A stretch of 58,642 nt of DNA from a virus (Duplodnaviria; Caudoviricetes). The notes beneath the pieces were generated by a model. That model searched no databases. It had not been told where the DNA came from and saw only the letters and a list, made by a program, of their open reading frames with translations. A program made the translations under genes and the position numbers. Shown here one piece after another: positions 1-58,642 of this stretch; position 1 is the first letter of the stretch, and each line of letters begins with the position of its first letter. The DNA lies in the IMG/VR virus record IMGVR_UViG_3300034683_000065, positions 1 through 58,642 of that record. One strand, given 5' to 3'.

Positions 1-127
1 AAGTAACAGACTTCAGAGCTTTCTGAACCTGACGTTCAACGTACTCCTGCATCGGCTTAGCGAAGTCAGGAAACTCTTCCATGAGCTCCTTAAAAGAGTC
101 AGGAAGATCGGGTTCGTCTGCAGCATC
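1..127. repeat. Terminal direct repeat (assembly overlap), identical to 58516-58642
   Basis: Exact 127-nt match. It falls inside the scaffold ORF, and 127 is a common assembler k-mer. Confidence 0.95.
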
Positions 128-535
128 AGCAGAGTCATTGGCAGGAGCAGCGGCCTGCTGCTTAGTCTGCGCCTTGAGCTCTTGATACTGAGCAGACAGC
201 GACTGCAACCTGCTGTTAAGAAGCCTAATCTGCGCGTCGCTTTCCTTTCGGGCTTGCTCAAGCAGATCCTGGTAGTTAACAGAGCTGTCGTCGCTTTCGG
301 TGCTTTCGTTTGCGGAGTCGGTACCGGACTGATCGCCAAGCTGCGCACCGGATTCGTCATTATCTTGGTCATCCGCACTTGGTTCTGTGCTGTGTGTAGC
401 TTTAATCACAGAAGGATCTTCAATACTAAGTCCATAGTTGGAGTTACCGACGGCGGTCTTAGCGCCGGATTCGTCGTACTCCTGAGCGGCTAGATCAAAG
501 GCTTCTTCAAAGCTAATGTCATTCGGATTAGTCAT
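1..535 (-). CDS. Capsid scaffolding protein, N-terminal part (continues at 58515..58028; about 340 aa in total)
   Basis: ATG at 535 reads MTNPNDISFEEAFDLAAQEYDES..., acidic/low-complexity then coiled coil. It is in frame across the junction with ORF 58028..58597 and lies between portal and MCP. Confidence 0.8.
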   Translation of the reverse strand, partial: MTNPNDISFEEAFDLAAQEYDESGAKTAVGNSNYGLSIEDPSVIKATHSTEPSADDQDNDESGAQLGDQSGTDSANESTESDDSSVNYQDLLEQARKESDAQIRLLNSRLQSLSAQYQELKAQTKQQAAAPANDSADAADEPDLPDSFKELMEEFPDFAKPMQEYVERQVQKALKSVT

Positions 536-610
536 GCGTTTATTTTAAAACTCTTAGTGTGTGCTGGCCCAAGGGGCAAAAGCCGAGTCTTAGGCCAGCA
601 GTTATAGGTG

Positions 611-868
611 TTAAGACGAGAGGGTGCCTTTCAGCGTCTCGTCACCATCGTCAAGCACGTCAAGAATTTTGCTGATCGCGCGGAGTTCACCGACAAGAAG
701 AGCAAAATCTTCTTGATCAGAGTTAAGGAGGCGTCTGTGCGCAAGTTCCTTTAGAACTCTTAGGTATTCAACGAAAACTTTTTGCAGATCTGCTTGGGCA
801 GAAAGCTTAAAGGCCTTTTCGTGCTTAGACTTTACAGCGTTAAGTGCACTCAGTGTTGAGATGGCCAT
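611..868 (-). CDS. Small hypothetical protein between portal and scaffold
   Basis: 85-aa helical ORF abutting the portal stop. Confidence 0.7.
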   Translation of the reverse strand: MAISTLSALNAVKSKHEKAFKLSAQADLQKVFVEYLRVLKELAHRRLLNSDQEDFALLVGELRAISKILDVLDDGDETLKGTLSS

Positions 869-870
869 GC

Positions 871-2979
871 TTACATACCTACAGGGGCTACTTCAGCTGA
901 AGTTGGACCTTGTGGTTGAGCACTTTGGGATTGCTGTTGCTGAAGAGCAGCAGCTTGTTGTGCCATCGCGTCGACATCTTGCTTCGCAAGCTTAAGGTTG
1001 TTGATCAAATCTTGCGGAGAGACGCCGTGTTCGCGGGCAGCCTCGACCATCTGACTCATCCAAGCGCGCTCTTCCTCAGCAGCCTGTTGCTGCTGCTGTT
1101 GCTGCACTTGCATTTCCTTTTCAGAGTACACCAGACCCTTATCGCCAAGGTCAAGTGCGTCTGCGATGCCACGAATGACGTTAGGACGCTTGACAATGTT
1201 GATGTCAGTCGGGTTATTAGTGATGGACGCGAACTGAATAAGGGTATTTGCGTACACTTCCTTAGCGATCAAGGACGAAGTCCCCTTAGCCACGATAGTG
1301 TAGTCACCCTTAATGCCCGGATCATCATTAAATTGCATATTCCAGTGGTACATTGCAGTAATAAACGGCTTAGTGATGCCATCGTCAAAGTTTTTGACCT
1401 GGTCTTTGATGGTAATGTTTGCACTTCCCATCATCATGGACAGGCCAGAAGCCGTACGACCAGCTCCACCAGCTTGTTCACCCCACATGTAGCGTGGAAT
1501 AGTAGTAACTTCGTCTCCGTACTCCTTGAACATGGCAGCAAGGCGCTCAAATTCGAGCGTGTACGAGGGAAGTTGGAACACTCGGATCGCCGGAGATGCA
1601 GCATCGGGACCAGCCCCTGTGCGAAGCCACGTTTTAAACGGCCGAATGTCCGTTGCGTCGTCGAGATCACTCAGAAGATCAAGGTTTACTTCGATCTGAG
1701 GGCCAGCACTGATGGCAGCGTTGTCGAGCATGGCTCTAAAAGCGCTGTTAGTCAGCTCTTGAACGTCCCGCATGATGGTCGGGATGCCCTCACCAAAGAT
1801 AGAAGTCTCATCTTTGTCGTAGTAGTAGAAAAAGTAAGGCCACTTTATGCCGTCCATGGGCATAACAGAAGCTTTAATCACGTGACAGCCAAGAACCCAC
1901 ACGTTTGCGGCCACTTCAAGGTTGCCTTTAAGCTTGTCTGGTACAGAAATACCAGCCTTTATGAGATCTTCAGCGTCAACGTAACCCCAAAACTCGAACA
2001 CTTCGTACTTCTTAGCGTGCGAATTAGCGCTTGCGTTTGACTGAACAACGTTACCAAGCGACTGAAGCTCGAGTTCGTGGGACTTTTTCTCAAAGTCACC
2101 GTCAGGATTGTCCTTCAGGTACTTCTTAATCTTCTTTCCAGCAAAGTCAGAGCGCTTAGTAAGCTCGGAAAGCTCGTGCTTGTCCATCTTCCTGCGCTGT
2201 ATAAGGTACCTGCAGTCGTCAATCGAAGTTGCTTCCATGTCAGGATAGATATCCCACACAGGAACAGACTCAATAAACGGGGTAACCTGGTCAAAGTGCT
2301 GCAAAATCCACTCACTTTTACCAGACTTACCTGTACTTTTCTTGTACTGCTTATTCTGAACAATGCTAACCAGCGGACCTTTAAGTATACCTGTGCCGTA
2401 AACGTTGCCACTGTGGACAACCTCACGCATTATTTCGCGATACTTAAGTTCAACAAGCTGGTCTTCGATGGTCTTTTCCATCCGCCTTGTCTTCTTGCGA
2501 GCTTCTTCGCCCACAAGCATTTCAAGTTCTTCAGGAGTGATCTGCTGCCCAGTCTCTTGTACGTACATAGCAGCAAGCATTTTCTGCTGCTCGTCGCTAA
2601 AGTCTGGGTACGGGGTAGGTTCGATACCCCAGTTCTTGTCTCCGTTAGCAGGGAACAAGAAGTCACAAAGGCGACTGTCAACAGTCTTTACCTTCGTACG
2701 TGTAATTCGAATGTACGCCTTGGATCTATTAGGATCCATTTTAGAAATCGTATCAGGATCGTACTGACCCCTGTACTGTCTGAGGTCTGTAAGCCAGCGA
2801 TCTTCGATTTCCTTTCGCGCATTCTCACTTTCCTCGAAGCACGACGACACAAACTTAGCGAGATCGTCGCCTTCTTTTTTGTCAGTCTTACCGTCTACGT
2901 TAACTTCGTCGAGAACCTTTTCTATTTCTTTCTGAAGCTTGTCGTCTACAGTAACGACTTCTACTTGAGTGTCTATCAT
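871..2979 (-). CDS. Portal protein
   Basis: 702 aa directly after TerL; podovirus portal-like motifs (FGEGIP..MRDVQ..NSAFRAMLDN, RTASGLSMMMG) and a Gln-rich C-terminal tail. Confidence 0.9.
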   Translation of the reverse strand: MIDTQVEVVTVDDKLQKEIEKVLDEVNVDGKTDKKEGDDLAKFVSSCFEESENARKEIEDRWLTDLRQYRGQYDPDTISKMDPNRSKAYIRITRTKVKTVDSRLCDFLFPANGDKNWGIEPTPYPDFSDEQQKMLAAMYVQETGQQITPEELEMLVGEEARKKTRRMEKTIEDQLVELKYREIMREVVHSGNVYGTGILKGPLVSIVQNKQYKKSTGKSGKSEWILQHFDQVTPFIESVPVWDIYPDMEATSIDDCRYLIQRRKMDKHELSELTKRSDFAGKKIKKYLKDNPDGDFEKKSHELELQSLGNVVQSNASANSHAKKYEVFEFWGYVDAEDLIKAGISVPDKLKGNLEVAANVWVLGCHVIKASVMPMDGIKWPYFFYYYDKDETSIFGEGIPTIMRDVQELTNSAFRAMLDNAAISAGPQIEVNLDLLSDLDDATDIRPFKTWLRTGAGPDAASPAIRVFQLPSYTLEFERLAAMFKEYGDEVTTIPRYMWGEQAGGAGRTASGLSMMMGSANITIKDQVKNFDDGITKPFITAMYHWNMQFNDDPGIKGDYTIVAKGTSSLIAKEVYANTLIQFASITNNPTDINIVKRPNVIRGIADALDLGDKGLVYSEKEMQVQQQQQQQAAEEERAWMSQMVEAAREHGVSPQDLINNLKLAKQDVDAMAQQAAALQQQQSQSAQPQGPTSAEVAPVGM

Positions 2980-2985
2980 AGCGCC

Positions 2986-4410
2986 TTAGTAGCCTCCGAT
3001 GGAGCTTGCTGCTTGATACTTTTTACGGTTGGCAAGTAGCGTTCTTTTTGGTTGTTTGTGCACGTACTCCATCATCGCGTACTGCAGAGCGTCGTGTACG
3101 TGAGAGTACTTATTCTTTGCGGGCTTCTCTTTGTACAGAATCCCGTTAACTGTCTTGGCTTCGTCAAACTTGTACTCGCTCAAGAAACCCTTTCTGAGAG
3201 CAGTACAACTAGGCCCAAGTTTGAATTTATCTCTTAATCTTAGGTAGTGAATGACAGCTTCTTTTCGTTCTGTGAACACGTTCGACTTAGCGAGGCGCAC
3301 AGGCAGACCGTTCTCTTTGAGTACGTCAAAGCCTGCTTTAGCGTCGTTCATAGATCTTTGTACTGTAGCCGGGTCACACACTACTCTGAAATTAGAAACT
3401 ATCCACGGGTACTTCGTAGTGATCAGTGGCCACAGGTGTTCTTGACAGAACTCTTGCAACGAACAATCTTCAGTGGCGATCTCGTCAAACACAAGCACTC
3501 TACCGTCTGGAGCTTGCTGCGTAAATACTGCAGCGGGGGTGAGGCCTTGGTCAACTCCTATAATTACAGGGACCTCTCGAAGAGGAAGAATCGGCTCACT
3601 TACGTAATGTTCGTTGTCGTCGTAGTCTTTGTAAACAGGTCTACCTGTTCTGACTTCACCGTAGTTGTTCATTACGTTAACGTTGATGAAGTCTTCGTCA
3701 GCGCCCATGACGTTGAGTTTGTAGTACTCTTCGTCTAGGTTTTCTACGTTGTCAGCCTCTGGGTTAACTACGTATTTACCATCTGGCAGCTTAATAACTG
3801 CAGACGGTTGCTTGTAAAAAGCGCAGCCCTCAGGCTTTGTTTCTTCAGCTATTTTGTACAACCAGTGGTCTGTGCTGACGGCGTTGTAGTCAAGAATAAT
3901 GAACGGGTTAACACACCCACCGTCCTTTCTAGCAGGATATCGGTTAAAGCGTGTTTTGAGCATTTCGAAAACTCTGTAGCTGACTTCCGAAGCTTCGTTG
4001 ATGTGGCACGACGTTACTTCAAGAGAACGAAGTTTTTCAACAGCTTGGTCGTCGTCTACTGCGATGAACAGAACTTCCATGTCTACGGTAGTGCCATCTT
4101 CCATCGGGTACCGTATACGACCTACAATCGGAGTACTGTAGGTTATCGTGATCTTGTCTTTAAACCAAGAGATCCACGACTTGACAGTGGAAGCTTTAAG
4201 AGATGGGTACGTAGCACGAACCACAAGATGTCTGCTGTGTCGAACCCCGTTGTGGTCAGGCTTCTGACGCATTGCGTTAATAAAGGCGTGAAAGATGCAC
4301 CCAGTACTTTTGCCAGAGCCAACCGGCCCCATAACAAAAATAAACGGGTTGGTCTCTCTGTGCACTTTACTAAACGTGGGTACAACCTTGTAGTTAATGT
4401 CTAGACTCAT
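2986..4410 (-). CDS. terL: Terminase large subunit
   Basis: Walker A GPVGSGKS, Walker B-like HINEASE, RNase H-like nuclease motifs IGVDQGLTPA and HVHDALQY. Confidence 0.95.
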   Translation of the reverse strand: MSLDINYKVVPTFSKVHRETNPFIFVMGPVGSGKSTGCIFHAFINAMRQKPDHNGVRHSRHLVVRATYPSLKASTVKSWISWFKDKITITYSTPIVGRIRYPMEDGTTVDMEVLFIAVDDDQAVEKLRSLEVTSCHINEASEVSYRVFEMLKTRFNRYPARKDGGCVNPFIILDYNAVSTDHWLYKIAEETKPEGCAFYKQPSAVIKLPDGKYVVNPEADNVENLDEEYYKLNVMGADEDFINVNVMNNYGEVRTGRPVYKDYDDNEHYVSEPILPLREVPVIIGVDQGLTPAAVFTQQAPDGRVLVFDEIATEDCSLQEFCQEHLWPLITTKYPWIVSNFRVVCDPATVQRSMNDAKAGFDVLKENGLPVRLAKSNVFTERKEAVIHYLRLRDKFKLGPSCTALRKGFLSEYKFDEAKTVNGILYKEKPAKNKYSHVHDALQYAMMEYVHKQPKRTLLANRKKYQAASSIGGY

Positions 4411-4446
4411 ATAGTGTTCTTTTTGGGAAGAAGCGTCAAATCTTTT

Positions 4447-4839
4447 TTAAAAGTTAAATTCTTCAGGGTCTTTAGTTGCAGGCTCTTCGGAGCTGTTTTC
4501 TATGTCAAGCTTAGGCAGCCCGGCAGCACCGTTCTCGTCAGTGGGGAACATGATGTTCACCCGGATTACTTCGCCTTGGTGCTGATTAACTTCAACGTTC
4601 TTGAGCTTCGGAACAATGTATCCCATGAGCTCTTGGCTGATCTTAATCTTTTCACCCACGCTAGTCTTGTTAGACTTCGCAAGGGCAACAAGCTCTTGAA
4701 GAGGGTCGAAGTTGAACTCGTACTGCAAGCGACGAAGCAGCAAGTCACCCTTCGTGTAGCCTTGACCAGTAGGAACCTTAGAGGTCGGAGTAGGCTTGGT
4801 GAGCAGGGGTCTACCTGCTGGTTTTTCGTTGTTACTCAC
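4447..4839 (-). CDS. Probable terminase small subunit
   Basis: 130 aa immediately upstream of TerL; GRP..., FDPL..L, and ELMGYIVPKLKNVEV patterns typical of podovirus TerS. Confidence 0.65.
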   Translation of the reverse strand: MSNNEKPAGRPLLTKPTPTSKVPTGQGYTKGDLLLRRLQYEFNFDPLQELVALAKSNKTSVGEKIKISQELMGYIVPKLKNVEVNQHQGEVIRVNIMFPTDENGAAGLPKLDIENSSEEPATKDPEEFNF

Positions 4840-4968
4840 AGCGGTGTTACTTCTTGTTAAGGTTTGTAGTGGTACACCCTAGCAATTTCTCCAGGTTCGT
4901 CTGTTGTGAACAGAAAAACTTGGCTGCTGTTAGGGCACATCCTCAGACACGATTCGCACGCAGAAGTG

Positions 4969-5268
4969 TTAGTCTGTGCAGACTGATCCATCTTTTGCGT
5001 GGTAGTGAAGGTACCTCCGCGCTTCTTCAGGCGAAAGCCTGTAAACGCTGAGAATTTGCTGCTGCATTTCTTCTTGCCGGCACTCGATCTTGTCAAGCTT
5101 CGACCAAATAAGCTGCAGCTGCTTTTGTACTTCACTTCGAGACTCTTGGAGTTCAGTCACTAGTTTGCCGGCGTTAAAGAACGTCGACCTACCCAGTGTT
5201 CCAAGAAATGTAGCAGTAGCTAGTAGTACGGAGACAGCTCCGACTAGCACTTCTGGATTGTCTAACAT
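4969..5268 (-). CDS. Membrane-anchored coiled-coil protein (possibly lysis-related)
   Basis: N-terminal hydrophobic helix followed by a coiled coil; first gene of the late strand. Confidence 0.55.
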   Translation of the reverse strand: MLDNPEVLVGAVSVLLATATFLGTLGRSTFFNAGKLVTELQESRSEVQKQLQLIWSKLDKIECRQEEMQQQILSVYRLSPEEARRYLHYHAKDGSVCTD

Positions 5269-5348
5269 TTGTACCCGTGTGTGCGCAATAGTGATGTGTT
5301 AAGTGTGAGCGTTCGAGCGTGTGTAAAAGTACAAATGTAACATACGTC

Positions 5349-5377
5349 TTGACATCTCCCCCATCAAGACTTATGTT
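5349..5377 (+). promoter_or_regulatory. sigma70-like promoter
   Basis: TTGACA-N17-TATGTT upstream of the HU/IHF-like gene. Confidence 0.55.
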
Positions 5378-5418
5378 TATTATCAAATACAAATAATACC
5401 ACAGGGAGGATTTGTCAA

Positions 5419-5970
5419 GTGGTAAGTGAAGAAAAAGTTAATATTTCTGCGAGTAGGTGTAGAAAAAATTACAACAAGGGTGACAGGGCTAATGATTACC
5501 TTGAGTACTACACGCTTCAAGAACTTCTTAAAGACCTGAAGATTATGTTCCCCAACATCCCGATAAGCGAACTTCGCAGACTTGTGAGAGCTATCTTCTG
5601 GATTTTTACTGAGTGTTTTGCTCAAGGAATGAACGTACGTATTCACAACTTCGGTCGGTTCTTGGTAAAGGATCTTCCTGCGCCCAACAGAGTGTTTGAC
5701 TTCTGGAACGGTGGTGACTTGCCTAATCCTCCGACACGTCGTAAAAGTGTTTCGTTCGAACCAGGCCACAGAATGCGTCACGTTATAAGTCCTACGGACA
5801 GTACTTACATTAGTGACTGCGGAAGGTACAATCACGAGTGGAACAGAAAGGTTAAGGCAATACACGAGCGCATAGGCAATGCTCTGTACCAGGCTCCGTA
5901 CGATAAGTTTGGAAACTACCTTGGTTACACAGATGAATTCGCGGAGTACTTGACAAAAGATTTTATATAG
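5419..5970 (+). CDS. HU/IHF-family DNA-binding protein with N- and C-terminal extensions
   Basis: V.I.NFGRF.V....P.R......G........R..V.F.PG..M pattern of the HU/IHF core; RBS GGAGG upstream. Confidence 0.75.
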   Translation: MVSEEKVNISASRCRKNYNKGDRANDYLEYYTLQELLKDLKIMFPNIPISELRRLVRAIFWIFTECFAQGMNVRIHNFGRFLVKDLPAPNRVFDFWNGGDLPNPPTRRKSVSFEPGHRMRHVISPTDSTYISDCGRYNHEWNRKVKAIHERIGNALYQAPYDKFGNYLGYTDEFAEYLTKDFI

Positions 5971-5990
5971 TTATACCATAGGTACTTAAG

Positions 5991-6233
5991 GTGAGTAAGA
6001 ATAATAAAGTAGTATTTAAATTTAGTATAAATAAAGAAGAAGTTAAAGTAAGAAAACTTAATAATTTAAAACCTACTAAATTCTTTAAAGATAAAAGTAA
6101 GTATAATAGAAAAGAGTTTAAGCTTAATAAAAAGAGCTTAGACTCTTTTTCTTTTTATATATATATATATATACCATCAGTACCTGGGGTTCCTAAGGGA
6201 CCTAAGGTTCTAGGTCTACATCAAGTTAAGTAA
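5991..6233 (+). CDS. Small basic protein with ArfA-like PTK..KDKSKYNRK motif and an internal terminator
   Basis: Lys-rich first ~50 aa; TTGACA-N18-TACCAT at 5950-5979; weak RBS. Confidence 0.45.
   Translation: MSKNNKVVFKFSINKEEVKVRKLNNLKPTKFFKDKSKYNRKEFKLNKKSLDSFSFYIYIYIPSVPGVPKGPKVLGLHQVK
6110..6156 (+). terminator. Intrinsic terminator-like hairpin inside ORF 5991..6233
   Basis: 15-bp stem AAAAGAGTTTAAGCT/AGCTTAGACTCTTTT followed by TCTTTTT. Confidence 0.7.
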
Positions 6234-6787
6234 CTTAGGAATACCTATAAGTAAATACGAAGTAAGTACTTATAGATACTTCTAAAGTAAATAACCATCC
6301 TTACCTGGTTCTCTTAAGACTACTCGAAGTACCTAAGGGACACGAATAGTACCTAAGCCCTCTAGAATTCTAAAAATATACGCGCGATGTAGGTGACATC
6401 ACAGGGGGTAGGGGCCACTCTGTGTCCCACGGTACCCCTCGAACCACCCCCCCCTATGGGAAAATTCGGAGCTGTGTGGTCTGGATAGAGCCACTCCAGA
6501 TAGCCTCAATTCCGATTAGATTAATCTAGTACGCTTCAATCCTAGTATCCTTCAATCCGAGAACGCTCCAATAGGATACAAGTTAATCACGATTGCCCTA
6601 CTCCGCTTCCGTTTCCGCTTCCGGTTCGCTCGCTTGCCTTGTGTATTATGCGCTATCCGTTATGCCTTCCTACCTTTCTTCCTTCCTGCCTAACTACCTG
6701 ATATCACTGGATATCTTTCTTTTAGTAATCCTTCATGTTTCCTTTGTAACATGCTGTAATCCTTGAGCTAATTTAAGTTTTTCGTTT

Positions 6788-6845
6788 TAAGGCACGATAT
6801 GCCACAAGATGACCTGCGGTATGCCTTGGTGCTTTACGTGCCCTA
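6788..6845. repeat. Dyad element copy 1 (TAAGGCACG-N40-CGTGCCCTA)
   Basis: Same arms, 40-nt spacing and central RCCTRNRGTAT as the copies at 18757 and 37278. Confidence 0.75.
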
Positions 6846-7240
6846 CAGGTCAATGTCGTGCGTTCTATGGGGTCTTGTGTGCTCGCTCAACATGTCATTC
6901 CTTTTTGGTAGGATATGGTTTTTCTCTTGTGCTACATTGGTACTTTGCTACTGCGACAACGTGATGTTGCTTTGTGTTACTTTGCTACTACAGTCGCACT
7001 ACAGTCGCGTTGCATTGCAAGTTGCATTGGCGCTAATTCACGTTGCTTTGCGTTGCGTTGTTTTTGCGTTTCTTGTGTTTGCTTGGCATGATACTTGCCT
7101 TTACGCGCGCATGTGCGCACCACATATGAACGTAGGTCTTGTGACGTGACGTGTTGAATTACTTCACTTTTCGCGTTTGGTGCTTGTGACGTGTTGATTT
7201 TACTTGATAAAAATCTTTTTCGGTTTTCTTGAAAAATTGT

Positions 7241-7268
7241 TTGACATCAACCTGCAATCTGGTATTGT
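7241..7268 (+). promoter_or_regulatory. Early sigma70 promoter
   Basis: TTGACA-N16-TATTGT with TG extension and an AT-rich upstream region. Confidence 0.7.
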
Positions 7269-7325
7269 TGCCTTGAACGTAGCATAACGATACGTTCCAC
7301 ATACTACCTACTTGAGAGGTTCGCT

Positions 7326-7829
7326 ATGTCCGTGGATACTGCACGTGCGCTGCGTGACGCCGAAGGTCGCAATGCTACCAGATTGCTTGGCAACGTCGAA
7401 CCTATCGACCTGCCTGTTGGCTGTAATGCCGGAACCATGCGCGAAGTTCCACCTATGGTGCTCGAAGTCTTGAAGCGAGACGTACGGGCGCAACTGGATG
7501 TGCTCAAGGCGTCTGGAGTGTCATGTCGTGAACGTAACAGGCTGTCAAAAAGCTTGTTACGTCTTGCCGTCGAACGATGGCATGAAGGTCGCAAGCGTGA
7601 CGCTTACAAGTTGCGCGCCAAGAAAGCGGGTGAAACCCGCAGCATCAAAGCGGCGAACAGACCGCGCGCAAAAAGCGAACATGGCACCGAAGCACCGCTT
7701 GAAGCGTTCGCTTCAGCTAGGCATAAACCTTGCCCGAAGAAAGCAAAGGGTTTGATAGGTTTGGCGGTCAAAGCGAGCGAAAAAAGTCAAGCACCGCAGG
7801 TAGTTGTCAGAAAAGCGAAAAAAGATTAA
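7326..7829 (+). CDS. First early protein, basic, unknown function
   Basis: 167 aa, RBS GAGGT, Lys/Arg-rich C-terminal half. Confidence 0.7.
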   Translation: MSVDTARALRDAEGRNATRLLGNVEPIDLPVGCNAGTMREVPPMVLEVLKRDVRAQLDVLKASGVSCRERNRLSKSLLRLAVERWHEGRKRDAYKLRAKKAGETRSIKAANRPRAKSEHGTEAPLEAFASARHKPCPKKAKGLIGLAVKASEKSQAPQVVVRKAKKD

Positions 7830-7836
7830 AAATCAC

Positions 7837-7866
7837 TTGACCGCTTGCCGCGAATCACGCTATAAA
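7837..7866 (+). promoter_or_regulatory. sigma70 promoter driving the putative large ncRNA
   Basis: TTGACC-N18-TATAAA. Confidence 0.65.
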
Positions 7867-7869
7867 GGA

Positions 7870-8545
7870 TTTGTGGCAAGCAACGGAAGACCGACATAAG
7901 GTCGGTACTCCGCCACAAGTGACAAGAGGCCGTCCGTTTCCGGATGGACGCACGAACACCGCGCCAGCATTGGGCGTACCGACGTAGCATGACGTCACGT
8001 CACGCAAAAGCACATAACGCTTTGCAGTATGCCCTTGCGCCATGACGCACCAAACATTTTAACCGGATTGCTCACGTTCCGTCGTGAGAATTAGTTATCC
8101 CCGCGCAAGCCACAAGGCACACAAAGCCGTCGCTTGCTACCTCAAAGACGCCGATACGTTCACGGACGTTCGGCACGACGTGAGGTGAAGCAACGCAACG
8201 TAAAGCGCAAGACGACGTGACAACGCCGACCGCCCTTTTCTTTGTGTGACAGTGTATCGCTTGTCAATGACGTTCTTCACGGAGAACGGAGACAACGCGA
8301 CACCGAATCCAACTTGTGGAGACCAGCGCAAGGCAGGAAGTTAGGTAAAAAGCCCAGTACCGACGCCATGAAGACCGACCGCCGATTGTTTCACGCGAAA
8401 CATTCAACGCGCAAGCCCAGTAATGGTTAATGCCAGTCGGGAAGACCTGATAAAAGCTAACTCCTGCTACTAGGGGCAACTATGGCATACGAAAAATGCT
8501 ATGTTGTGCCGACGGGGTAAAAATCCGGCTCACTTGTCACAAATT
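7870..8545 (+). ncRNA. Putative large structured ncRNA 1 (unclassified)
   Basis: No credible ORF; nested long-range helices 7919-7926/8533-8540, 8063-8069/8522-8528 and 8095-8103/8513-8520; many local hairpins; AGUA/GAA loop-E-like pairs; flanked by a promoter and a terminator. Confidence 0.7.
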
Positions 8546-8561
8546 GCTTATTTCACAGAAG

Positions 8562-8609
8562 AGGCTTCCCTACCGAAAGCTAATAGCTAGTACGTAGGGA
8601 AGCCTTTTT
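8562..8609 (+). terminator. Terminator or processing hairpin closing ncRNA 1
   Basis: AGGCTTCCCTAC/GTAGGGAAGCCT stem followed by a T-run. Confidence 0.7.
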
Positions 8610-8667
8610 ACATTGAAATTGGCAATGGAAGTTTCACATGAAACAATCAGCAAATGAGGTTAATACC

Positions 8668-9234
8668 ATGTCGAAGTTTACGCGCAACACTCTCATCGAA
8701 GTCGGCAACATGGACTCGGCAATCATCGACTACAGGAATAGCTTTCTTGACGTGAAGACTGACGGCCATGTCATTCTGTTGTCATGCCTGTATCATGGAA
8801 TGCCAGCCAATCTTGAGACGGGAGCAGACGGCAAGTCCTTGAAGAACCCCGGCAACGGTTCCTTCCTTAACAAGTTTCTCAAGGTCGTCGGCGAGTCGCA
8901 CCCCGCGTATGTTCCGCGCCTCAAGTCGTTCATCAAGGAAGTCGCGCCTTTCGAGGTTGACGGCGAGAAGGTCAGGTTCAAAGAGAAGACCTTCAGGGAC
9001 ATGGGCGGCGACCGCGACGTTATCTTCGGTCGCCTGAACGCCATCGCAGGGACGTGGTACGACCGGACGAAGGCCGAGAAGAAGGAAAAGGGACGCCCTG
9101 ACGTTGCCAAGAAGCTGGCAAGCCTCGTCAAGATTATCAAGGGCCTTGAGAACCTGTCCGAGCAGGAACAGGCCATCCTCACCGGCCTTCTCAAGATTGC
9201 CGAGATTGCCAAGGTCGAGCTGCCCAAGGAATAG
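8668..9234 (+). CDS. Early hypothetical protein
   Basis: RBS GAGGT before ATG 8668; strong C/G third-position codon bias. Confidence 0.8.
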   Translation: MSKFTRNTLIEVGNMDSAIIDYRNSFLDVKTDGHVILLSCLYHGMPANLETGADGKSLKNPGNGSFLNKFLKVVGESHPAYVPRLKSFIKEVAPFEVDGEKVRFKEKTFRDMGGDRDVIFGRLNAIAGTWYDRTKAEKKEKGRPDVAKKLASLVKIIKGLENLSEQEQAILTGLLKIAEIAKVELPKE

Positions 9235-9240
9235 CCGCCT

Positions 9241-9301
9241 TGTGGGCCACATAGCACCCGTCAAGTACCAAGTAGCTTGGCGGGTGCACTTGTGTTCTAC
9301 A
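9241..9301 (+). promoter_or_regulatory. Intergenic RNase III-like hairpin (family member; close copy at 10194-10250)
   Basis: GCACCCGTCAAG/CTTGGCGGGTGC upper stem plus a lower stem; 3' arm repeated at about 10225. Confidence 0.55.
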
Positions 9302-9327
9302 ACTAATTAGTACCGGAGGTCGCAGAT

Positions 9328-9540
9328 ATGCAAAAGCTTTTTTCTCACGCCAATCAGCGAGGCATTCGTCGCACCTTTACGCTGCCAGTCGGAAGTCACG
9401 CATGTGAAGCAGTGGAATACGTCGAGCACATGGTTCGCGTGGGAACAATCGTCGACGCAGAGGTGGAGAGCCGGGTGTACGACGTTGTGGCCAATTATTA
9501 TTTCAACCTCAACGTGTCAGTCCGGCACGTGTCAGAATAA
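9328..9540 (+). CDS. Early hypothetical protein
   Basis: RBS GGAGGT, 70 aa. Confidence 0.7.
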   Translation: MQKLFSHANQRGIRRTFTLPVGSHACEAVEYVEHMVRVGTIVDAEVESRVYDVVANYYFNLNVSVRHVSE

Positions 9541-9606
9541 TAAGTCGACAGCTAGCAAGCTGGTGGCTTTTATTGCGTCCTACAACTAACTAACGCTGGA
9601 GGTTTT

Positions 9607-9828
9607 ATGGACATCAACATCAATGTCACAAGAGCCACCGAGTCAACCCGTGTTGATGTTTCCGCAACCGGAGTGTCGGCAGGCGATTTCATAAAAGTCA
9701 TGTCCGCCGCGTCTGAAATTGCGGCTGGTGTCGCATCTGGGTTTCTAGCCGCCGTTTCTCAAGGCAAAGGTGACAGAAACGATGAGTGTGAAAAGCTGAT
9801 TATGTCCTTGGTACGCAAAATCAAGTAA
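9607..9828 (+). CDS. Early hypothetical protein
   Basis: RBS GGAGG, 73 aa. Confidence 0.7.
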   Translation: MDININVTRATESTRVDVSATGVSAGDFIKVMSAASEIAAGVASGFLAAVSQGKGDRNDECEKLIMSLVRKIK

Positions 9829-9917
9829 ACGCTCATCGGTAGGCCACCCAGAAGCCATCAGCTAGCAAGTTGGTGGCTTTTATTGTGCCCTACAATCAAC
9901 AAGCTAGGAGAAAAGCC

Positions 9918-10169
9918 ATGCGAATCACAGTTGTTGAGAACATACGCGACTACGGAAACCCCGTACTCAAACTGTCGAGGAGGACAGGGGTTGGCAGGTC
10001 GTGGCCCGCGCCTGTGGGAGGTAATTGCTCGCGGGTTGAGAATGAAATGCGCGAGCACGCGGAACGTACCCCCGTGGGTGAAATCTTCACCATATGGGGA
10101 GAGTTGATGGAAATGGGCGGCTATGAGCCGCGAAGGTGTTTCAAGCAGCAGTATGTGTTCATTGACTAG
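9918..10169 (+). CDS. Early hypothetical protein
   Basis: RBS AGGAG before ATG 9918. Confidence 0.65.
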   Translation: MRITVVENIRDYGNPVLKLSRRTGVGRSWPAPVGGNCSRVENEMREHAERTPVGEIFTIWGELMEMGGYEPRRCFKQQYVFID

Positions 10170-10271
10170 TGGCCATGCCTGCAATAGTAGGAGTGTAGGA
10201 CGCCTAGCACACGTCAGGCAAGAACTTGGCGGGTGCGCTTGTGTTCTACAATTAACAAGTGAGGTGACACT

Positions 10272-10487
10272 ATGAATATTCAGCTCTCGCGCGTTCCACA
10301 CTTTCTGGCAAAGCAGCATGGGTGGCCAGCGTGGGCGGTGTCTCGCGTGAGATATAGCAGAAAAGATGGTACGCGGGTGGTAATTCACTTCACCCACGAA
10401 GACCACGTTAAAGAACTCATCGATGTTCTTGAACGAGAGGGGAAAGGGTGCCCCGGTCTTATCGAAGTTGAAGAACTTATCTTGTGA
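10272..10487 (+). CDS. Early hypothetical protein
   Basis: RBS GAGGTG, 71 aa. Confidence 0.7.
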   Translation: MNIQLSRVPHFLAKQHGWPAWAVSRVRYSRKDGTRVVIHFTHEDHVKELIDVLEREGKGCPGLIEVEELIL

Positions 10488-10494
10488 GGGCAGC

Positions 10495-10722
10495 ATGGCA
10501 AAGCTCATAGTCGTGCGCTTTGGTGCGCCAGTCGACGAAGTAACAATCAGAACCATAACGGCAGCAAAGCTGCACGGCGAGGCCATGTATCGTGAGTACG
10601 GGTCTAACATCGTGAGCATACACGTCTTCCACACCAAGTGGGTGGAAGACGTCCTCGTGCTGGACAAAACCAAGCCGTACTACAGGCTTATGAAAAAAGG
10701 AGGTTGGGCACAGCATGGCTAA
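10495..10722 (+). CDS. Early hypothetical protein
   Basis: RBS GAGGG before ATG 10495. Confidence 0.6.
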   Translation: MAKLIVVRFGAPVDEVTIRTITAAKLHGEAMYREYGSNIVSIHVFHTKWVEDVLVLDKTKPYYRLMKKGGWAQHG

Positions 10723-10842
10723 CAAGAACATCGTCGTCGTGTACGACCTCTAGCCACACAGAACCCATCTCCTAGGTGACAGCAGTGAGGTGGGTTCTAT
10801 TGTGTTTAGAAACGCTAGAATATTAACAGAGGAGGGCGGTCA

Positions 10843-11682
10843 GTGCGAGTATACCGTATCTACAGGCTGCACATGAACAACGGAGACGTGTTTATGTGTA
10901 ACAACTGTGTCAACGTGTACGGAAAGCGGAAGTATTACGTTGAGAGCGCATGTCAGTGCGGCTTTGACGACTGTTTTGAACGTACCCGCATGTACTTTGA
11001 CGTCCTCGAAGATATGTCTGTGGCCGCCAAAGAGTACATAAAAATTGAAAACTGCTATCTCCCCATCAAAAATATCTCCTACGTAGAGGTGGTAGTTGGG
11101 GAGTACTGTCACGTACGGAACATCGACTGGAAGGTGACGGACATAGACAAACTTGAGGAGGACATATGGGAAAAGATGCAGGCAAGTTGTATCTTGTCAG
11201 CGAGCACTCGCGCAAGGCAGTCGCAGACTACATTACTGCCACCATCGCCTCCGGAGCAAGTGGTATCTCAGCAGACCAGACAACCCGACCCCAAAACACA
11301 CAGGGTGAAAAGGAGTCTTATCGTGAAGATCATCATCGCCTTTCTTGCCTCAGCTGCCATGCTGTTCTACGGCCTCACCGCTCGCTCGTTCGGTGCCGAC
11401 ACCAACGCCGTGTCTGAATGGTGTGCCGCCAAGCAGGACGTGCCTGCCTCGTGGACAATGGCTGGCATCTCCGCCATCCTCGAAAGTGGCGAGGACGAAA
11501 GTGTGTTCGACGCACGTAACGACGTAGGTTTTCTTGTGTCCGGCACTGTGGTCAAGGTGCAGCACAAAGACTCCAAGCTGGGAGTGGCTGCCGTAGTTCC
11601 TGTGTACGCCAAGGGTGCTACCTTCTGGGTTGAGTACCCGACAAAGAAGTACTGGGATTGTTCGTTCGAAAAAGAGGAGTAG
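10843..11682 (+). CDS. Bitopic membrane protein (Cys-rich N-domain, TM helix, extracytoplasmic domain)
   Basis: RBS GAGGAGG; hydrophobic LIVKIIIAFLASAAMLFYGL. Confidence 0.7.
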   Translation: MRVYRIYRLHMNNGDVFMCNNCVNVYGKRKYYVESACQCGFDDCFERTRMYFDVLEDMSVAAKEYIKIENCYLPIKNISYVEVVVGEYCHVRNIDWKVTDIDKLEEDIWEKMQASCILSASTRARQSQTTLLPPSPPEQVVSQQTRQPDPKTHRVKRSLIVKIIIAFLASAAMLFYGLTARSFGADTNAVSEWCAAKQDVPASWTMAGISAILESGEDESVFDARNDVGFLVSGTVVKVQHKDSKLGVAAVVPVYAKGATFWVEYPTKKYWDCSFEKEE

Positions 11683-11686
11683 TGAC

Positions 11687-11923
11687 ATGTGTGCCAACAC
11701 CTACGTCGTCATTGGGCTGCTCGTGCTCGCCACCTTTCTGTTCTGGCTCACGGTGTGCTTGCGAAAGAACCTCAACAAGTACGCTCGCAAGTACTACATC
11801 GCTGCACAAGAACGGGACATCATGGCGTGCGACGCCAACAAGCAGGCCAAGTACGTCCGCATCCTCAAGCGGTCACTGTGCAGGATGGCTTTGCGTGGCG
11901 GCCCGAGGATAATCCGGCGATAG
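11687..11923 (+). CDS. Small membrane-anchored protein
   Basis: RBS GAGGAG; N-terminal TM helix. Confidence 0.65.
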   Translation: MCANTYVVIGLLVLATFLFWLTVCLRKNLNKYARKYYIAAQERDIMACDANKQAKYVRILKRSLCRMALRGGPRIIRR

Positions 11924-12022
11924 CATCTTCAAAGCAGCCATCAAGCGCACACTTGGTGGCTGTCATTGCAGCTGCTACTTACACAGCTAGCACCATCACA
12001 ATACCCACAGGAGGAACACACT

Positions 12023-12226
12023 ATGGGTAAGACCTACAAGTACAACAGACGTGGAAAGGTTAAGGCTGCTGGTGAAGGCCAGCTCTCGAAGGAAGAACGA
12101 GCGTACACAGGAGGTCGAGTCTCGTACTCGTCCGGTGAACGCCACGAACAGCGTCGTTCTCTTCGACACGAACGCCGTGCCCTGAAAGAAAGCGGCCTCA
12201 CGTGTGTTCTCGAAGACGAAGACTAG
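12023..12226 (+). CDS. Small Arg-rich protein
   Basis: RBS AGGAGG; MGKTYK... start. Confidence 0.7.
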   Translation: MGKTYKYNRRGKVKAAGEGQLSKEERAYTGGRVSYSSGERHEQRRSLRHERRALKESGLTCVLEDED

Positions 12227-12230
12227 CGCC

Positions 12231-12500
12231 ATGGAAACTTCCAACCCCAAGCGCAAGAACGGGAGACCTGCGAAGAACAAGATGATATCGATCTCGTCGA
12301 TGCCTAACCCTGTGCACATCCGTACGTACGAAGCGGGTAAGTACCGGAAAGGCAACGACTACGTCGTCGACGTAACGAAAGGTTACGGAGATGTCTACAT
12401 GATCGTGGCTGCCGCCCTTGACGAGGGCCGAGTAGTCACAGCCCGAAAGATTGAACCGGCCGACGTGCTGTACACCAGAAGCAGCACGGATACAATATAA
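12231..12500 (+). CDS. Hypothetical protein
   Basis: Tightly packed ORF following 12226. Confidence 0.55.
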   Translation: METSNPKRKNGRPAKNKMISISSMPNPVHIRTYEAGKYRKGNDYVVDVTKGYGDVYMIVAAALDEGRVVTARKIEPADVLYTRSSTDTI

Positions 12501-12530
12501 AACCACTAACACCACAAAAGGGAGAACACC

Positions 12531-13568
12531 ATGTCGAAGCCCATCATCAAGGAACTCATCGAATCCAACACCAACGCTTTCAAGGACGCTGCTGCCCGCG
12601 CTGGCGGTAAGCTGCTGCTCGACGCCATCCTCGGCGACCCCACCCTGAAGGAGCGCATCGCAGTGGCAGAGGGGGTGGCAACACTTGCCAGTCTTCTCGA
12701 CGCCAACGGTGCACCCGGCAAGATCCTGCGGCCTGTCGCCGTGGGTGCTCTGTCGATCACCGTTGACGAGCTGGTGTCGTGCTTCATCACGGCCTCGGCA
12801 GACGGGGGTGCAAAGCTGGCCATCACCACCGAAGAGTACGCCAAGCAGCGTGAACTCGACACCGTCTTCAGCTCGGCAGCCGATGGTCAGGCTGCCATGA
12901 CCCTTCCTGAAGAAGCCACACCGGAAAAGGCGAAGGTAATCGCCCTCCCAGAAGGTGGTGGTGTGGTGAAGCCCAACGACGGCAAGGGTCTCTCCATAGG
13001 GGATGCCATCGCCGAAGCCCTGACCGGCAAGTCGAACGCCTCCTCGGCCAGCTCAGGTGAGTCGACGACGACCACCAAGTCCAGCGGCAACAGCCACCTC
13101 TGCCCTCGCTGCGGCAAGGCTTCCAAGAAGGGTGACCTGAAGCAGTGGAAGCCCGGCAAGGACGTGCTGAAGGACATCGAAGGCGACGTGCTTCCCCACG
13201 TTGGCACCAGCCTCTGCGGTACGTGCCGTCGCGACCTGAACCAGCTCGTCGACAAGGCCCACAAGAACGTGCGCCGCATGAGCGAGATCCTTGACAAGGT
13301 GTCCAGCAACAAGGCGTCCACCGAAAAGTTCAGCGGTGAACTCGCCGAGTACCAGGCCACCCTCGAATCCGTCAAGGCCCTTGGTGACAAGGCTCCTGCC
13401 CCGATGGTGGCTCTCGCCACCGAAGCCGAGGCCAAGATCACCACGCTCACCAACAACATCGCCCGCATCGAAGAGGACACGAAGAAGCTTGAGGCCGAGT
13501 ACGACTCGCTCTCCGGCACTGCTGCCCCCACCGAAGAAGCCGGTGTTGAAAAGTCCTCCGAGCTGTAA
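12531..13568 (+). CDS. Early protein with helical N-domain, CxxC..CxxC zinc ribbon and C-terminal coiled coil
   Basis: CPRC/CGTC motifs; strong codon bias; leader AAAAGGGAGAACACC. Confidence 0.85.
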   Translation: MSKPIIKELIESNTNAFKDAAARAGGKLLLDAILGDPTLKERIAVAEGVATLASLLDANGAPGKILRPVAVGALSITVDELVSCFITASADGGAKLAITTEEYAKQRELDTVFSSAADGQAAMTLPEEATPEKAKVIALPEGGGVVKPNDGKGLSIGDAIAEALTGKSNASSASSGESTTTTKSSGNSHLCPRCGKASKKGDLKQWKPGKDVLKDIEGDVLPHVGTSLCGTCRRDLNQLVDKAHKNVRRMSEILDKVSSNKASTEKFSGELAEYQATLESVKALGDKAPAPMVALATEAEAKITTLTNNIARIEEDTKKLEAEYDSLSGTAAPTEEAGVEKSSEL

Positions 13569-13610
13569 GTCAACGCAACAACCAACCGCCAAAATAAAAG
13601 GGAGAACACC

Positions 13611-14168
13611 ATGACCAAGACCAACGACATGAACAACGAGTTCACCGCCGAACTGGAGCAGATGCTCAACAACGACGAGAAGAAGGCGTCTGTTGTCGAC
13701 GCAGTCTTCGGGTTCCTCAAGGGAGGCGCACTCCAGGGTGTCGCCAGTGACCTGGCCACGTCGCACAAGGAAGCCGTCGCCGTCAGCATGAAGGCCAACA
13801 TCGGCGGCATCGTGCTGAAGAACACGGTCGATCTCATCCTTGCCATGATGCCCAAGCACGTTGCCGACAAGGTCGACGACAACCCCATCTACCGAGGCAT
13901 GGCAGAGTTCGTCGCTGCCCAGCTGGCCGGTGGTGTCATGTTCTTCATGGCCCGCAACTCTGTCAACAACTCCGCGAAGTACATCTTCGTGGCAGACAGT
14001 GTGGTGCTTGCCATGCAGACCCGCATGTTCACCATCTTCAACGTCGAAGGCATCGTGGATCACATGCTTGCCGGCGTGAAGGGCAAGCTTGAGAGCGCTA
14101 TCAACGGCGGCACGCTGCCCGCTGACGCCGTGTTCAACAATCCCGACCCGGCCACCAAGCCCATGTAA
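13611..14168 (+). CDS. Early hydrophobic helical hypothetical protein
   Basis: Same leader AAAAGGGAGAACACC; strong codon bias. Confidence 0.85.
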   Translation: MTKTNDMNNEFTAELEQMLNNDEKKASVVDAVFGFLKGGALQGVASDLATSHKEAVAVSMKANIGGIVLKNTVDLILAMMPKHVADKVDDNPIYRGMAEFVAAQLAGGVMFFMARNSVNNSAKYIFVADSVVLAMQTRMFTIFNVEGIVDHMLAGVKGKLESAINGGTLPADAVFNNPDPATKPM

Positions 14169-14256
14169 CACTGGGCCTAGCCTACTAGGGGTGGGCACTA
14201 CGGTGCTCGCCCCAATGGAGGCTAGTAATACGGAGAACACCACGAAGGAGGATACT

Positions 14257-14415
14257 GTGGAAGAGTACACCTGTGGCGAATGTGGCTGGCAAGGGTTGTT
14301 CTGCAACTACGATGACGGGCCAGTCTGCCCTACGTGCGGAGCCGAACTTGAACCATCATCGTGCTCGTCCTGCTCTTGTGACGGCTCGTGCTCAGGCTGT
14401 GAGTGCGGTGACTAA
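14257..14415 (+). CDS. Small Cys-rich zinc-ribbon protein
   Basis: RBS AAGGAGG; CGECG..CPTCG..CSSCSCDGSCSGC. Confidence 0.6.
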   Translation: MEEYTCGECGWQGLFCNYDDGPVCPTCGAELEPSSCSSCSCDGSCSGCECGD

Positions 14416-14433
14416 CTGAAAAGGAGTCTTGGT

Positions 14434-14730
14434 ATGCGTGAGTGCCTCAACACTTTCCTGTTTGGTGTCTTGGTTGTGAGCGTGGTGCTTCAACAGTTCT
14501 ACGCTTACGACAGGACGTGCACTCAGCTGCTTAGTCTGCGCACGCAGTACGATGAACTCGACAGGCGCTACGCCTGCTTGAGCAGCGCCGTTGACAACCA
14601 CATCGACGAGGTATCCTCCATCATCGAACGTGGCAAGACGGCAACCCCAGAGACGCTTCGTGTGCTGATCAACACGCTGAAGTGGAACGCTGGGTACATC
14701 GTAGACAGAACTGAAAACGCACCTGAATAG
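14434..14730 (+). CDS. Membrane-anchored coiled-coil protein
   Basis: RBS AAGGAG; N-terminal hydrophobic segment. Confidence 0.65.
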   Translation: MRECLNTFLFGVLVVSVVLQQFYAYDRTCTQLLSLRTQYDELDRRYACLSSAVDNHIDEVSSIIERGKTATPETLRVLINTLKWNAGYIVDRTENAPE

Positions 14731-15435
14731 GTGTTGTCACAGGTGGGGCGATAGCTTCTGCTGTCGTCCTACCCATTGGCAACGCGTGCTCACTTGCTGT
14801 AAAGCACACGTGCTGTGTGGAATTACTATTAGCCAGGCAGGGAAACCTGTACACGTCTGCACCAAGAGGGTCTGGTCAAGTGGCTACCAGCTTGGACAGT
14901 TTCGCTAAAGCTAAGCGGGGCTGCCGCCAAGGTAACAGCACTATAAACTCAACAGGTGTAGAGGTAGGGGAAGGCACCCAGGTGACGAAGCACAAGCGCC
15001 GCCCAGCAATAGCTTAGCCGTGTTGACCGTTCGTTATTGGCGTTGGTTGACAGCTCATCGAAAACACAAAGGCTTAGTGTCGGTGAGGGGAAAGGTGAAC
15101 TCCTGTGTCCCTAAGACCGTAGGTGTGTGCGAGGAAGACTTGACACACGTAAGAACTTGATCCGCGATGCCTTTAACTGCTGCCAACCACAAGGCGAAGA
15201 GAGCTTGGTCGTTAGTTCAGAGCCAGCACAATTGGGTTAGTACTGCAAAGTATCTTCAGGAACTACGTGTTCCCTTGCACTGCGGTGCTCGGCGCACAGC
15301 TACGTTGGGACTACAATGTACCTAGTGCTCGAAGATTTTGAGGAGGGTTGCCCTCGCTTTGCCAAAGGCCAGTAGCTGGCCAGGAATCTGGGCTCGACTT
15401 GCAGGCCGCTGCACAAGTTCTCACAAGTTGTCTCT
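14731..15435 (+). ncRNA. Putative large structured ncRNA 2 (unclassified)
   Basis: About 700 nt without a credible ORF; G-U-containing hairpin 14731-14785, CAGG-GAAA-CCTG, long-range AGAACTTG(15152)/CAAGTTCT(15414), many stems. Confidence 0.6.
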
Positions 15436-15479
15436 TTCTATCTCACGTAAAGGTTCAAGCATCTGGAGGTGTGACTATC

Positions 15480-15932
15480 ATGGTAAGAACTCAGTTCAGG
15501 CACCACGCCCTCGGCATGTGGGTGCCGTTAATGCTCACTGCTGCCGGGCTGCTCCTTCCGCTCGTAGCGTGCCGTATGTTCGGTTGGATTTGGGTGTCGG
15601 CTCTGCCAATTACCGGAGTCATAGCCTACACATGGTGGGCATGTCGAGCCGTAGAGTTCGACTATGCTTTCCGTGCCTTGAACCGGCACGAGTACCCGCT
15701 GTATCCACCCGCAGTCTGGACAACAATGCGGTTGGTCAAACTGTACAGCGGCACGAGGAGCCGATTGTATGTGCTTGAGAAAGCTGCTGACGCTGCTCGA
15801 AGAAGAGCAGCCACCGTAACTGGCTGCGTTGAGACGTTAGCCTTGGAAGCAGGATACAAACGGATGACCGGTCTTGACTGGCTCAAGGCCCAGTTCATTC
15901 CTGCACACCAAGACATAAACGCTCAACGATAG
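15480..15932 (+). CDS. Two-TM membrane protein
   Basis: RBS GGAGGT before ATG 15480; two hydrophobic segments. Confidence 0.7.
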   Translation: MVRTQFRHHALGMWVPLMLTAAGLLLPLVACRMFGWIWVSALPITGVIAYTWWACRAVEFDYAFRALNRHEYPLYPPAVWTTMRLVKLYSGTRSRLYVLEKAADAARRRAATVTGCVETLALEAGYKRMTGLDWLKAQFIPAHQDINAQR

Positions 15933-15996
15933 GAACTTTCAACAGAGCTGGGAACCGAGGGCACTTGGTTCCCAGTTTTACATGGAGGTTGCGACC

Positions 15997-16212
15997 GTGA
16001 GCGAAATCATCTGCCCTAAAGATAAGCACGTCTTCACGTCAATCGACGACGTGGAGTTGTGCTGCTGCCCTGCGCCACACGCCCGGTGCCCTAAGAACTG
16101 TATACTCACACATAAAGGAGGCCTTGCTGATGTCTTGGTTGTCGGTAACGATTGTAGCTTTGGTGTCTATTCTGATCCTTGTAGTGGCAAGCTACGTGTG
16201 GATGAAGATTGA
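15997..16212 (+). CDS. Small Cys-rich hypothetical protein
   Basis: RBS GGAGGT before GTG. Confidence 0.5.
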   Translation: MSEIICPKDKHVFTSIDDVELCCCPAPHARCPKNCILTHKGGLADVLVVGNDCSFGVYSDPCSGKLRVDED

Positions 16213-16342
16213 CGCCGTGATCGAAAGAAGGCGGTACATGGTTGGCCCGTTCAAGACTCTTGGCATGGGCAGCCTCAGCACAGCGGGTCGTCTTGTCACG
16301 AAGCCTGTGTTCAAAGTCTACGTTTGGTGGCACAAGTTGTAA
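16124..16342 (+). CDS. Small membrane protein
   Basis: RBS AAAGGAGG; TM helix; overlaps the previous ORF. Confidence 0.6.
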   Translation: MLMSWLSVTIVALVSILILVVASYVWMKIDAVIERRRYMVGPFKTLGMGSLSTAGRLVTKPVFKVYVWWHKL

Positions 16343-16362
16343 GCTGCCTCGGAGGGAACGAC

Positions 16363-16578
16363 ATGCCTGAAATCGTAATGGAAATAATGCGCGGGACAGC
16401 TACTCTTGGGGGTATCAAGTGCCCCAACTGCGGCAACAAGTGCTTCGGTGTCATCACCCGTACACTGGAATTTGGTACCAGTTATTTCTTACGGTGTTCG
16501 TGTGGTGTGTCTGGCCCCCGCGGCACTGACAGACGAGAAGCAGTCGAAAAATTTAAATCAACATTTGGCCCCCGCTAG
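16363..16578 (+). CDS. Lar-like (restriction alleviation family) zinc-ribbon protein
   Basis: CPNCG...CSCG..GP....REAVEKF pattern. Confidence 0.55.
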   Translation: MPEIVMEIMRGTATLGGIKCPNCGNKCFGVITRTLEFGTSYFLRCSCGVSGPRGTDRREAVEKFKSTFGPR

Positions 16579-16807
16579 TAGGTGCATTAGTTGTGTCAAG
16601 CATCACTGTAACAAGGCACACTATCCAAGACACACCCTTGCTTTTAGCACAACCAGTCTTATCTTCACTGGTTAGTGCTGAGCACTGTACGTATTCACTG
16701 TGTGTTTTGCGTAGCGTGCCTTGATGTTTCACGACACAGCTGGGTGCACAGAACACGACGGGCCAAAAACTTTGTGTCAGTAACCTGTAACAGTTAATGG
16801 AGGTAGT

Positions 16808-16993
16808 ATGAACGTGCTGAAAAAGGTGGCCGACGCCATCGAAGAACACCCCAACACGGCGTCCATCATTCTCGGTGCAGTAATCGCAGGCATTTACTGG
16901 AGATTCTGCAACAAGATTGCGACAGAAGCGGCATCGCTCGTAGTCGTCGAAAAGGCGGACAGACAGTGCATCACCTTCACCCCTAAGCAGTAA
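16808..16993 (+). CDS. Small single-TM protein
   Basis: RBS GGAGG; IILGAVIAGIY; ends TPKQ. Confidence 0.7.
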   Translation: MNVLKKVADAIEEHPNTASIILGAVIAGIYWRFCNKIATEAASLVVVEKADRQCITFTPKQ

Positions 16994-17127
16994 CCTCGAC
17001 ACAGGCAGCGGAGCACCAACGCTTCGCTGTCTGCATCGGGAGTCCTGCCCCACAGTTAATGTAGGCTAAGCAACTTCCCAACGTACAACCTGTAACCCCG
17101 ACCAAGTTCGGGACATAGGAGCTTACC

Positions 17128-17304
17128 ATGCCCAGCTTTTTCCGCAAGCCCACCATGGGCGAGATCATCGCAGCCGCCATCGGCGCCGCCGTCGTAGCGG
17201 CTTTCTACAACAAGGACAACATCATGTCCGCCCTGCCCAGCTCCAAGCCTGACGCAGCCATCGACGCCGGCGACGTTGTTGTCGACGTCACCCCGCAGCA
17301 GTAG
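17128..17304 (+). CDS. Small single-TM protein (58 aa, absent from the ORF track)
   Basis: RBS AGGAG; MPSFFRKPTMGEIIAAAIGAAVVAAFYNK...TPQQ; strong codon bias. Confidence 0.7.
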   Translation: MPSFFRKPTMGEIIAAAIGAAVVAAFYNKDNIMSALPSSKPDAAIDAGDVVVDVTPQQ

Positions 17305-17377
17305 CCTGCTTCGGTGACCGGAAGGGCAGGACTTCCGAGTCACTGTAAACGCTACCCTCTCACACAAAGGAGGACTC

Positions 17378-17791
17378 GTGCACCTTCGACGCGTAACAGC
17401 AAATGACCACCACGTCGTAGAATCTCTGCTGGGTATATGTGGACTGACAACAGCAGTGCACTGGCACGACGAAGACAGGGGGATCATTGCCGAGGCGTTC
17501 AAGACCAGCGGCGTAAGAAACGTAGGCTGTCTGCTGTACATACCTCAAGTAAAGGCTGTGCAGCTGACGTGCCTGTGTGTCATTCCGTCGTACCAGAACC
17601 TCGGCGTTGCAAAAGAACTCTTCAATGTCTTCGTCAGCACGCTGCCTACTGACATCGTTCACGTACGGGCACTCGCCCGACAGGGCAGAGGAGACGAACG
17701 GTTGCTCGAAAAGCTGGGCTTCAAGATGCGCGAATTCACACTGCGCTCAGGGTCTGGTGTGGAATTGCGTCCTTATGTACTCAACCTGTAA
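17378..17791 (+). CDS. GNAT-family acetyltransferase
   Basis: Motif A VIPSYQNLGVAKEL and a C-terminal LLEKLGF motif. Confidence 0.75.
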   Translation: MHLRRVTANDHHVVESLLGICGLTTAVHWHDEDRGIIAEAFKTSGVRNVGCLLYIPQVKAVQLTCLCVIPSYQNLGVAKELFNVFVSTLPTDIVHVRALARQGRGDERLLEKLGFKMREFTLRSGSGVELRPYVLNL

Positions 17792-17814
17792 CTCACAAGA
17801 TGAAAGGAGCTCAC

Positions 17815-18309
17815 ATGTCCGGTGATCAGAATCAGCAGAACCAGCAGAACCAGAACAAGCAGAAGGGCGGTGGTGGCGGTACCCAAGTGGGTATCACTCT
17901 CAACCGCAACATGCAGGCTGGCAACAACCTGCGTGACACCGTGCACACCGTGGTCTCGGAAGCCGTCGGGTACATCGCCGCTGCCGTTGTCACCACCGTG
18001 GTGTACGAAGCCATGAAGCAGTGCTTCGGTGGTTTCTTTTCGGGCGGCAACAGCAACAAGCCTGCGCTTCCCAGCCCCGGGCAGGCTGCCTACGCTCTGT
18101 CCAACGGCGATCCCAACCAGATCAAGTCGCTCATCGCCCGCAACCCCAAGCTGCTGGACGCCGCACGTGAAGCGGTCGCACAGCAGGAACAGCAGGCCAG
18201 CGGCAATCCGGCCCCCGTTCAGGAGGCGGTGACCCAGCCCGACCAGCCCAAGCCCGACAAGGAGCAGTCCTCCAAGGGCAACTCCGGCAAGGGCGACAAG
18301 AACAAGTAG
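17815..18309 (+). CDS. Gln/Gly-rich membrane-associated protein
   Basis: RBS AAGGAG; central hydrophobic helix; strong codon bias. Confidence 0.75.
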   Translation: MSGDQNQQNQQNQNKQKGGGGGTQVGITLNRNMQAGNNLRDTVHTVVSEAVGYIAAAVVTTVVYEAMKQCFGGFFSGGNSNKPALPSPGQAAYALSNGDPNQIKSLIARNPKLLDAAREAVAQQEQQASGNPAPVQEAVTQPDQPKPDKEQSSKGNSGKGDKNK

Positions 18310-18326
18310 CACACGCTGCCAACAAC

Positions 18327-18356
18327 AAGGGCGGGGTCGAAAGGCTCCGCCCTTTT
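18327..18356 (+). terminator. Intrinsic terminator
   Basis: AAGGGCGGGGTC-GAAA-GGCTCCGCCCTTTT. Confidence 0.75.
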
Positions 18357-18368
18357 CTGCTAAAAGGA

Positions 18369-18614
18369 ATGCGAATGCCTGTCCTCTCGACGCAGCAGCT
18401 TGACGCTCTTGCAAAGATAGTGCGTGAAGAAAAGCTTCGTGGTGAGCACCCGAGGTATCAAGGCCACGTGCTTGACTTGCTTGAGACCATCAAGTTTGTG
18501 AAGAAAGAAAAGAAGAAGTGGCAGCGCCTTGCCCAAGCTCGCGGCGAAGCGTTGCTGACGATCAAGTACAACACGAACAAGTCTACGCTACAACTTGACA
18601 AGAAAGGCAAGTAG
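18369..18614 (+). CDS. Hypothetical protein
   Basis: Basic helical ORF with AAGGA RBS. Confidence 0.6.
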   Translation: MRMPVLSTQQLDALAKIVREEKLRGEHPRYQGHVLDLLETIKFVKKEKKKWQRLAQARGEALLTIKYNTNKSTLQLDKKGK

Positions 18615-18756
18615 CTAGGCAGGGGAGTTTCGGCTCCCCACACAAGCTTGGCGCCACGTGTGCTAGGCTTCTGTGGGTACCCGACACGTCGCTGTACCTG
18701 TGTAGTACAGAAGTAATGCCTCACGACACCCTCGACAACGCACAGAACAGGGTGTT

Positions 18757-18814
18757 TAAGGCACGAAAATGTAAAACACGACCTGAGGTATAGGCCAAGA
18801 GTAATCGAGGCTTA
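18757..18814. repeat. Dyad element copy 2 (TAAGGCACG-N40-CGAGGCTTA)
   Basis: Same arms, spacing and core as copy 1. Confidence 0.75.
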
Positions 18815-18851
18815 GAATCGAAAATCTCTAACGCCCTAAAAGGAGCACACT

Positions 18852-19313
18852 ATGTTCAAGAATACCTCTTCTCTCTCCCAGATTGTCAAGCGTGGCGACA
18901 TCTTCCAGCTCAACAACTCCAAGCGTGGTACCCACGACGGTGAGTTCTACCAGCTCGTTCGAGTCGCTGCTGATGCTCCCGGTGCGGTTGACACCCTGTC
19001 GGGCAAGCCTGTTGGTGGACGGGTTGACTTGTACAATCTGGTGAACGTCAGCACTGGCAAGACCCGGGTCTCCGATCCGGCACGCCTCTTCAAGGTTTCT
19101 TCCGGCGGCAACGTCTACCTGCACACTCTGAACCGCCACTTCCAGCTCGATCTGAAGCGCGTCACTGACGTGCCCACCATCGCCGCTGACGTGGAACGTT
19201 CGATCCGTGCTCGTATGCCCAAGCCTGTCGCGAAGCCCAGTGCTGAAGCTCTTCTTTGCGCGGTAGCCGACGCTCTCGGCTACACCGTCTGCCGTTCGGC
19301 TTACGGTTTCTAA
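18852..19313 (+). CDS. Hypothetical protein
   Basis: RBS AAGGAG; codon bias. Confidence 0.8.
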   Translation: MFKNTSSLSQIVKRGDIFQLNNSKRGTHDGEFYQLVRVAADAPGAVDTLSGKPVGGRVDLYNLVNVSTGKTRVSDPARLFKVSSGGNVYLHTLNRHFQLDLKRVTDVPTIAADVERSIRARMPKPVAKPSAEALLCAVADALGYTVCRSAYGF

Positions 19314-19477
19314 TTCCAAAAAAGGTCAAAGGTTCAAGGGGTGTTACGCTCTTCTGAGGGTACACCCCTTGTCTTTTTAGGACGGCTAGTCGGTCCGCGA
19401 GAACAAAGCTACCGACGTAGTACCTTATACTTCTGGTGCAGGCTACCAAACCCACCAAGAAAAGGAAGGTTAGTGAC

Positions 19478-21280
19478 ATGACGAGAACGTACGAAGAACA
19501 GCAGGCACTTGTGCCCACATTGTTTAGCGACAGTTCGCAATTGCGTTTGAGAGACCGGACCGACGGTATCGACGCAATTATCAACCTGCACGAAGCCAAC
19601 AAGGCTCCGCTCATGCAGATGCTCGGCTTCACAGAGCGGCCGTGGAAGTTCACAGCACAGGGCGGACCACAGTTCGCCGTGGTGCACTTCCCCATATCCA
19701 CCCAAGCCATCAAGGCTGCGCTGCCTGACGACTTTAAGGAGACCATAGGGGATAACCTTGCACAAGTGCTTGCTGACAACAACCTCAAAGTTGGTAAGCA
19801 CGAATACAAGGTCAGCCGATACTTGATTCAACGGCTTGAGCACATCAGGCACTCGGACATCAGAGCTTACAAAAGCATCGTAAGCATGATGCACCGGGCT
19901 CTCACGTCCGAGTTGAAATACAAAGGCTATCTCACTGCCTCTGCTGAAAAGGGTGTGATAGATCTCTTTGTGCAGTCGTTCTTCTCAGAGTACAAGGCAT
20001 CAGCCACAGGGCAGCGCCTTGAGATTTCGTTTGAGTTGGACGACATTCTCGACGCAGGGTTGTCGAACCACGGGTGGGGCAGCTGCTTCAAGTGGGGAGG
20101 AATCAACGAGCGAGGATCGTTGTACGTTGCCACAGCCGCAAAGGGTGGGGTTATCCGCAACTACGGAGCAAAGGGCCAGCTTATCGGGCGTGCGTGGATA
20201 TACATAGCAGACGACGAGAAGTCCATTCACATCTTGAAGCCGTACGGATTCTTGCCCAACAACTTGCTGCTCACTGCTGGTAAGTTTCTGGCCAACAAGT
20301 TGTCTCCGAACAACCTCTGGGTGCCTGGCCTGGACATAAGCGCAGATGTCAACAGCAGCACCTTTTCGTACCTTCCGTCAGATGTGTGCGCGCTTCTTCC
20401 GAATGGCTCCGCTGCCGCACAGATGCGGTGCAAGGGTGTGGATCTCGCCGGTTGGTACACCGACCCGTGTTCTCTCCGTCTGTACCGGGACGACTTCTTC
20501 GTCGGCTGCTCTCTTCTTGTTACGCTGACAAGACCACCGTGTGCTTTCTGTGGCAACGATCACTCCGGTAGTGCAACCATCTGCCGCAGCTGCAGATCAA
20601 GCAGGTTTGTCTCCTGTTCTGCGTGTGGCAACAGAGTACACAAAGAAATGGCACAGCTGTTCGGGAATACCCTGTACCTGTGCAAGGATTGCTCCGACGC
20701 AGGAGTAACACTGTGTGTAGACTGCGGCAGAAGGATAGGGCCTGGCAGCAAACGGGGCGACAGAGGCCGCTGTTTCGAGTGCAGCTCTGCCCGCACGTGT
20801 TCCTTGTGTGGCTCAACGTCGAACGTCTCCCGTGTTAGCGGATATCCTGTGTGTGCTGAATGTCTTGCCGCATGTGATGCGTCCACGTGCTACGTGTGCG
20901 GCGCTGACTTTAACTCCAACACACAAGGCGCCACCGTCGGGCAACGACGCATCTGCAAAGAGTGCGCAACGGTTGTGTGTGACAAGCGCTTTGTCGATCG
21001 GGTTATCCCACTTGTCAAGCGAGCGGCAGACGTAGACGGAAAACTCATGCGTGCAGTTGAGCTGTCACTCAAGCTGCAACACAAGGAGCTTGACGTTAAG
21101 TTCGTGAAGAAGGTTGACAGCGACACGTACTCGCGTGTGGTACTTCCGACGGTCGGCAGCAAAGTCAAGAAGTCCACACACTGGTCGCCCAAAAGCATGC
21201 CAGGATTCACCAGCCTGAAGCCGTCGCCGCAACTCACCAGGTTCTGCTACCACACCAACCTTTTCCGCGGGAGGCGCTAA
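19478..21280 (+). CDS. Multi-zinc-finger protein with N-terminal WGSCF..GRAW..KPYG domain
   Basis: About ten CxxC pairs in the C-terminal half; abuts the peptidase gene. Confidence 0.75.
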   Translation: MTRTYEEQQALVPTLFSDSSQLRLRDRTDGIDAIINLHEANKAPLMQMLGFTERPWKFTAQGGPQFAVVHFPISTQAIKAALPDDFKETIGDNLAQVLADNNLKVGKHEYKVSRYLIQRLEHIRHSDIRAYKSIVSMMHRALTSELKYKGYLTASAEKGVIDLFVQSFFSEYKASATGQRLEISFELDDILDAGLSNHGWGSCFKWGGINERGSLYVATAAKGGVIRNYGAKGQLIGRAWIYIADDEKSIHILKPYGFLPNNLLLTAGKFLANKLSPNNLWVPGLDISADVNSSTFSYLPSDVCALLPNGSAAAQMRCKGVDLAGWYTDPCSLRLYRDDFFVGCSLLVTLTRPPCAFCGNDHSGSATICRSCRSSRFVSCSACGNRVHKEMAQLFGNTLYLCKDCSDAGVTLCVDCGRRIGPGSKRGDRGRCFECSSARTCSLCGSTSNVSRVSGYPVCAECLAACDASTCYVCGADFNSNTQGATVGQRRICKECATVVCDKRFVDRVIPLVKRAADVDGKLMRAVELSLKLQHKELDVKFVKKVDSDTYSRVVLPTVGSKVKKSTHWSPKSMPGFTSLKPSPQLTRFCYHTNLFRGRR

Positions 21281-21281
21281 T

Positions 21282-22736
21282 ATGTCAGCCCTTGAAAAAC
21301 TGCGCCAGTATCTGGTGCTCTCAGAAAGCGCGTGTTTCCACGCCGTGATGGCTGAGCTGCGCGGGCACGGCTACTCTGTCTACACAGACGGAGTGAACTA
21401 CATGCTTGGCGTACCAAAGGCCAAGCGTGTGTGCCCCGTGCTTGTCAACGCACACATCGACACCGTGCGTTCTCCAGCGGTGGACAACAACGTCATCATC
21501 GTTGACGACGGCAAGATCATTCGCAACAAGCTGTCGGCTGTGCTTGGTGGCGATGACAGGTGCGGTGTTGCTATGGCGCTTGCCATGGCCGAACAGCTCA
21601 TCGTCAAGCCGTACATACTTCTCACGACGGGTGAAGAAATCGGTTGTGTGGGGTGCCGTACGTTCTTGAAGACCGAGCTGCTCGGGAAGATCATCAACGA
21701 CATCTACCTGTATGTGGGTCTCGACAGACGAGGCTCCAACGATGCGGTCATGTACAGCACGAAGTCTTTCCCTGAGGAGCTTCGTGAGTTGGTCCGCGCT
21801 CACGGGTATGTCCCTGTCGTAGGCACGTCTTACAGCGACGTGCTGCATCTGACAGAAGAAGAGCCGAGGATCGCACACGTAAACCTGAGCGTCGGGTATC
21901 ACAATCCGCATAGCTCCATGGAATACGTGAACATTCAGCAGTTCAACGCGGCATATGAAGCAGCAGTTGGTTTGGTCACCAACGTGAAACGTCGATACGC
22001 TGCCCCACCCAAGTACGAGCCGACATACGGCAGCTGGCACAGGGATTACCGGCGTCCGAGCAGCCCTTACGGACCACCAGCACCTCGCGGCATTCCTCTT
22101 CCGTGGGAGCACGGTGGTATGGGTACGGCTGTCCTGCCGAGTGACAATGAGCGCCCTGCTCGCTGTGCCCTGTGCCAGAAAGACACGCGTGTCTCGAAGT
22201 ACTACAGCAGCGCTGACGTGCACCTGTGCTACGTGTGCGCCAAGAAGGTCATGCGCTTTGGTGGGGTCAACTTGAATTCGCTGTACAAGGCGAACGAAGA
22301 GTTGATCAAAGAACAGAACATGACGCGCAGAGCCAACAAGGTTCTCGCCATGCGCAAGACGGAACGCGGTATGATTCCCAAGTGCCCTGTGTGCGACACG
22401 AACAAGCACTCCAGGTTTGACAGCCGAGAGCGTGGCTTCGTGTGCGCGCGGTGCATGGAAATCTTCGGCACCGGAACCACAGATTACTCAGGTGTTTACT
22501 GGCTTGAGGGCAGCGTGCGTACGTTCATCCGGGGAGACCAGGTGTACAGATCGCACCTCACGCACAACAAGATCTTGTACGCAGGGCCGCTGAAGGCGGA
22601 CACTTTCGTCAAGGTGTGCGCTCACTGCCAGAAGGCCACGATCACTCCGTTCGATCACGTCGATGGTACTGCCCTGTGTCCTGAGTGCTACGAGTTCAGC
22701 AAGAGCTACTCCATCAGTACCGGGACGCCGTGGTAA
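21282..22736 (+). CDS. M28/M42-like Zn metallopeptidase with C-terminal zinc fingers
   Basis: AHIDTV, LGGDDRCG, TGEEIG, LDRRG, NLSVGYHNPH..E metal-ligand motifs. Confidence 0.85.
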   Translation: MSALEKLRQYLVLSESACFHAVMAELRGHGYSVYTDGVNYMLGVPKAKRVCPVLVNAHIDTVRSPAVDNNVIIVDDGKIIRNKLSAVLGGDDRCGVAMALAMAEQLIVKPYILLTTGEEIGCVGCRTFLKTELLGKIINDIYLYVGLDRRGSNDAVMYSTKSFPEELRELVRAHGYVPVVGTSYSDVLHLTEEEPRIAHVNLSVGYHNPHSSMEYVNIQQFNAAYEAAVGLVTNVKRRYAAPPKYEPTYGSWHRDYRRPSSPYGPPAPRGIPLPWEHGGMGTAVLPSDNERPARCALCQKDTRVSKYYSSADVHLCYVCAKKVMRFGGVNLNSLYKANEELIKEQNMTRRANKVLAMRKTERGMIPKCPVCDTNKHSRFDSRERGFVCARCMEIFGTGTTDYSGVYWLEGSVRTFIRGDQVYRSHLTHNKILYAGPLKADTFVKVCAHCQKATITPFDHVDGTALCPECYEFSKSYSISTGTPW

Positions 22737-22761
22737 ATACACCCACAAGGAGGGTGAAAAG

Positions 22762-23175
22762 ATGAAAGAGTTCATTCAGTTTCTCGTCCGAGGCTTCAAG
22801 CACGCAGCCTCCAAGATCTTTGACTTCGCCATCCGCATGGGCACCCGTGTCTACAAAGAGCTGGCGAACATCAAGGAACGTGTCGAATCCGTAACGCTGC
22901 AAAGCGCTGCATCTTTCGTAGGCAAGTCTGTAGGTAAGGCCGTCGTAGGCGGCGCCACATCGGTGCTCCTTGACAAACTCCCCAACAAGTACGATCGTTT
23001 TGCTACTGCTGTGAAGCAGCACATCTCGGTTCCGTACAAGGACATCATCACCAAGGACAAGAACTCGGGTAAAGCCACAGTCAACGTGGCGGGCGCCCTT
23101 CGTTCGTTCTTTAATGATCTCCTTAGCAAAGCTGTTGGGAAGCGAGAAGCGCCTGTTCTGCAGATACACGTCTAA
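22762..23175 (+). CDS. Hypothetical protein
   Basis: RBS AAGGAGG before ATG 22762. Confidence 0.7.
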   Translation: MKEFIQFLVRGFKHAASKIFDFAIRMGTRVYKELANIKERVESVTLQSAASFVGKSVGKAVVGGATSVLLDKLPNKYDRFATAVKQHISVPYKDIITKDKNSGKATVNVAGALRSFFNDLLSKAVGKREAPVLQIHV

Positions 23176-23268
23176 TCGGCTACGGCCACAGCTATAGTGG
23201 AGGTGCTACTAACGTGAAGCACAAACATTGTGGTGTAGAACTAGTGAGTACAAGGGGGCGCCACTCTC

Positions 23269-24111
23269 TTGAGACGTAACGAAAAAGACACATTAGAATC
23301 TTACATGGATCCAGATAGTCCGCTGGAGTCACCACGTAGATTCGACGTGTGTCCGTTCTGCCACGAGCACGTGCGAGGTAAGGGCTTTGTCGTAACCCGC
23401 ACGACTCACGGATACAAGATGTGGTGCCACCGGTGCCACGCAAAGCGCTTCGTAAAAAGTGGTGTGCCTTCTGCCAGCACGTGCCTACGAGAGGCCAAAC
23501 GCTGGTTGCAACCGCAGCCACAGTGCGCACAAGAATACGTTGCCAAAGAGATTAACCTGCCGGATGATTTCCAAAAAGAAATCCCGGCTGCTGGTCTTGC
23601 GTGGCTAGCTACCTACGGCGTGACTCAAGAAGAGATAGCACGCTTTAACTTCGGGTACAGCCCAGGGCTCAACAGGCTCATCATGCCAGTGTACTTAGAC
23701 GGAACACTCGTGTTCTGGCAAGGTCGTGATCTCAGCGGCGACGGTTCTCGGAACAAGTACCTCAGTGTGAAGCAGTCACGCGGCTCACTGTGGTTTGAAG
23801 TTAACCAAGGTAACCCCACCACTGTTGTCGTCGAGGACATACTATCTGCCCTCGCAGTAGCAAGAGCTGGGTACAACACAGTTGCTATACTCGGTAGCTA
23901 CGTGCACTCCGAGATGGTGGGCAAACTGGCTACAACTGGAACACGGATAGTTGTGTGGCTTGATTCGAACAAACGAAAAGAGTCGTGCTCTTATTCGAAA
24001 AGGTTGAGGTCGCTCGGCATACAATCAGTTCCAGTAGTTCTCCCCGACAAAGATCCAAAAGAGTACAACCCTGACGAAGTCAAAGACATAGTCGGGCAAG
24101 TACACTCTTAG
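23269..24111 (+). CDS. DNA primase (zinc-binding domain plus TOPRIM)
   Basis: CPFC..CHRC, VFWQGR, VVEDILSA, WLDS, KDPK. Confidence 0.85.
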   Translation: MRRNEKDTLESYMDPDSPLESPRRFDVCPFCHEHVRGKGFVVTRTTHGYKMWCHRCHAKRFVKSGVPSASTCLREAKRWLQPQPQCAQEYVAKEINLPDDFQKEIPAAGLAWLATYGVTQEEIARFNFGYSPGLNRLIMPVYLDGTLVFWQGRDLSGDGSRNKYLSVKQSRGSLWFEVNQGNPTTVVVEDILSALAVARAGYNTVAILGSYVHSEMVGKLATTGTRIVVWLDSNKRKESCSYSKRLRSLGIQSVPVVLPDKDPKEYNPDEVKDIVGQVHS

Positions 24112-24148
24112 GCAACGATCACTAACGGCTACACAAAAGGAGTCCAGC

Positions 24149-24535
24149 ATGGGCAACGTAGTAAACATGTTCGAGCTGCCTGATTCCGCCGTGCTCACGA
24201 CGGCGCAGAAGGCTATCGAAGCAGTGAAAAAACAGATCAAAGAAAATCCCGTGCTCACATTCCAAAAGCTCGGAGTTGTACACAACATAACTACCCCGCG
24301 AATGATGGGCGGCAGTTCGCACACCCACAGGTTCTGCGACAACTGCGGCGGCATCTTCCCGGACACGTTGGGTGCAGGTACTGAGTGCCCGCACTGTGGT
24401 GTTGACAACAAAAGAGTACATTCGTGGGCCAGGGTCAGCTCTGTGTACAACGCAGGGCACATGATTCTGTTCGCCGCGAATGTCAGTAAGTGCGACGAGG
24501 CAAAGCCTGCGCCTACTCTTGTGGCTGCTGCATAG
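24149..24535 (+). CDS. Zinc-ribbon hypothetical protein
   Basis: CDNCG..CPHCG; RBS AAGGAG. Confidence 0.7.
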   Translation: MGNVVNMFELPDSAVLTTAQKAIEAVKKQIKENPVLTFQKLGVVHNITTPRMMGGSSHTHRFCDNCGGIFPDTLGAGTECPHCGVDNKRVHSWARVSSVYNAGHMILFAANVSKCDEAKPAPTLVAAA

Positions 24536-24681
24536 CTTGACACACGCCAAGTGCGTGCCTAGCTTGTGGCTGTGGTGATGTGAAACGGGAGACCAGTTTC
24601 TTGGCGAGGGCTCTGGTTGTGCAACTGCGCACAAAACAAAAGCCCTTGCTCTTTATATATTATATATACTTGGAGTACTTC

Positions 24682-26154
24682 GTGTCTGTTGGTAACGTTC
24701 AACTAGAAGAGATATCGCTAATAATATTTTTCTTAACTAGGGAAAACTTTGATAAATACTTTAAGTATATATCTAAGTTGAATTTAGAAAGAGAGACTAA
24801 AAACTTTCTTAATACTTTGAAGGATTACTATTCTGAGTATAAAGAAATAGATAAAGTAAAAGTAGAAGATCTTTTAATTTACTTTAGTGTTAAGCATCCA
24901 GTTCTTAAAAAGAATGCGGTGTACCAAGAGTACCTATCTAGGCTAGGTAGTATAGAAATCAACGAAGGAATTCTTAAAGAGAATCTAAATAATCTCCTAG
25001 AGAAATACTTCGCATCTGAGATTATATACCAGCTTACAGAAGTACTTGACGGTACGTCAGGAAAGCTTGAGCTAGTGAAAGAAAAGATTAAAGAATTCGA
25101 AGACAACAAATTTAATTTATCAGACGAAGCTGACGAAAGTATCTTTGTTTCAAGTAACCTTGAGTCTCTACTTGACGAAGAGGTGCGCAAGGCTGGCCTT
25201 AAGTGGCGCCTTAACTGCTTGAACAGTGACATCGGTGAGCTTCGTGGTGGCACGCTCGGCCACGTATTCGCACGCGTGGACACTGGCAAGACTAGCTTTC
25301 TTGTCAGCGAAGTATCTAACTTTGCTTCGCAGTTGAAGGACGACGAGATAATCGTCTGGTTTAATAACGAAGAAAAGGGTACGCGTGTGCAGCTTCGTAT
25401 ATACCAAGCTGTACTCAACTGCTCTAAGGAACAACTGCAAACGTACGCAGAAGACGCAGAGCGCACGTTCGAAGACAGAGGCGGTAGGCGTATCAAGATA
25501 TACGACAACGCCATAATATCTGTTGACGACATCGTGCAACTGCTCCAGAATTTCAACGTGCGCATGGTTGTCATTGACCAAGGAGACAAGGTCAAGTTTA
25601 GTGGGGACAAGGACATGGCTACGCACGAACGTCTTAAGGCCCTGTACGGAAAGTTTCGAGAGATAGCCAAAGAGTACGGCGTGGACATAATCGCAGTAGG
25701 TCAGGCGTCTGCCGCTGCCGAGAACAAAAAGTTTCTTGCCCTTGACCACATGGACAACAGTAAAACTGGCAAGCCTGGCGAGCTCGACTACGCCATAGGC
25801 ATAGGCAAATCGTACGAGGACAGTAACGAAGGTGCCAGTGAAGTCAGGTACATACACGTTTGCAAGAACAAGATGAAGGACGGAGCACACGGACGACACC
25901 GAGTATTTCTGACAACGGCCACGGCCATCTACTCTGACCGAGGCCAAACCACAGACGGAGGTGTTGAACGTGGCAAAGAGTCTGCTCGTGGAGACGGTCG
26001 CAGCGCTATTGCAGCCCTCTTCGCAAGTCTCACAGGAGCAAAGCCAAAAGCAGCTCAGGAAATTCCTGAAGGCGAAGCTGGCGAAAGCGAAGCGAGACAA
26101 GGTGGAGGAGTTGCAGATAGCAAAGCGCCACTACAAGCGGAGCAAGCAGCTTGA
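24682..26154 (+). CDS. SF4 (DnaB-like) replicative helicase
   Basis: ARVDTGKTS Walker A, NNEE, VVIDQ, VGQAS, KNK; start taken as GTG 24682 after GGAG. Confidence 0.9.
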   Translation: MSVGNVQLEEISLIIFFLTRENFDKYFKYISKLNLERETKNFLNTLKDYYSEYKEIDKVKVEDLLIYFSVKHPVLKKNAVYQEYLSRLGSIEINEGILKENLNNLLEKYFASEIIYQLTEVLDGTSGKLELVKEKIKEFEDNKFNLSDEADESIFVSSNLESLLDEEVRKAGLKWRLNCLNSDIGELRGGTLGHVFARVDTGKTSFLVSEVSNFASQLKDDEIIVWFNNEEKGTRVQLRIYQAVLNCSKEQLQTYAEDAERTFEDRGGRRIKIYDNAIISVDDIVQLLQNFNVRMVVIDQGDKVKFSGDKDMATHERLKALYGKFREIAKEYGVDIIAVGQASAAAENKKFLALDHMDNSKTGKPGELDYAIGIGKSYEDSNEGASEVRYIHVCKNKMKDGAHGRHRVFLTTATAIYSDRGQTTDGGVERGKESARGDGRSAIAALFASLTGAKPKAAQEIPEGEAGESEARQGGGVADSKAPLQAEQAA

Positions 26155-26203
26155 CGAGGAGATCGACCAACTCGAAAAAGCTGTTGTGGCTCTCGACAGT
26201 TGA
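25970..26203 (+). CDS. Small coiled-coil protein overlapping the helicase 3' end
   Basis: RBS GGAGGTG; protein-like helical sequence. Confidence 0.6.
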   Translation: MAKSLLVETVAALLQPSSQVSQEQSQKQLRKFLKAKLAKAKRDKVEELQIAKRHYKRSKQLDEEIDQLEKAVVALDS

Positions 26204-26280
26204 CAGACTGTCACACCCGTCCTACCTAGTGCTGGCGGGGGTTTTGTGCCCCCGCTAAGCCATAACTTTTGAGGTTAGTT

Positions 26281-28257
26281 TTGTCTTACATTATCCTCGA
26301 CATAGAGGCTACCAAAGTTCCTCACCACAACCCGTGGCACAAGGACTCTTACCTTTGCTCCGTAGGTATCCTAGATAAAAACGGAGTCTTTCACTCCTGG
26401 GTGTTTAACCACAGGACTGAGGCTGTTCGAAATGAACGGCTTATGCTGTGCGAAATCCAGCGTATGCTGGACGAAGCACACATGATTGTCGGGCACAACA
26501 TTAAGTTCGACCTTAACTGGCTAAAGACGGTCGGCCTTGCGTGCAGTGACAAAAAGATTTGGTGTACCCAGGTAGCAGAGAACCTCATACAGGGTCAACG
26601 CAAAGTCGGATACAAACTTGACCAACTCGCACAACGGTACGAGGTAAAAGGAAAGCTCGACCTTATGGCTGAGTTCTGGTCTAGTGGATACGAGACAGAC
26701 GAGATTCCTTTGAGCGTACACCTGCCATATCTTGAACAAGACCTTCGGACAACACGCGACATTTTTCTTAGGCAGCTGCCTATCGTGATGTCGTCAGGAC
26801 TTGACAAGTTGGCAGAGCTTACGTTCGAAGTCACGCAGATTCTCAGCGACGTTGAGACGCGTGGTGTTGCGTTTGATCTTGACAGTGCTACCAAGTACAT
26901 TGACGAGTACAAAGAAAAAGTAGAGCAGCTCAGCAACAGAATGCAAGCGGTGGCTGGTATAGAGTTTAACCCGAACACTCCAGCTCAACTATCAGCAGTT
27001 CTGTTCGGCGGCTCTTGGAAAATTGACGGTCGTGAAACGTACACTGTCACGCTGAAAGACGGTACAGTAAAAGAGAAGTCTAGAAAGTGTAAGGTAGATC
27101 TTACAACTGCTGGCCTTGGCTTTGTTCCTCCGCAAGGCTGCGTGTCCAAGAAGACAGGCGCTGCTAGTGTGGACAAGAACGCGCTCAAGCTCATTGGTGC
27201 TAAGACCCCAGCGCAGAAAGATTTCTTGCAGGCCCTTATTGAGTACAAGAAAGCAGCAAAAGTTTTGTCTACGTTTGTCAGTGACACAAACGATAACGCA
27301 GGTCTGGTATCTAAGGTTGGTAAGGACGGGCGGATACACCCAACGTTCAACCAAACAGTAACAGCTACCGGAAGACTGTCGTCGTCAGACCCCAATGGTC
27401 AGAACCTTCCTAGAAAGGGTACGTCACCAATCAAGAAGGTTTTCTACGCCAAGCGTGGTGTCATCGTTAACCTTGACCTCGGACAGATAGAGTGGAGAAT
27501 GGCTGCTGAACTCAGCCGCGACCCAGTAATGCTGTACGAAATCAAGAACAACGTCGACGTGCACGCTGACAACGCGATTAGATTCTTTGGCGCCGGTGAG
27601 TTTGACGCAGACTCAGAGGAGTTTAGCAAGCTGCGCACTGCTGCCAAGGTCATGACTTTCCGTCTTCTGTACGGCGGTTCGGCTAATGGTTTTTACAGAG
27701 ACCAGAACATGCCGAGATACTCGCTGGCTAGGTGGCGTGAAATCGTGGCTGCGTTCTACGAAAAGTACAAAGGTCTCGCTGCGTGGCAGCAGAACAACGT
27801 ACTGCGTGCGAACAAAGACGGCTACCTGCGTAATCCCTCTGGCAGATTCCTAACGTTCGAAGAAGAAACAACTTGGGAAGGCCTGACAGAGTTTTCGCAG
27901 AAGCAAATTTACAACTACCCTGTGCAAAGCTGTAGCGCAGACATCATGTATCTTGCAATGTATCACGTGAACAAGCGTGTGAAAGAAGCTAAACTCAACG
28001 CTGACATGGTACTGCAAGTGCACGACTCCATGGTCTTCGACTGCTCTAAAGAAGACGCACGGAAGCTGTGCGAAGTAGGCATCAGGACATTTGAAGAATT
28101 GCCGAAGCTTGCCCGCGAGTACTTCGGCTGGGAGATAGACGTTCCACTGACTGGTGACGCAGAGATCGGGTACAACTACGGTGCTACCAAGAAGTGCCCT
28201 GTCGAAAAGTGGGACGAAATCTTTAGTAACCTAGATGGTTACTTGACAGCCAACTAG
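26281..28257 (+). CDS. polA: Family A DNA polymerase with 3'-5' exonuclease
   Basis: DIEAT, HNIKFD, TATGRLSSSDPNGQN, DLGQIEWR, RTAAKVMTFRLLYGG, QVHDS. Confidence 0.95.
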   Translation: MSYIILDIEATKVPHHNPWHKDSYLCSVGILDKNGVFHSWVFNHRTEAVRNERLMLCEIQRMLDEAHMIVGHNIKFDLNWLKTVGLACSDKKIWCTQVAENLIQGQRKVGYKLDQLAQRYEVKGKLDLMAEFWSSGYETDEIPLSVHLPYLEQDLRTTRDIFLRQLPIVMSSGLDKLAELTFEVTQILSDVETRGVAFDLDSATKYIDEYKEKVEQLSNRMQAVAGIEFNPNTPAQLSAVLFGGSWKIDGRETYTVTLKDGTVKEKSRKCKVDLTTAGLGFVPPQGCVSKKTGAASVDKNALKLIGAKTPAQKDFLQALIEYKKAAKVLSTFVSDTNDNAGLVSKVGKDGRIHPTFNQTVTATGRLSSSDPNGQNLPRKGTSPIKKVFYAKRGVIVNLDLGQIEWRMAAELSRDPVMLYEIKNNVDVHADNAIRFFGAGEFDADSEEFSKLRTAAKVMTFRLLYGGSANGFYRDQNMPRYSLARWREIVAAFYEKYKGLAAWQQNNVLRANKDGYLRNPSGRFLTFEEETTWEGLTEFSQKQIYNYPVQSCSADIMYLAMYHVNKRVKEAKLNADMVLQVHDSMVFDCSKEDARKLCEVGIRTFEELPKLAREYFGWEIDVPLTGDAEIGYNYGATKKCPVEKWDEIFSNLDGYLTAN

Positions 28258-28351
28258 TAGTACATATATTACTAGTACACGTAAGTACACGTGTGGTGTA
28301 ACAGCTACTACATTCACGAAAACATTACATATTCAAAAACGAGAAGATCAC

Positions 28352-28795
28352 ATGTGGTTTGTATTTGACAATCTTGAATTCAAGCGCGGCCTTAAGTCTG
28401 CGCGTACCGGCAATAGCTACGATGCGTGGGTTCTTTCTGGAACGAAGAAGGGCTTCAAGGAAACTCCTGACGAGCCTTACGAACGCAAGCTGTTCGACAA
28501 CTCTGCTGCTACTATCGTAGAGGGCGGTGTTGAACGTCCTGGCCTGTCTGTCGTGCAGTTCTTCCAGAAGGGTGTGCAGCGTGGTGACACTGTAAAGATT
28601 ACGTTTGCTCGCCGTAACAATGGTTGGGATATCGAGAAGCTGGAGAACCTGCGCTCTTCCGCAGCTGCTCCTTACGAGCCTATCACTGCTGAGCAAGCAG
28701 CCATGCTTCGTAACTCGAGCAGCGCACCTGCTGCGTACGAGCCTGCTACTTCGGCTTCGTCGCCAACACCTCCTTGGGTTACCGCGTCTAAGTAG
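28352..28795 (+). CDS. Putative single-stranded DNA-binding protein
   Basis: Beta-rich OB-like core (GDTVKITF..NGW) with a flexible tail, located between polymerase and exonuclease. Confidence 0.45.
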   Translation: MWFVFDNLEFKRGLKSARTGNSYDAWVLSGTKKGFKETPDEPYERKLFDNSAATIVEGGVERPGLSVVQFFQKGVQRGDTVKITFARRNNGWDIEKLENLRSSAAAPYEPITAEQAAMLRNSSSAPAAYEPATSASSPTPPWVTASK

Positions 28796-28951
28796 TCTGT
28801 GGATTAGTGCGAGCTTAGCTGTTCGCACTATCCTTTAGTGCTGCTACTTTTGCAGCAGACGTCGTGGAAGAAGTGGTGTTCTCCCCCACAACGTTAGCTC
28901 GGTAGCAGTACTAAAGGATATTAACATCCACACACGGAGATATTTTAAACT

Positions 28952-29878
28952 ATGAGTTTGCTTACGAATAACAATGGTCTCCCACAGATCATGCACGACG
29001 CGATGCAAAACAACGCGTACGACTCGGTAGGTGGATCAGACTACAGTGCAACTACACTTATCCAGAGCCCTCGTAAAGTGCAGCTTACTAAGCGACACAA
29101 GGACAAAATCCAAGAGGACATACTGGACAGGTGGGCAGCCTTTCGTGGGACCGCTATGCACAGTGAGCTGGAGCGTGGCCTCAAGGGCAATCCTCGCTAC
29201 ATAGTAGAACGTAAGTACGTGCGCTTCGACAAGCCGGAAGGCGGAACCGAAGATCAGTTCAGACGTATCGCTAGCAAGCTGGACGCCTATGACAAGGAAA
29301 CAAAGACCTTGTTCGACCACAAGACCACTACTACTTTCATCCACGGAAAGGAGATGAAGGACGAGTGGATCCACCAGCTTAACATCAACGCGTACTTCCT
29401 CGAAAAGGAAGGCTACCCAGTAGACGACATTTGCATCAACGCGATTTATCTTGACTGGAGAAAGAACAGCGCTCGTTACAAGGATGACAAGTATCCGGCT
29501 ACCCCTGCTGCTGAGTTCCGTACTACGGCTTGGCCCATGGAGTGGCGCGAAAAGTTCTATCTCGACAGGCTTGGTAAGCACGTTGCCGCAGAAACTCTTG
29601 CTGACGATGAGCTGCCAGAGTGTACTCAAGAAGAGATGTGGGAGAAGCCCGCTAAGTTCGCAGTCTACAAGCCTGGTGCAGACAGGGCAACTAAGCTGTG
29701 TGACACTCGTGAGGAAGCTGAGGCTTACATCGCTAGCAAGAAACTGTACGGTTACAAAATAGAGCACAGGCCTGGTGAGCGCACTATGTGCGAGAACTAC
29801 TGCTCGTGCCGAGACTTCTGTAACCAGTACAAGAAGTGGAAGGAGAGCCAAGAAGGCTCGGAAGAAGTACCCTTCTAG
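28952..29878 (+). CDS. Cas4-like PD-(D/E)xK exonuclease
   Basis: GTAMH, KLDAY..FDHKT, QLNINAY, C-terminal C..YC..C..C cluster. Confidence 0.85.
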   Translation: MSLLTNNNGLPQIMHDAMQNNAYDSVGGSDYSATTLIQSPRKVQLTKRHKDKIQEDILDRWAAFRGTAMHSELERGLKGNPRYIVERKYVRFDKPEGGTEDQFRRIASKLDAYDKETKTLFDHKTTTTFIHGKEMKDEWIHQLNINAYFLEKEGYPVDDICINAIYLDWRKNSARYKDDKYPATPAAEFRTTAWPMEWREKFYLDRLGKHVAAETLADDELPECTQEEMWEKPAKFAVYKPGADRATKLCDTREEAEAYIASKKLYGYKIEHRPGERTMCENYCSCRDFCNQYKKWKESQEGSEEVPF

Positions 29879-29927
29879 CGGGCCTTAGAGGAAGACGAAC
29901 ACCTCGTTAAAACGGCTATCAAGGTAT

Positions 29928-30287
29928 GTGAAGACCAGCCTGGCGAACTTCACCCCGCTAGAGTACGCGCAGGAGGTGTCTATGTTTGGACAAGGTATTG
30001 ACGCTCTCTACAAAGCTCAGACGTGGCGCGACTTGGTAGTGCCTGGGTGTGGCGTGCTTGACTATGCCGATCACCCAACCGACGTGTTCGCCGGATTTGA
30101 CTACGTTAGCAGTGAGTACAGGGACCTGAACGGCCTGCTCGTCGGCAGCGACAGCAAAAGATGCAGGCGCGTAATAGAAAACGTACGCAGGCTTTACGAC
30201 TCCCTTCCTGAGGAGCACAGAGAAACTGCGCTAAGCCTCATGCTTTTCTCTTACCAAAACGGAGCACACTTGTTCTGTGAACTGTAA
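29928..30287 (+). CDS. Hypothetical protein
   Basis: Fills the gap in the replication operon. Confidence 0.6.
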   Translation: MKTSLANFTPLEYAQEVSMFGQGIDALYKAQTWRDLVVPGCGVLDYADHPTDVFAGFDYVSSEYRDLNGLLVGSDSKRCRRVIENVRRLYDSLPEEHRETALSLMLFSYQNGAHLFCEL

Positions 30288-30299
30288 AGGAGGTGCAAC

Positions 30300-30599
30300 A
30301 TGCAATATCCTGAAAAGATCCAGATCTTCGGGCACGACATCTCGGTGGCGATCCTTGATCAGCCGCTCGGTAAGTTGCCCGACGGTCGTCACATCTGTGC
30401 TGACTTCCACATCCCCACCAACGCGATGAGAGTTTACCACAACGACGCTTACCCGTCGATCGGTGGCACGAACTTCATCCACGAAATGATCGAGGCAATC
30501 AACGCACACGCTGACCTCGGGCTGGAACACCACAAGATCACGACGCTTGCGTCAGGTCTGTATCAGGCCATGAAAAGCGGTGCGGTATCCTGGAACTAA
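30300..30599 (+). CDS. Small zincin-like protein (HExxE variant)
   Basis: FIHEMIEAIN; RBS AAGGAGG. Confidence 0.65.
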   Translation: MQYPEKIQIFGHDISVAILDQPLGKLPDGRHICADFHIPTNAMRVYHNDAYPSIGGTNFIHEMIEAINAHADLGLEHHKITTLASGLYQAMKSGAVSWN

Positions 30600-30809
30600 T
30601 CTTCTAACCTGGAGAAGCGCAGTGGAACAAAAACACTGTGCCTCGTGCGTGTGGAAGGCTGACGTTGAGGCTAGTGTACAGCCACTAGACAATGTCAGCT
30701 TCGTGTGCACGCACAGCAGCAGCCCTTACTACGGCACTATGCTTACCAACAGATCACTCTGTTGCGAGTGTTACCGCCGAGACTGGTAGCTGCAAGATAA
30801 GGCGAACCA

Positions 30810-31394
30810 ATGGCTAGAAGCAAAAAGCACAAGGGTTGCACTTTCGCTAGCACATTCGAGCAGAGGTTGGCAAACTACTTCGACGAGCAAGGCATTGCTT
30901 GGGAGTACGAACCAATCAAGATACCGTGGCAGCCAGCCGTCAGGTACTACAAGCCAGACTTCAAGGTAACGCTTCCGTCTGGTGAGCAGTTCTACGTAGA
31001 AGCTAAAGGCTTCTTTGACGGAGACGCCAGAAGTAAGATGATACAAGTCAAGGCTCAGCACCCTGACGTGGACATCCGAATGGTATTCATGCGTGGAGAC
31101 AACGTGCTTTCACGCAAAGCAAAGAACCCTACCACGTACACTGCGTGGGCAGAGCGATACGGTTTCCCGTGCTTTGAAATCGAATTGCCTAAAGAGCAAA
31201 AGAAACCAAGTGCAAAACGAACAACAAGACGAAAGACAACTCAAGAAGCAGCAAACGCTAGCGAAGGTTTACCTAAGGGTAGATCAAGAGCTAAAACGAG
31301 CAGCTCGAAAGTACCCGGATCACCCGAGCCTGGAGCACAGCCTGTGCGTAATCGAAGAAGAACTCGACGAACTGCGCAGGGAAGTGTATCTTAG
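30810..31394 (+). CDS. T7 endonuclease I-like Holliday junction resolvase
   Basis: STFEQRLA, WEYE, YKPDF, YVEAKGFF, DIRMVF. Confidence 0.9.
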   Translation: MARSKKHKGCTFASTFEQRLANYFDEQGIAWEYEPIKIPWQPAVRYYKPDFKVTLPSGEQFYVEAKGFFDGDARSKMIQVKAQHPDVDIRMVFMRGDNVLSRKAKNPTTYTAWAERYGFPCFEIELPKEQKKPSAKRTTRRKTTQEAANASEGLPKGRSRAKTSSSKVPGSPEPGAQPVRNRRRTRRTAQGSVS

Positions 31395-31536
31395 AGGAGA
31401 GTGGCGCCGGCCGCATCGTATTTGGGAAGAAGCCGTTCAGCTTGCGTGTATGTCCATCCGACTACTGGTCGAGATGGAAGCGCGGGAGAATGGTAACGAT
31501 GCTACACCTACAAAACCGGTCAAAGATTTCGGATGA
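31210..31536 (+). CDS. MazG-like NTP pyrophosphohydrolase (start uncertain)
   Basis: VIEEELDEL...EEAVQLACMSIR motif. Confidence 0.6.
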   Translation: MQNEQQDERQLKKQQTLAKVYLRVDQELKRAARKYPDHPSLEHSLCVIEEELDELRREVYLRGEWRRPHRIWEEAVQLACMSIRLLVEMEARENGNDATPTKPVKDFG

Positions 31537-31711
31537 TGACTTGCTCGTGTTTGTAGAACGTAACTACACATCTGCACAGCTGGTCGCCCTGTTGGGTATG
31601 CCAGTAGCAGACCTCTTGTCGGAAGATGAGTGGCTGTACACACAGGTAGTAAACGGACTACTCACAAACAAGATCACAAAAGATATCGAAAAAGACCAGC
31701 AAAGGTCGTAA
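31499..31711 (+). CDS. Hypothetical protein
   Basis: MLHLQNRSKISDDDL... packed ORF. Confidence 0.5.
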   Translation: MLHLQNRSKISDDDLLVFVERNYTSAQLVALLGMPVADLLSEDEWLYTQVVNGLLTNKITKDIEKDQQRS

Positions 31712-31715
31712 CTAC

Positions 31716-32021
31716 ATGTTCAATAAGATGATGTGTTACTTCAAAGGCCACAACTTTTCTCAGGTAGAAGAGTACACAGTGGAACTCGGCAAGAAGATTA
31801 CTGCCCACGTTACTATCAAGGAGTGTGCACGTTGCGGTCACAAGACTCGCCACGTTACGTTTTTCGGCACGCTTTCTCGAGACGAAGCTAAGGCAGTCAT
31901 CGACGGTGTCGACCTTACTGTATCTACTCTGCCTAAGGAAGAGATGCCAGAAGCTCTGACTCCGAAGAAGTCTCGGAAGACTGGCTCCACCAAGGAAGTA
32001 GAACCGCTCGAAATAAAGTAG
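31716..32021 (+). CDS. Zinc-binding hypothetical protein
   Basis: C.FKGH...CARCG motif. Confidence 0.65.
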   Translation: MFNKMMCYFKGHNFSQVEEYTVELGKKITAHVTIKECARCGHKTRHVTFFGTLSRDEAKAVIDGVDLTVSTLPKEEMPEALTPKKSRKTGSTKEVEPLEIK

Positions 32022-32033
32022 GTAGACAAACTA

Positions 32034-32564
32034 GTGGAGATTACAGTCACACAATTGACAGACATTGACCTAGCACGTAAGGCGTGTTCTTTCACTTCCT
32101 CAAAGGAAAGTAAGATCACCCTTGAACGGCTTGCGCAGTGTGAACACAGCCCGCTTAGGTGCATAATGTTTTGCGTGGAAATGCGAGACATCCCGACGTT
32201 TGTGTCGGTGCACCTAGTAAGGCACAAGATAGGTGTTGAACACTTTGTTAAGAGTAACAGAGAAGATCTGGCTGGGTACACCGGAGACACCGGGCGTAAC
32301 CATCCAGTTAATCACATGATGCTCATTAACGCACAAGCACTGATACAACTGGCGCGTAAACGCCTGTGCTCTAAAGCACACGCAGAGACGCAAGCTGTTG
32401 TTCGTGATATAGTAAGTAAGCTTCCTGCTGAGCTTGCTAAGTTCTGTGTACCAGAGTGTGAATACCGAGGTGGAATCTGCTATGAACTTAAACCTTGTGG
32501 ACGGGGAACTCCTGTACGGTCGCTCAGCAAACGGGCGACACAAAGTGTGGAAGATCCGCGTTGA
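32034..32564 (+). CDS. thyX: Flavin-dependent thymidylate synthase-like protein
   Basis: EHSPLR, HLVRHK.....VKSNR, RKRLC..AH.ET. Confidence 0.8.
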   Translation: MEITVTQLTDIDLARKACSFTSSKESKITLERLAQCEHSPLRCIMFCVEMRDIPTFVSVHLVRHKIGVEHFVKSNREDLAGYTGDTGRNHPVNHMMLINAQALIQLARKRLCSKAHAETQAVVRDIVSKLPAELAKFCVPECEYRGGICYELKPCGRGTPVRSLSKRATQSVEDPR

Positions 32565-33588
32565 AGGTAACGACATAGTCATCGAACACGGCACTGAGGG
32601 TGGTGTGATGCAAGAGAAGCGTCGCACCGTCCGCAGTGGAAAGAATCTTGGGCGAGCTAACGCTACAACAGCTAGCGAACAAGCTATCCGAGAGGCCGCG
32701 TCGCGATATAGTAAGTACCTGGACAAAGGCTACAGGAAGACAAAGAAAGAACTAGACGCCCTGCCTGTTAAACCAATGCTTGCCCAGTCGTTCCTTGACG
32801 CACACAAGAAGTTGCACTACCCTTGTATCACACAGCCGAAGTTTAACGGGGTGCGGTGCGTAGTGCAGTTAGTTGATGGTGAACCTTTCTTTCTTTCACG
32901 AGAAAGTAAAGAGTTCAAAGTAATGCGTACTCACAAGAAACTGTGTTCAGAGCTCAAACGTATCTTTGAACACAGCCCCGACATTATCCTTGACGGAGAG
33001 TTGTACCATCACGGCACACCTCTTCAGGATATAGTAAGTGGGGTAAAGGCTGTCGGAGATCTGACTTCAAGAATAACCTACGTACTGTATGACGTAGTCT
33101 CTAACGAAGATCAGATTACTCGGCTTAGCAAGTTGTCTAACTTGATAACCGACCTATCCAAAGACAAGCCTCTTAAGTTTGTAGAAGCTGCTCAAACGCA
33201 GTACGCAAAAAGCTTCGACGATATTGTAAAGCATCAGCAGCAATATCTGGAGCAGGGGTACGAGGGACTTATCGCTCGTAACGTTAGCGGTAAGTACCGT
33301 AAAGGATACAGAAGCCCCGACTTGCAGAAGTACAAGAACTTCAAAGACAGAGAGTTCAAGATTGTTGGTGCGACGCACAGCAATAACTACGAAGTTATCT
33401 GGATTTGTAGGTTCTTTGGTGAGCCATTCGAGGTAGTACCTACTGGTTCCTCGAGCACACGCAAAGATATGTGGGTAAACGCCGAGAAGTATTTCGGCAA
33501 GATGCTCACTGTGAGGTACAGTGATGAATCCAAACGTGGAGTCCCAATCGGAAACCCAGTCGGAATCTGCATCAGAGACTACGAGTAA
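32482..33588 (+). CDS. ATP-dependent DNA ligase with N-terminal WGR-like domain
   Basis: KPMLA, QPKFNGVRC, LDGELY, YEGLIAR, LQKYK. Confidence 0.9.
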   Translation: MNLNLVDGELLYGRSANGRHKVWKIRVEGNDIVIEHGTEGGVMQEKRRTVRSGKNLGRANATTASEQAIREAASRYSKYLDKGYRKTKKELDALPVKPMLAQSFLDAHKKLHYPCITQPKFNGVRCVVQLVDGEPFFLSRESKEFKVMRTHKKLCSELKRIFEHSPDIILDGELYHHGTPLQDIVSGVKAVGDLTSRITYVLYDVVSNEDQITRLSKLSNLITDLSKDKPLKFVEAAQTQYAKSFDDIVKHQQQYLEQGYEGLIARNVSGKYRKGYRSPDLQKYKNFKDREFKIVGATHSNNYEVIWICRFFGEPFEVVPTGSSSTRKDMWVNAEKYFGKMLTVRYSDESKRGVPIGNPVGICIRDYE

Positions 33589-33871
33589 TGGACATACAGA
33601 ACGAGTAGAGGTCCTCAAGAAGACGCTGCTCTACGGTGACAAACCAGTAGCTAGCACAGGCGTGACACTAGTTCTACTAGAACAGCCAGACGCTCTGTAC
33701 AAGCCCACATGTAATAAGTGTGGTAGTCCCGTTACAGCGTATATAAAGACTACGCACGCACCCGGGTCGAAGAGGCACCAGTATTTGTGGCACTGTGACG
33801 CAGACATCGAGCACACAGGCTTCTTTGGTTTTCTACGCGAGCCGGCGCGGGGGGAAATAAGTTATGGCTAA
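33521..33871 (+). CDS. Hypothetical zinc-ribbon protein
   Basis: CNKCG..WHC; bridges ligase and endolysin. Confidence 0.5.
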   Translation: MMNPNVESQSETQSESASETTSNGHTERVEVLKKTLLYGDKPVASTGVTLVLLEQPDALYKPTCNKCGSPVTAYIKTTHAPGSKRHQYLWHCDADIEHTGFFGFLREPARGEISYG

Positions 33872-34217
33872 GTATTTTAAGAAATCAGAATTCGCGTGTA
33901 AGTGCGGGTGTGGTTACGACGACGTGCACGAAGACCTGCTCGCGCTTCTCGACGCAGCTCGAGAGCACGCAGGTATTCCGTTCGTTATCAACAGTGGTTG
34001 CAGGTGCAAGAAGCACAACGCAGCCGTTGGTGGTAAGCCGAACAGTGCGCACATTCGTGGCTACGCTGCTGACATTGCGTGCACCGACAGCCACTCTAGG
34101 TGGCTTATCAAGCGCGCACTGTACGCTGCCGGAGCTAAGCGTATCGGACACCACGAACGTTTCATCCACGTCGACGTAGACCCAAGCCTTCCGCAGGAAG
34201 TGGAGTTCAAGTACTAG
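33864..34217 (+). CDS. Peptidase M15A endolysin
   Basis: EFACKCGC, INSGCRCKKHN, SAHIRGYAADI, FIHVDV. Confidence 0.85.
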   Translation: MAKYFKKSEFACKCGCGYDDVHEDLLALLDAAREHAGIPFVINSGCRCKKHNAAVGGKPNSAHIRGYAADIACTDSHSRWLIKRALYAAGAKRIGHHERFIHVDVDPSLPQEVEFKY

Positions 34218-34218
34218 T

Positions 34219-34749
34219 ATGACTAACACGAAAACAGCGATAAAGCTTCTTAAGTGTGTTGGTCCTTTGTGGTATGTAAGTTCTCCAATTTCTACAGGGG
34301 TACGTAAACACAGATTTGAAGAACGCTACTCTTACATTACTAACAAGAGTCTTTACGATTCTTTGTACAAGAAGTATGTAATAGAGCCTAACTGTGCGGA
34401 CGCCAGGGTGTTGGCAGAGTCGTACCGTAGTGACTTGCTGACAGTTCTGTGCCCGGCTGACTTCTATGAGCCTAGCTGGTCACAGGAAGATTACCTTGCC
34501 TTTTGGGAAGAGGTGATTACTGAGTCTGTACACACAATCGTGTTTAATGATGGTTGGGAATATTCTCACGGGTGTAATGAAGAGTTTGTGCTTGCGCACA
34601 AGCTTGGCATTAGATGTTTCGCTGATGATAACGAGGCGCTGTCTGTGGAAGATGGCTACAACATGGCGAAGCACGCTAGCCAGCACGAGCCGTGGTGGCC
34701 AGAAGTAGAAAAGAAATACAAGGAATTGATGAAGAATGTTGACGCGTAA
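34219..34749 (+). CDS. DUF4406/nucleoside deoxyribosyltransferase-like protein
   Basis: YVSSPIS ... GWEYSHGCNEE..LA..LG. Confidence 0.65.
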   Translation: MTNTKTAIKLLKCVGPLWYVSSPISTGVRKHRFEERYSYITNKSLYDSLYKKYVIEPNCADARVLAESYRSDLLTVLCPADFYEPSWSQEDYLAFWEEVITESVHTIVFNDGWEYSHGCNEEFVLAHKLGIRCFADDNEALSVEDGYNMAKHASQHEPWWPEVEKKYKELMKNVDA

Positions 34750-35215
34750 TTTGAAAGACGAAATTCTGCTGCAGAAGCTGCTTGGTCTCAGCAACGAAGA
34801 AGCCAGTGCACGTCTCGGTATGTGGTACATGTACTGTGACGAGGTTGGTGAACACATCTCTGAGTATGCGATCGGTCAGTACGGAGACTTCCCGAATGAC
34901 CCGTACACCGAGCAGACCATCGACACTCTGTGGTCGCACCTTGATCGCTACCTTGCTCGCCGTAAGACTGGTAAGCGTGGTGAAGAAGACCTCAAGCGAG
35001 ACCTGCTCAAGATCGCACACATCACGAGTGTTATCTGGGCGAAGCAGAGCGGTGTCGAGCAGATGTGGCAAGAAGTAGAAGTTAATCCTGAAACTGCTGA
35101 GGCTGATCTTGATCGGCTTCTTAGTGAGGTTGCTGACAATGTCTCCACTACTGCAGACACCGTGGACCCTGGTGTGCAGAATCTGCCCGAAGATGGAACC
35201 ACTGAATCCAAGTAA
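34736..35215 (+). CDS. Hypothetical all-alpha nucleotide hydrolase-like protein
   Basis: QYGD..., HLDRYLAR...DLLKIAH pattern. Confidence 0.5.
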   Translation: MLTRNLKDEILLQKLLGLSNEEASARLGMWYMYCDEVGEHISEYAIGQYGDFPNDPYTEQTIDTLWSHLDRYLARRKTGKRGEEDLKRDLLKIAHITSVIWAKQSGVEQMWQEVEVNPETAEADLDRLLSEVADNVSTTADTVDPGVQNLPEDGTTESK

Positions 35216-35454
35216 CTTCTTGGGCTTCTGTACCGAACAATGTAAAGAAGTACGTTACGACCACAGGTGTGACGTAGTTAAAGGTAGCAGCTAATGACTA
35301 TCGTAGAAGTTAGGTGGAATGACAGATTCCACATGACGTTTGAGGCCGACGATGTGCAGCACGGCGCTGACTATTTGTGGGTTTCTGAGGCCAACAAAGA
35401 TCCCAAGTTTATTCCGCTTAGTTCTGTGCGCTGGTTCAGCAAGAAGGTGGCATA

Positions 35455-36363
35455 ATGAATCCTGATAATGTTTGGTGTTTTCACCACACTGATGCCGATG
35501 GCCACTGCGCCGGTGCAATCGTCAAGTACTTTGTCCCGCACGCTGAGACTGTAGAGATCAACTACGGGTACAAGCCCGAGATTATCTTTGATGTTGTGAA
35601 CCCTGGCGACACAGTCTTTGTCGTAGACTTTTCGTTTACGCCCGAAGACATGCAGAAGCTGGTGCACGAGATGAAGTGTTGTGTCATCTGGATCGACCAC
35701 CACAAGACAGCCATTGAGACTCTTCACGAGTACAAGGACATCGAAGGTATTCGTGACGAGAAGTTCGCCGGGTGCGAGCTGGCGTGGGACTACTTTAACA
35801 ACGACAGAAACTACAGGCCTACTCCTGAGATCGTTAAGTTTGTTGGTAGGTACGACGTGTGGGATCACAGCGATCCTCGAGTTGTTCCGTTTAACTACGG
35901 CATGACTCTGCTCGACACTGTGCCTTCCTCGGCGGAAGCTATGGACTTCTGGGCTACGGCTTTCGAACAGAGTCCCATTGAAGTACCCACTGACGGCAGC
36001 ATGATCTCCGCTAAGTGGGGACCTGTGGATCAGGTGCTCAACATGGGCAACATCGCTATGGCGTACAAGGACGCCCGTTGCGAGTACATCATGAAGAACT
36101 CCTTTGAGTACGAACTCGAAGGACTCAAGCTGATTTGTATCAACCAGAATGTAGAAGACACTTACTCGTTCGCCTCGGTGCGTAAGCCTGAGCACGACGC
36201 AGCTGTGTGGTTCTACTTTACAGGCAAGAAGTGGAAGTGGAGTATCCGCAGTCTTAAGGACGGCATTGACGTTACTCCCGTAGCTCGTAAGTTCGGTGGT
36301 GGTGGACACGCTGGTGCGTGTGGCTTTACTACTGCTGAGTTCTCTGATTTCTTCAAGGTCTAA
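35455..36363 (+). CDS. DHH/DHHA1 phosphoesterase
   Basis: HTDADG, VDFS, WIDHH, RYDVW, GGGGHAGACGF. Confidence 0.9.
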   Translation: MNPDNVWCFHHTDADGHCAGAIVKYFVPHAETVEINYGYKPEIIFDVVNPGDTVFVVDFSFTPEDMQKLVHEMKCCVIWIDHHKTAIETLHEYKDIEGIRDEKFAGCELAWDYFNNDRNYRPTPEIVKFVGRYDVWDHSDPRVVPFNYGMTLLDTVPSSAEAMDFWATAFEQSPIEVPTDGSMISAKWGPVDQVLNMGNIAMAYKDARCEYIMKNSFEYELEGLKLICINQNVEDTYSFASVRKPEHDAAVWFYFTGKKWKWSIRSLKDGIDVTPVARKFGGGGHAGACGFTTAEFSDFFKV

Positions 36364-36384
36364 ACTTTCGGAGGTTAGCACATC

Positions 36385-36780
36385 ATGGCAAATACAACTG
36401 AATTCTCTCCTTACAAACCGGTTACTGTGAAGTCTGTGTCTGTTTCTGAAAACACGTACACTGACGGTGGAAAAGTATGGACTGTCGCTAACCTCATCGA
36501 AAGATCAAAAGATCTGCCTGTATTTGAGCTGCCTATCCAGACAATCTACATTGGGGCACACATCTGGAGTCCCATTCGTAGTGCAAAAGCTCTGGCTAAG
36601 CACATGAAACGTGTAATGAGTGCGTCACTTGATCACCCGATTATCCTTGACGAAGATGGATTCATCATGGACGGGTGGCACAGAGTGACAAAAGCACTGA
36701 TCGACGGAGTTGCCACAGTGAAAGCTGTGAGGTTCGACGAGAATCCTCCGCACGACTACGAAGTAAAGGAGGGCGAGTAA
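36385..36780 (+). CDS. ParB/Srx-like N-terminal domain protein
   Basis: LDHPIIL....IMDGWHRV.KA. Confidence 0.75.
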   Translation: MANTTEFSPYKPVTVKSVSVSENTYTDGGKVWTVANLIERSKDLPVFELPIQTIYIGAHIWSPIRSAKALAKHMKRVMSASLDHPIILDEDGFIMDGWHRVTKALIDGVATVKAVRFDENPPHDYEVKEGE

Positions 36781-36953
36781 TTCTAAATGCTTCATGACGA
36801 AGATGTTTTAAGATCTCTTGTAACTCTAATACCGTTCGTGTGGATCGGTGGTAAATTCTTTTACTACGGAATAAAAGGCTACTACGAACGCAACGACTCT
36901 AACGACGACACTAAGCTTAACTTCTAATCATAAGTACAAAGGTACCTTTACAC

Positions 36954-37247
36954 ATGATTCCTACTATCGAAACACGCCTTGATCACACCGCTAACGTGAT
37001 GGAGATTATCACGACCCGCCTTCAGCAGAACGACGCTGAGCTTATCGCTCTGCAGAACTCTATTGACACTAGTGTCATCAATCTCATCAAGGCCCGATCG
37101 GAACTGGTTGAGCAGCTTGAAGACGCCATTCTTAAGCACAACGAGCTCACGCTTCTTAAGCGCATCAAGGACGACGAGCTTGGCGTGTACGACAAGTCTA
37201 CCGGAGACCACGTCGAAGTGATCTTCGTAGACAAGTCGCAGGGCTAA
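36954..37247 (+). CDS. Coiled-coil hypothetical protein
   Basis: 97-aa ORF with heptad pattern. Confidence 0.65.
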   Translation: MIPTIETRLDHTANVMEIITTRLQQNDAELIALQNSIDTSVINLIKARSELVEQLEDAILKHNELTLLKRIKDDELGVYDKSTGDHVEVIFVDKSQG

Positions 37248-37277
37248 TACCCCTTTAGAATGCACGACGTTTGATTC

Positions 37278-37335
37278 TAAGGCACGTTTACAGGGAAACC
37301 TGCCTAGAGTATGGGTGGAAATGTAGCGTGCCTTA
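37278..37335. repeat. Dyad element copy 3 (TAAGGCACG-N40-CGTGCCTTA)
   Basis: Perfect 9-bp arms; same spacing and core as copy 1. Confidence 0.75.
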
Positions 37336-37358
37336 GAAGTCAAAATCCTACACACAAT

Positions 37359-37400
37359 AAAAGAGAAGCCTGGGTACGAAAGTATCTGGGCTTTTCTTTT
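37359..37400 (+). terminator. Intrinsic terminator
   Basis: AAGAGAAGCCTGGGTAC-GAAA-GTATCTGGGCTTTTCTTTT. Confidence 0.7.
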
Positions 37401-37571
37401 AGTTTACTTTTAACTCGGAGTTCACGAATATATGAACGAAAAGAAGATAGAGTACATCAAGACGTGGAAGCCTATAGCTGAACAGCTTATCAAGGCAAAG
37501 AGCAAGGAAGCTCGCACCTACGGAGAAGAGTTGATGAAACTCGTGCGCGAAGTAGAGGAGGGTATGGCCGC

Positions 37572-37790
37572 GTGATAGACATAATAAAGCGGTTCTTTGG
37601 TGGCGTTGACGCTCACGGAAATGCGTGTCCGCGTTACTGTTTTGGTAGGCACGTAGAAGACAACACAGGGTGTACAGATGTGCGTGGGTGCCCGTACATT
37701 CGTGCTTGCGTCGAGGCTGCTGTTGCATCTATGGTCAGGCAAGGCGCACTCAAGCAGTTTAAAGCGTGGATAGGAAAACTCTCTGGGTAG
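37572..37790 (+). CDS. Small Cys-containing hypothetical protein
   Basis: RBS GAGGAGGG region; last + strand gene. Confidence 0.5.
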   Translation: MIDIIKRFFGGVDAHGNACPRYCFGRHVEDNTGCTDVRGCPYIRACVEAAVASMVRQGALKQFKAWIGKLSG

Positions 37791-37792
37791 AA

Positions 37793-37835
37793 CAAGAAAA
37801 GGCCGGGATCCTTTTGGGACTCCGGCCTTCTTTTG
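37793..37835. terminator. Bidirectional terminator at the early/late convergence
   Basis: A-run, GGCCGG..CCGGCC stem, T-run, between convergent stop codons. Confidence 0.8.
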
Positions 37836-37837
37836 TT

Positions 37838-38344
37838 TTAAGACTCTTCGTTAGTCTTCGTGTTCTGTATTTCTGTAATGCCCATGAGATCTTTGAGCGG
37901 CACGCCGTTCTTCAGTTGCATCATCTCTGCAAACTTCTTGAACCCAAACGCTGCGCTTATGGCTACTCCCACAGATACTTGGTACCAGTCAGGCATACCA
38001 GCGAACGCGTTGAATCCTTCGAAGACCCAAGGCCTTGTGTACGGTATCCACGCAAGAACCAGGGGAGTACTAATTAAGATAGTCCAGTACTCATCCTTCC
38101 ACCCACTGTTCTGTATCTGGGTGTTCTCCCACGCAATGTCCCCAACACCTTTATTCTTGATGAGCTCAATGATAGCGTCTGCCTTTGCTTGCTTAATCCT
38201 GAGCAAGGCTTCCCGCTCAACTTGCCGTTCTTCTTGTTTACCTTTGAAGTAGTCACCGACTTGTCCGACGACAGCCCCAACTACTGTGCCAGCTGGCCCG
38301 AACAGAGTTCCAACAGCACTAGTTACAGTAGACATCCAATTCAC
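37838..38344 (-). CDS. Holin-like membrane protein
   Basis: SGWKDEYW followed by two TM helices; last late gene. Confidence 0.65.
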   Translation of the reverse strand: MNWMSTVTSAVGTLFGPAGTVVGAVVGQVGDYFKGKQEERQVEREALLRIKQAKADAIIELIKNKGVGDIAWENTQIQNSGWKDEYWTILISTPLVLAWIPYTRPWVFEGFNAFAGMPDWYQVSVGVAISAAFGFKKFAEMMQLKNGVPLKDLMGITEIQNTKTNEES

Positions 38345-38345
38345 G

Positions 38346-41300
38346 TTAGTACCTCACACCAGCAGACTCAGCTGCTTTGATCATGCGCTTCATGTGCATC
38401 TCCTTTTGCTGTTGCAACATCCGCTTACGGACGTTGTACTCTTCTGAGTAGATGCTGTGCTTGATCGCCAAGTCTGTCTCGGCCTTACGTATCTTAGTCA
38501 AGGCAGTCTCAACTCTCTTGAGATCTTGTTCTGCTTTAAGTGCAGACATAGACCTAGCCCGTATCTCTGCGAGCTCCTTGCCTCTGACTCCTTCCTTGTA
38601 CGCCAGATTATATTCCCCAGCAGAAGCCATGACTTCTTTCTTCACTTTACTGTAGAGCTGCTGCGTGTCAGACGCACCAACCTCACCAATAAAGCGCTTA
38701 AGAACAGGAGACTTAGTGTACTCGAACTCTCGTCCGGGAGTGAGCGCCATGTCGATAGCCTTGTAGGAATCCCACACAACTCGACCAACACCACCAGTGT
38801 ACGAAAGCAACGTGTGCTCTATAGTCTCTGGAGAAATATCTACGTATCCAGACTTAGTCTTCGACCCGCCGGTAACAGAGTTAAGAGCCTCAGCAAACGC
38901 TCTGAGCACAGGGTCAGCTGTACCCCAGAACTTCTGGCTGTCTGGCTTGTCCTTTGCACCTTCAGGTACTATGGGCTGCCCAGCAAAGTTACGGTTAGTA
39001 GCTATCTGGAACATAGGCCTGAAGATCGTAGGCACAAGTGCAGTCCAACCCTCGTCAGCCCCACCAACAAAACTGAAGGCGTCAAAGAAAGTCTTGACAG
39101 AACTGACAGCAGCCTCAACAGGTTTCTTACGACCGTTGATGACTTGGTCAAATGCGTCGCTTGTTGCCCAGAACATGTGGTAACCAAGAGCCATGGGGAT
39201 CTTGATGTAGCCACCGTCAGAAAACGGAGACGGAAGGATCAAGTTCTGAGACCTAACGTAGTCAGGTATCTTGTCGTACTTGTTAACTCCGTCATCGTCG
39301 TCACCCATGACAGCTCGGCACAGTGCTGCGAGAGCCATCTGCCCTGCCATGAATCCACCCAAGTACTTAGCGACACGCTTGACGTTCTGTTCACGAGTAG
39401 AAGTAGGGCGAACAATGTTCTGCATCATTCGAATGTTACCAGCAATAGACGCGCTGCTAAACATGTAGAGTGCGTTCATCACAGGAGCCCAGGCCCCCTT
39501 CTTCGTGAAGTTAACCGTGAGGTTAAGTGCAACGTTACCAGCTCTGTCTTGTGCTACTTCTGGAGACATGCCGTGTTTACGGTAAACACTGTACATATTC
39601 TTGAAGACGCTAAGGCGAGTCATGTTCTCAAGGATGTCGCTGAGCGTGTGCAAGTAAGTACCAGCTGTGATTACAAGGTCGCGTGCTGCGTGAGGCTGTC
39701 GAGCCATCTTGCGCAGACGCGTGTACGTGTCTTCAAAGTTAGCGAGGCCGTACATAGAAGTCTCAGCTCCGCTGTCCTTGTACAACTTAATAGCGTTGTA
39801 CCACCCAGCCTCTTCTTCGTTACGAGGGGCAAGTCCTTTACCTTCCCGCCACAAAGCCTTAAAGGCTGGCACAAGATCCTTAGCAAGCTGCGGTCTGATC
39901 TTCTTGATATCCGCTGCGAACTCTTGCTTGTGCTCTTCAATCACGCTGCCGAGGTTAAGCAGCGCAGTCTGTACGTCTCGAATGGGGTTACCCAAGATAA
40001 ACGGAAGAGACAGCGTAGTGCTTGCCTTAGCCATCATCTGCGTAAACACACCCATCTGCCTGATAGCAGGGCCAGCGATGAGCAGGTTCTCATCTTTAAG
40101 GCCTCGAGCAAGTTCTTTGTCAAAGATAGCAACACGAACACGTGAACCGTCTTCGTCGATTATCGTGACAACTGGCACGTCAGTACCAGAGAACTCGTGC
40201 TTAGCTTTCCTGAATACAAGTTCACCTTCTCCAGTGCTGGTGACTTTGTACTTAGGCTTTTCAGAGTCTATAACCTTCCACAGATCTGGTGCTGGGTTGT
40301 CCTTGATGAGGTTCAGCAAGGATCTGCCAACTACAGTACGCTCACCCATACGGATAGCGTCTTCGTACTGAACGATCGTGTGAATGATCGGATTCTGCGG
40401 AAGAGTGTCGCGACCCTTAGCGCGCTTAGACGGAACCCACTCACCGACGCTGATGCCAGCGCGAGCGTGCTCTGCTGCGTACCCAGGGTCTATCTGCTTA
40501 ATAGCTTCGTCCCAATTCTTGAGCGGAACGTAGTACTTGTACGTCTGCTCCCACTGATCAATAACATCCTTGTCAAACAAGTTGTACTGACGCAGCAGTT
40601 CAAGGCGAGCCGTGTTCAAGTACTTCAGCACACGAACAACTCCCTCCATGTTGGGGTCGCCTTCGTACTTACGAATAGTTTCGTGAGCTTCGGCGTCTGT
40701 CCAACCAGATGGTGCTTCCATGTACTTAAGCATGTCTTGCGTAATGTTCTTGTGAGGCATATTCTTGATCCGCTCTCTGAGCACAGCGTTACGCTCAAGC
40801 GCGTGAAGCGCAGTAGCGTAGTCAGCGGCAGCAGCAAGAGCTTTCTCAAAAGAACCAAACTTAGGAACAAGTTTGTTAACAAAGTACATCAACGATCCCT
40901 TAGTGTTGGGGTCGATGAACTCCTTCTGGATTTCTCCAATCCGACTAGATACTTTGTTACTCATCATCTCGTGCTTACGATACGCGTTGGTGTGCGGAGT
41001 GATCTTTCCACCTTGCTTAATCAAAGCACGCTGCACAACTTGCAGCCTTCTCAACTTATCCCCAAACTTTTCAAGCAGCCAGTCGACAGAGCTGTGACGA
41101 CGAACCTTGCCGTCAGGAGTCACCACCTGCCCAGCTTTGATGACGTCTTCAACAACCTTGCCAACCTTGTCTATGAGACTAAGTCGGTTGTCTTCTCGAA
41201 TCTGCTCAGCCTCAAGGAACGTGCGCGGGCCTGTGGTAGCACTCTCTGGAAGTGAGTACAGAAGAGCATTTACTTTAGACTTGTACTCAGCACTATTCTT

Positions 41301-44300
41301 ATCTTGTGCTAGGTGCAAAGCGCTGGCTTGGAGTATAGTGTAGATGTCGTCTTCAGTAAGCTTACGTACACCAAGCTTATTAAGAACTTGTTTGATAAAG
41401 TTCTTGACCTTTGCGAGCACAGACTTCTCGTCTGCGTCTAGCAGCTGCTTAACTTTCTTTCGTTCCGCAACTCTAGCCACGAACTCTTCGGCCTGGCTCA
41501 GAGGATCAAGAGACGAGTAGTACTCGTTCTTTCCTATGTGGCTGGCCCACGCTTTAGAGTCTTTAAACGAGTCGTACACAAGCTTAAGAAAATGTTCTCT
41601 CTGTCTGTCAGTAAACAGCGAGCGAAGTCCGTAGTGGACAACACCTTCGTGCACAACAGCCCGTACGGCCTGCTCTTTCGAAGTTATGTTCGGAGCGAAC
41701 AGTAGAATTTTTCCGTCGACAAATGCGGCTACAGCGCCCTTCTGGTACCGTGCGAGAATGTCCTGGTTCGAAATAACTTCTACTTTGTCAGCAAGTACAG
41801 GGAGTTGGCTAAGCGTGTTTTTAATCCACGCTGTTACTTTCTTTGCAGAGTCGACAGCCTCTTTTGTTGTGCCGACTTGCTCACGTGCCTGAGCTTGTGT
41901 CTGAGCTTTGACTACGTCTACTTCTCTTGCAAGATTACTTGTGTGAACTGTACCGGTCTCAGGCACAGGCATAGTACCTTGCTGGACAGTGCCAGTAGCT
42001 TGCTCTTGTGTGGGCACCAAAGACCTGCGGTGCAGCTGGTACCCTGGAACGAATTCACCTTCCGGCATTCGTCCGAGCGCAGCAGCTTCTTCAAATTGTT
42101 GACGTTCAGCCTGATCCCACCACGCAGCAAGCTCAGCTTCTTGCGCTTGCTTTTCTTGCTCTCGTGCGTTAGCCAAGTCACGAGCAGCCTCGTACTGAGT
42201 TTGGTGGAACACCATGTTACGTTCTACTGGCTGAGGTACAACAGCAGGTGCTGCCGGTACAGCCTCAGCTACGTCGGTAACCTTGGGAGGAAACACCAAC
42301 ATGTCTCTGTTGTACATACTGGCACCGAACGCTTCTTCTTGTGCTCTGGTGTTGGCTTCGTCGAACTGCTGAGCTTTGGCTCTTGCTGCGGCTATGTCGT
42401 TAGCGATCTTGTCTCTAACTTTGTTAGCTTCTTGCACAGCCTCTTGCTCGTACAGACGTGCGTACTCGGCAGCTTCTGCCTTGTTCTCTGCCTGTGCACC
42501 AAGGGTAGCCCAGTATTCTTTACCACCACCGAAGAACTGTTTCAGTCTTTCTTGACGTTCTCTGCGCTTGTTGTTCTGCTCTTCTTGCCTGATGCTCTCA
42601 CGAGTGTGTGCTGCACGCAGCTCGTTAGCTGCTGCGGCAATGTGCGCCTGTTCTTGCAGCTTGTTCGGCAGCGCGGTGTCGGGTGTTAGATTAGCAAGGA
42701 GATCGTCGCCAGTCTTTTCTGCTCTCTTTCGAAGTTCCTGAAGACTAACTTCGGGCGCTCCTCTGAGGATGGCATCTATGTCAGATGCTGCTGAGCCTAT
42801 GCCGTACAGAGAGTTAAGAGCCTTGTCCAGCTTCCACTGTTCGCCAACCTTGTTGTTAGCGATAAGCCTAACAGCCTTGTCACCCTGCTCAAAGATATTG
42901 TCAACTCTGTTCTGCTCAGCAGTAAGTGCGTTCTTGTAAGTAGAAAGTCTGTCTGCAAGAATACTTACTGTTGCGCGGCTCAGCGTCGGGTCAGACATCT
43001 TGGCTTCGAGCTCTGTGATAGCTGCCCTAAGCTTGCCTTGAATCTGAGTAGAGATGTCAGACTGCCTATTAACAAACGTCTGTACATCCTTAGCCTGGTC
43101 TACAAGTCTCTTATATACTTCAGGAGACTGAGGTGGAGCAGTTGCTTCAGATTCTGCACGCTTCTCTCTGGCCTTCTGTACTTTCTTTTCTGCTGTGGTA
43201 GTAGCTTTCTCTACTTGCTTCTTAGCCAAAGCTTGCGCATGCTCAAGATTCTTCTGTGCCTTTGCAAGCTGACCAGTGACTTGTGCGAGTGCATCCTTGG
43301 CCTGCCCACGAACCTGTGGATCCGACCCAGGATTTCCAAGAACAGTAAGCAGATGGGCACGCTGCCTAGAAAGCTGCTGCACCAGTCCAGCGTACTTCTG
43401 TTGTGTCTCTGCAAGCTTAGAACCAATGCTGTCAACAGTCATAGAGACAGCAGTCTTACCTATCTCAGTAGCAGCTTCTACATTACCAGCAGCCACAGCT
43501 GCTTCTTTGATAATGTCTTCTGCGTTGAACTGAGGTTTGGTAGACAACGACGGATCGTTGCTTTCTGCCGTGTTCTTTTCTGCTGTCTTAAGACGATCTA
43601 CTACTGTGGACACTGGGGCAAAGCCAAGACCACCAATAGCACCAGCAGCTGCGCTGTTGATGATATCCCAGTAGTCATCTGGAGTAATCCAAGCTCGGCT
43701 GTCCTGAATGTTTGCGTTGGCTGAAGCTACGGCTTCCTGAATACCTTCAGTAAAACCTTCCTGCAGCATAACCTTGGGCAGGTCTCGTACGAGTGCGCTC
43801 CTGAAAGATCTTTCAACTTCTCGCGCGACAGGAACGCCTGTGACCTTCCGAAGGATTGAACCTTCAGCACCCATGACAACGTCAACCATTGCGCTAGCAA
43901 GACCAAACGCAGCGTCTTGGATCGGCCTGGTATTTTCAATGCCGTGGGTTTCCACATCTCGTGCGTACATCCCACCAGCTTCTTGAGACCACATGGCACC
44001 AGTAACACCAAGTGTTGCACCAAGCCTAGACGCAACTGCCTTAGTCGCCGTCTCACGCGCAAGCTCAGCACTAAGGCCTTGCTTGATGAGGGACTGCTCT
44101 GCTGCTGCAATCGCAGACTTAGCTCCGTTGGCTACTACTGTACCAAGCACACGCTTGCCTACAAAACTACCAACTCCACCAGTACCAAGAGACAGCATAG
44201 CCTGTGGAAGCAAAGACCCAAGTGTGTGAGCTCCCCACTGAGCGGCAGTCTCAAAAGACTCGATATCACGTATGTCGCCTACCTTACCAGCATAAGGTGA

Positions 44301-44588
44301 GGCTTCTTCCATGTTTCTAAGATACCCCTCGTAACCAAAGTCGCGAAGAGAATCAATTCCTGCTATGTCACCAGCAAGTCCAACAGACCCATAGCCAAGG
44401 GCTTGCATCTGCTGCTTACCGTACTCCCACCCCTTGCCAAACTCTGACATACCAGCAGCAGGATCAACAGGTGCTGGTGTAGGAATAGCAGAGTACGCAT
44501 CTTGAATGTTGTACGAAGATCCGCCCCCGAATGGCCTTACTGGCCCACCGAAGGGATTAATCATAGTACCAGCGCTATCCGGCGTCAT
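38346..44588 (-). CDS. Large internal virion/ejection protein with zincin-like motif and C-terminal LPD38-like domain
   Basis: 2080 aa; HEGVVHYGLR; GDDDDGVNKYDKIPDY..YIKIP; Gly/Ala hydrophobic N-region. Confidence 0.8.
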   Translation of the reverse strand: MTPDSAGTMINPFGGPVRPFGGGSSYNIQDAYSAIPTPAPVDPAAGMSEFGKGWEYGKQQMQALGYGSVGLAGDIAGIDSLRDFGYEGYLRNMEEASPYAGKVGDIRDIESFETAAQWGAHTLGSLLPQAMLSLGTGGVGSFVGKRVLGTVVANGAKSAIAAAEQSLIKQGLSAELARETATKAVASRLGATLGVTGAMWSQEAGGMYARDVETHGIENTRPIQDAAFGLASAMVDVVMGAEGSILRKVTGVPVAREVERSFRSALVRDLPKVMLQEGFTEGIQEAVASANANIQDSRAWITPDDYWDIINSAAAGAIGGLGFAPVSTVVDRLKTAEKNTAESNDPSLSTKPQFNAEDIIKEAAVAAGNVEAATEIGKTAVSMTVDSIGSKLAETQQKYAGLVQQLSRQRAHLLTVLGNPGSDPQVRGQAKDALAQVTGQLAKAQKNLEHAQALAKKQVEKATTTAEKKVQKAREKRAESEATAPPQSPEVYKRLVDQAKDVQTFVNRQSDISTQIQGKLRAAITELEAKMSDPTLSRATVSILADRLSTYKNALTAEQNRVDNIFEQGDKAVRLIANNKVGEQWKLDKALNSLYGIGSAASDIDAILRGAPEVSLQELRKRAEKTGDDLLANLTPDTALPNKLQEQAHIAAAANELRAAHTRESIRQEEQNNKRRERQERLKQFFGGGKEYWATLGAQAENKAEAAEYARLYEQEAVQEANKVRDKIANDIAAARAKAQQFDEANTRAQEEAFGASMYNRDMLVFPPKVTDVAEAVPAAPAVVPQPVERNMVFHQTQYEAARDLANAREQEKQAQEAELAAWWDQAERQQFEEAAALGRMPEGEFVPGYQLHRRSLVPTQEQATGTVQQGTMPVPETGTVHTSNLAREVDVVKAQTQAQAREQVGTTKEAVDSAKKVTAWIKNTLSQLPVLADKVEVISNQDILARYQKGAVAAFVDGKILLFAPNITSKEQAVRAVVHEGVVHYGLRSLFTDRQREHFLKLVYDSFKDSKAWASHIGKNEYYSSLDPLSQAEEFVARVAERKKVKQLLDADEKSVLAKVKNFIKQVLNKLGVRKLTEDDIYTILQASALHLAQDKNSAEYKSKVNALLYSLPESATTGPRTFLEAEQIREDNRLSLIDKVGKVVEDVIKAGQVVTPDGKVRRHSSVDWLLEKFGDKLRRLQVVQRALIKQGGKITPHTNAYRKHEMMSNKVSSRIGEIQKEFIDPNTKGSLMYFVNKLVPKFGSFEKALAAAADYATALHALERNAVLRERIKNMPHKNITQDMLKYMEAPSGWTDAEAHETIRKYEGDPNMEGVVRVLKYLNTARLELLRQYNLFDKDVIDQWEQTYKYYVPLKNWDEAIKQIDPGYAAEHARAGISVGEWVPSKRAKGRDTLPQNPIIHTIVQYEDAIRMGERTVVGRSLLNLIKDNPAPDLWKVIDSEKPKYKVTSTGEGELVFRKAKHEFSGTDVPVVTIIDEDGSRVRVAIFDKELARGLKDENLLIAGPAIRQMGVFTQMMAKASTTLSLPFILGNPIRDVQTALLNLGSVIEEHKQEFAADIKKIRPQLAKDLVPAFKALWREGKGLAPRNEEEAGWYNAIKLYKDSGAETSMYGLANFEDTYTRLRKMARQPHAARDLVITAGTYLHTLSDILENMTRLSVFKNMYSVYRKHGMSPEVAQDRAGNVALNLTVNFTKKGAWAPVMNALYMFSSASIAGNIRMMQNIVRPTSTREQNVKRVAKYLGGFMAGQMALAALCRAVMGDDDDGVNKYDKIPDYVRSQNLILPSPFSDGGYIKIPMALGYHMFWATSDAFDQVINGRKKPVEAAVSSVKTFFDAFSFVGGADEGWTALVPTIFRPMFQIATNRNFAGQPIVPEGAKDKPDSQKFWGTADPVLRAFAEALNSVTGGSKTKSGYVDISPETIEHTLLSYTGGVGRVVWDSYKAIDMALTPGREFEYTKSPVLKRFIGEVGASDTQQLYSKVKKEVMASAGEYNLAYKEGVRGKELAEIRARSMSALKAEQDLKRVETALTKIRKAETDLAIKHSIYSEEYNVRKRMLQQQKEMHMKRMIKAAESAGVRY

Positions 44589-44612
44589 GGTAACTCCTAA
44601 AGTAAAATGTGA

Positions 44613-45773
44613 TTATCTGCCAAGGCCAAGCCCAAAGTATTGCTCTGACCCTGTTCCTTGGTATTGCCCAGGGCTAAGGTTATTGATGAACACTGGGTTA
44701 AGATTATCAAAGAAGTTAGTATACCCGCCGGGTTGAGCATATGGCGTATGTACAGTACCCATAGGCACAGAGGCCTTGAGACGCCCAGCCAGTGCGTCAA
44801 ACTCAGCTTGCGTACGTTCTTCTTCAGACGTTGGTGCTTGTGGAGCAGCCGCATTGGCGGCAGCAATACCGACGTTAGCCATCATGCGCGGGAAGGAATC
44901 TATAAGATTACCAGACGTAATACCTTGAGCGAGCGCCTGCTGAGAAAGCAGCAAAGTCTGGTTAAACTTAGTCATATCTTCTGAGGTGATGTTAGAGCCG
45001 TCGGCTTTCTTAAACTCACCAGTCTGCTTATCAATGTACATGTTGTTGTGGTACAGCGAGTTGATAAGCGCCTTGTCCATCAGGTTGCTAGACTGTGTGA
45101 TAAGAGTCTTAGCCAGTTCAGTCTGACCCTTAGCACCTTCAAGCTTAAGCGCGTTAAAGCCCTCAAGAGCTTTTACGTTCAGTGCGTTACGACCGCTAAG
45201 CTTTTCCTTTTCAAGTCCGTAGGCACCCTTGACTTTCTCTTCCGCAACACCCCAACGGCCAAGCTGGTCGATCTTATTAATATCGTGTTGGAACTTAGCT
45301 TGCTGTTCAATGGTACCCTTAACATCCCTCATTGCCTCAAGAGGAGTCTGGATGTACTGAGACAGGCTGTACAAAGCCTGCTTCCCAGAAGGTATTGTAC
45401 CCTGCTGGAGCACATTGCCGTCAGCGTCTACAAGCTTTACTGTAGCATTACTTCCGTAAGACGTGCTATCTGTTACCCAGCGCTGCCCTTCTGCTTTTGT
45501 ACCGGGCAGAGAGTTCAGGGCCTCAACAAAACCAGAAGGACTAGACATAATCCTATCTTGGTTTTGGTTGAGCATCTGCATGTTCTGTGCTACACGACGA
45601 GTGGCAGAACGCGCAGCAGACCTAAGCATACCTTGCTCTTCACTGAGAGCATCTTCATAACCGAGCTGCTCAACCTTCATTTTCATGCGGGCAAGCGCAC
45701 GCTGGTCATCTTCAAACTTGTCAGCCTCCCACATACGGAGACCGTCTCTAATCGCCAATCCAAGCGATGCCAT
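44613..45773 (-). CDS. Internal virion/ejection protein
   Basis: Position in the late block and Q/A/G-rich helical composition. Confidence 0.65.
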   Translation of the reverse strand: MASLGLAIRDGLRMWEADKFEDDQRALARMKMKVEQLGYEDALSEEQGMLRSAARSATRRVAQNMQMLNQNQDRIMSSPSGFVEALNSLPGTKAEGQRWVTDSTSYGSNATVKLVDADGNVLQQGTIPSGKQALYSLSQYIQTPLEAMRDVKGTIEQQAKFQHDINKIDQLGRWGVAEEKVKGAYGLEKEKLSGRNALNVKALEGFNALKLEGAKGQTELAKTLITQSSNLMDKALINSLYHNNMYIDKQTGEFKKADGSNITSEDMTKFNQTLLLSQQALAQGITSGNLIDSFPRMMANVGIAAANAAAPQAPTSEEERTQAEFDALAGRLKASVPMGTVHTPYAQPGGYTNFFDNLNPVFINNLSPGQYQGTGSEQYFGLGLGR

Positions 45774-45778
45774 AATTG

Positions 45779-46570
45779 TTAACCCCTCATCAGTTCAAGA
45801 AGATTACGACCACTGTAAGTCGCACCCCTGAAGTAGTCACTAGCGTTAGCTTGCTGCTGGTTAGCGAGATTGCTGAGCATACCAGATGCTGCACCAAGTC
45901 CAGACAGAGCTGCCGTAGGAGTAGTCGTAGAAGAGAACTGCTGCGCGGACAGAGGAATACCAGCGCGGTAGTTAAGCGCCTGAGCCTGTCTACTAAGTGC
46001 AGTGTCTTCAGCTTGCCTAGAGGCTTGCGTACGAGCACCAGCTTCTGCGAGTGCCTGGGACGTGCCCATCTGCTGCATGTAGTTCTGGAACATCCCACTG
46101 TTGGGATTGATACCAGCAGCAGCAAATCTACGGGCGTCTACGTCACGCTGCTGACCAAAGGAAGCTCCGATGTCAGTACTAGCAGTAGCGCGCATTCGGC
46201 CAGCAAGAACGTCCTCACCCTCAGCAAGTTTCTTTACAAGAGATTCTTTGGTCTGGTCAAGAATAGGGTCGAGAATCTTAGCCTGTGCTATGTCACCAAG
46301 ACCCTTAGTGATACCGTAGTCACGCTGCGCTACCTGAAGCTTGCGCAGTTTTTCAAGATCTTCGAGAGAGTACTCTGCCTGCAGATCTTCTATGGGCCAC
46401 TGCAGTTCCTGCATCCTGTCCCAAAGATCTTGCGCCCACTCACTCTGCATAGCAACACTGCCAGCAAGCATGTTGCTGTATTTGTTAGCCTGCTGTTGAG
46501 ACTGGTAGCCTTGGTAGGCATCCCACCCAGCAAGTCCAAGGTTACCGAGTTTAAGAAGACTATCCCACAT
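45779..46570 (-). CDS. Internal virion/ejection protein
   Basis: R..AAAGINPNSG motif; A/Q-rich. Confidence 0.7.
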   Translation of the reverse strand: MWDSLLKLGNLGLAGWDAYQGYQSQQQANKYSNMLAGSVAMQSEWAQDLWDRMQELQWPIEDLQAEYSLEDLEKLRKLQVAQRDYGITKGLGDIAQAKILDPILDQTKESLVKKLAEGEDVLAGRMRATASTDIGASFGQQRDVDARRFAAAGINPNSGMFQNYMQQMGTSQALAEAGARTQASRQAEDTALSRQAQALNYRAGIPLSAQQFSSTTTPTAALSGLGAASGMLSNLANQQQANASDYFRGATYSGRNLLELMRG

Positions 46571-46572
46571 AA

Positions 46573-47685
46573 TTACCCCACATATCCAACTGCTTGCTTA
46601 GCTCTGTCATACGCGCGCTTCACAGCCTCTCTAACGTCATCCTTAGCGAGCTTCATCTGCTGAGGCATGTCATTGTGAGACACTTCGAAGTTCCAACTAA
46701 ACCCACCCCAGCCGTCTTTAACTTTACGGCCAGCGCTGATACCTCTACCAACTGCTATGTTTTCCTTAGACAGAGCGTCTTTAAGTTTGGTAGCCATGCC
46801 TTGGTCTTCCATAGCGTTAATCTTCCGCAGTACTCTGTCGCGCTCTCTTTGCGCTACGGAGCCGAGAGAGTTGTAGATGTTGCTGTACCTAGATGCTTTA
46901 GCACCAGAGGCTCCAGAAGAGCCCTGAGCAAACGCATCTTTAAAGCTGTCTTCGTACGTGAACGGAACGTTGATCTTCGTGTACACAGAAGGGTCGCCCT
47001 TCTTTTTACCAAATGCTCCACCAAGACCACCACCAAACAAGCCGCCAAGAAGACCGCCAGCTGCGGTGCCAACACCAGGAAGAATAGCTGTTCCTATGGC
47101 AGCACCACCGGCAGCACCAAGACCAGAGCCAACAGCCGCGTTAGGCTTGTCAGGCCAGAGCATGCTGCCTCCAAGATACCCAAGACCACCAGCTATACCA
47201 GCAGGCCCGAGTATACCAGTAAGCGTGGCGCCACCACCAGACATACCAGCAGCTGCCTCTGCGGCAGCAAGAGAAGCTACGTTACCACCAGCACTACCAG
47301 TAGCAAGTGCGCCTATACCACCACCAAGGTTACCAAAGACGCTTGGCATTGCCCCGACAGCCCAGCTGTTAATGCCTGTCATGAGAGGACTTGTGGCACC
47401 GAAGGCACTACCAAGCCCAGAGGTAGGCAGTATATCAGAAAGCCCTGACGTAACGCTATCTGGGAGCAGTGAGTATATATCCTTAGCAGCACTACCAATG
47501 TCCATCAGACTAGCACCAGCAGGCTGTTGAGCTTGCTGCATTTGCTGCATAGCCATCTGCTGCGCAGCAGCTTGATATTGCGGAGTCATGCTACTAAATA
47601 TGTAGTCGTACATGTTACCACTAGCACTACTGGGAAATGTAGAGTATCCAGTATTGTACTGCGGAGTAAAAGCAAAGCTTTCCAT
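46573..47685 (-). CDS. Gly-rich DNA ejection/pilot-like protein
   Basis: Glycine zipper GAAGGAAIGTAILPGVGTAAGGLLGG. Confidence 0.7.
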   Translation of the reverse strand: MESFAFTPQYNTGYSTFPSSASGNMYDYIFSSMTPQYQAAAQQMAMQQMQQAQQPAGASLMDIGSAAKDIYSLLPDSVTSGLSDILPTSGLGSAFGATSPLMTGINSWAVGAMPSVFGNLGGGIGALATGSAGGNVASLAAAEAAAGMSGGGATLTGILGPAGIAGGLGYLGGSMLWPDKPNAAVGSGLGAAGGAAIGTAILPGVGTAAGGLLGGLFGGGLGGAFGKKKGDPSVYTKINVPFTYEDSFKDAFAQGSSGASGAKASRYSNIYNSLGSVAQRERDRVLRKINAMEDQGMATKLKDALSKENIAVGRGISAGRKVKDGWGGFSWNFEVSHNDMPQQMKLAKDDVREAVKRAYDRAKQAVGYVG

Positions 47686-47687
47686 AT

Positions 47688-47846
47688 TTAACTTACCTTA
47701 GCCTCTAACTTAGAAAGTCTTTCGTCTATATTAGATAATACTTTATTAAGCTTAGTAAAGGCTATATTAAGTTGAGTTAAATATTCTACTAGCATTCTAT
47801 CTTGAACTGAAGTAGGAATATTTAAAAGTTTAAGATTATAATCCAT
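47688..47846 (-). CDS. Small coiled-coil protein (52 aa, absent from the ORF track)
   Basis: MDYNLKLLNIPTSVQDRML...ERLSKLEAKVS exactly fills the gap. Confidence 0.6.
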   Translation of the reverse strand: MDYNLKLLNIPTSVQDRMLVEYLTQLNIAFTKLNKVLSNIDERLSKLEAKVS

Positions 47847-47874
47847 AACTTCTCTCTATTTATATATATATATA

Positions 47875-49710
47875 TTAGTATAGTTCACCCATACTACTTG
47901 CTAGTTGTATTCTAGAGATATATCTATTAGATATAACCTCTACTTCGTGACTGTCTCCACGAAAACCAGAGGGTAGTCTAAAGGGTTTACTATTAGTAAT
48001 TACTTTACTAAACTTAAGATCTTTATCTACGTAGTAATTAAAAGCACAAGTACTTTTTTTATACATAGTACTAAAGATATCTGTATTATCACCATTCATT
48101 GGGTATTGATTTACTTGTACACCATTAAATGCTGTAGATACAGTCGTCACAGAAGTATCTAGAATATCCAATACTGGGTCACTAAAGTCAACCTTAGCCG
48201 CACTTAGTGTAGAAATACCCTCGTCATTAGTAAACAGCTTAGACTTCCAAGTGTAGAACCTAGACTGCGCATACCCAGAGTCAAACTTCCAGATCGTAGG
48301 TTTTGCTTGGTTGTCAAAGTATACAAGGTACAGTGCGTCTTCTTCGTCGTCGATGAATGAACACGCACTAGACATAGAGAGTTCTACGGTACCTTGTCCT
48401 GTGTTAAAGATGTCGAGCAGTATGCCACCGCTCTTAAGAGGCGTGTTGTAAAAAGAAATGTACGCACCTCTGTAGAAGTAGCTTCGCATCGACTCTGGTG
48501 CATAGTCTTTCCACTCATCTTTAGTAATGATAGTCTGTGTAGCCAGCACAGGCGCAGTAGTGTCAATAGCCACAACACCATTTACACTAGCGTACAGAAC
48601 GCTACCATTTACGGAGACAATACTTCTTTTACTCAGGCACGGTGCGTGCTCATGGATAGGCCTGGCAACTACAGAGTCTGGGGCCTGTAGCGTGAGTATG
48701 TACGGGCGAGCCACTGTGCACACGACGAGGTTAGAACCAAAAGCTCCAAGCCCAACGATATCGTCATCTACAGTAACTGCGTACACAGAAGGCCAAGCAT
48801 GTACCTGATAAGGTTCGCTGAAGTATACAGTCCTACCTTTAAATCCAGCCAGTACCCCAGGTATCACGTTAACTATACCTGTGAGTCCAGACACCGGAGC
48901 ACTCCACGGCATCGACGTAAGAGTCTCCCCGAGCTTCTCTGTTTTTACAGAGTCCACCACGGTGAATGAGCTTGATGGTGCGTCGTAAGTCACACCACTA
49001 GGAAGACTGGTACCATCTACACTAAACTCTACAACGTACCTGTACCCAGTGTCACCCTTAGATGTCGTTGCGGATCTCCACAGGACAATACTAGTAATCT
49101 TAGAATCAAGATTAGTAGGCTTCTTAATTCCAGATATAGTTACGTTAGTAGTACTCTTTACATCCACGACAACTGTTCCGTCAGCACGCTTCGCAGGATC
49201 ACCAATCGTACCAACGTCTCGTTTACCATCTGGCCACGTACGAACGTAAGATATAGCGTACGTTCTAGACTCTACAACGTCAGTAGTGTCAGATGCAGTA
49301 CCAAGTGTTGGTGCTACAGCAGGACGCTCAATACCAAGAACTACTGTGTCTGCCACAGTGATAGTATCTTTCGTCGACAGTAGCGTGTTCGAGTCGAATG
49401 CCCTAAGCTGATCATCCAACCCAGATATTATTACACGTCTGGTCAAGTTATCAGCAATGGGACTTTCTACGAAGTCAACATCTTTGTCGAATGTCAACCA
49501 CTGCTCAGCACCACCCTGTCGCTTGTACAAGTAAAGTTCAGTTGGGAGTGTGTTTCTACTCAGACTCTTTATCAACAAGTCTTGATTCAGAGGTCTGAGT
49601 TCTCCGCTCCACAACTTTGTGTCAAGTGCTTTTTGAGCGACGTTACTAGCCAGCAAGTGTGGCGCTGTGCGCGGAGAAATACCTTTAAAATTGTTAAGCG
49701 CTATGTTCAT
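47875..49710 (-). CDS. Tail nozzle/stabilisation protein (P22 gp10 / T7 gp12-like role)
   Basis: Beta-propeller-like YFSEPY..HAWP, CLSKRSIV, YTWKSK, PFRLPSG. Confidence 0.75.
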   Translation of the reverse strand: MNIALNNFKGISPRTAPHLLASNVAQKALDTKLWSGELRPLNQDLLIKSLSRNTLPTELYLYKRQGGAEQWLTFDKDVDFVESPIADNLTRRVIISGLDDQLRAFDSNTLLSTKDTITVADTVVLGIERPAVAPTLGTASDTTDVVESRTYAISYVRTWPDGKRDVGTIGDPAKRADGTVVVDVKSTTNVTISGIKKPTNLDSKITSIVLWRSATTSKGDTGYRYVVEFSVDGTSLPSGVTYDAPSSSFTVVDSVKTEKLGETLTSMPWSAPVSGLTGIVNVIPGVLAGFKGRTVYFSEPYQVHAWPSVYAVTVDDDIVGLGAFGSNLVVCTVARPYILTLQAPDSVVARPIHEHAPCLSKRSIVSVNGSVLYASVNGVVAIDTTAPVLATQTIITKDEWKDYAPESMRSYFYRGAYISFYNTPLKSGGILLDIFNTGQGTVELSMSSACSFIDDEEDALYLVYFDNQAKPTIWKFDSGYAQSRFYTWKSKLFTNDEGISTLSAAKVDFSDPVLDILDTSVTTVSTAFNGVQVNQYPMNGDNTDIFSTMYKKSTCAFNYYVDKDLKFSKVITNSKPFRLPSGFRGDSHEVEVISNRYISRIQLASSMGELY

Positions 49711-49732
49711 TACGCCACCAAAACGTTAATGG

Positions 49733-50158
49733 TTATACAAGTGTGGCTAGCTCTGTCCTAAGTGCGGCAGCCCTAGATTCTAGCTCACTAAGTATCCGCT
49801 CGTCCTCTGCCGTTGCCGTACCTGCGAGCTTGGCGCGCACGGGCCGCACCGATTGCAGGTCTACGGCGTCGAGTTCGCGCAGGATGTCTGCGCGGCGGGT
49901 GGTGACAGGGTCTGGTGGCGGTGTGGCATCCGCTGCCTCACGCGCGACCTCCCACGCTGCGTAGAGTGGGGCGACATGGGTTGTATAACCAGCGAGATCG
50001 AGCACCTCATTAGGCTCGCCATGCCGCTCTACCTCTCCGGTTTGTCCATCCCACTGGATGGCGTGGACACCTTGCGCAAGGCCAGAACAGTCTACGTGCA
50101 GCCCACGCCCGTCCACGATGACGAGGCTGTCGGCTGGAACGATGGTCACTCTAGGCAT
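49733..50158 (-). CDS. Tail fibre assembly-like protein
   Basis: VHAIQWDG..GEVE; C-terminal ELDAVD..SVRP.RA; RBS GGAGG. Confidence 0.65.
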   Translation of the reverse strand: MPRVTIVPADSLVIVDGRGLHVDCSGLAQGVHAIQWDGQTGEVERHGEPNEVLDLAGYTTHVAPLYAAWEVAREAADATPPPDPVTTRRADILRELDAVDLQSVRPVRAKLAGTATAEDERILSELESRAAALRTELATLV

Positions 50159-50489
50159 GTGATACCTCCTGTATATCAATGATGTGTGGATGCGCGGTCG
50201 CGCCAACTGCGTTGCCAGCGCCAAGGGCAGCGAGGGTGATAGCCCGTGACGCCTCTGCCGCGCACACCATCTCGTTGCGCAGCGATTCGGTAGCCGCCGC
50301 GCCCTGCCGCACCTGCTGTGCGTTCTCGATGAGCAACACGGGCAGCCACGCCAGCGAGCATCCCCACTCGTCGACGTCCGCCCCGGTTTGCGGGTGCGTG
50401 CCGCGCAACTGTGTGAACAGGGCGCAGTCCAGCTGTCTGCATTCAGCGAAGCCCGCGAAGGGACACAGGGTCTTGTGTTGTATTTGCAT
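50151..50489 (-). CDS. Cys-rich tail-fibre-associated hypothetical protein
   Basis: MQIQHKTLCP..EC...C...DEWGC..AWLP.LLIEN; ATG three nt after the fibre stop. Confidence 0.7.
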   Translation of the reverse strand: MQIQHKTLCPFAGFAECRQLDCALFTQLRGTHPQTGADVDEWGCSLAWLPVLLIENAQQVRQGAAATESLRNEMVCAAEASRAITLAALGAGNAVGATAHPHIIDIQEVSHA

Positions 50490-50491
50490 AA

Positions 50492-51403
50492 CTAATCCTT
50501 TCTTGCGATGATGATGTCGACGTATGCAAGGCGCAGGTCGAGTCCGTGGGCGTGGCTGCCGGAACCGCCCATGGCACTGGTGGCGAATCCTCGCCATGTG
50601 GAACCGCTTTCGAAGTACAACAACGAACTGTTGCCTCCGCCTTCTTGCGTCCAGTATTCCACACTGTGCGCGTGGTTCGGCATCTGCGCCACCGTCAGCG
50701 TCGTACCATCGGTCGCCGTGCGGGCGAACACCGTCGAGAACGCCACGCTGCCTCCGCTGCCCACCGCCCCGGAAACCACGCGCAGCGCCTTGTCGTTGAC
50801 GGTCGTGTCCTTCGTCCAGCCCGTGGGGGCCGTCGTCTGCTGAAACAGCATCCGCGTACCGGAGGGGAAAGGCGCGACATTCAGTTGCGAAGAAAGCGCG
50901 GCAAGGCTCGTCACGCCCGTGCCGCCCTTGTCGACTGGAAGAACAGACCCGGCGGCAAGCGTTGTGGCCGTGGCTGCATTGCCCGTGCAAGTACCTGCTG
51001 TTACAGCAAACGCAACGTTAGCGCTGCTAACAGTTGCAGGAGAGATAGCTTTGGTAGTTTCTACACCAGCAGCAACTTCTGCGTCAGAAGCGTAAGTAAC
51101 GTTAAGCACTTCGTTAAGAGCGCCGGCAGTAAGTCTATTTTCAACAAGACTGTTAGCGTTGAACGCTCGCGCAGTAGTTCCCTCTTGGGCACGTACTATA
51201 GTGAATACGTCAGCGTTGCGAGATGTTACTTTAACGATTTCTTTATTCCCAAGATCATCCACAAGTGTACAAAGAAAGTATTCGTTAGCGCCAGGAGCTG
51301 GGAACAAGTTACCGGTTTCTGCGAGCACAGTCATGCTAGTTGCAGCTGCCGTAATACCAGATGCAAGCTTTGTGCTTGCGTTATTTTTAAAAAGTATAGC
51401 CAT
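50492..51403 (-). CDS. Tail fibre protein
   Basis: N-terminal F.NNA...L...EIVKVT..TIVRAQEGT; C-terminal FPSGTRMLFQQTTAPTGWTK, TLTVAQMPNHAH. Confidence 0.85.
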   Translation of the reverse strand: MAILFKNNASTKLASGITAAATSMTVLAETGNLFPAPGANEYFLCTLVDDLGNKEIVKVTSRNADVFTIVRAQEGTTARAFNANSLVENRLTAGALNEVLNVTYASDAEVAAGVETTKAISPATVSSANVAFAVTAGTCTGNAATATTLAAGSVLPVDKGGTGVTSLAALSSQLNVAPFPSGTRMLFQQTTAPTGWTKDTTVNDKALRVVSGAVGSGGSVAFSTVFARTATDGTTLTVAQMPNHAHSVEYWTQEGGGNSSLLYFESGSTWRGFATSAMGGSGSHAHGLDLRLAYVDIIIARKD

Positions 51404-51408
51404 ACTTG

Positions 51409-52167
51409 TTAAAACCCATCGTAAAGATATTTGTTTCTAGTAACAACTATGTCACCAGAAGGTTTACTTGTAGGTACAAGTGCTAGTGTGTTTGGCACTA
51501 TAGGCGCAACAGGCACAAGTACAACACCAGAAGGTTTATTTGTTGGTGTAAGTACTAGCATGTTAAACACTGGGGGTGTAATAGGCACGAGCACAGTACC
51601 AGAAGCCTTGTCTTGAGGAACTATCTCTGTCTTGATAGCCCCATTTCTTAACACTATGAACTGATCTGTCTGTCCAGTAACCACAACAGTGCTGTTAGAT
51701 ACAGCGTTCGTGTACCTATTAGCAGTAGAGGAGCTGTCAGAAGTTACTACAGCACTAGTGGGAGTAAGTGTTACAGTACTCAAAAGCTGAGGCGCAGTGC
51801 TACTTACAGACACAGAAGCTACAGCAGAGACTGCTCGAAGCCCTATGCTCTTAGCAGTTGCGCTGACAACGCACGAGGCTACTGACGTAAAACCACGTAT
51901 CCTTTTTGCAGACGCACTACTGCTGACACTGCACAGACTTGATCCAGAGACTAGCCTAATGCGCTGTATCCACACTGTACTGTTGGCTTTTATTTGCGCA
52001 ACTGCACTAGCAAACCCTCGTACACGTACTGGCATACTGGAGGATGAACTGGTGTTTACAGAGCAAGAAGACGTAGTCGTTACAAAGTTAGTGTAAAGAA
52101 CAGAGCGAAAGTTTAGAGTTTCAGAACCTAAAGGCAAATACGGTTGTACTGTAGACGTTGCTCCCAT
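51409..52167 (-). CDS. Ser/Thr/Val-rich structural (fibre-like) protein
   Basis: Repetitive beta-strand composition; late operon. Confidence 0.6.
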   Translation of the reverse strand: MGATSTVQPYLPLGSETLNFRSVLYTNFVTTTSSCSVNTSSSSSMPVRVRGFASAVAQIKANSTVWIQRIRLVSGSSLCSVSSSASAKRIRGFTSVASCVVSATAKSIGLRAVSAVASVSVSSTAPQLLSTVTLTPTSAVVTSDSSSTANRYTNAVSNSTVVVTGQTDQFIVLRNGAIKTEIVPQDKASGTVLVPITPPVFNMLVLTPTNKPSGVVLVPVAPIVPNTLALVPTSKPSGDIVVTRNKYLYDGF

Positions 52168-52189
52168 TATTGCCTCACACTAATAACTG

Positions 52190-52591
52190 CTATTCAAAGC
52201 TTATGACATTAGCGTTAGCATTAATGCGCACAGCGTCGCCAGCCATTATGTCACGAGCAGTGTCAAAGGGAGCCCAAATCAGCACGTTACCAGCAGTAGC
52301 TGCGTCACACAGAGCCATGTGCGTGATGGTTCCCCAGTTTACAGTGGCTGCAGGAAACTCAATGTGTGCTGCGTTAGAAGAACTTCCACCAGCTGCTGCT
52401 GTGTAGCCACCGAAGTCTGCCACTTTTACTCTGGTGTAGCCACCACCAGTTACTTCACCAGTGGGAGCATTCTCTTCAAGCCCTGTGCCACTCGTATACA
52501 GAGCCACGTAAAGCGTAGGCGGAGTGTACACAGCACCACGAAGTACGTGATCGAGCAGCTTATTTTCAAGGTAATTAGTTGCGTTGTTCAT
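52190..52591 (-). CDS. Tail-fibre-associated structural protein
   Basis: YLENKLLDH..LYVALYT..EVTGGGYTR..FP.AT..WGTITH..DAAT.GN. Confidence 0.75.
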   Translation of the reverse strand: MNNATNYLENKLLDHVLRGAVYTPPTLYVALYTSGTGLEENAPTGEVTGGGYTRVKVADFGGYTAAAGGSSSNAAHIEFPAATVNWGTITHMALCDAATAGNVLIWAPFDTARDIMAGDAVRINANANVISFE

Positions 52592-52596
52592 AGATG

Positions 52597-53241
52597 TTAG
52601 TAGTCTCCAAAGCGTCTAGGAACTACTATCTTAGTAGATCTTTGACGAGACTTGGCAGCCTTACCCTTCGCAAGTGAAGCGCCTGCCCTAAAAAGTTTAT
52701 TGTGAAATGCTGACAGAGTAGGCTCAGCCCACACTTTACCAACCATAGCGTGCAGCCTGTAAAGAGCACCGCTTGCGATTACCTCAGCCCAGTCTTCAAG
52801 CAGAAAGTCAGGACATTCAACAGCATCTCTCGTAGGCTTAAGTGCTACGTGTACCTCAAGGCTAGCAGGGATGTCCTCAAGCGGCTTACCCACCAACCTA
52901 ATTGTGTCTTCGCCATCCATGAAATACGCAGTAGGCTTAGCAGCCGCGTAGGTACGCCATGATGGGTACAGATCATCTAGGTCTTGCAGGTTAGTCTGCA
53001 AAAGAATCTCGTCGTTGATAGACGCGAACGTTGGTTGCACAACCCTAGCACCTGCAGGGGGAGCAAATCCGTATCGCGCTTCACCAGCAACAATGTCTGT
53101 CTTAGCGCTTTTCTGCTGCCACAGAAGAGACTTCTCGCAGAACTCGATACACGCACTACGGATAGCGCTGTTAACTATGCCAACAGGACATCCTTGCACG
53201 TTAGGCAAAACGAACTCATGAAAATCTTTCCAAGTTGCCAT
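52597..53241 (-). CDS. Head-tail adaptor protein
   Basis: P.V.GCP....AIR.A.IEFC; LKPTR; IA.GAL.RL. Confidence 0.7.
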   Translation of the reverse strand: MATWKDFHEFVLPNVQGCPVGIVNSAIRSACIEFCEKSLLWQQKSAKTDIVAGEARYGFAPPAGARVVQPTFASINDEILLQTNLQDLDDLYPSWRTYAAAKPTAYFMDGEDTIRLVGKPLEDIPASLEVHVALKPTRDAVECPDFLLEDWAEVIASGALYRLHAMVGKVWAEPTLSAFHNKLFRAGASLAKGKAAKSRQRSTKIVVPRRFGDY

Positions 53242-53244
53242 GTG

Positions 53245-53967
53245 TTACACAGCTCCTGTAGGTGCAGGCGCAGCTGTGGGAGGTACTGCTTCGATGCGCG
53301 GAATGACGTACAGCATAGACTTGTACTCCAACCCGAGCGCTTGGTAGAACGAAGCTTCGTATCTCTGTGCCACCTGCCTGTCTATTTGACTTGTGCTGTC
53401 TGTGCTGTAAAGCAAGTACAGCATATAGCTGATCAGCGGGCCTTTAAAGATGTCGCTTATTGGGATGTCCATTTCAAGAACTACTTCAAACGCATCCGAC
53501 ATCTTAGCGTATTCGACTACTCCGTGTGAGTAATCCATCTCTACGTAGATGTTTGGAGTGGCAGTAACTGGAGGATTCACCCAGAATGTGCGTGGAGAAC
53601 GCGTGTCGTACGCAAACTCAGTCACCTCTGTAGTTCCACCGACAGGTGCGTGCCAGTTATTGAAGTAGTCAAGATCTTTTCGCTCTACCTGAAATATAGG
53701 GTTACCATACCCAAGTATTGTTACACCATCCGGCGTGTTAACATTCGCATAAATCTGGATGAGTGAATATCCATCTTGAGGTATCTCTTGCCTAGTCCCA
53801 GGCTTAAGCTTAACAACAGAGGTTTTGACGTTGGCGTCAGGCCTAGACAAAATCAGCTGGTTAATTGCGTCATCTAAAAACTTCAAGTACTCTTGCTTTG
53901 TAATTCTAACGTAGCCAGAATCGTTGTAGAGAGTAGTTACCCGCTCGAGTATATCTTTTACTTTCAT
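53245..53967 (-). CDS. Head-tail adaptor-like protein
   Basis: RPDA...L.PGTRQ.IP.DG; FWVNPP. Confidence 0.7.
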   Translation of the reverse strand: MKVKDILERVTTLYNDSGYVRITKQEYLKFLDDAINQLILSRPDANVKTSVVKLKPGTRQEIPQDGYSLIQIYANVNTPDGVTILGYGNPIFQVERKDLDYFNNWHAPVGGTTEVTEFAYDTRSPRTFWVNPPVTATPNIYVEMDYSHGVVEYAKMSDAFEVVLEMDIPISDIFKGPLISYMLYLLYSTDSTSQIDRQVAQRYEASFYQALGLEYKSMLYVIPRIEAVPPTAAPAPTGAV

Positions 53968-53968
53968 G

Positions 53969-55792
53969 TTAAGAAAAACTCCAAGCGTTTATTGTAAACT
54001 TAGTCACACCAAATGGTGCAGTAGACCACGAAGTGTGCACTTGTTGCTGTGGCTGAACTGGAGTAGTCATCACAGCTATTGCGCCTATGTCAACACCAGC
54101 TTCTCCAGCACTCTTAAGAGCCTGGTTCTGCGGCGCAAACCCAGACTTTACCCAAGAAACCAACTCAGTGATAGACGCACCAGATGGCGTGTTACTTTGA
54201 GTCTTGGTAGCTGGGTCATATCCATTGATCGCGAGAAGCTTAGCTGTAGCAGCATTCACTTTCTCGTCTTCTGTCTGCCCCTCAGACGCCCAACCCTTAA
54301 GCACTGCGAACGTAGCCAAACGTCGAGACTTATCAGCAAACTGTGGGTCAGTAGCTGCGGCGCCAACTTTGTCGTTCGGACCTTCTTGTTCAAAAGCCCT
54401 GCCAACTACAGTGACATCCTTGTATGGCTGCGTCACATTTCCGAACCAGTTGTAGTCCGAGTACGACACCGTCTCTGTAGTGGACGCTGCGTTATCGTGT
54501 ACTCCGTAGTTAAGCGGAACGTCGCCCCAGATCAGGTTGGAACTGATGTGGTCAGTACCAAGGTAACCTTCTACGGTGTACTCGTACAGCATAAGCGCTT
54601 GTACGATGTTTGGTGTTGCGTTTCGTGCACGACAGTAAATTGTGTTCTGAGAAACAAGCAATCCTTGAGGAGACGTACCTGCACCAGCTGCACCAACAAG
54701 GTTGTTGCCGTAACCGATTAGCATGTTCTTTGTTACTTCGAGCGCCGGGGTTCCGTAGATAACCAAGTTACCTGTGTCGTCCCACCCAGGGTTATTGATG
54801 TCGAGATAATCAAAGATGTTGCCAGTAATGTAAGTAGTCTCAGTAGGCGTTCCAGACCCTGCTGCGTTCACACCGTGTGTATTTTCAAGGTTGGTGTGCA
54901 CGTAGCAATCCTGCATCCGTCCAGCCTTAACGCTAGATGTAGCGCCAAAAGCTGCAAAAGAATCTCCACGCGACGAGCGCACAGTGTACTGACGGAAGAA
55001 ACAGTCTAGCAAATCGTGACCACCACCTTGCCCGTGAGGAGTTGCTATACCCCACGTAGCGGAGTCGAACACAGACAGCTTGAAGTCTATACCTGGGCGG
55101 CCAATGACGTTGACGTTAGTCTTTCCAGAAGACTTCGATATGGTTACCGATTCCCACACTGTTTGTCCAGTGATAGTACCGTTGTATCCAGAAATCGTTA
55201 TGTTCCCAGTATCTCTAAAGTCTACGTTTCGGAAGATCATATCCGACGCAGCCTGCGCTGGATAACCAGAGCGTCCAAACGCTATAGTTCCACACCCAAC
55301 AAATACAGTGTTCGTGAGGTCTAGGGCTGGTGTTACTACTGCTCCAGTAGTATTACCTGACCCCAGAGTGACAGCACCGGTAGTTTGGAATGAAACGTAA
55401 CGCGGAACGATGCGTTGCTTTGGGTCAGAAAGAACAGAGCCACGAGTTATGGCCCCTGTTCCTGTTACCTTAGCCCACTGACCACTTGTGGCTGTTGACA
55501 AAAAGTAACAGTTGTTAAGCGTAAGACCACCAGAACCTATCACAAGCTCAGCACCAGGACCAAGGGTAAGTGTGCCGTCCTTAGCTGTGCCGTTACCTAT
55601 AGCCAGGTTGTATGTGCTTTGGTCAAGCTTTCCATTTACAGTCAGCGTTTTTTCAACAACGAAAGCAGCACCCAGAGTTACTGTGTGCCCAGAGGATATA
55701 GTGATGTCATCTGCTGATGCAGGAATAACACCACCAACCCACGTTGCTGTTGCTGACCAGCTGCCTGATTGGGCACTTGTTATAGTAGCCAT
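53969..55792 (-). CDS. Beta-helix spike/fibre protein with G8-like N-terminus
   Basis: SGSWSATATWVGGVIP..DD.TI..GHTVT; Asn-ladder repeats; C-terminal DIGAI. Confidence 0.65.
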   Translation of the reverse strand: MATITSAQSGSWSATATWVGGVIPASADDITISSGHTVTLGAAFVVEKTLTVNGKLDQSTYNLAIGNGTAKDGTLTLGPGAELVIGSGGLTLNNCYFLSTATSGQWAKVTGTGAITRGSVLSDPKQRIVPRYVSFQTTGAVTLGSGNTTGAVVTPALDLTNTVFVGCGTIAFGRSGYPAQAASDMIFRNVDFRDTGNITISGYNGTITGQTVWESVTISKSSGKTNVNVIGRPGIDFKLSVFDSATWGIATPHGQGGGHDLLDCFFRQYTVRSSRGDSFAAFGATSSVKAGRMQDCYVHTNLENTHGVNAAGSGTPTETTYITGNIFDYLDINNPGWDDTGNLVIYGTPALEVTKNMLIGYGNNLVGAAGAGTSPQGLLVSQNTIYCRARNATPNIVQALMLYEYTVEGYLGTDHISSNLIWGDVPLNYGVHDNAASTTETVSYSDYNWFGNVTQPYKDVTVVGRAFEQEGPNDKVGAAATDPQFADKSRRLATFAVLKGWASEGQTEDEKVNAATAKLLAINGYDPATKTQSNTPSGASITELVSWVKSGFAPQNQALKSAGEAGVDIGAIAVMTTPVQPQQQVHTSWSTAPFGVTKFTINAWSFS

Positions 55793-56070
55793 TAGTCCTC
55801 TCCAAGTACTATAGTCTTAGTGCGCATAGAGCCGGCACGTGTAACGCGCTCTATCTCCACAGTAGTGATACCTTCTTCTTGCAAAGTCTCTAAGACCTCT
55901 CGTCTGTACGGACCCCATTCACCAGCAGCTGCACCGATGTACACCTTATCGTCGCCGATGCGTTGTACGTGGGCAGACATGGTGTACGGATCTCCGTACT
56001 GTTCGTGATCGGGCCCACACCTAAGCGTGTAAGCAGTGGGTGTGAGTGACACTCTTCTAGACTTAGACAT
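55792..56070 (-). CDS. Hypothetical protein
   Basis: Coupled to neighbouring late genes. Confidence 0.6.
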   Translation of the reverse strand: MSKSRRVSLTPTAYTLRCGPDHEQYGDPYTMSAHVQRIGDDKVYIGAAAGEWGPYRREVLETLQEEGITTVEIERVTRAGSMRTKTIVLGED

Positions 56071-56078
56071 CTTAAAAC

Positions 56079-56426
56079 CTACAACAAAGAAACAGACACG
56101 AGGGCAACAACTGAACTGGTGTTAGATACGTCAGTGATGCGGAGTGCCATGTCAGGAGAGGCTACTGGAGAAAACGTGTACAGTTTTACACCAGTTCCAG
56201 ATGCTGCCACAATAGGATCAGCACCTTCAACAGTAGAAAACGGAAGTTTCCCAGAGTTGCGAGCCACAAGTTCAATCTTCACAGAGCCGCTAGTGACATC
56301 AATCTGGAGCGTACCAGCTCCGTGCAGAGAATCACCAGAATTAAAGAAGTTCACATCCGAAAGGTCAAAGATCTTGGACTGCCCAGCAGTAAAAGATTCG
56401 CCAGCAGCCACAGTAATATTGAACAT
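56079..56426 (-). CDS. Small beta-rich structural protein (possible decoration protein)
   Basis: RBS GGAG; late operon. Confidence 0.6.
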   Translation of the reverse strand: MFNITVAAGESFTAGQSKIFDLSDVNFFNSGDSLHGAGTLQIDVTSGSVKIELVARNSGKLPFSTVEGADPIVAASGTGVKLYTFSPVASPDMALRITDVSNTSSVVALVSVSLL

Positions 56427-56451
56427 AGGTACTCCAGAAAAGGTGTAATTA

Positions 56452-56871
56452 TTATTTATCTTCGTCTACGTAGCCAAGGAACGTGTACGGGTAGATGTTG
56501 ATGCGACGTTCTTTGATATCAGTAGAACCGTCCTTACCAGGCACGAATGCGTAGTCTACAACCTGAGCAAGGTCGATACAGCCACGCAGATACTTTTCTT
56601 CGAGCACTACTTCTTCTTCGTAGGGAGCCTGGAACGAACGCTCATTCAGAGAAATGAACACGTAGTTCGGGTTAGCGTTCGGGTTGTTGGATCTGTGGAA
56701 GATAACCTTGCACTTACGCGCGTCGTTAATTTCATTCTTCTCAGACTTCCTAAGCGCCTCAATAGCAGCCCCACGAATAAGGTTGCCTTCGCCAGACATA
56801 GGCACTTCGAGGTTACGCTTTTCCAGTTCCTTGATCAGCGATTCGTCAGAACCCTTAAGATTGATAGCCAT
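56452..56871 (-). CDS. Hypothetical protein downstream of MCP
   Basis: 139 aa with codon bias. Confidence 0.7.
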   Translation of the reverse strand: MAINLKGSDESLIKELEKRNLEVPMSGEGNLIRGAAIEALRKSEKNEINDARKCKVIFHRSNNPNANPNYVFISLNERSFQAPYEEEVVLEEKYLRGCIDLAQVVDYAFVPGKDGSTDIKERRINIYPYTFLGYVDEDK

Positions 56872-56920
56872 CTCTTTTTTTTAACTCCGTAAAATCTTTA
56901 TGTGTAAAACGTATAAACTT

Positions 56921-56958
56921 AAAAAGGGAGAGCCCGCCGCTCTCGGTGAACTCTCCCT
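56921..56958 (-). terminator. Post-capsid terminator
   Basis: AGGGAGAG/CTCTCCCT stem with a T-run on the minus strand. Confidence 0.65.
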
Positions 56959-56977
56959 ACCGTTAGCTAGTCAAGAA

Positions 56978-57973
56978 TTAGTACTTCGTGACAGCGCACA
57001 TGAACTTGATGAGCCAAGCCGAGTTAAGGATAACAGCGGTCTGGCAGGTCTTCCAACCCACGTGACCACGCTGACCGAGGGGGTCAGAGTCGGACGGAGT
57101 GGGGTTGACGACCATGGGGGTCAGAGCATTGGCGCCCTTCAGGGGCACGATGCCGTACGAGTCACGAGCGATGACAAACGAGGTGTACACGTCAGCCTTG
57201 GTGCCGGTGGTGGACTCAACGTTGGTCGGAGTGTCACCAGTGTCGGGAGACACAGGCAGCAGCGTCGTCCACACGAAGCGAACACCTTCGACAGAACCAA
57301 TCTCGTTTTCCCAAGCGGACTGCTGACCGTAGTCAACGGCGTCCTTGAAGCCAGGGATGCTACGGATGTCGGCTTCCATGGAGGGGTGCACGATCCACAC
57401 GTAGGAGGGCTGGATGTTCTTGGTGTCGAAGCTGGGGGTAGAACGAACGATCGAGGTGATCGGACGAGCCATCTGCGAACGCATCTTGCGCAGAACCTTG
57501 CGCACGTCGCCAAGCGTGATAGCCTTGGCAACAGTGGCGGGGGACGTGGCAGCATCAGAGTACACAACGTTGGTCGAAGCGTTCAGAACGCCCATACGAA
57601 CCGTTTCGATCATCTGAGCGGCCTGCTCACCAAGGACTTCCACAGCGCTCTTCAGCACGGGGTCTTCGTTGGTGTCCATAACCATGTCAGAGATGATGAC
57701 GCGGTCACCGTACTGAGCCACAGTGGCGGTCACGTCCGTGGGGACGAGAGCCTTCGCCGGGGGCGTGGTGGCTTCGGTAAGGGCCTGCGGGGTCGCGTCG
57801 AGCGCTTCGAAGCGACGGAACTTGACAACCTTGGTGCTGTTGGTGGGCAGAACATAGGTCTGGCCAAACTTTTCCAGCACGAGGTAGGGCAGCGCCCGCA
57901 CGAGCATCTGCGTAGCAGCGTGAGCGCAAGTGCGGTTGCTGATGGTAGAAGTAGTATTGATAGTGTCAGCCAT
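56978..57973 (-). CDS. Major capsid protein, N4-gp56 family-like
   Basis: LEKFGQ...P.N....KFRR; QYG; NEIGSVEGVRF; DPLGQRG.VGWK. Confidence 0.92.
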   Translation of the reverse strand: MADTINTTSTISNRTCAHAATQMLVRALPYLVLEKFGQTYVLPTNSTKVVKFRRFEALDATPQALTEATTPPAKALVPTDVTATVAQYGDRVIISDMVMDTNEDPVLKSAVEVLGEQAAQMIETVRMGVLNASTNVVYSDAATSPATVAKAITLGDVRKVLRKMRSQMARPITSIVRSTPSFDTKNIQPSYVWIVHPSMEADIRSIPGFKDAVDYGQQSAWENEIGSVEGVRFVWTTLLPVSPDTGDTPTNVESTTGTKADVYTSFVIARDSYGIVPLKGANALTPMVVNPTPSDSDPLGQRGHVGWKTCQTAVILNSAWLIKFMCAVTKY

Positions 57974-58027
57974 TGTGATTAATTACTCCACACAGAGAAT
58001 ATTTTAGTTTTACTTTTACACACGCTT

Positions 58028-58642
58028 TTAAAAAGTACCTGCGCGGGCTCGCGCTTCGTACTCTTTGGCGTATGCGTCGAACGCTGCAGCAAAGTCGTCA
58101 GGGATTTCGTTAGACTTCTGCTCCTGCGGAGTGCTTTTCTTAGAAGGCACAGACAGTGCAGCAAGGACCTTCTTAACAATCGCGTCCTCGTCTGAGGGCT
58201 GATTCTTAGTCTGGGTCGGAGTCTTGGACGGAGAAGACTTACTTTGCGGTGCGTTGACGTTTTTGGTGCTCAAGTTCCTGGCTGCCTTGTAGTCGTTAAG
58301 AAGTGCGATCACTTGATCAGAGCTACCGCGCTCAGCGACGTACACTGCACCAGTCCGTGCTACAGGGGGAAGAGATTCTATCCACTGAAGCAGGTCGAAT
58401 CCGCCAACAATTTCGTCGAAGTCAGGGTGAGCGTTACGAATAGCGTTCAAGTGCGCGTTAGTTTCAGAAGTGTCGATGTGCGATTCGATAGGGCGAACAC
58501 GCTTATCTACCTCAGAAGTAACAGACTTCAGAGCTTTCTGAACCTGACGTTCAACGTACTCCTGCATCGGCTTAGCGAAGTCAGGAAACTCTTCCATGAG
58601 CTCCTTAAAAGAGTCAGGAAGATCGGGTTCGTCTGCAGCATC
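58028..58642 (-). CDS. Scaffolding protein, C-terminal part (joins 535..1)
   Basis: AIRNAHPDF...WIESLP; DDFAAAFD C-terminus; directly upstream of MCP. Confidence 0.8.
   Translation of the reverse strand, partial: DAADEPDLPDSFKELMEEFPDFAKPMQEYVERQVQKALKSVTSEVDKRVRPIESHIDTSETNAHLNAIRNAHPDFDEIVGGFDLLQWIESLPPVARTGAVYVAERGSSDQVIALLNDYKAARNLSTKNVNAPQSKSSPSKTPTQTKNQPSDEDAIVKKVLAALSVPSKKSTPQEQKSNEIPDDFAAAFDAYAKEYEARARAGTF

Follow-up and report, generated by a model that had tools for sequence, protein, structure and literature searches.

Results

An ORF-free region lies near the head of the rightward gene block

The window, by which we mean the whole stretch of 58,642 nucleotides analyzed here, is a complete record of an uncultured phage; it has direct terminal repeats and includes genes for TerL, a portal protein and a polymerase. 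The locus of the RNA described below occupies 7873-8609 on the plus strand (~735 nt), close to the start of a rightward gene block. It follows a divergent control region, lies ~0.5 kb past the large intergenic control region 5866-7325 and precedes the replication genes, and all genes around it from 7326 to ~37,700 lie on the plus strand. Its flanking ORFs are complete and mutually unrelated. The following features surround the predicted fold.

7326..7829, plus strand: upstream ORF of 167 aa (ORF167), C-terminal half very basic
7837..7866, plus strand: promoter-like TTGACC-N18-TATAAA, -35 at 7837-7842 and -10 at 7861-7866
8558..8609, plus strand: terminator-like hairpin of 16 pairs (8558-8573/8594-8609) with an inner AGCU mini-hairpin, ending in U5
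8619..8667, plus strand: conserved spacer with a promoter-like TTGGCA-N17-AACAAT (8619-8647) and a GUUUCAC..GAAAC hairpin; the ATG of the next ORF is at 8668

We searched for related loci with both neighboring proteins. The downstream protein yielded none and the upstream protein one locus, L003, which contains the sole full-length homologue of the RNA obtained (68.7% identical, same architecture). The ORF167 protein is 85% identical in L003 and is linked to the RNA there as well. It has 10 close relatives including itself, and AlphaFold models it with little confidence (pLDDT 60.6), as a helical hairpin (residues 43-100) and a disordered tail. Neither the upstream nor the downstream neighbor protein could be assigned to a Pfam or PHROG family. 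The ESM Atlas holds nothing for the upstream protein and unnamed phage clusters only for the downstream one, and the relatives of the downstream (11) and upstream (9) proteins come mostly from ENA and Logan contigs, two of which measure 24-30 kb.

The longest ORFs within the RNA encode 62 aa on the plus strand and 71 aa on the minus strand, and ORFs of at least 40 aa in L003 are not co-linear with them. Mismatches between the window and L003 RNAs fall evenly over the three phases (67/66/77, n = 210), whereas those in the flanking ORFs follow codon phase (28/14/64 upstream, 50/40/83 downstream). The 13 indels in the RNA measure 2, 3, 6, 1, 1, 5, 3, 1, 3, 4, 1, 1 and 2 nt, and nine of them would break a reading frame; the flanking ORFs contain single indels of 9 and 3 nt. 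Judged from this comparison, window positions 7873-8609 hold no conserved ORF and are not protein-coding, which bears out an earlier sequence-only reading of this DNA that had seen no credible ORF in ~740 nt.

That reading had also placed a TTGACC-N18-TATAAA promoter in front of the RNA and a 12-bp stem with a T-run at its end. The promoter motif is indeed readable in the sequence. L003 conserves its -10 block CGCTATAAAGGATT and spacer block CTTGCCGCGAA; the -35 hexamer of L003 is TTGCTA and the spacing N17. The 28-nt conserved promoter block occurs once in the window. A sigma-70 scan did not list 7837-7866, because the final base of the -10 hexamer is A and not T. We considered and rejected a phage-specific promoter, the 11-mer core of which has 11 copies at up to two mismatches versus 11.4 expected. 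There is no terminator between the upstream ORF and the RNA. The P1 strand GUGGCAAG can pair with the conserved spacer block CUUGCCGC (7847-7854), so that the apparent promoter conservation could reflect the RNA structure of a longer read-through transcript. The RNA's own promoter is a candidate, sigma-70-like and with the final T of the -10 hexamer missing. At the 3' end, the stem and T-run are present, but the stem is longer than had been claimed, with 16 pairs including an 11-bp G+C-rich core that is followed by TTTTT. The scan likewise did not list the hairpin at 8558-8609 as a terminator, since its loop exceeds 8 nt. In terminator helix 25, L003 has G-U in place of a U-A pair, a change compatible with pairing on the plus strand only. 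Terminator and following spacer together are 88.2% identical to L003.

Two phages share a conserved multi-domain secondary structure

The consensus architecture comprises nested long-range helices and about a dozen hairpins, with more than 20 helices in total. Its elements are listed here with the changes seen in L003.

7873..7880, plus strand: 5' strand of P1, GUGGCAAG; pairs with 8533-8540 and closes the molecule; 8 pairs, all invariant
7884..7912, plus strand: P2 hairpin; 4 of 10 pairs changed on both sides, ACCGAC/GUCGGU becoming CACAUC/GAUGUG in L003
7929..7951, plus strand: P3 hairpin with UCCG loop; 2 of 9 pairs compensatory
7967..8038, plus strand: P4 three-way junction (stem plus two hairpins); 1 compensatory pair each in helices 5 and 6
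8063..8069, plus strand: 5' strand of P5, CCGGAUU; pairs with 8522-8528 over a span of ~460 nt; C-G becomes A-U in L003, 1 of 4 pairs compensatory
8099..8106, plus strand: P6; CCCCG pairs with 8513-8517 and the adjoining GCGC with 8326-8329; 4 pairs each, invariant
8110..8319, plus strand: P7 domain around P8 and P9, closed by CCACAAG 8110-8116 and CUUGUGG 8313-8319
8118..8248, plus strand: P8 domain; closing helix CACACAAAG/CUUUGUGUG, with a long arm and a second arm (8202-8238) inside
8257..8300, plus strand: P9 hairpin with a UUCACGG loop at its tip; most conserved block; 1 compensatory pair
8332..8468, plus strand: P10 domain (D3); closing helix 8332-8344/8457-8468, inner CCGAC/GUCGG 8360-8364/8436-8440, hairpin 8387-8402
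8474..8510, plus strand: P11 hairpin; 3 of 12 pairs compensatory
8513..8540, plus strand: 3' strands of P6, P5 and P1 (CGGGG, AAUCCGG, CUUGUCAC)

RNAalifold analysis of the window and L003 sequences yielded 162 consensus pairs, of which 25 are changed on both sides, 10 on one side and none is broken; with two full-length sequences each compensatory pair represents a single event, and the counts are inflated because the program selects pairs that both sequences can form. The consensus energy of -173.15 compares with -97.4±7.4 in 40 column shuffles that keep conservation (lowest -110.1), and the 25 compensatory pairs with 13.9±3.6 in 40 column shuffles (highest 22). Sliding the 3' partners by 1-3 columns leaves 0-2 compensatory pairs, with 36-42% of the cells pairing, and none of 500 partner shuffles reached the observed value. 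Folding energy was less informative. The minimum free energy of the window RNA is -269.4 kcal/mol versus -217.75±7.5 in 20 dinucleotide shuffles (z -6.9), and in a control with 743-nt segments (n = 17) the RNA has the lowest z (-5.95). Three of the 16 other segments, all of them coding, reach z values of -4.61, -5.68 and -5.73, however, and folding energy alone does not therefore single out the region: it is better than that of shuffled sequences, a test suggested by the sequence-only reading, but it does not discriminate. It is the comparative signal, rather than folding energy, that exceeds chance.

Compensatory changes in L003 preserve helices at short and long range alike. Among the long-range helices, such changes affect 3 of 7 pairs in P7 (CCAUGAC/GUCAUGG in L003), 1 of 4 in P5 and 1 of 11 in P10. 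P8 reads CACACAAG/CUUGUGUG in L003, with one base lost from each strand, and both phages fold a long and a short arm; the tip hairpin of the long arm, with its UUCACGG loop (8156-8169), contains 3 compensatory pairs out of 7. P9 shows two changes from C-G to U-G, with pairing kept on the plus strand only. In the P10 domain, helix 18 contributes one compensatory and one wobble change and helix 20 one compensatory pair. Several segments that MAFFT could not align have the same shape in both phages, namely the three-way junction S1, the two arms of S4 and the hairpins S5 and S8. For S1, which corresponds to P4, separate folds of the window and L003 sequences each give a stem enclosing two hairpins, from sequences that are largely different. 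These comparisons show that the two phages, ~69% identical here, have conserved a predicted multi-domain secondary structure.

The sequence-only reading had quoted six long-range complementarities, which are all present (7919/8533, 8063/8522, 8095/8513, 8110/8313, 8118/8240 and 8333/8457). Four of the six have comparative support: 8110/8313 (3 pairs), 8333/8457 and 8063/8522 from compensatory changes, and 8118/8240 from a matched 1-nt deletion in each strand. Helix 8095/8513 never varies, and 7919/8533 is not kept in L003, where it would contain two mismatches and a bulge; the invariant helix 7873-7880/8533-8540 is its alternative.

The P10 domain carries two AAGCCCAGUA and two GAAGACC modules. 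We found AAGCCCAGTA at 8350 and 8413 and GAAGACC at 7886, 8370 and 8441, exactly where they had been reported. Of the changes that L003 shows at the two strand-crossing C/G positions beside the AGUA/GAA modules, one leaves a wobble and one disrupts the pair. The same UUCACG loop caps three hairpins, at the tips of P8a, P9 and P10b. A T-loop reading of these loops was rejected, as position 58 is C and not A. We likewise rejected an 11-nt GNRA receptor: UAUGG is present but not conserved, and no CCUAAG was seen by reading. Domain D3 is 93% identical to L003. Its covariance model R1 finds only itself in 317,479 bases, and it detects no further copy of the domain elsewhere in the window, the ORF-free tract 14731-15337 included.

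The RNA matches no Rfam family

A search of the whole window with Infernal cmscan against Rfam 15 (4227 families) gave no match at gathering score. A relaxed search (E<=10) produced 3-4 weak rows, the best with 20 bits versus a cut-off of 49. Neither in the window RNA nor in L003 was there a GOLLD (RF01998) or ROOL (RF03087) row at E<=10. At the same threshold there were no rows for Intron_gpI or Intron_gpII, and no family of small self-cleaving ribozymes (hammerhead, twister, HDV-like and others) is among the weak rows. Rfam gave no match to tmRNA, RNase P RNA, 6S or SRP RNA, and ARAGORN found no tmRNA, in agreement with the earlier statement that tmRNA, RNase P, group I and group II signatures are missing. 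ARAGORN also found no tRNA gene in the 58,642 bases. A CsrB/RsmZ-type sponge for CsrA was rejected: by eye there are few A(N)GGA sites in hairpin loops, and ~11 GGA are expected by chance in 740 nt. The sole Rsm row, RsmV with 15.8 bits versus a cut-off of 100, lies inside the upstream ORF. A search for antisense targets elsewhere in the genome returned as best complementarities 7045-7060 (16 nt, 1 mismatch) and 7141-7152 (12 nt), with E 2.1 each, not significant.

The known distribution of the RNA is narrow

The RNA is known from one phage lineage and from wastewater, bioreactor and subsurface metagenomes. A blastn search in distant mode against 50,697 phage records returned no match to it. 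When a 12-sequence alignment (A2) was searched against JGI metagenome contigs and IMG/VR, a single 6144-bp contig came back from each; scanning IMG/VR for exact matches to two conserved blocks led to this contig and no other. One 21-mer match to a GTDB genome contig (L026) was dismissed as chance; it lies in G+C-rich, coding-like DNA of a Deltaproteobacteria MAG and shows no further similarity. Part of the region is present in 20 of the 21 public runs listed, from 10 studies, one run probably being the source sample. A 1955-nt contig from run X13 follows 7882-8608 with 46 differences and 12 gaps and diverges beyond the 80% cut-off over 8608-8998. Three short contigs from run X20, an RNA library that may contain DNA, map to 8430-8658. 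X20 has no contigs on the flanking genes and X3 none over 8506-8706; such holes prove nothing. The runs were identified by means of the same stretch. Strain variants inside the RNA comprise at least 23 substitutions; of those listed, 9 fall at unpaired positions of the model, pairing survives in 4, and 10 would disrupt a pair if there were no matching change opposite. A full-text literature search found no paper on an RNA like this one.

Sister phages carry a different RNA in the corresponding zone

We compared the locus with that of sister phages, which share TerL (~72%), the portal protein (~63%) and a small upstream protein (~54%). The RNA of window 7873-8609 is missing from them. Their loci (L012, L013, L015-L018 and L021) contain another candidate, RNA-B, of 630-835 nt, in an ORF-free zone upstream of the packaging genes. 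In RNA-B, 71 of 196 pairs covary versus 6-15 with slid partners, a TTGACA-type promoter lies in front and a long terminator hairpin directly precedes an ORF. The window RNA likewise falls into the range of 630-835 nt, has a promoter-like front and a terminator end and lies in an ORF-free zone upstream of packaging genes, but the predicted architecture of RNA-B seems to consist more of consecutive than of nested domains. The two share no similarity by blastn, by nhmmer in both directions or with covariance model R1, and their flanking ORFs are unrelated. They may be diverged homologues or independent occupants of one slot.

Discussion

We conclude that positions 7873-8609 (plus strand) are probably the gene of a discrete, compactly folded ncRNA of ~735 nt, whose family is not in Rfam. 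The sequence-only reading had proposed a new giant phage RNA, and part of this proposal has held: the region is non-coding, highly structured, ~735 nt long and without an Rfam family, whereas the outermost helix 7919/8533 finds no support in L003. We regard the RNA as a genuine new family of large structured RNAs in phages, akin to GOLLD and ROOL but belonging to neither. Transcription would proceed rightwards, starting at the sigma-70-like promoter (7837-7866) or reading through from a promoter at 7241, and would end at the hairpin and U5 at 8609. P1 would join the 5' end to sequence immediately ahead of the terminator, a closure that suggests a self-contained particle rather than an mRNA leader. 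Such an RNA may act in trans as a structural RNA in the early or middle phase of infection. Its repeated surface elements, which would include the three UUCACG-capped hairpins, four GCGCAAG junction motifs on the plus strand and two AGUA/GAA modules, might bind several copies of one protein, for which the basic ORF167 next door is the obvious candidate. Alternatively, by analogy with GOLLD and ROOL, they could contact further copies of the RNA itself.

To our knowledge, few large, elaborately folded RNA families from bacteria and phages have been described, among them GOLLD, ROOL and OLE. The functions of these three are still poorly understood. One report describes GOLLD and ROOL as large phage-encoded RNAs of unexplained function that are "often near tRNA islands", an adjacency that is frequent but not obligatory, and states that, in cryo-EM, GOLLD, ROOL and OLE build unprecedented RNA-only assemblies (PMC12286853). 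Our RNA resembles GOLLD and ROOL in its size class (~600-800 nt) and elaborate fold, in being phage-encoded and non-coding, and in its recognition by covariation. It differs in that there is no covariance-model match, the phage has no tRNA genes and the RNA lies near the head of the rightward gene block. For GOLLD and ROOL, the formation of homo-oligomeric cages is the single structural property that has been established. A second comparison is offered by vibriophage ICP1, for which another report describes an ORF-less stretch between gp139 and gp140 that gives rise to a ~800-nt non-coding transcript, compared by its authors to GOLLD and ROOL (PMC7567579). Both cases involve an ORF-less stretch of ~0.8-1 kb in a lytic phage without tRNAs, but the ICP1 RNA was defined by its abundance in RNA-seq and lies beside the lysis cluster, whereas ours is defined by conserved structure and lies by the early or replication block.

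An alternative that we regard as unlikely is a cis-acting leader, which would govern read-through of its own terminator by put-like antitermination or as an attenuator switch and would have no role in trans. The putL and putR RNAs of phage HK022 are cis-acting antiterminators of ~70 nt with two stem-loops, that is, promoter-proximal structured phage RNAs ahead of terminators. The RNA described here is likewise promoter-proximal and structured, and a strong terminator and the next ORFs follow it directly. The sister phages, too, have a long structured RNA and a terminator just before an ORF with a ribosome-binding site. In addition, the 5' end has mutually exclusive partners, the arrangement that a switch needs: the 5' strand of P1 can alternatively pair with 7847-7854, and in the minimum free energy fold of the window 7872-7883 pairs with 8544-8557, while 7919-7926 takes 8533-8540. 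The 8544-8557 register exists in the window only, however; in L003 this alternative at the 5' end has two A-C mismatches. The promoter-like site after the terminator implies that the downstream genes need not depend on read-through. Finally, with 735 nt, nested domains and more than 20 helices, the RNA is set apart from the put RNAs as described above and is about 10 times the size of known antiterminator RNAs.

It is quite unlikely, in our view, that the region encodes independent modules, or a precursor that is cut into smaller RNAs, with the long-range helices being incidental. Most of the covariation does come from local hairpins (P2, P3, the P8a tip, P9 and P11), the outermost helices P1 and P6, which would provide global closure, never vary, and P5 rests on one compensatory pair. 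But P7, which spans ~200 nt, contains 3 compensatory pairs, P8 and P10, which span ~130 nt each, are kept by the matched deletion and by compensatory changes, and no self-cleaving ribozyme model matches at E<=10.

We consider it very unlikely that the functional RNA is the minus-strand transcript. The minus strand also folds in RNAalifold, with 200 consensus pairs, 30 of them compensatory, an equal energy (-173.55 kcal/mol) and a lower single-sequence z (-8.6). Among the listed transition variants at paired sites (n = 11, partners unseen), 7 would be tolerated as wobbles on the minus strand only and 4 on the plus strand only. However, with its richness in G+U the minus strand gains pairs by composition alone, its shuffles reaching -250 kcal/mol versus -218 for the plus strand. 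The strand-symmetric count of G-U versus A-C appositions beside helices that are otherwise Watson-Crick (20 versus 27) is near the expectation from composition, so that the assignment of the strand rests on context. Here, the terminator, P9 and the closing helix of P10 contain wobble changes that pair on the plus strand only and would become A-C mismatches on the minus strand. We found no leftward promoter and no leftward gene downstream, and the T-run follows the hairpin on the plus strand, whereas on the minus strand both would sit at the start of the RNA. The plus strand contains 211 A versus 141 U; as Watson-Crick pairs need equal numbers of the two, the surplus A must be located in unpaired stretches, as is usual for structured RNAs, and the loops of a minus-strand RNA would be U-rich. 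The plus strand is favored from this context, while base pairs do not settle the strand.

There is hardly any chance that the region is a DNA-level element (a replication origin, packaging or recombination site), which its position ~0.5 kb beyond the control region might suggest, or a diverged or overlooked protein gene, since compensatory changes across 130-460 nt suit a single-stranded transcript and not duplex DNA, the RNA region has a GC content of 0.46-0.57 and contains neither iterons nor AT-rich blocks, and flat mismatch phases, frame-breaking indels and the lack of an ORF in common with L003 argue against a protein.

The discrete ncRNA that we favor may have a counterpart in RNA-B. A speculative but possible reading is that both are versions of one device, a self-contained particle of ~750 nt that would be among the first rightward (early) products of a podophage-like lineage with SU10-type portals and that would assemble, by itself or with a basic protein, into an RNA or RNP body for host take-over or counter-defence. 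The repeated identical loops and self-complementary junction motifs would, in the same tentative reading, point to higher-order assembly. If it is true, there would be a new functional class of giant phage RNAs that is defined by its genomic slot, in which two independent folds can be swapped. An unrelated fold of ~735 nt adds a new family for structural work. In contrast to GOLLD and ROOL, it has no link to tRNA islands, and its genomic place is defined. That a sister lineage has another RNA of similar length in the equivalent ORF-free zone turns the purpose of giant phage RNAs into a testable comparison.

Several short sequence features of the RNA were recorded in addition. Exact 10-nt repeats are found inside it at 7886/8370, 8102/8408 and 8350/8413, and self-complementary GCGC, UUAA and AGCU tracts were noted in its junctions and loops. 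GCGCAAG occurs 23 times in the window versus 12.46±3.86 expected, and 5 of the 23 copies, 4 of these on the plus strand, lie within 8034-8415.

Genomic setting and signals of the RNA

The window is a complete-rated IMG/VR virus record of 58,642 bases with direct terminal repeats and 0 tRNA genes. The RNA sits between its first rightward ORF and the next, ~0.5 kb rightward of a large ORF-poor control region.

Features of the phage genome
871-4410, minus strand: SU10-type portal and Terminase_3 large subunit (TerL)
5866-7325: control region
7326-7829, plus strand: ORF167, 167 aa
7873-8609, plus strand: the RNA, structured and non-coding, ~735 nt
ATG at 8668: next ORF, 188 aa
Rightward block: DnaB-like helicase, family A DNA polymerase, exonuclease, ATP-dependent ligase, DHH phosphoesterase
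Leftward structural block: internal virion protein and a 2079-aa protein with LPD38 domain

Judged by position, the two flanking ORFs would be early genes. The promoter proposed in the sequence-only reading is present in all its parts (TTGACC 7837-7842, 18-nt spacer, TATAAA 7861-7866). The 3' hairpin and T-run of the RNA are also found; the stem has 16 pairs, not the 12 bp claimed, and encloses a mini-hairpin, and T5 follows it. A simple sigma-70/terminator scan reports neither signal, the promoter because its -10 hexamer has a final A, and the terminator because its loop exceeds 8 nt. Within the putative promoter, the conserved 'spacer' contains CUUGCCGC (7847-7854), which is complementary to the 5' strand of helix P1, GUGGCAAG (7873-7880), and would compete with P1 if transcripts come in from upstream. 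The GUUUCAC..GAAACA hairpin of domain D3 (8386-8402) is repeated past the terminator (8629-8645), where it overlaps a promoter-like site of the next gene; the downstream copy in L003, a 6144-bp IMG/VR contig with the one full-length homologue of the RNA that was retrieved, is a perfect 14-bp DNA palindrome (GTTTCACGTGAAAC). The repeat may serve as an operator or as a hairpin that binds a protein at both places.

Conserved secondary structure

The region is a genuine structured RNA locus, conserved and composed of several domains; its family is absent from Rfam 15. An RNAalifold consensus of two sequences, window and L003, contains 162 pairs, with 25 two-sided changes, 10 one-sided and 0 broken. 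In 40 column shuffles, which leave identical, mismatched and gapped columns in their original arrangement, the consensus energy was -97.4±7.4 (lowest -110.1) versus the observed -173.15, and compensatory pairs numbered 13.9±3.6 (highest 22) versus 25. Sliding the 3' partners by 1-3 columns reduced the compensatory pairs to 0-2 and the share of paired cells to 36-42%, and 0 of 500 partner shuffles matched the observed values. Both controls are lenient, since the structure itself comes from the same sequences.

Compensatory pairs by helix
Local hairpins: P2, 4/10; P3, 2/9; P8a tip, 3/7; P11, 3/12
Long-range helices: P7 (8110-8116/8313-8319), 3/7; P5 (8063/8525), 1/4; P10, 1/11; P10a, 1/5

All six long-range complementarities quoted in the sequence-only reading occur where it placed them. 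Compensatory changes support three of them, and 8118/8240 has a matched deletion, one base being gone from each strand of P8 (8118-8126/8240-8248) in L003; 8095/8513 is invariant, and the outermost, 7919/8533, is not conserved in L003. The consensus instead pairs 7873-7880 with 8533-8540, an invariant helix (P1) and as such neither supported nor contradicted. Segments that MAFFT failed to align were folded separately in each phage and gave the same shapes in both: two hairpins enclosed by a stem (7967-8038); within P8, a short arm and a long one with a UUCACGG hairpin at its tip; and the P9 and P11 hairpins.

The predicted folding was better than that of dinucleotide shuffles, as the sequence-only reading required: 7870-8612 (+) has an MFE of -269.4 kcal/mol versus -217.75±7.5 (20 shuffles; z -6.9). 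Other 743-nt segments of the same genome served as a control (15 shuffles per segment; 17 of the 18 were completed, the RNA among them). The RNA had the lowest z of the 17 (-5.95), but folding energy does not discriminate in this genome because coding segments reach similar values (-5.68, -5.73 and -4.61 for those starting at 24800, 32500 and 19600). A 743-nt segment across a second ORF-free tract (14731-15337) folds at z -2.9; the tract matches neither R1, our covariance model of D3, nor the profile of RNA-B, a different structured RNA of sister phages.

Non-coding character and strand

The longest frames within the RNA encode 62 aa (+) and 71 aa (-). That none is a credible ORF, as previously proposed, is borne out by L003, whose ORFs of at least 40 aa have no counterpart among the window frames, similar peptide stretches lying in different frames. 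Mismatches per phase are 67/66/77 in the RNA and 28/14/64 and 50/40/83 in the ORFs. The RNA has 13 indels, 9 of them frame-breaking; the ORFs have one each (9 nt, 3 nt). Identity to L003 is 68.7% in the RNA, 79.0% in the upstream ORF and 63.3% in the downstream ORF.

Base pairs do not decide the strand. The minus-strand consensus has 200 pairs, 30 of them compensatory, at an energy equal to that of the plus strand, and a strand-symmetric count of wobble-type appositions beside Watson-Crick-only helices gave 27 A-C versus 20 G-U, near composition expectation. The plus strand is nonetheless very probably the functional one, because the T-run comes after the hairpin on this strand, because every gene from 7326 to about 37,700 lies on it, and because only on this strand do the wobble changes still pair: U-A to G-U in the terminator, two from C-G to U-G in P9, and the one in the closing helix of P10. 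A fourth reason is its composition of 211 A versus 141 U, the surplus A having to be in unpaired stretches.

Known families and occurrence

No gathering-score match to the 4227 models of Rfam 15 was found in the window, in agreement with the novelty claimed earlier, or in L003 and the sister contigs L016, L018 and L021. With relaxed filters, the best rows for the RNA alone reached 20 bits against a cut-off of 49 and were rejected as terminator-like hairpins or snoRNA noise. This search returned no row for tmRNA, RNase P or introns, whose signatures the sequence-only reading had not seen either, nor for GOLLD, ROOL or a ribozyme. GOLLD and ROOL resemble the RNA in size, phage origin, ornate fold and unknown role, and the ~800-nt ncRNA of ICP1 resembles it in setting, but the RNA is a member of none of these.

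No homologue was found among INPHARED phages. L003, one contig, was reached via the upstream protein, and scans of IMG/VR and JGI metagenomes by sequence pattern and by protein profile returned L003 only. One 21-mer match in GTDB genomes was discarded as chance. Close relatives number 11 for the downstream protein and 9 for the upstream one, most of them from ENA and Logan assemblies. According to the Logan index, part of the stretch occurs in 20 runs, which belong to 10 studies (wastewater, bioreactor, subsurface); one run is probably its source, and the four runs compared contain many strain variants. A 1955-nt contig of the public run X13 tracks 7882-8608 with 46 differences and 12 gaps; over 8608-8998, its divergence passes the 80% cut-off.

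A different RNA in sister phages

A TerL search identified 18 further IMG/VR contigs (about 61-72% identity), which have in common with the window TerL, the small protein upstream of it, and the portal. They contain neither flanking ORF nor the RNA. The corresponding place is an ORF-free zone of about 1.8-2.3 kb (seven scanned loci with enough flank upstream of TerL) with TTGACA-type promoters and a segment of 630-835 nt, RNA-B, which ends in a long 3' hairpin and T-run and is directly followed by an ORF with a ribosome-binding site.

RNA-B loci (minus strand; phages with TerL ~72% identical)
L012: 1990-2734
L013: 5721-6350
L015: 2226-3060
L016: 5658-6407
L017: 1779-2546
L018: 5757-6497
L021: 5590-6389

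Of the 196 pairs in the RNA-B consensus, 71 have compensatory changes (slid partners, 6-15; shuffles, 38.1±4.0). Pairing holds in 94.6% of cells, and no Rfam family matches RNA-B. Given the size and place of RNA-B, two related phage lineages therefore carry two sequence-unrelated structured RNAs of like size in comparable places. In L016, the RNA-B promoter has a counterpart of the same type about 215 nt upstream (CTTGACAAGG...TAGAGT...TTTCAAC). This one is followed by a conserved ~200-nt non-coding unit (about 6450-6660, minus strand), alignable among sister phages and possibly another small RNA.

Motifs that may bear on mechanism

We envisage that the RNA would be transcribed early from its own putative promoter and act in trans as a stand-alone particle, its repeated motifs possibly binding protein or further copies of the RNA. 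The quoted repeats are present: AAGCCCAGTA is duplicated (8350, 8413) and GAAGACC occurs at 7886, 8370 and 8441; three pairs of exact 10-nt internal repeats were also found. Two AGUA/GAA modules are opposed across CCGAC/GUCGG, which has one compensatory pair between window and L003, and GCCAU/AUGGU, which in L003 gains an A-U but also a C-A; a local UGGU/GCCA hairpin is a possible alternative to the latter. Both AAGCCCAGTA copies (AAGCCC) carry the same C-to-T change (C-to-U in RNA), at 8355 and 8418, in L003 and metagenomic strains of three runs, and thus appear to change together. Three conserved hairpins, at the tips of P8a, P9 and P10b, have the same UUCACG loop in both phages. GCGCAAG occurs 23 times in the window (12.46±3.86 expected), five times within 8034-8415; four of these five are on the plus strand, at junctions of the RNA. 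CUUGUCAC (8533-8540) has three possible partners, one being GUGACAA in the loop of P8's short arm, a tract that in L003 is extended to 10 complementary bases. Such a pairing could form a pseudoknot or an alternative state. ORF167, which adjoins the RNA in L003 too, is very basic; its structure model is of low confidence.

Further features of the genome

The control region (1.46 kb) separates the leftward packaging genes from the rightward block. Its AT-rich part includes a (TA)n run and has a GC of 0.25 near 5950-6250. Words resembling TACCTAAGG recur in the region, and one stretch is strongly T-rich, the AT skew falling to -0.43 near 6850-7150; a 116-aa frame (6799-7149) looks like a by-product of this composition. 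Of the antisense matches between the RNA and the rest of the genome, the best two (7045-7060, 16 nt with one mismatch; 7141-7152, 12 nt) both fall inside this region, each insignificant alone (E 2.1). In the structural block, the 2079-aa protein (38346-44588, minus strand; LPD38 domain, residues 1768-1961) matches C-terminal parts of PHROGs of unknown function built from 2800-3900-aa proteins and is probably a giant ejected virion protein.
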